A stretch of 20,000 nucleotides of DNA, from positions 52,074 to 72,073 of the IMG/VR virus record IMGVR_UViG_3300001605_000029. One strand, given 5' to 3'. Of the stretch, positions 1 to 20,000 are shown in pieces. The DNA comes from an uncultured virus (IMG/VR IMGVR_UViG_3300001605_000029) (Duplodnaviria > Heunggongvirae > Uroviricota > Caudoviricetes). A program made the position numbers and the translations under genes. The number at the start of each line of letters is the position of its first letter. Within the stretch, counting starts at the first letter, position 1. Below the pieces are notes generated by a model that saw only the letters and a list, made by a program, of their open reading frames with translations, had not been told where the DNA came from and ran no database searches.

Positions 1-244
1 TTTGTTGTAGTGTTACTTTAGTGCCAGGTTTAATGTTGGCAGGTTTTGGCGGAGTGCCAGGGGCCGGAGCCTGTAGTGTATACTTACCGGCCGCATCTTG
101 TCCTAGCTTCGGACTCTTGGGATTTTTCTTATCAATGGTAGTTCTAACACCGGTAGTTTTATCTACCAGTGTTGTCATCTTATCATCATCTTTTTCAATA
201 TCCAAGACAGCCTCAGCTTCTCTTAGAATTTCATAGATTTTCAT
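1..244 (-). CDS. Partial hypothetical virion (internal head) protein, runs off the window start
   Basis: Not in the ORF track; translated by hand. ATG at 244 overlaps the upstream TGA (ATGA) and reads MKIYEILREAEAVLDIEKDDDK...KPGTKVTLQQ, open to base 1. The N-terminus resembles the capsid-targeting leader. Confidence 0.75.
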   Translation of the reverse strand, partial: MKIYEILREAEAVLDIEKDDDKMTTLVDKTTGVRTTIDKKNPKSPKLGQDAAGKYTLQAPAPGTPPKPANIKPGTKVTLQQ

Positions 245-1635
245 CCTGCCAATACCTTGAGTAGTCTGTTTTGATATTGAATGCTTTCGCGTTGCTCTCG
301 ACCGGCAGCTTCAGCACCGCCGGCTGCTGCATCGGCTGCTGCAAATTCGTCACCAAAGTCATCGGCTGCATCCATTTCTGGGGCTGCGGCATTCATCGCA
401 TCCGGTTCAGCAGCCATATCTGGTGCTGCGGCAGTAGGATCTGCACCCAACATCTCGGCACCTTGTTCCTCACCTGTTAGTGTACGAACTCCAGTAGCCA
501 ATGTTTCTCTAGTGTCTTTTAGATTCTGTAGAGCTTGTTGAATTGCGGGAGCAACAGTACTAATAAAAGTCTTTGCCAATTCCGAACTCATTTCGTCACG
601 GATACTATCACCTAACTGTAATAGAGTGTCGTTCTCCATGCCAGAAAGTTCTTCAATCCAACGACCGACTCTGTCCACCATTGTTTTTGCGGTTACAATC
701 GCAGACGCTTGCTGGATTTCGCCTTCTCTTAGTTTAGTCATGTTTTCTCCTGTTTCATTTGACTCTGATGTTTTTTTAGATATTCCTGTAACAGGTCGTC
801 CTTGGGTATTTGCCCCAAGACCTGTTCTACTAGCTTTCATTCTGTCTCCACTACCGCCAATGTGCCTACTGGCCATGCTTGTTCCTGATCTACGAGGGCC
901 TTTTTGTGGCTTTCCATATTGTATCTCACCGCCCCTCTTTTGAAAATCAGCTACAGTTTCGGCGTCTTGCTCAGTTTGAACGGATTCGTTTTTTTCTTTG
1001 TTGTGTTGCTTCCATGCTGTGGCATAGGCAATACCTTTTTCTTTGTCTGTAACTTTGCCGTCATCTGCATATCCTTGCTTGATATGCTTGACCATACGCT
1101 CGCCTTTGGCTGTAGGTGGTGCTTCTTCCTCTACTGAATCTTCGGGTAGTTTACCTTTGGGACCTTTGATTTTGTAAGCATCGCCGTACTTGTCTTTTTC
1201 TTTATAGTCGCGGGCATCTTTGGCTAATCCGCCCTTACCCATGGTTTTTTCTCTACGAGCCAACTCGTCGTGTCCTTGATCTCTAGGACCACGATCTTTC
1301 TTTGGTTCTGTATCATATTGGAAATACTCGTTTTTTTGATCGGCTTCATCGTCGTCTTCTGTTACTTCAGCAACGAATTCTTCTCGTTCCATAATTTCGG
1401 CGTTGAGTGTATCTAACATGAACTGAGCTTTATGATAAGCATCGTTTTCTAAGTTTTCGTTAAATCCAGAATCTGATTTAATTTGACTTAATTGTGTTCT
1501 AATTTTGTTTCTTGCATCCTGTAACTGATGTAGATCAAAATTTTCCAAGTTTAGCTTTTGTCCAAACGTTTTACTGAGACTTTCGTTTAGTCTGCTGGCT
1601 TGTTTATTAATTTTAAAAAGGTCTGTAGTTTTCAT
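241..1635 (-). CDS. Acidic/coiled-coil prohead core or scaffold-like protein (464 aa)
   Basis: Long ORF preceded by AATAAATA. Highly charged, with many hydrophobic-x-E sites (LNES, VAEV, VEEE, LREG), a helical C-terminal domain and an Ala/Asp-rich tail. Function is inferred. Confidence 0.6.
   Translation of the reverse strand: MKTTDLFKINKQASRLNESLSKTFGQKLNLENFDLHQLQDARNKIRTQLSQIKSDSGFNENLENDAYHKAQFMLDTLNAEIMEREEFVAEVTEDDDEADQKNEYFQYDTEPKKDRGPRDQGHDELARREKTMGKGGLAKDARDYKEKDKYGDAYKIKGPKGKLPEDSVEEEAPPTAKGERMVKHIKQGYADDGKVTDKEKGIAYATAWKQHNKEKNESVQTEQDAETVADFQKRGGEIQYGKPQKGPRRSGTSMASRHIGGSGDRMKASRTGLGANTQGRPVTGISKKTSESNETGENMTKLREGEIQQASAIVTAKTMVDRVGRWIEELSGMENDTLLQLGDSIRDEMSSELAKTFISTVAPAIQQALQNLKDTRETLATGVRTLTGEEQGAEMLGADPTAAAPDMAAEPDAMNAAAPEMDAADDFGDEFAAADAAAGGAEAAGREQRESIQYQNRLLKVLAG
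746..752 (-). promoter_or_regulatory. Internal Shine-Dalgarno for an in-frame ATG at 741
   Basis: Minus strand reads ACAGGAGAAAAC-ATG, nearly identical to the RBS of the genes starting at 3407 and 7171. Confidence 0.55.
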
Positions 1636-1660
1636 AAATCGATTCCGACGAGTAATGTAG

Positions 1661-1668
1661 TATTTATT
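1661..1668 (-). promoter_or_regulatory. T4-like late promoter (AATAAATA)
   Basis: TAAATA core about 25 nt upstream of ATG 1635; the motif recurs upstream of many genes in the window. Confidence 0.65.
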
Positions 1669-2107
1669 AAGATTGAATCAATATGGTTACTGTTCGTTTG
1701 GCAATATCCGTTCTATTTTTACTTTCTTCGTATTTGGCCAGCAATATATCAGCTCGATTATAGTTGCCCATGTTTAATGCCTTATGATACTGCTGTTTTA
1801 GAAATTGCCAATCAGCAAACCATTGTCCGTACTCCTGATCAGCTTTATATATCCTATCGCATAGACCGCTGTTTTTATTCTTTGCCATGAGATTTGCCAA
1901 CTTAATAGCAGCATCATTTAAACTAACTTCACTGTAGACTAATCTATCTCGTTTCCATAGATTTTTTAAGTTTCCCTTGCTTTCGATTAGTACATCACCT
2001 ACCAGAATTCCTCTTTCAACCTTAACTGGGAGAATTTGATCACGATCTGCTAATTTTCGTTGATGTGCGGTAACAAGCTGTTCAAAGCGTTTTGAAATTT
2101 CTGTCAT
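1667..2107 (-). CDS. Hypothetical phage protein (146 aa)
   Basis: Clean ORF in the minus-strand run with a TAAATA core upstream; helical C-terminal half. Confidence 0.75.
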   Translation of the reverse strand: MTEISKRFEQLVTAHQRKLADRDQILPVKVERGILVGDVLIESKGNLKNLWKRDRLVYSEVSLNDAAIKLANLMAKNKNSGLCDRIYKADQEYGQWFADWQFLKQQYHKALNMGNYNRADILLAKYEESKNRTDIAKRTVTILIQS

Positions 2108-2108
2108 T

Positions 2109-2131
2109 AAAAAAGGAACCTATGGTTCCTT
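2109..2131 (-). terminator. Intrinsic terminator-like hairpin overlapping the RBS region of the 2107 gene
   Basis: Minus strand AAGGAACC-ATA-GGTTCCTTTTTT, downstream of gene 2149..2469. Confidence 0.65.
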
Positions 2132-2138
2132 ATTTAAG
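2131..2138 (-). promoter_or_regulatory. T4-like late promoter (CTTAAATA)
   Basis: TAAATA core directly abutting the hairpin above. Confidence 0.5.
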
Positions 2139-2148
2139 TAAGGGTAGT

Positions 2149-2469
2149 TTACAGACCAAAGAACTTGATAATCATGGGGAAGTTTATTGCACCACTCCAC
2201 CCAGCCCCCGCTACAAATGCTGCACCTACAGCACTATACAGCATAAGCTTTTCTTTACTTTTTTCTATATCGGCCATCTTTTTAGCCAATTCATTGTGTT
2301 GAGTATTGGCTTCTTTCCTCATAGACGATAGAGTTGCTTCGAGGCCGTCTCGTGTGCGGTCCAGGCAATCATGCATATCTTTAACACCGTCTTTTAATTC
2401 GTCAATCTTTTCGTCTACGTGATGTACTTTAATTTCAAGTACACCTACTCTTTCTGCTACTGTTGGCAT
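2149..2469 (-). CDS. Coiled-coil protein with a C-terminal transmembrane segment (holin/XhlA-like architecture)
   Basis: Heptad-rich N-terminus followed by hydrophobic LMLYSAVGAAFVAGAGW; AAGGAG RBS upstream. Confidence 0.55.
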   Translation of the reverse strand: MPTVAERVGVLEIKVHHVDEKIDELKDGVKDMHDCLDRTRDGLEATLSSMRKEANTQHNELAKKMADIEKSKEKLMLYSAVGAAFVAGAGWSGAINFPMIIKFFGL

Positions 2470-2544
2470 TTGGCCAGCTCCTTGATTAAGTTAAATTCCG
2501 TTAGAGAATGGCCTGAGAAAAATGCCTTGTTTGCCTGTATGATT

Positions 2545-2552
2545 TATTTATT
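2545..2552 (-). promoter_or_regulatory. T4-like late promoter (AATAAATA)
   Basis: TAAATA core in the intergenic gap upstream of the 2469 gene. Confidence 0.55.
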
Positions 2553-2556
2553 CAAG

Positions 2557-2946
2557 TTACTTTAATTCGTTAACCCAAATATTGATGTTTGTTCCTTGAG
2601 TTTGAATTGCTGGTGGCACAATTTCTACAGAATTGTCTAGATTATCAACGATGGGGACTCCGTGTAGATCTTCAATTAATAGTCCTACAGGATTGTTGTC
2701 GGAAAGAAATAGATCTTCTCGTTCGACTTCAAATTCCCACAGCCAGTGGGTTGCTTTACTGTTATCAGGAAGTCGTCCATTTGATTTTATAGGATCTCGA
2801 GACCAAGTTACATTAGATCTCAATTCGATAGCTTGTCGTAGGCTGTTGAAGTTGCTTTGTTGTTTTTGTTCATGTGCAGTGCCCGTTGATTTTGTGGCAC
2901 CGGTTCTGGTAATGTCGATTAACGTGGTAATTTGATATCTTGGCAT
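2557..2946 (-). CDS. Hypothetical phage protein (129 aa)
   Basis: Clean ORF with an exact TATAAATA 10 nt upstream. Confidence 0.8.
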   Translation of the reverse strand: MPRYQITTLIDITRTGATKSTGTAHEQKQQSNFNSLRQAIELRSNVTWSRDPIKSNGRLPDNSKATHWLWEFEVEREDLFLSDNNPVGLLIEDLHGVPIVDNLDNSVEIVPPAIQTQGTNINIWVNELK

Positions 2947-2956
2947 AATATGCTAC

Positions 2957-2964
2957 TATTTATA
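2957..2964 (-). promoter_or_regulatory. T4 late promoter consensus TATAAATA
   Basis: Exact match to the T4 gp55-dependent consensus, located just downstream of a terminator. Confidence 0.75.
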
Positions 2965-2970
2965 GCCAAT

Positions 2971-2995
2971 AAAAAAGGCGGAATAAATCCGCCTT
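2971..2995 (-). terminator. Intrinsic terminator
   Basis: Minus strand AAGGCGGA-TTTAT-TCCGCCTTTTTT, after gene 3018..3407. Confidence 0.85.
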
Positions 2996-3017
2996 AGTCT
3001 TCCCATCTCGAGAAAGA

Positions 3018-3407
3018 TTATAGTGCTGGTGTAAACACTGCAACAGTCGCGAATGTAGTATCGCCAAGTGTTGTTAAGTTTGGTGTACCTGTACCTTGTA
3101 GGCGGAAGTAAACAACGTCAGTTGTACCGCTTACAAATGCTGTGCCATTGGCTGTTCCGATTGCGGCTACTGTGAAAGCATCTGGACCATTACTATCCGA
3201 ACCAGTACCGTCACCACCAGCCAATGTTAGCTGATTACGAGCTGCGGTTAATTCAGCATCAGTCATGTCTGTGTTAGATACGCTAACGATCAACTCACGA
3301 CCTACGTCGGCTTGGTTGATAACGTGCTTACCAAAGTTAGTAGTCAATGTTGCAACTGTTGAACCAGCGTTGCTTACTGTTTGTGCGAATGAACTTAGAT
3401 CTGCCAT
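3018..3407 (-). CDS. Probable abundant virion structural protein (129 aa)
   Basis: Ala/Thr/Gly-rich and monocistronic, with its own late promoter, a strong AAGGAGA RBS and a terminator. Confidence 0.6.
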   Translation of the reverse strand: MADLSSFAQTVSNAGSTVATLTTNFGKHVINQADVGRELIVSVSNTDMTDAELTAARNQLTLAGGDGTGSDSNGPDAFTVAAIGTANGTAFVSGTTDVVYFRLQGTGTPNLTTLGDTTFATVAVFTPAL

Positions 3408-3453
3408 GATATTTTCTCCTTAATCATATGGTCTCGCTCAGAGACCGGCATAG

Positions 3454-3461
3454 TATTTATT
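3454..3461 (-). promoter_or_regulatory. T4-like late promoter (AATAAATA) followed by a 5'UTR hairpin (3430-3446)
   Basis: TAAATA core, with a GGTCTC-N5-GAGACC inverted repeat in the leader. Confidence 0.65.
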
Positions 3462-3491
3462 CAATTTGAAAAAAATTAGTCTAATACTGCA

Positions 3492-4609
3492 TTAATCAGG
3501 TCGAAATGGAGTCCAACGATCGCGGGGTACTAACTTCACTGAATCTCGGCCCTTAACATAACCTTCGCCGCCGGGCTTGCCGTCAGTAGTGGCAGTTATA
3601 TCGCCTATAGCAGCGTCTAATTCACGGATAATTTCATCTTTAGCTTTCATCAACTCTACTACTAGGGCAAACATAGCATCCATAGTTCCCTGATAGGTAT
3701 CGTTTAAACCCGCAATCTTTTGTTGCTGTCCGGTACTGACTTTGCTACCGGGTAACCATTCAAAGAACGTTTGACTATTAATTTTGTCCAAAGCTTTGGC
3801 CTTGCTTTGATTGTTGACAAAAGTGTAAATGATGTTTCGCAACCCGCTAAGACCCGGTATCGGGCTTAGAAGTTTATCTATGTTGGCAGTGTGTTGATTA
3901 GCTAACTTTTCAATGACTGCTAAATTGTCTGCATCAACAGCAGGTTTGGTACTGACATAGGTTAACCCAAATACTGCTAGTTCTGGGTTAGCTGCAAATG
4001 TTTCGGGATTTTCAAACGGCTCACCACGTCCATCACCAAAGTATTCATATGCTTGAATTGCTGCCACAGCAATCTTGGCCTTGGCCAATTTACGACCAAC
4101 TTCACTACTGCCCCTTACAGAATAAGTAGTTTGATTTGGAGTGAACGTTATTCTTCCATCAGCGCCTTGATAGGGCTTGCCCGGATGAAATAAAATATCA
4201 CCATAAACATATCCACGAAAGTCTTGGGGTGTTGCTTTTTCAAATATGGGCCACATTGATGCCATGTCAGAAGCAAACTTCTCACGCCAATCTTCTCCCT
4301 TGCCCCGACTCATGATGAATTGTTTAAGATCTTCTGGACTGCTGCTCTTGCCTTCTTCACGCCCCCTAGTTGTTCTTGCCCACCATACGGAAGGTACCGT
4401 CTTCGTCAACGACCCCAATAGACTGTAGGGTTACCATCCCACTTGATAGTAACATCGCTGGCATCTTGGCTTATATTCTTTAGAACGTTTACAGNCCGCA
4501 TTGCACCTTTAGGTTCTGTAAACACTAGATCTTCGAGGTGGTTAAATTCTCTACCTACTTTTTTAGGAGCAGGTGCCTCGGCCTCTGTAAGAAATTCAAA
4601 TGCTCTCAT
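3492..4609 (-). CDS. ATP-dependent ligase/capping-enzyme-like nucleotidyltransferase (DUF6267-like, recalled), ~371 aa after correcting two 1-nt insertions
   Basis: Removing one base at ~4408 and one at 4367 joins ORFs 4406..4609 and 3492..4418 as ...TIKWDGNPTVYWGR-DEDGTFRMVGKNN-WGREEGKSS.... Motifs: KxDG (I), YGDILF (III-like), EGYV (IV), VKLV (V-like). Confidence 0.65.
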
Positions 4610-5058
4610 GCTTCTTTTTTTAATCTAGAAATAAAATTCTTTTGACGGTTAATGTTTTGTGGTTGTCCGATGCCAATGTCGTCGTGGCTGAATACTCCGT
4701 AGAGTTTGATCGTTGTAGGATTACGACCTTCTATGGTGTAGAATAGGCTTAGGTCTGAATTCAGATGAGTGTAGCGCATTTTAGAAAATGCCTTTCCAAT
4801 AGGACCATTTCCACCAAATGGTTTATCTTTACCACCAAATGGCTGCATAGGATCGCGAGATTTGGTTGTTACAAAGTCTTCGAGCTTGTTCTGTAGATTA
4901 GGCATCATTGCTGTTCTTTTCTGTACAGTTTCATCAAAGATACTGCTTTTTAAAAATTGAACACTGTCTCCAGCTTCAACAATAGACCATTTTCCCTGTT
5001 CTGCAATCTGAAGTTGCTCTAGAACAGTGTCGGCGGCGACAAACTCAAAAGCTCTCAT
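4606..5058 (-). CDS. RelE/YafQ-like endoribonuclease with an N-terminal leader
   Basis: C-terminal HLNSDLSLFYTIE...IKLYGVFSHDD resembles the YafQ pattern H-x3-D-x2-L-h-Y...L-x3-GSH; ATGA overlaps on both sides. Confidence 0.55.
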   Translation of the reverse strand: MRAFEFVAADTVLEQLQIAEQGKWSIVEAGDSVQFLKSSIFDETVQKRTAMMPNLQNKLEDFVTTKSRDPMQPFGGKDKPFGGNGPIGKAFSKMRYTHLNSDLSLFYTIEGRNPTTIKLYGVFSHDDIGIGQPQNINRQKNFISRLKKEA

Positions 5059-5825
5059 TTTGTAATTTCAATCATCTTTCGGAACCAAGCACCTGTTCCG
5101 GGAGTATAACTTTCCAGTTGATTTGCTATGGGCAATTCAACTCCTTCTTTTTTCAAGGTTTCTCTAGCATCGGCCACTAGATCATCGTAGTTGGGCAATC
5201 TAATAACATAGTCAATAATAGATTCGGGATCTTCTAGATTTTTAGCAGTGGCCGATTGCCCCAATAATTTTTTGGCAATTTCGTTAGGGTCTTTAGTAAT
5301 GATTTCGTTTGTTTCACGATTCATTAATCCATTCTGGAAACTCCATTTCATTCCCCGTGCTTTGGCAATACTGGCTAGGATAATGTGTCTATGACTGCCT
5401 TTTAGTTCACTACCTTCTCGTCCCCCGGTCATACTCCACTTCATCCAGTCTCGTTCACCAAACATAAAGTCAGCTTGAACATAACCATTAACGGCATCGC
5501 CGCCTATGGGTGTTTTGAAGTGTACACTAATTCCAGATTTTTTAATCCAATCTTTAGGATCACCGCCCTGCTTTTCAATATAGCTGGCCAACTTGTTTGC
5601 AAATTCGTTCTTATCAACTTCATTGGCATCGATAGCCAGATCCAAGTCACCACTGGATGATTTCTTTCCAGTTGTGCCCAGCATAAAATCTGTTAGCTCT
5701 AGCCCTGTAATATTCTCTAACCACTGTACTGTGGGCAGTACATCGGCCTTGTTTATTCTTTTAGTTAAGATAGTTCCGGCTTCATCTTTAAATGCATTGC
5801 CGCCTTCTTTTAACAGTTTATTCAT
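5055..5825 (-). CDS. Pol-beta superfamily nucleotidyltransferase (256 aa)
   Basis: LGTTGKKSSSGDLDLAID fits hG[ST]-x-DhDh; a third acidic residue is present in VQADFMF. Confidence 0.7.
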   Translation of the reverse strand: MNKLLKEGGNAFKDEAGTILTKRINKADVLPTVQWLENITGLELTDFMLGTTGKKSSSGDLDLAIDANEVDKNEFANKLASYIEKQGGDPKDWIKKSGISVHFKTPIGGDAVNGYVQADFMFGERDWMKWSMTGGREGSELKGSHRHIILASIAKARGMKWSFQNGLMNRETNEIITKDPNEIAKKLLGQSATAKNLEDPESIIDYVIRLPNYDDLVADARETLKKEGVELPIANQLESYTPGTGAWFRKMIEITK

Positions 5826-6102
5826 TTTTGTCTTCGTCCAGTTTGCGCTTTTGTTTACGAGATTCGGCTATTTTTCGAATACCCCGAGTAAACTTAGCTG
5901 TGTCCTGCCCCTTAATGGCATTGATGAAACGGCGCTCCAATTCGTCTGCTTCCTCTGGAGTATAACTGCTGTGTATACTTTCCAAAAGATTGATAGCCGA
6001 ATTAATGATGTTAGTAGCTCTACTTTCGTATAGACTGTCTTTATTGCGAACATCAGCAATTTCGTTTAATTCTTGTAATATTGATCTAGTACGTAGTTTC
6101 AT
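5818..6102 (-). CDS. Small helical hypothetical protein (94 aa)
   Basis: First gene of the coupled operon; 8-nt overlap with the next gene; GGTAAATA upstream. Confidence 0.8.
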   Translation of the reverse strand: MKLRTRSILQELNEIADVRNKDSLYESRATNIINSAINLLESIHSSYTPEEADELERRFINAIKGQDTAKFTRGIRKIAESRKQKRKLDEDKNE

Positions 6103-6120
6103 TTAATCGTTCCGATTGTG

Positions 6121-6128
6121 TATTTACC
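6121..6128 (-). promoter_or_regulatory. T4-like late promoter (GGTAAATA)
   Basis: TAAATA core 18 nt upstream of ATG 6102. Confidence 0.6.
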
Positions 6129-6172
6129 GGTTTTATAGCTAATAACTTTTCTAGTGTAATGTGCGATTGCAG

Positions 6173-6180
6173 CATAAATA
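6173..6180 (+). promoter_or_regulatory. T4-like late promoter (CATAAATA) for the plus-strand cassette
   Basis: TAAATA core divergent from 6121, 50 nt upstream of ATG 6230; adjoins a TGC-N4-GCAGCA element. Confidence 0.55.
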
Positions 6181-6229
6181 TATGTATCAGTAGAAACCAT
6201 GAGTACTACGGACACATAAAGGACACACA

Positions 6230-6412
6230 ATGTTAATATCGACTATTATAGCATACTTTGCTGAATTGTTCAAGCGGGTTGATAAGCCCGGAACATACGG
6301 CAGCGAATTGGAACAGTACATTGTTTCAAAAAATCCCGGCAGCGTAGCGGAAATCGAATTCTGGACTACACAATACGACAGAAATACAACAAAAAGAGGA
6401 TGGCCACTATGA
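6230..6412 (+). CDS. Small hypothetical protein (DUF3563-like, tentative)
   Basis: AAGGA RBS; LEQYIVSKNPGSVAEIE loosely resembles small betaproteobacterial DUF3563 proteins. Confidence 0.6.
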   Translation: MLISTIIAYFAELFKRVDKPGTYGSELEQYIVSKNPGSVAEIEFWTTQYDRNTTKRGWPL

Positions 6413-6528
6413 AAAAGTTTTTTAATTTAATTTACCAAATATGTCTAAGCATAGGTCAGGCAAGAGCTGCTGCCGAGTTAAGTCGTCATGGTCTTCATGA
6501 AGAAGCCAAAGCCTTGTTATTGAAATAA
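6409..6528 (+). CDS. Small 39-aa amphipathic protein
   Basis: Below the track cutoff. MKKFFNLIYQICLSIGQARAAAELSRHGLHEEAKALLLK; AGAGGA RBS, ATGA overlap, and it fills the gap up to ATG 6530. Confidence 0.7.
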   Translation: MKKFFNLIYQICLSIGQARAAAELSRHGLHEEAKALLLK

Positions 6529-6529
6529 C

Positions 6530-7102
6530 ATGCATTTAGTCTATAGACTTCGTCCGGACGAGTACAGTAGATATCGCAAGCATCTATTAGCATTGGATGC
6601 TGACAGTAGATACACTCGTTTTGGCTACATGATCAAAGACGAAGTTATAGAGCAACTATGCGATCGATTCGAAGCTGATCCCAAAAACCATAAAATCTTT
6701 GTTATTGAAAACGAACAGTTGGAAGTGGTAGCAGCAGGACACATAGCATTAGAAGATGAGACTACCGAATTGGCGTTTTCAGTATTAAAAGAGTATCGCA
6801 AGCAAGGCATGGGCGATGCACTGATGAGACGCACTATTGAGTGGTGTCAGAATCGCAACATTAAAGGTGGCTGCATGGTCTGCCTTAGTACTAATGCTGC
6901 TATCAAAGCACTGGCCAAAAAGCACGGGGTGCTGATCAATCAAGGTGGCGAGACTATGGCAAATATTGAAATACCTCACAGCACGGCGGCCAGTATAATG
7001 AACGAAGCAGTTGATAGTAATCTTGCTAGACTGGATCACTTGGGCAAACTGCATCGCAATTTTGTCAAAACAATCACATTGCCTTTGCTTTTTACAAAAT
7101 AA
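6530..7102 (+). CDS. GNAT family N-acetyltransferase
   Basis: ELAFSVLKEYRKQGMGDALM contains acetyl-CoA motif A (R/Q-x-x-G-x-G); N-x-A-x-x-L motif downstream. Confidence 0.9.
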   Translation: MHLVYRLRPDEYSRYRKHLLALDADSRYTRFGYMIKDEVIEQLCDRFEADPKNHKIFVIENEQLEVVAAGHIALEDETTELAFSVLKEYRKQGMGDALMRRTIEWCQNRNIKGGCMVCLSTNAAIKALAKKHGVLINQGGETMANIEIPHSTAASIMNEAVDSNLARLDHLGKLHRNFVKTITLPLLFTK

Positions 7103-7115
7103 AGATATATACTAA

Positions 7116-7142
7116 TACAAGCAGCAGATATTGTTGCTTGTA
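7116..7142 (+). promoter_or_regulatory. Inverted repeat/hairpin upstream of the phasin-like gene
   Basis: TACAAGCAGCA-GATAT-TGTTGCTTGTA, an 11-bp stem with one G-U pair; preceded by GATATATA, a possible late-promoter variant. Confidence 0.55.
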
Positions 7143-7170
7143 GTAACATACACAAACACAGGAGAAAAAT

Positions 7171-7395
7171 ATGTTTACACCAGACGCTATCATCGACTCT
7201 ATCCAGAGCAGCAAAAAACAATTTGTCAATACATTCGTTACTGACAAAAAGTTCCAAACAGAATTGCATAAACTCATTGACGCTCAAGCCGAAGCTGCAA
7301 AAACTTCAGTCAAGGCATCTACAGCTATTGCTCAAGCATTTACCTCGCAAGCAACAACTACAATGAAGCAGTTCGTTCCTACCTACACTAAGTAA
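7171..7395 (+). CDS. Phasin-like small helical protein (74 aa)
   Basis: Strong AGGAGA RBS; Ala/Thr/Gln/Lys-rich amphipathic helical sequence. Family assignment is tentative. Confidence 0.5.
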   Translation: MFTPDAIIDSIQSSKKQFVNTFVTDKKFQTELHKLIDAQAEAAKTSVKASTAIAQAFTSQATTTMKQFVPTYTK

Positions 7396-7423
7396 TCATA
7401 AACATACACACAGGAAAAATATT

Positions 7424-7693
7424 ATGTCAGATTTTAATACACCCAAGCTACCAGAAGTAAAATTCAATAAGAACGGATACGAAATCCGCACAGACATTCT
7501 AGCAATGGCCAAAGACATGGTACAACAAGACTTCCAAGTTAAGTTTGCCGGTTGGGAAATGACTGCCGAACGAGATGAGAAGACTGGGCAAATCGTTAGC
7601 AAGGTCAATATGCCAGAGTTTCCGGGACTTGAGAAAGTCTTAGAAACCGCTGAAAAGATGTACAGTTTTGTAAATAGTGGTACTAAGAAGTAA
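7424..7693 (+). CDS. Hypothetical phage protein (89 aa)
   Basis: CAGGA RBS; the NGYEIRxxILxMAK...AEKMYSFV pattern is one I recall from T4-like phage hypothetical proteins. Confidence 0.8.
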   Translation: MSDFNTPKLPEVKFNKNGYEIRTDILAMAKDMVQQDFQVKFAGWEMTAERDEKTGQIVSKVNMPEFPGLEKVLETAEKMYSFVNSGTKK

Positions 7694-7762
7694 TTATATT
7701 AATTCCCGTGAGGGATGAAGAATTTATTATATCGGTGCATAGCACATTATTATACTAGTAAA

Positions 7763-7790
7763 GAAAAAGGGCCCCGAAGGGCCCTTTTTC
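7763..7790. terminator. Bidirectional intrinsic terminator
   Basis: GAAAAAGGGCCC-CGAA-GGGCCCTTTTTC between convergent genes. Confidence 0.9.
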
Positions 7791-8493
7791 ATGATCTAAC
7801 TTTGGCTAATTTAAAAAATTCAAATATTTTAAACCACATCCAGCCAATATCAAACTCAAACCATCGACGACTTAGTTTAGGGTTTGCAGGTTCCAAGTGG
7901 TGGTTATTGTGCAACTCTTCCCCACCGATTAGTATACCCCAAGGGCTGACATTCCTACTGTGATCCTTAGTTTCGCCATTGCGATATCCCCACCAGTGGC
8001 CAATACCGTTAATAAATCCGGCGGCCCAGAATGGGATCCAAATAAGTTGTACACCCCACACCAGGAATCCCCATGGCCCAAATAATAAAACGTCTATGAC
8101 CAACATTAAGAGAATACCATAGCGGTGATATGGTGTGTACACATTGCGTTCAATCCAATCTTTGGGGGTGCCGGCACCATACTTGACAATCATTGTGGCG
8201 TCTTTACCTGCAAGTTTATAATACTTGACTCCCCCGAATACTAGATTCCAAATTCCGAATACGTGTGGACTATGAGGATCGCCCTCGACGTCTGTGTTTT
8301 GATGATGTTTACGATGTATTGCTACCCATTGTTTGGTAGTCATTCCTGTAGTCATCCAAAGCCAGAAACGCATAAAATGACTTAATATTGGATGAAATTC
8401 AATTCCTCGATGTGCTTGATTTCTGTGTAGGTATAGTGTAACGCAGATAATAGTGATGTGTGTCACCATCAGTGTATATATTAGTTGTATCAT
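7789..8493 (-). CDS. desA: Membrane-bound delta-9-type fatty acid (acyl-CoA/acyl-lipid) desaturase
   Basis: Three His boxes (HRNQAH, HRKHH, HNNHH), GDPHSP and FDIGW motifs, and transmembrane segments. Confidence 0.92.
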   Translation of the reverse strand: MIQLIYTLMVTHITIICVTLYLHRNQAHRGIEFHPILSHFMRFWLWMTTGMTTKQWVAIHRKHHQNTDVEGDPHSPHVFGIWNLVFGGVKYYKLAGKDATMIVKYGAGTPKDWIERNVYTPYHRYGILLMLVIDVLLFGPWGFLVWGVQLIWIPFWAAGFINGIGHWWGYRNGETKDHSRNVSPWGILIGGEELHNNHHLEPANPKLSRRWFEFDIGWMWFKIFEFFKLAKVRS

Positions 8494-8497
8494 CTAG

Positions 8498-8505
8498 TAT
8501 TTACC
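8498..8505 (-). promoter_or_regulatory. T4-like late promoter (GGTAAATA), leaderless geometry
   Basis: Only 4 nt between TAAATA and the desaturase ATG; no SD present. Confidence 0.6.
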
Positions 8506-8517
8506 CGGATTTAGCGG

Positions 8518-8546
8518 TTGACAAGTTAAATGCTAGATTTTATAAT
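8518..8546 (+). promoter_or_regulatory. Perfect sigma70 promoter
   Basis: TTGACA (8518-8523), 17-nt spacer, TATAAT (8541-8546); ATG follows at 8553. Confidence 0.9.
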
Positions 8547-8552
8547 AAAAAG

Positions 8553-8783
8553 ATGCAGAAAACAAACGAAATCATACAATGGCTAGGTGCTGGTTTAATC
8601 ATCCTAGGACATATGTTTAATAGTATCGGACCATCAACATATCCTTGGAACATTGTAGTGTTTTCTCTAGGTGCTCTAATGTTTTTAATCTGGTCCATTA
8701 GAGTTTCAAACAAACCTCAATTTGCTGTTAACGCTGTTTCGTTAACAATTATCTTCATTGGACTTTATAAGGCTTTTTCATGA
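8553..8783 (+). CDS. Small 3-TM membrane protein (76 aa; PnuC-like/DUF6552-like, tentative)
   Basis: Start moved from 8460 to ATG 8553, downstream of the promoter; three hydrophobic helices; ATGA overlap with the next gene. Confidence 0.7.
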   Translation: MQKTNEIIQWLGAGLIILGHMFNSIGPSTYPWNIVVFSLGALMFLIWSIRVSNKPQFAVNAVSLTIIFIGLYKAFS

Positions 8784-9367
8784 AAAACAAAATTATCCTC
8801 ACGGACATCGACGGTGTGGCACTCGACTGGGAATATGCATTCGATGTGTGGATGCTACAACACGGATTTAACAAAGTAGAGGGCGGCAATCTAAAGTATG
8901 ATATTGGCAAACGCTATGGCATCGATAAGGATCAGGCAAAAAAGTTAATTCGCATGTTTAACGAAAGTGCAGCCATTGGGTTCCTGCCGCCTTTGCGTGA
9001 TGCTATGTATTATATTAAACGACTTCACGAAGAACACGGTTTTGTATTTCATGCAATTACAAGTTTGAGTAAGGATGAGAATGCTCAAGCACTTCGCTGT
9101 ATGAATTTAAAGAAATTGTTCGGAGAAACTGCGTTTGAAAAGTTTGTATTTCTGGACACCGGAGCCGACAAGGATGACGCATTGGAACCTTATCGAGACA
9201 GTGGATTATTTTGGATTGAAGACAAGACAGTCAATTGTGAACTTGGACATCGTCTGGGATTAAAAAGTATATTGATGCTGCATGGACACAGTTTGGATTA
9301 TGTAAATCCCGACATTCCTGTGGTTAAGAATTGGAAAGAGATCTACAACAATATTGTAGGAACGTAA
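8780..9367 (+). CDS. HAD-superfamily hydrolase, 5'(3')-deoxyribonucleotidase-like
   Basis: Motif I ILTDIDGV, motif II ITS, conserved K, motif IV WIEDK. Confidence 0.85.
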   Translation: MKNKIILTDIDGVALDWEYAFDVWMLQHGFNKVEGGNLKYDIGKRYGIDKDQAKKLIRMFNESAAIGFLPPLRDAMYYIKRLHEEHGFVFHAITSLSKDENAQALRCMNLKKLFGETAFEKFVFLDTGADKDDALEPYRDSGLFWIEDKTVNCELGHRLGLKSILMLHGHSLDYVNPDIPVVKNWKEIYNNIVGT

Positions 9368-9392
9368 AAAAAGCCCCGGAAGGGGCTTTCTT
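9366..9392. terminator. Bidirectional intrinsic terminator
   Basis: AAAGCCCC-GGAA-GGGGCTTT with an A-run on the left and a T-rich tail on the right. Confidence 0.9.
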
Positions 9393-9400
9393 GTATTAGT

Positions 9401-9499
9401 GGTCACTTAGAACGCCATTCCCGGGCACGACTCCGATAACGTTCTGCCCAGCACCCGGGCCACACTTGTAACGCAAAGCGTTCCTAAGGTAGTGTGATC
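9401..9499 (-). ncRNA. Candidate structured non-coding RNA
   Basis: GC-rich intergenic segment folding into three contiguous stem domains. Non-Watson-Crick pairs are G-U only on the minus strand. Confidence 0.65.
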
Positions 9500-10642
9500 T
9501 TAATAAAGCAGGTCTTCCTGTTGATCAGGTTCTCTTTCAAATGTAAACTCGTCTAGATTAACATTTGGATGACGGGCTTGTAACTTATCTTTTACATCTT
9601 GTTTGTTATCTCCATTGATTCGAGCAGTACGACCGCTGACTGTATGAGTTACTAGATAAGTTCCCGGGCCGTCTGTTACATCTTCGGCTTCATCGGCCTT
9701 GGAAGCATAGGACTGCGGATATTTTCTCTGTAGATCATTTACAGCCTTGTCAATGTCATAGCCTTCGCCAGTGCCGGTAATTTCAACACTGGCTTCTTTT
9801 ATTTCTTCAGCTTTGGCCTGTATTGCACCGGCAATTTTTTTCATCAACCCCGGAAATAAGTTAGCAAATCTATCGTCATTCCATTGGACATCATGTCTGC
9901 GAGTCTGATCACTGTCAACGATCTGATTTGTTGCAGCATGAATTTGCCACTTGCCTTCGTTGGTTCCCATGTTACTTTTGTCAGTGACAGAAATAATAGG
10001 TCCCCCTGGGGCATAATTCTTAAACCAACTTAGACCAGAACTGGACCCTGTACAGAAGTTACTTTGATAACCTGCTGCATTATTAAAAGTATAACAAGCA
10101 CCGTAGTTTAGTGGTATTACAACATTATATCTTTCGTTGTCGATCAGTACGATTTCTTTTTTATCTCGCTTGTGCTTTTCGATTATTTCAGCATCCTTGA
10201 TACGAGCAAGGTCGCTTCGATAATCTGAGCTGCGTACAATTTTTTGAATCTGTGCAAGATTTTTAAATTTATTAAAATCTTGATGTGCTGGCTGTAATCT
10301 GCCTCGAGTGCTTAGGGCTTTCCATGCACCCAGAGCATCACCACCTTCTCCGTTGATATCTTCGTAATCAACGGCACCATTCATGTATAAACGTGTTAAC
10401 CAATCATCAAACTTACCGTCGGCACTTATGTCCCCGTAGTCAGTTGTTCTCAAGCTGGCGTCTAAAATATCACTCCATAGCTTTAGTATTTGTTGATCTT
10501 CAGGCTTTGGTCCAAGCGAGGCAATCTTGCTTCTTGGCAAAGTACCGTCGTGACGCATAGCAATTCCCAACATTTTTATAACCTTGGGATCTTTAATCTT
10601 AGCCGCAACGTTGGCTTCTGTAAAAACTTTAGTGATTCTCAT
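9500..10642 (-). CDS. Hypothetical internal head protein (380 aa) with a PcfJ-like central domain (tentative)
   Basis: Leader MRITKVFTEA; PLNYGAC...FCT...WF..Y...GP...KWQIH...Q pattern. Confidence 0.6.
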   Translation of the reverse strand: MRITKVFTEANVAAKIKDPKVIKMLGIAMRHDGTLPRSKIASLGPKPEDQQILKLWSDILDASLRTTDYGDISADGKFDDWLTRLYMNGAVDYEDINGEGGDALGAWKALSTRGRLQPAHQDFNKFKNLAQIQKIVRSSDYRSDLARIKDAEIIEKHKRDKKEIVLIDNERYNVVIPLNYGACYTFNNAAGYQSNFCTGSSSGLSWFKNYAPGGPIISVTDKSNMGTNEGKWQIHAATNQIVDSDQTRRHDVQWNDDRFANLFPGLMKKIAGAIQAKAEEIKEASVEITGTGEGYDIDKAVNDLQRKYPQSYASKADEAEDVTDGPGTYLVTHTVSGRTARINGDNKQDVKDKLQARHPNVNLDEFTFEREPDQQEDLLY

Positions 10643-11496
10643 CCTGATATCAACGTCCTTTTAAAGAATGACAAAATAGTGCCTAATTTTTTTGTATCGC
10701 CTTCGGAAATATCTTGTAATATCTGCTGTGGGCCACGAGAGAATTCAGAAGTCATTCCTCTGTAGTCTTTACTAATTTCACCAGTTGTCTCTGGATAATA
10801 ATGACTTGCGGTCATTAATACTGCGGTACTAACTGCGTCCACTATAATACTGGGAGTATCTCCGGACTCAATACCGTCGAGAGCAATATCAAGCGATTCG
10901 AGATAAATTAATTTCTTTTTTGCTTTTGTAAACGCATCGTTCTTGATCATGTTAGCGATCATTCCTTTGATGTCTGCTTGGGCAGCAACAATTCCCTTAA
11001 CCCATAACGGTTTAAATTTATTAACGATTGCTTGTTTTGTTAGCTGTTGCGGACCTGTAGTGGCGGTATTTTTTTCACGTTGTCTTTGCTTTCGGCTAAC
11101 TTCACCGGTATCTGTACCAACGAAAATTCTAGTAACATTGCCAATAGTTCTTTTAAAAAAATCTAAAATATTGCCACCGCGATCGTTGTTAAATGCTTCG
11201 GGGGTTCCGCCGGTGCTGGCCACAGCCCTGTAAGCTCCGCTCTCGGCTCGAATAGCTCCCACGCCTCGCTTACCGTGGACAATTACCCACGCACCTTTGG
11301 CAGCATCTTTTAAAACGCTCCAACTGATTTTTTCAATTTCTTTATAGTCTTGGTCGTGTGCCAAGTTCCTAGCATGTAGGTATTGTATTACCTGTTTTCC
11401 GCCGGGTTTTGATTGTACGAGTCCCATAGAGGAACTGGCCTCTGGTAGGACGCTTTCGCACATTATTGCAAATAATTTATAAGATTCTGGACTCAT
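10639..11496 (-). CDS. Hypothetical protein (~285 aa), probably virion-associated
   Basis: Long ORF. Start is probably ATG 11496 because the ATG at 11502 overlaps the TAAATA core; LPE-A site near the N-terminus. Confidence 0.7.
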   Translation of the reverse strand: MSPESYKLFAIMCESVLPEASSSMGLVQSKPGGKQVIQYLHARNLAHDQDYKEIEKISWSVLKDAAKGAWVIVHGKRGVGAIRAESGAYRAVASTGGTPEAFNNDRGGNILDFFKRTIGNVTRIFVGTDTGEVSRKQRQREKNTATTGPQQLTKQAIVNKFKPLWVKGIVAAQADIKGMIANMIKNDAFTKAKKKLIYLESLDIALDGIESGDTPSIIVDAVSTAVLMTASHYYPETTGEISKDYRGMTSEFSRGPQQILQDISEGDTKKLGTILSFFKRTLISG

Positions 11497-11501
11497 GTTC
11501 A

Positions 11502-11509
11502 TATTTATC
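11502..11509 (-). promoter_or_regulatory. T4-like late promoter (GATAAATA) built on the upstream TAA stop
   Basis: TAAATA, then 5 nt, then ATG 11496. Confidence 0.55.
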
Positions 11510-12347
11510 TATCTAGTCTTCGAGGCTGTTCTCTACGTGGAGCATCTAACTGTGCAGTATTTTCGGCATCTAAACTGTCCGACTCGGGCCAAGAGTAAAT
11601 GTAAGTTCCAAATTCATCTCGGACCAAGAACCAACGAATTCCGCCTGCTCGATATTGTTTAATTTCAGCACTGTACCCGGGAATGGTAGTATCGAAATCG
11701 ATATCACCTGTACTAACTTCTTCGCCGTTTTCTCTAGCCCAATTGGCTACAGCATTAACTTCAGCTGTGCTGTTAGGTCCACGACCGCCTAAATTTCCCA
11801 ACATCCAAATGTTTTCAGTTGGTGTGTTGGTAAAGCTACGGAACAGAGCCTTACCTAGTGTGCGAATAGCACGACTCATATTGCCCGGAAGATTAGCAAC
11901 TTTGTGAAAGTCTGGTTCTTGAACTCCAGCTGCACGTAGATTAGAAGCAGCAACGGAAGGCAAGTTGCGTGTGTTTACATCGACCTGTGGAAGATTCTGT
12001 TGATCCGGATCGGGATAGCCTGTGTCTTCTGGATCGGCATCTATATCTCGCATACGTCCTAAAAGATCTCGCATACGTTGATTAGGCTGAACTGACCCCG
12101 CTGCGCGAAGAGTGTCACTTTGACTTGCACGTCTACGCTCGGGTGCATTGTTAGTTGCATCATCCGCAGGAGGTTCTTGAGCACGATCAGGTTCTCTGTT
12201 GGCCAGTGGTTGATCTGGTTTAGCTGCAAAGAGATCATCAAACGCACTAAAGTCATCTTTGTCTTTAGTTGGCTTGGACGAGTCTTCTCCGTCTTTGGGT
12301 TTTTTCTTACCCTCGGCTTCGTCTAAATAATCTCGAAATGCTTTCAT
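11505..12347 (-). CDS. Hypothetical internal head protein (~280 aa) with a disordered N-half and a globular C-domain
   Basis: Likely start MKAFRDYLDEAE at 12347, 2 nt after the nuclease stop; leader resembles T4 MKTYQEFIAE. Confidence 0.7.
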   Translation of the reverse strand: MKAFRDYLDEAEGKKKPKDGEDSSKPTKDKDDFSAFDDLFAAKPDQPLANREPDRAQEPPADDATNNAPERRRASQSDTLRAAGSVQPNQRMRDLLGRMRDIDADPEDTGYPDPDQQNLPQVDVNTRNLPSVAASNLRAAGVQEPDFHKVANLPGNMSRAIRTLGKALFRSFTNTPTENIWMLGNLGGRGPNSTAEVNAVANWARENGEEVSTGDIDFDTTIPGYSAEIKQYRAGGIRWFLVRDEFGTYIYSWPESDSLDAENTAQLDAPRREQPRRLDR

Positions 12348-12349
12348 TT

Positions 12350-12802
12350 TTAATTGCACCAGCTTTGTTTTGCGTCACCGTAGTACTCACGGGCATGACC
12401 ATTGGCAATAAGTCCACGGCGAACACTTTGTCCGTTGACCACAATATCACCGATAACACGGCCGCCAAATTTGTCCCACTTGTACAGTATGACTTTACGA
12501 TTAGGTGAGCTGTTGACCAAATCTGTTGTCCACTTGCTGGCCGCTTGAGCTCGTTGATCTTCTTGTGGGCACTGAGCTCTATGTCCTTTTTCCGGAGTGT
12601 CCACACCGTAGATACGCACTGCTAGTTCTGGCTTGAGTGGTTGTGGCAAGAATGGTGCTGAGATCACAATGGTGTCGCCGTCACTTATACGGATAATCTG
12701 TGCGTCATAGGTCACACCTGCGGGTTCTTTGGGTGCTTTGACTTGTGCAAATGCCGGTACAGCAATAACTGTTGCTAATAAAAATACAAATAACTTGTTC
12801 AT
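12350..12802 (-). CDS. Thermonuclease (SNase-like) with signal peptide
   Basis: DGDT, VRIYGVDTPE and DKFGGR motifs; signal peptide MNKLFVFLLATVIAVPAFA. Confidence 0.92.
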   Translation of the reverse strand: MNKLFVFLLATVIAVPAFAQVKAPKEPAGVTYDAQIIRISDGDTIVISAPFLPQPLKPELAVRIYGVDTPEKGHRAQCPQEDQRAQAASKWTTDLVNSSPNRKVILYKWDKFGGRVIGDIVVNGQSVRRGLIANGHAREYYGDAKQSWCN

Positions 12803-12824
12803 GAAGATTCCTTAATCTATAGAT

Positions 12825-12832
12825 TATTTATC
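12825..12832 (-). promoter_or_regulatory. T4-like late promoter (GATAAATA) built on the upstream TAA stop
   Basis: TAAATA core followed by an AAGGA RBS and ATG 12802. Confidence 0.6.
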
Positions 12833-15800
12833 GTCTCACAAAGTGATAATCACCATCAGGTCCGTTGTTGCTAAACAGCCCTGTACAATCGAATCCTATT
12901 GTGTCCATATAAGTTATTACAGTGTCTTTTAACGGAGCACCTTTGTTATATTCCACAGCTTGTAGCTCTAATATAACATGTTTTACAGTTGTTAGCACTT
13001 GGCTTGCACCCTTTAGAACATCCAACTCAGCACCCTGAACATCCATCTTGATTAAATCGGGCAAAGGAAACTGTTTTAATCTAACCACTGCATCTAATGT
13101 TGCAGTTTTTAACACTCGCTTGTGGTTTTCGTTAAAATATTGGGGTGCTTCTGGATTGACTTCAGCATTTTCTCTGTAATAGCTATTGCCACCAGGATGC
13201 CAGTCATTTTGATAAAACTCTACTTCTTTACCAGTAACATCGCTCAGTGCCCCCATAAAATACTTTAAGTTCTGTTCTTTGTACAAAAATTCGCTAGAGT
13301 CCATAGCTTCAAATGCCACAAATTCTGCACTGGGCCATATGCGTTTTGCTTCGTTAGTCCAGTGTAAAACACAGGCTCCTACATCATATATTACTCGAGG
13401 TTCAAAACCTTGTGCCTTTAGTTTGGCAAGATAACCAACGTGGTCAGCTGGGATTAATCTTTGACTGCCCAGTTCACGTAAGCGTGTTTCGATATTGACA
13501 GGTGCAGCTTCAACTACAGCTGGTATATTGTTGTCTACGTTGAATGTAAAGCTGCCTGTGTGATTGCACTGTATACTAGTGTCGGCCCACAAGCGGAATC
13601 CCTTGTTTGTGGCTTTACGACAAAAATCTACATCTTCACTAATGGTATTTCTGTGGTCAACCGCACTATGGTACTTAAATTGAGGATAATCTACAGCTTT
13701 TAACACTTGACTCTTGACCAACACACAGCCAAATCCGCAGCTGGCAATTTCCACTAGACCCTTGCCTTTAATTTTTCCATAAGGTATATTGCTTACTCCG
13801 CCTGTGTTGTTGTTTTCATACAATTCTAGTACGTGTTGTCCTGGCTTGCGTTGAATGTAAAGACCTGACACAAGATCCTTGTCGTGTGACAGCAGCTTGA
13901 CTAATGTATCGGGAGCAAAGCTGATGTCGCTGTCCACACTGAACAGGTAGTCATATCCTTTGACTACCCAGTCTGCTATCAAGTTTCTAACTTGATCAAT
14001 GTTATAGCCGTAGAAGTATTGAAATGTGGTTTGGTAGCCCTCGGGCACTATTAGATCGTAGATGCTCTTGTATGTCTCGGGCTCTATGTTCTTGGCTGTG
14101 GGTATCGCTATTAGGATTCTTTTTTTTTCTGTTGACATTTTTACAATTTCTCTTGCGTTTTTATTTTGTTCTTGTGCATTGACTTTGTAGTCGTTGAGTG
14201 GATTGACATCGTTGTAATTGTACACTACGTCCTGCAGGCATTTAACTTTGTCAGCGTCAGCTGCTTCTATCAGTGCATAAAATACTGATCCATCACCACC
14301 TGCTCGATACCATTGTCCTGTGTCATCTTTAAACTGTGCATCTTCGCAACTGTTCAATAGATGCTTTTTAAATGTTCTCAAATGTGTATAAGGTAAAATC
14401 CAGTTGAAGTGATGTTGCCTATATGTCTTGTTCTGTCGAACTTTTTGAGGATAGGGCTGACTGATCAAAGGAATATTGTCCGCCATACTCCAACAGCTTC
14501 CGTAGGTAAATTCTGTTGTGCCATTGTATATGCTGTTATAATAACTGAATACAGTATTGTCATTGACTAGCGTGTCATCACCGTCTAACAACATTATGAT
14601 AGCATTGTCGTCTAATGGTCTGATGTTTTCTATTTGATTACGAACGGCACCTTGATTTTCTTTGTTGTTGATTAATAGAAATTTGCCTTTAAGTTCTTCT
14701 GGCAAGTTGCTTAATGCTGTTTTGACCACATCCGCAGAATCGTCAGTACTGGCATCGTTGATCAAGTAATGCAGATAGTTGTCGTAATCTTGTGCAGCTA
14801 CACTGGCAATACATTTTTCGATATACTTGCTGCAATTATAAAAAGGACTGATCACTACAATCTGCTGTTCTCTACCTGATTTGTAGTTTTCCAGCTCAAC
14901 TGTGTTGTGAAACTTGCGATTGTATATCTTGTGCAGTCTGTGGTTGATTTTACTCACAGCACGATAGTCTTGTTTGCTGAGATAGTGTCCTGCTTTTTTA
15001 TAAAAGTGCTGCTTCCATTGTAGTGCTACACTGTCCCATCCGGCGGTTTCTTTTACTATGTTGCAGTAGTATTGCTTTTGTTGATGCAAGTAAGGATTAC
15101 GATAAGCTTCTACAGTGGTCTTGACAAACTGTTCAACTTGTTGCGGAACGTTTATGTCCGGAAACAAGCTATTGGGTTCTATAGCATAGTCAATTAAATA
15201 ACAAGCACCTGCTAGGGCAATTTCTTCCAGTGCTCCAAAGCGGCAAGTTATGATTGGAGTATTGTAGCACAAACTTTCCATTGAGGAAATGCCATACGTT
15301 TCGGGAAATGCCGCGGGGTACAGCATAAAGTTTGCTTGAGTTAGTATATCAGCAATTTCCCGTTGACTGATAACGCCCGTAAACTCTATATCTAGTGCTG
15401 CTAGTGCAGGATCAGCAGCCATAACTCGCCAATCTTTTTCCTGTTGGTCGGGTTCTGCATTGGTGCTGAATCTATAATAACCGCCTATAACTTTTAACTT
15501 GGCTTCGGGTATGTGTCGTTTTAGATGTGGCCATATCATCTTGACCAGTGGTATCATGCCTTTAGTAACACTTGCATTATAGACAAACAAGTTCTTGTCT
15601 TTGGCCGCAATGTCTACTTCATCGTGATAAATCCTAACACCGTTGCGTGTTATAAACAGCTTGTTCTTCAACACTTCAAAGTTACGTCTGCGGCCATGAT
15701 TGCAATTGGCAATGTAAGTAGTGTGCCAATCGCTAAGTGTAAAAATATCTGTGATTCGATTGTTCACAGCTAGTTCTTCAATCAAGTTGTCGCCAAGACA

Positions 15801-16190
15801 AAATGTATCATGCATCCACAGCACTCGCATTTTGGCCTTGCTGAGAATCCTATCATAAAGATTCATAGTGGCAAAACGATTGCTTCTGTTGTCGGTTAAT
15901 CTGGCGTAGTCTTTTGGATCGGTAAATGGGATCACAGTTCTTGAACTGATCACTATGTCAAATTCATAGTCTTGTGCCAACGCAGACAGTGGGCGATAGG
16001 TCACAGTGTCATAGATGCCCGGCTCAGCATGATCCATATCACAGTTGTTAAAAACTGTAACTTCAAATCCAATTTCTGCAAGTTCTTTGGCCATTAGAGT
16101 GACAGCACTTTCGCTGCCACCAAGGCCTTGTTTGAATACTGTAGTTCCGTCGTATGGGATACCTATAACGTCTATAATAGCAATTCTCAT
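12828..16190 (-). CDS. Multidomain glycosyltransferase: GT4 + GT2 + GT2-like + FkbM-family methyltransferase (1120 aa)
   Basis: GT4: GLGGSE and ETYGISSMES. GT2: SPFYN, INDASTD, LDGDD. Second GT-A domain: SVDSD, GFGCVLV, SEDVDFC. FkbM: YDVGA, IKMDVQGAELDVLKG. Confidence 0.9.
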   Translation of the reverse strand: MRIAIIDVIGIPYDGTTVFKQGLGGSESAVTLMAKELAEIGFEVTVFNNCDMDHAEPGIYDTVTYRPLSALAQDYEFDIVISSRTVIPFTDPKDYARLTDNRSNRFATMNLYDRILSKAKMRVLWMHDTFCLGDNLIEELAVNNRITDIFTLSDWHTTYIANCNHGRRRNFEVLKNKLFITRNGVRIYHDEVDIAAKDKNLFVYNASVTKGMIPLVKMIWPHLKRHIPEAKLKVIGGYYRFSTNAEPDQQEKDWRVMAADPALAALDIEFTGVISQREIADILTQANFMLYPAAFPETYGISSMESLCYNTPIITCRFGALEEIALAGACYLIDYAIEPNSLFPDINVPQQVEQFVKTTVEAYRNPYLHQQKQYYCNIVKETAGWDSVALQWKQHFYKKAGHYLSKQDYRAVSKINHRLHKIYNRKFHNTVELENYKSGREQQIVVISPFYNCSKYIEKCIASVAAQDYDNYLHYLINDASTDDSADVVKTALSNLPEELKGKFLLINNKENQGAVRNQIENIRPLDDNAIIMLLDGDDTLVNDNTVFSYYNSIYNGTTEFTYGSCWSMADNIPLISQPYPQKVRQNKTYRQHHFNWILPYTHLRTFKKHLLNSCEDAQFKDDTGQWYRAGGDGSVFYALIEAADADKVKCLQDVVYNYNDVNPLNDYKVNAQEQNKNAREIVKMSTEKKRILIAIPTAKNIEPETYKSIYDLIVPEGYQTTFQYFYGYNIDQVRNLIADWVVKGYDYLFSVDSDISFAPDTLVKLLSHDKDLVSGLYIQRKPGQHVLELYENNNTGGVSNIPYGKIKGKGLVEIASCGFGCVLVKSQVLKAVDYPQFKYHSAVDHRNTISEDVDFCRKATNKGFRLWADTSIQCNHTGSFTFNVDNNIPAVVEAAPVNIETRLRELGSQRLIPADHVGYLAKLKAQGFEPRVIYDVGACVLHWTNEAKRIWPSAEFVAFEAMDSSEFLYKEQNLKYFMGALSDVTGKEVEFYQNDWHPGGNSYYRENAEVNPEAPQYFNENHKRVLKTATLDAVVRLKQFPLPDLIKMDVQGAELDVLKGASQVLTTVKHVILELQAVEYNKGAPLKDTVITYMDTIGFDCTGLFSNNGPDGDYHFVRR

Positions 16191-16219
16191 ACTATTATGT
16201 ATCCTTGCAAGGAATTCTA

Positions 16220-16471
16220 TTAAAAATTATTGTTGTTTAATTGATCGACTATAATCGACAACTGATCAGTTGTTTCGGCTTGATCAATGTTCTCCGCTAT
16301 TCCCAAAAAATATTGATCTATGGCGGGTTGTTGCTCTGCTATGTTGTCAAAATCAGTACCAGGTAGTTGTTTTCTAACTGCTTCTAATATAGGAACAAGA
16401 GCTTCTTGATGCCGCAGTTGGCACAATGCATAAGTAATTTGTTTAGCTTGATCTAAATTAACAGTGATCAT
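16220..16471 (-). CDS. Small tail-fibre-associated protein (83 aa)
   Basis: MITVNLDQAKQI N-terminus of the kind that follows tail fibre genes; AAGGA RBS. Confidence 0.55.
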   Translation of the reverse strand: MITVNLDQAKQITYALCQLRHQEALVPILEAVRKQLPGTDFDNIAEQQPAIDQYFLGIAENIDQAETTDQLSIIVDQLNNNNF

Positions 16472-16472
16472 G

Positions 16473-16682
16473 TCATTCCTTTATATCACAGTCGTTGAAG
16501 TCTGCCTGCCATGCATCTCTAAAAAACGGATCAACTGGTATATCTGTTACGTCAATTATCTTATAAACTGAACCAGTTGGTACTTGATCTAATGCAGATT
16601 CCTGCGTTTGTCCTATAGCAGGGACGATTATCTCTATCCCGCCCGTATCCTTTGGATAAATTATTCTAAAGTTCGGCATCAT
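16473..16682 (-). CDS. Small tail-fibre-associated (assembly chaperone-like) protein (69 aa)
   Basis: RIIYP..GG..IIVPA...VP.G..YKIIDVTDIP.D..FRDAW pattern, common beside phage tail fibres. Confidence 0.6.
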   Translation of the reverse strand: MMPNFRIIYPKDTGGIEIIVPAIGQTQESALDQVPTGSVYKIIDVTDIPVDPFFRDAWQADFNDCDIKE

Positions 16683-16795
16683 TGTTCCTTATAAACTTCC
16701 GAGTTATCCCACTCTTGTATTTCTTCAGGAGGCGGCTTATCACCTGGCGTTTCACTATCAAACTCTGTTATAATACCTTCTCCTAACAGTGCCAT
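16679..16795 (-). CDS. Small acidic ORF (38 aa)
   Basis: Not in the track. GAGGTG RBS, MALLGEGIITEFDSETPGDKPPPEEIQEWDNSEVYKEQ, ATGA overlap with the next gene. Confidence 0.4.
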   Translation of the reverse strand: MALLGEGIITEFDSETPGDKPPPEEIQEWDNSEVYKEQ

Positions 16796-16798
16796 ATA

Positions 16799-17020
16799 TC
16801 ACCTCGAAAGAGATTGTTTCTTTGCGGGCCAGTTGTCCCATGTATAGTAGATTCTACTGCCGCCAGCTAAGAATAGGCCTACTGGTAGCTTTTTTCCTTC
16901 TTGACTATCAAAATTTTCTATATCGATGTCTACGACATATGCATCAGGTTGAACTTTTACACCGTCGAATGATCGAAAGCTGTTGTCTAGTGTGTTTAAG
17001 TATCCTAGTGCCATAGTCAA
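16799..17020 (-). CDS. Hypothetical protein (73 aa)
   Basis: ATGA-coupled to the upstream tail gene; no recognisable motif. Confidence 0.5.
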   Translation of the reverse strand: MTMALGYLNTLDNSFRSFDGVKVQPDAYVVDIDIENFDSQEGKKLPVGLFLAGGSRIYYTWDNWPAKKQSLSR

Positions 17021-18057
17021 GCTTTCTTAATTATGTATGCTGCGGCAGAAGTGGTGCTACTAGGTCCGCAAGGCAAATAGACATACAAGTCGTTGCCTAT
17101 GCTGATAGTATCGCCGGGCGATCCTAATCCTGCTGCCACTAGATACATATCGCTATATTCGCTGATATATAAAGGACTATAGCCTTTACTCAACATGCTG
17201 AACATCAAAGGAACTATGCTAATTCTAGTACTGCCAGTTCTATTTATAGTAGAATTAGTTGGTTGGAATCTGTTAGTTATCGCAGTGCTGTATAATTGAT
17301 CATTTGTTGTACTTAAAATTGCAATACTCGCTAGGCTTCGAGAAATTGTGCTGATATTATAATAATCAGTCAGTGTAGCAAATCCCGTTAGGGAGGGGTT
17401 ACCAGGAATCACAAGCTGCTGAGTTAAATATCCTGTTACCTCTGTTAAGAACACTACTGGAGTTGCGCCCGACAGTTGGGTTGCGGTAGTTTCGGGAAAT
17501 TCTATGCTGGCCATTATTCCAGCATTCGGAATAGTAGCATTAGTTATAACATTTGAAAATAAAATCAAGTGCCTATCACTCCAACTTATATATATTTTTG
17601 ATCCTCGGATTACTCCTCGAGTACTAGTACTGTTATTATACCACGTTTGGTTAATCAGGGTTGTTGCATTAGTAGCGCCACTTGCACCTTGCAATAGCAC
17701 GCCACGATCCGCAGTACCGTTGTACACGTTGCCAATAACAGCTCCAGTAGTATTTAAAGTACTAGAATTGACATTAGTTAATCTGATATATTTTGTTTTC
17801 GACGAATTAACACAAGGTGCTGTTAACACCCAGCTGGCCAAATTTATGTTGGGGGTAGCTGGAACAAAACTAGTAGATTCTGGAAACAAAAAACTCCAAT
17901 TAGAATTACTGGTAATTATTTCTGACTGATTCTGAATAGCACCAGTCAGCTGACTGGTAGATGTAAATGTTCCAGTAATTATTCCTACAATATCATGTAG
18001 TACGGTAGTTGACCTAACAGATCCGTCCGTTGCATAGGTTAATGTTGCAAATCCCAT
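17017..18057 (-). CDS. Probable tail/virion protein, paralogue B (346 aa)
   Basis: Ser/Thr/Ile-rich, beta-type composition; AAGGA RBS; aligns end to end with 18067..19110. Confidence 0.7.
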   Translation of the reverse strand: MGFATLTYATDGSVRSTTVLHDIVGIITGTFTSTSQLTGAIQNQSEIITSNSNWSFLFPESTSFVPATPNINLASWVLTAPCVNSSKTKYIRLTNVNSSTLNTTGAVIGNVYNGTADRGVLLQGASGATNATTLINQTWYNNSTSTRGVIRGSKIYISWSDRHLILFSNVITNATIPNAGIMASIEFPETTATQLSGATPVVFLTEVTGYLTQQLVIPGNPSLTGFATLTDYYNISTISRSLASIAILSTTNDQLYSTAITNRFQPTNSTINRTGSTRISIVPLMFSMLSKGYSPLYISEYSDMYLVAAGLGSPGDTISIGNDLYVYLPCGPSSTTSAAAYIIKKA

Positions 18058-18066
18058 GTTATTCCT

Positions 18067-19110
18067 TTATTGTTTTAATACCATAAGAGAGGCATATGTT
18101 GCTGTTGGATTTTTTGCACTGTTTGCAATTGCCAGTACTACATAAGGATTACCGTTAATGGTTATCACATCTTCAGTCACTCCTGCTTGATTAGCTGTTA
18201 CATAGACATTGGTTAGAGAACTAAAGTTCATTATGGGCATTCCTACTTTGACACTGGCATACCAAAGTGGTACAAAGTAGTATGCTGTTTGACCCAGTGT
18301 ATTCACGGACGGGACAATATCCGAATTGGCTGTTATAGCCCGAGGAAATGTTCCGCTGCCTGTAGCATTATGGTGTGCATAAATTGAATTTACACTGCTG
18401 CTTGGCGGAACATACTGGTCATAAGTCACTAGGCTATTAAGAATTGTGCTAGAATCGGCCGGTGTGGGCGATGTGGACAATGATGCATCGGAGGATGAAG
18501 CGGCAGTTGTATAAGATAGATGTGCTGCTGGGGCACCACCAGAAAACAAGGATAACTCATTTTCAGGAAACTCTGCTGATAAGTTAAATCGTGTGTTTAT
18601 AACAGAGCCATTGGCAGTATCCCCGTATACCAATAGATGTCTATTGCTCCAACTTATATAAATTTCAGTCGAGGTATTTCTCCCAAATAAGCTTTGCTGT
18701 CTAATGGATGCGTTAGTTACTATATTGTAGAAAGACGGAGAATCGATAGTTAACGAAGGGCTAGTAGTTATACTTCTGGCACCATGCATTAAAATACCTA
18801 TACTAGTAGTAGATAGCGTACCGCTAACATCGAGAACGAAACCGCTAGCAACATTGGCTGTTCTCAAAACTACAAATTTATTTTTATTAGTATCTATACA
18901 GGGACTAACTAACACTTTAGGTTCTGTGCCCGTTCCATCGAATGCATAACTCCAATTTTCCCCCAGTGAATTCACTATCTCCGAACTGGCCGTGTCGCAA
19001 AATTCCAGCTGAGACTTATCGGTAATTGTTCCAGTTATAACTTTTGCCATGTCAGATATCAAACTAGTGGCTTCAATAGCTGGATTATATATTAACTTAG
19101 CGTATCCCAT
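18067..19110 (-). CDS. Probable tail/virion protein, paralogue A (347 aa)
   Basis: Start reassigned to MGYAKLIY at 19110 (AAGGA RBS; matches MGFATLTY of the paralogue). Confidence 0.7.
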   Translation of the reverse strand: MGYAKLIYNPAIEATSLISDMAKVITGTITDKSQLEFCDTASSEIVNSLGENWSYAFDGTGTEPKVLVSPCIDTNKNKFVVLRTANVASGFVLDVSGTLSTTSIGILMHGARSITTSPSLTIDSPSFYNIVTNASIRQQSLFGRNTSTEIYISWSNRHLLVYGDTANGSVINTRFNLSAEFPENELSLFSGGAPAAHLSYTTAASSSDASLSTSPTPADSSTILNSLVTYDQYVPPSSSVNSIYAHHNATGSGTFPRAITANSDIVPSVNTLGQTAYYFVPLWYASVKVGMPIMNFSSLTNVYVTANQAGVTEDVITINGNPYVVLAIANSAKNPTATYASLMVLKQ

Positions 19111-19120
19111 TATCGTCCTT

Positions 19121-20000
19121 TTACCAATATTCAAAAATTACTGTCAAATCTTCACCTGCTGTGGCGCTGCCTATTTGTAATATATCAACTGTTATATAAT
19201 CGCCCGTAGTAACAGTGAATCCCAGGGGTTCTATTATTACATAGGCAGTGGTTGAGGGAATTGTTATAGTTCGATCTAGTGCGCCGTTTTTGTTTATGCC
19301 CACTATTATGTCAGCACCTACGGAAGGTACTGTTACATAGGCTAGTATTCTTCTAATGGTGTAATTGGTGTTGATCCACCATCGTTTTAAATCCTAAGAA
19401 TGTGACCAGTATATCATTATAGCTTACTGTTTTTGTCTGTACACCCGAATCGCCTTGACTGCCGGTGAAGCCAGCACTACCGGTATATCCAAGAGCGGCA
19501 AAGGCACCGTCGATACCTTGACTACCAGTGAAGCCTACAAGACCTTGACTACCAGTGTACCCAACATCTCCTTGTAGTCCTGTATATCCGAGATCACCTT
19601 GACTACCAGTGTACCCAACATCACCTTGACTACCAGTGTAACCTAATGCAGCAAATGCTCCATCGATACCTGCACTGCCAGTAAAACCAATTACTCCTTC
19701 TGTTCCTTGACTTCCAGTAAAGCCAATTGAGCCGTCGTATCCTCGGCTTCCAGTAAAGCCCGTTGGCCCAGCAGGGCCAACAATTTGTCCTACGTTGTTC
19801 CATGCAGACCCAGTCCACACATATAACGATCCAGTGTCATCAACAACATATCCGTCGCCTAGCTCTCCTGTGTAAGGATCCGGCAATAGTGATGCTGTAC
19901 TTACAGAACCGACGATTCTAACTCCAGTGCCGTCGTTTCCTCGACTACCTGTGTAACCGATATCTCCTCGACTACCGGTAAATCCAATATCGCCTTGACT
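19121..20000 (-). CDS. Collagen-like tail fibre protein, 5'-partial, with an apparent 1-nt frameshift near 19385-19388
   Basis: Frame is open from 20000 with G-x-y repeats. Deleting one A from TTTAAAACGA gives FKRWWINTNYTIRRILAYVTVPSVGADIIVGINKNG..., which joins ORF 19121..19303. Confidence 0.75.
19445..20000 (-). repeat. Collagen-like G(F/Y)TGS(Q/R/A)G coding repeats
   Basis: 9-aa/27-nt units (GYTGSQGDV type), plus a duplicated GIDGAFAALGYTGS block, interrupted by a short non-collagen domain. Confidence 0.85.

Follow-up and report, generated by a model that had tools for sequence, protein, structure and literature searches.

A family of pseudoknotted RNAs in T4-like huge phages with complementarity to helices 69-70 of 23S rRNA

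We are not aware of any RNA, in bacteria or in phages, that works in nature by pairing with the 23S rRNA functional core, and a literature search, in which subscription journals were thinly covered, returned no description of the RNA reported here or of any phage RNA pairing with 23S. The described systems that come closest touch it from different sides. Helix 69 (H69) of 23S rRNA forms the intersubunit bridge B2a and is the trigger for recycling (PMC2602781); the same source places rDNA mobile elements (group I and archaeal introns, I-PpoI, I-Vdi141I) at bases 1915-1938. A PNA directed against H69 blocks translation (Kulik et al. 2017, as cited in PMC12828698), and the RNA described here, which we call type A, is likewise antisense to H69. 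T4 itself possesses small stable RNAs, rnaC and rnaD (NC_000866.4; 119-139 nt), which type A recalls as a small RNA of T4-like phages; unlike type A, they sit in a tRNA cluster, and they were rejected as relatives, having no sequence or model match to type A and no 23S seed.

The window studied here is a 20,000-nt stretch of DNA from an uncultured caudovirus (IMG/VR record IMGVR_UViG_3300001605_000029). On its minus strand the type A RNA is predicted, from homologues, to extend over 97 nt (9400..9496), from helix P1 through the 3' tail. Its 5' end lies 4 nt past the stop codon of a 380-aa ORF (9500..10642, minus), which is unannotated and has no assigned family, and its 3' end falls about 10 nt ahead of a terminator-like hairpin of the intrinsic type (9366..9389). 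This hairpin is placed between converging genes, the other being the 195-aa ORF phrog_420 (8780..9367, plus), and is common to both sides; the terminator program lists it on plus, and the sequence shows a run of seven U on minus. The original prediction had put a GC-rich segment of an AT-rich genome between a late gene and its terminator, and the locus agrees with it on position and on composition (57% GC in the element, 41% in the window). A TAAATA box (11502..11507, minus), which we take to resemble the T4 late promoter motif, precedes the 287-aa and 380-aa ORFs and is likely the start of the transcript that carries type A. The 380-aa ORF is a neighbour of the RNA and not an obligate partner; its protein was rejected in that role because it has no match in five records that carry type A, A' or B RNA.

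The virus record from which the window comes has 72 kb and is rated 20% complete, so that the full genome would be about 350 kb. A near-complete record of 354 kb with a type A RNA (G004) encodes gp23, gp15, terminase and UvsW and is a T4-like myovirus. Record G000 gave a single match to the RNA (E 1.4e-26). Type A is a minus-strand RNA of T4-like huge phages. The genome of G004 (L842-L859) is also rich in other functions, with 21 tRNAs, TctC and DctP binding proteins, a Clp-type AAA chaperone, DnaJ, a chaperonin, SOD, ferritin, GTP cyclohydrolase I, PTPS and many radical-SAM and sugar enzymes; the presence of TctC hints at a betaproteobacterial host. The window has peculiarities of its own. 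A host-like cluster (6530-8493) includes a GNAT acetyltransferase (6530-7102), a fatty-acid desaturase (7789-8493) and two small unannotated ORFs, one of which (7171-7395) appears phasin-like by eye and is putative. The minus strand encodes an SNase-family nuclease with a signal-peptide-like N-terminus (12350-12802) and a 1120-aa fusion of two types of glycosyltransferase with an FkbM methyltransferase (12828-16190). Near 4493, an ambiguous base puts an X into the translation of the ORF at 4406-4609 (minus), which together with 3492-4418 resembles a single DUF6267 gene in two pieces, possibly as the result of an assembly error.

The element is conserved. With nhmmer it was found in 19 of the 38 loci that carry a relative of the 380-aa gene; a pattern scan of IMG/VR gave an estimated 320 or so stretches, and a looser scan of metagenomes about 550, chance matches included. 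Parsing of 246 matches yielded 164 distinct type A copies (the truncated L141 and L116, with one seed change, were left out), which are 74-103 nt long, with a minimal form of about 75 nt (L067), and are present as a single copy per genome in the long records searched. In another pattern scan about 12 of 120 loci looked like family members, the rest being mostly noise, and a loose-pattern scan of genome contigs (4 of 64 parts) gave no family member among 119 loci. Type A was not found by a model search of five bacterial genomes or by a pattern search of 101 genomes from the order of a Comamonadaceae MAG, and the cultured phages of INPHARED contain no homologue of type A, of its sister form type B (see below) or of the 380-aa protein. 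Divergent members include G017:C1:185438-185546, G001:C1:273799-273893, L870 and L893; the first of these has a possible loop-tail pseudoknot of 8 bp and one seed mismatch, and G001 and L893 share a UUCG-type P5 loop with compensatory pairs.

The RNA consists of two parts. Domain 1 (9461..9496) is closed by P1, a helix of six pairs (9491-9496/9461-9466), which encloses the seed loop and the short helix P2 (9478-9482/9470-9474). The 3' domain is made of the P3 hairpin (9446..9460), of the outer stem P4 (9437-9445/9409-9417) of the segment 9409..9445 and, inside the latter, of P5 (9433-9436/9421-9424), which continues past a bulged A9432 into a G9431-C9425 pair and a loop at 9426-9430. All five helices are present at the coordinates proposed for them originally. 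For the hairpin given as 9446-9451/9455-9460, a better description than six continuous pairs is a 4-bp stem (9457-9460/9446-9449) followed by a G9456-C9451 pair, a bulged U9450 and a 4-nt loop.

Taken alone, the window sequence folds no better than its own shuffles (z -0.77 on minus, -0.22 on plus), and therefore the case for a structured RNA rests on homologues. Covariation in the 3' domain was assessed on an alignment of 60 sequences of the window's subtype, enriched for variants. P3, P4 and P5 show two-sided changes; over the 3' domain, 96% of the cells are paired and such changes occur at 16 of 25 pairs. This score was reached by none of 500 shuffles, and slid controls gave 33-50%. P1 shows two-sided changes at four of its six pairs, its lower proportion of paired cells (70%) being due to register shifts in the alignment, and P2, counted on two columns only, shows none. 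Covariation, called for as a check on the stems, thus backs P1, P3, P4 and P5 and gives nothing for P2. The fold is also strand-specific. Within P4, the 164 copies contain 191 G.U and 6 A.C appositions when read on the gene-sense strand, and in 93 of the 101 copies with enough flank the RNA shares its strand with the upstream gene, which bears out minus as the transcribed strand, as first deduced from the imperfect pairs of the window.

Two pseudoknots, formed by the 3' tail with the loops of two hairpins, are supported by comparison of the copies. The first joins the P3 loop (9453-9455) to the tail strand 9401..9403: among the 164 copies, loop and tail triplets combine as GCU/AGC (155), GGU/ACC (6) or CCU/AGG (3), never as a mismatch. 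The window copy is one of the six with GGU/ACC, a compensatory flip from C-G to G-C; its nearest relative, 7% distant, has the common GCU/AGC form, and nearest-neighbour distances suggest that the flip arose about four separate times. The second pseudoknot joins the P5 loop (9427-9429) to the tail strand 9404..9406, and all 167 sequences compared form each of its three pairs; one of these is U.G in 161, U-A in 4 and C-G in 2, so that the support comes from six variant sequences. Both had been missed originally, when the tail segment 9406-9410 was paired with the loop segment 9484-9488. That pairing can form in most copies (all five pairs in 125 of 164 with one bulge allowed, four in 35, three in 4); it does not covary, has a C.A mismatch in 4 of 165 sequences, and competes with P4 and, through one base in common, with the second pseudoknot. 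It may represent a masked alternative state. In the free fold of the window copy most of the seed is predicted to be paired with the tail, and in the family structure, where the seed was constrained to be unpaired, it is looped out.

Comparison with catalogued RNAs came out empty at the element. Rfam 15 gave no match with E<=1 in the window or in sets of 14 and 13 loci, and none at the gathering score in 20 loci; ARAGORN found 0 tRNA or tmRNA genes in the window. Both results accord with the failure to recognize a tRNA, tmRNA or known ribozyme by eye, and the covariance-model check against Rfam that had been proposed leaves the family uncatalogued. The core motifs of hammerhead, hairpin and pistol ribozymes occur in none of 164 type A and 66 type B copies; a crude HDV-loop motif matches 14 type A and 52 type B copies, in which inspection showed the HDV helix order to be absent. 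The genes that flank type A fall into many clusters on both sides, and the upstream genes are unrelated to each other. Several other candidates were rejected, namely a riboswitch or cis-regulatory leader (downstream genes in many clusters, 27 of 103 of them on the opposite strand), the antitoxin from a toxin-antitoxin system of type III (single copy, no tandem repeats, position downstream of varied genes), and a stop-codon readthrough pseudoknot (spacing of 5-21 nt without a fixed distance, 58 of 73 stops TAA, a second stop following in frame 1-49 codons later in 72 of 73, lengths spread over all three frames). No Nop domain or pseudouridine synthase, as would partner a box C/D or H/ACA RNA, was matched by Pfam in 297 of the 424 ORFs of G004. 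Among the functions originally listed for the element, a small RNA fits best and a ribozyme would match no catalogued class; nothing speaks for a packaging RNA or for a regulator of a single gene, the neighbouring genes being variable.

The main feature of type A, which went unnoticed in the original prediction, is that its 5' domain is the reverse complement of helices 69-70 of 23S rRNA (E. coli 1908–1933). The likeness was tested on sequence, with E. coli rrnB as the reference. In the window, an 11-nt seed (9482..9492, minus), which contains the core CUUAG (9484-9488), is exactly complementary to 23S 1923-1933, and a second stretch, GUUAC (9468..9472), found in domain 1 of 105 of the 164 copies, is complementary to the H69 loop at 1910-1914. 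The longest antisense match to 23S begins at 1910-1929 in 163 of 164 copies, and the best copy in local alignment, L596, matches 23 of the 24 nt of 1908-1931, a stretch which BLAST places on annotated 23S rRNA. In local alignment to 23S, 84 of 164 copies, which are related and not independent events, exceed the maximum of 1,500 shuffles. Ranking of predicted duplexes among 438 rRNA windows puts H69-70 first in 38 of the 40 type A copies sampled, in the window's own copy, and in only 19 of 40 sampled type B copies. The match in the window is 11 nt long, with a score of 23 that is inside the shuffle range; complementarity of the seed beyond chance, as expected of a trans-acting antisense sRNA, is found for the family and is weak for the window copy alone.

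A 3'-domain pattern blind to the seed drew 99 distinct copies, every one of which has the seed core (one further match lies on a truncated contig); this is the unbiased figure, other counts of seed invariance being partly built into the parser and the search patterns. Minimal forms lacking P2 retain a perfect 23S match of 11-13 nt centred on the loop, and of the 66 type B copies 51 have G and 11 have A at the position facing U1923. Single seed mismatches occur in L077, L116, G001 and G017, and outside 23S 1923-1930 there are many substitutions that wobble pairing does not tolerate. A second possible rRNA contact, of the P3 loop with the 16S 530 loop, was rejected: 133 of 164 copies have their longest 16S match there, mostly of 10-11 nt, which is within the range of shuffles, and the pairing is broken in nine pseudoknot-flip copies and missing in G017. 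The likeness of the 3' domain to 16S helix 18 is within chance as well.

The seed is found on scaffolds other than type A, which are interchangeable. In L017 and L024, type B occupies the same place beside the same gene instead of type A. Type B, known from 66 distinct copies (L017, L024, L159-L238 and L716-L835, e.g., L162:239-341 minus; L809 is not counted, nor are five seedless matches of the pattern), presents the same 5' seed in a short hairpin, along with a bulged-U hairpin, and has its modules in a different order. It pairs the GG of the seed loop into the hairpin, and the loop of its bulged-U hairpin takes part in a covarying 3-bp pseudoknot of its own, paired in 66 of 66 copies. An unrelated phage record of 87 kb (G032) carries it too, behind an endonuclease-like gene; no dedicated protein partner is evident among the 11 proteins that G032 has in common with G004. 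Among 35 long records, picked via the matches found here and with only four carriers at least 90% complete, 14 have a clear type A, 14 have type B, one has a divergent type A (G017) and six have neither; carriers have one copy each and none has both types, which suggests that A and B are mutually exclusive. Type C, at four loci (L867, L869, L881 and L891, around 1500), has a P1/seed domain as in type A, followed by a linker, AAGGAG, that resembles a Shine-Dalgarno sequence and by a 3' domain of another kind; it has no Rfam match, and the records of three of these loci contain no separate type A or B.

Part of this 23S stretch also occurs in phages outside these folds. A single perfect 16-nt antisense probe had 31 matches in IMG/VR, which a crude ORF caller divides into 2 in rDNA, 4 ORF-like and 25 intergenic, with six near-duplicate pairs among them, and many of the matches are in the antisense polarity after a stop codon. 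At nine loci (L875, L876, L878, L879, L880, L884, L886, L888 and L892) a bare antisense seed of 16-24 nt lies 6-15 nt past a stop, at several of them with a terminator-like hairpin directly after the seed. Near tRNAs, the tRNA strand bears the sense rRNA sequence at 7 of 8 probe matches, so that the polarity is not uniform across phages. These sense copies of H69-H70, 16-25 nt long (L864, L871, L872, L877, L883, L890 and L894, around 1500), are possible rRNA mimics or decoys; in L872 and L890 they follow shortly on the 3' end of a tRNA-Pro. Phages thus keep this 23S stretch in both polarities. The tRNA arrays of L872, which also carries a tmRNA, and of L890 contain weak matches to YrlA (Y RNA-like) below the gathering score (L872:2486-2589; L890:855-1008 and 2386-2533).

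The best reading of type A, to which we assign a little less than an even chance, is a late small RNA that would pair with 23S rRNA and block joining of the large subunit. In its favour are the complementarity to 23S, the conserved seed, the exchange of scaffolds, the common strand with varied upstream genes and the published findings on H69. The RNA would come off the 3' end of a late transcript, and its target would be the 23S stretch in free or assembling large subunits. The near-copy of the target in the tail may mask the seed, through the pairing 9484-9488/9406-9410, until rRNA displaces the tail. The seed loop would then nucleate on 23S 1922-1931, and pairing could zip into the H69 strand (1908-1921), opening both P2 and H69; the loss of bridge B2a would keep large subunits from joining small ones. 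The 3' domain, with its tail threaded through two loops, would lend stability to the 3' end and is possibly a protein-binding site. Parking of 50S subunits might serve to throttle translation, to store or shield subunits, or to exclude later phages.

Several points count against this reading. Within 70S ribosomes the 23S stretch is folded, and late infection is a time when a lytic phage still depends on ribosomes. The seed gives no account of the invariant 3' domain, and P2 is sometimes capped by a UUCG loop, which would resist opening. The short match of the window copy, the relatedness of the copies, the lower ranking of H69-70 in type B, the seed mismatches and the mixed polarity across phages, all described above, also tell against it. 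A broader proposition, which we favour slightly over its negation, is that phage RNAs pair with the host 23S core at H69-H70 in order to control or protect ribosomes, using interchangeable scaffolds, and that the sense copies act as decoys.

The same complementarity would suit a counter-defence mask, an RNA that shields 23S from a host rRNA-cleaving toxin, or splints it after cleavage, with no inhibition of translation and with the sense copies of other phages as decoys for the same host enzyme. MazF-mt3 and MazF-mt6 cut loop 70 of 23S (PMC7180214), and the sense H69-H70 copies sit inside tRNA arrays. Yet the MazF sites UCCUU and UUCCU, at about 1939-1944, fall just outside the type A seed, these phages have no known host or defence system, and pairing at H69 should itself impair subunit joining; we regard a mask as improbable, though not negligibly so.

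Rather unlikely, in our estimate, is a new catalytic RNA, self-cleaving or 3'-end-forming, whose rRNA-like stretch would be a capture relic or part of an intramolecular core. A minimal form of about 75 nt, the double pseudoknot, many invariant loop bases, the permuted sister form, the position right past stop codons and the ability of the seed to pair inside the RNA would all suit a ribozyme; the seed, however, stays while the 3' domain is swapped entirely, each genome has a single copy, and neither Rfam nor the motif searches described above produced a ribozyme.

The distance to the upstream gene bears on a cis-acting 3' UTR element that would catch the terminating ribosome via H69, the trigger for recycling (PMC2602781), and so affect recycling or re-initiation. 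In 73 copies the seed lies 5-21 nt past the stop codon, mostly 7-11 nt, and many copies end 8-17 nt ahead of the downstream start. Such short spacing is, however, expected anyway in compact genomes, about one third of the copies are 55-400 nt from the upstream stop, the downstream gene is on the opposite strand in 27 of 103 copies, and the upstream genes have no relationship among themselves; we doubt this explanation strongly.

The invariant 3' domain and the frequency of nuclease genes among the upstream neighbours (family names being partly our own judgement) could point to a protein-binding decoy or an antitoxin-like pseudoknot comparable to phage mimics of type III antitoxins, and the loop CUUAGGA, which we take to have the form of a Leu(UAG) anticodon loop, to a tRNA mimic; in either case the rRNA match would be incidental. 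This leaves matches of up to 23 of 24 nt to 23S unexplained. Tandem repeats are absent, type B pairs the GG of the loop into its hairpin, G004 encodes its own tRNA-Leu(UAG), and the 11 proteins shared by the A-bearing huge phage and the B-bearing small phage are mostly generic; we consider a decoy or mimic very unlikely. A DNA-level site, i.e., a copy of an rDNA homing-endonuclease target or insertion site without an RNA role for the seed, is hardly credible: bases 1915-1938 are a known target of this kind (PMC2602781) and the motif occurs in phages in both polarities, but the seed is part of a loop in an RNA fold that covaries and is strand-specific, conservation does not extend to the full site, and the phage would have no apparent benefit.

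Type A is a real, uncatalogued RNA family with a strong predicted link to a ribosomal subunit bridge. If the link is true, it would give a virus a new means of controlling or protecting host ribosomes, a natural "antibiotic" or shield of antisense type directed at the rRNA itself, and evolution would have supplied a lead for antisense agents against bridge B2a. Natural compensatory variants and the 75-nt minimal form make the proposal directly testable in an E. coli translation system, which is suitable because the 23S target is identical in E. coli. Even if pairing fails, there remains a pseudoknotted RNA that is well supported, absent from the catalogues and accompanied by a permuted sister form.

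Among known systems, the structured RNAs of Fremin et al. 2023 come from the same collection, IMG/VR, and type A could be among their 8,495 unnamed candidates; its motif strings and four sample identifiers were not found in the four supplements searched, and the portion of the text examined has no rRNA complementarity (PMC10690425). Phage ribozymes (hammerhead, twister, pistol, HDV-like/theta) resemble type A in size, nested pseudoknots, invariant loops, intergenic position and the existence of permuted forms. An intron guide sequence at 1915-1938 would also be antisense to rRNA; type A differs from the rDNA mobile elements in having no intron core, no endonuclease gene tied to the RNA and a length of only 74-103 nt. 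Unlike the artificial anti-H69 PNA, the phage seed is natural and centres on 1922-1931, the H69-H70 junction. Trans-acting antisense RNAs that present a loop, such as CopA/CopT, RNA I/RNA II and the seed-pairing bacterial sRNAs, share with type A a short conserved seed, which in type A is predicted to lie in a loop, along with pairing that can be extended, a variable scaffold and a 3' position near a terminator. Type A is set apart from them by belonging to no Rfam family, by its double-pseudoknot 3' domain and by its predicted target, which is the core of 23S rRNA and not an mRNA or a primer.
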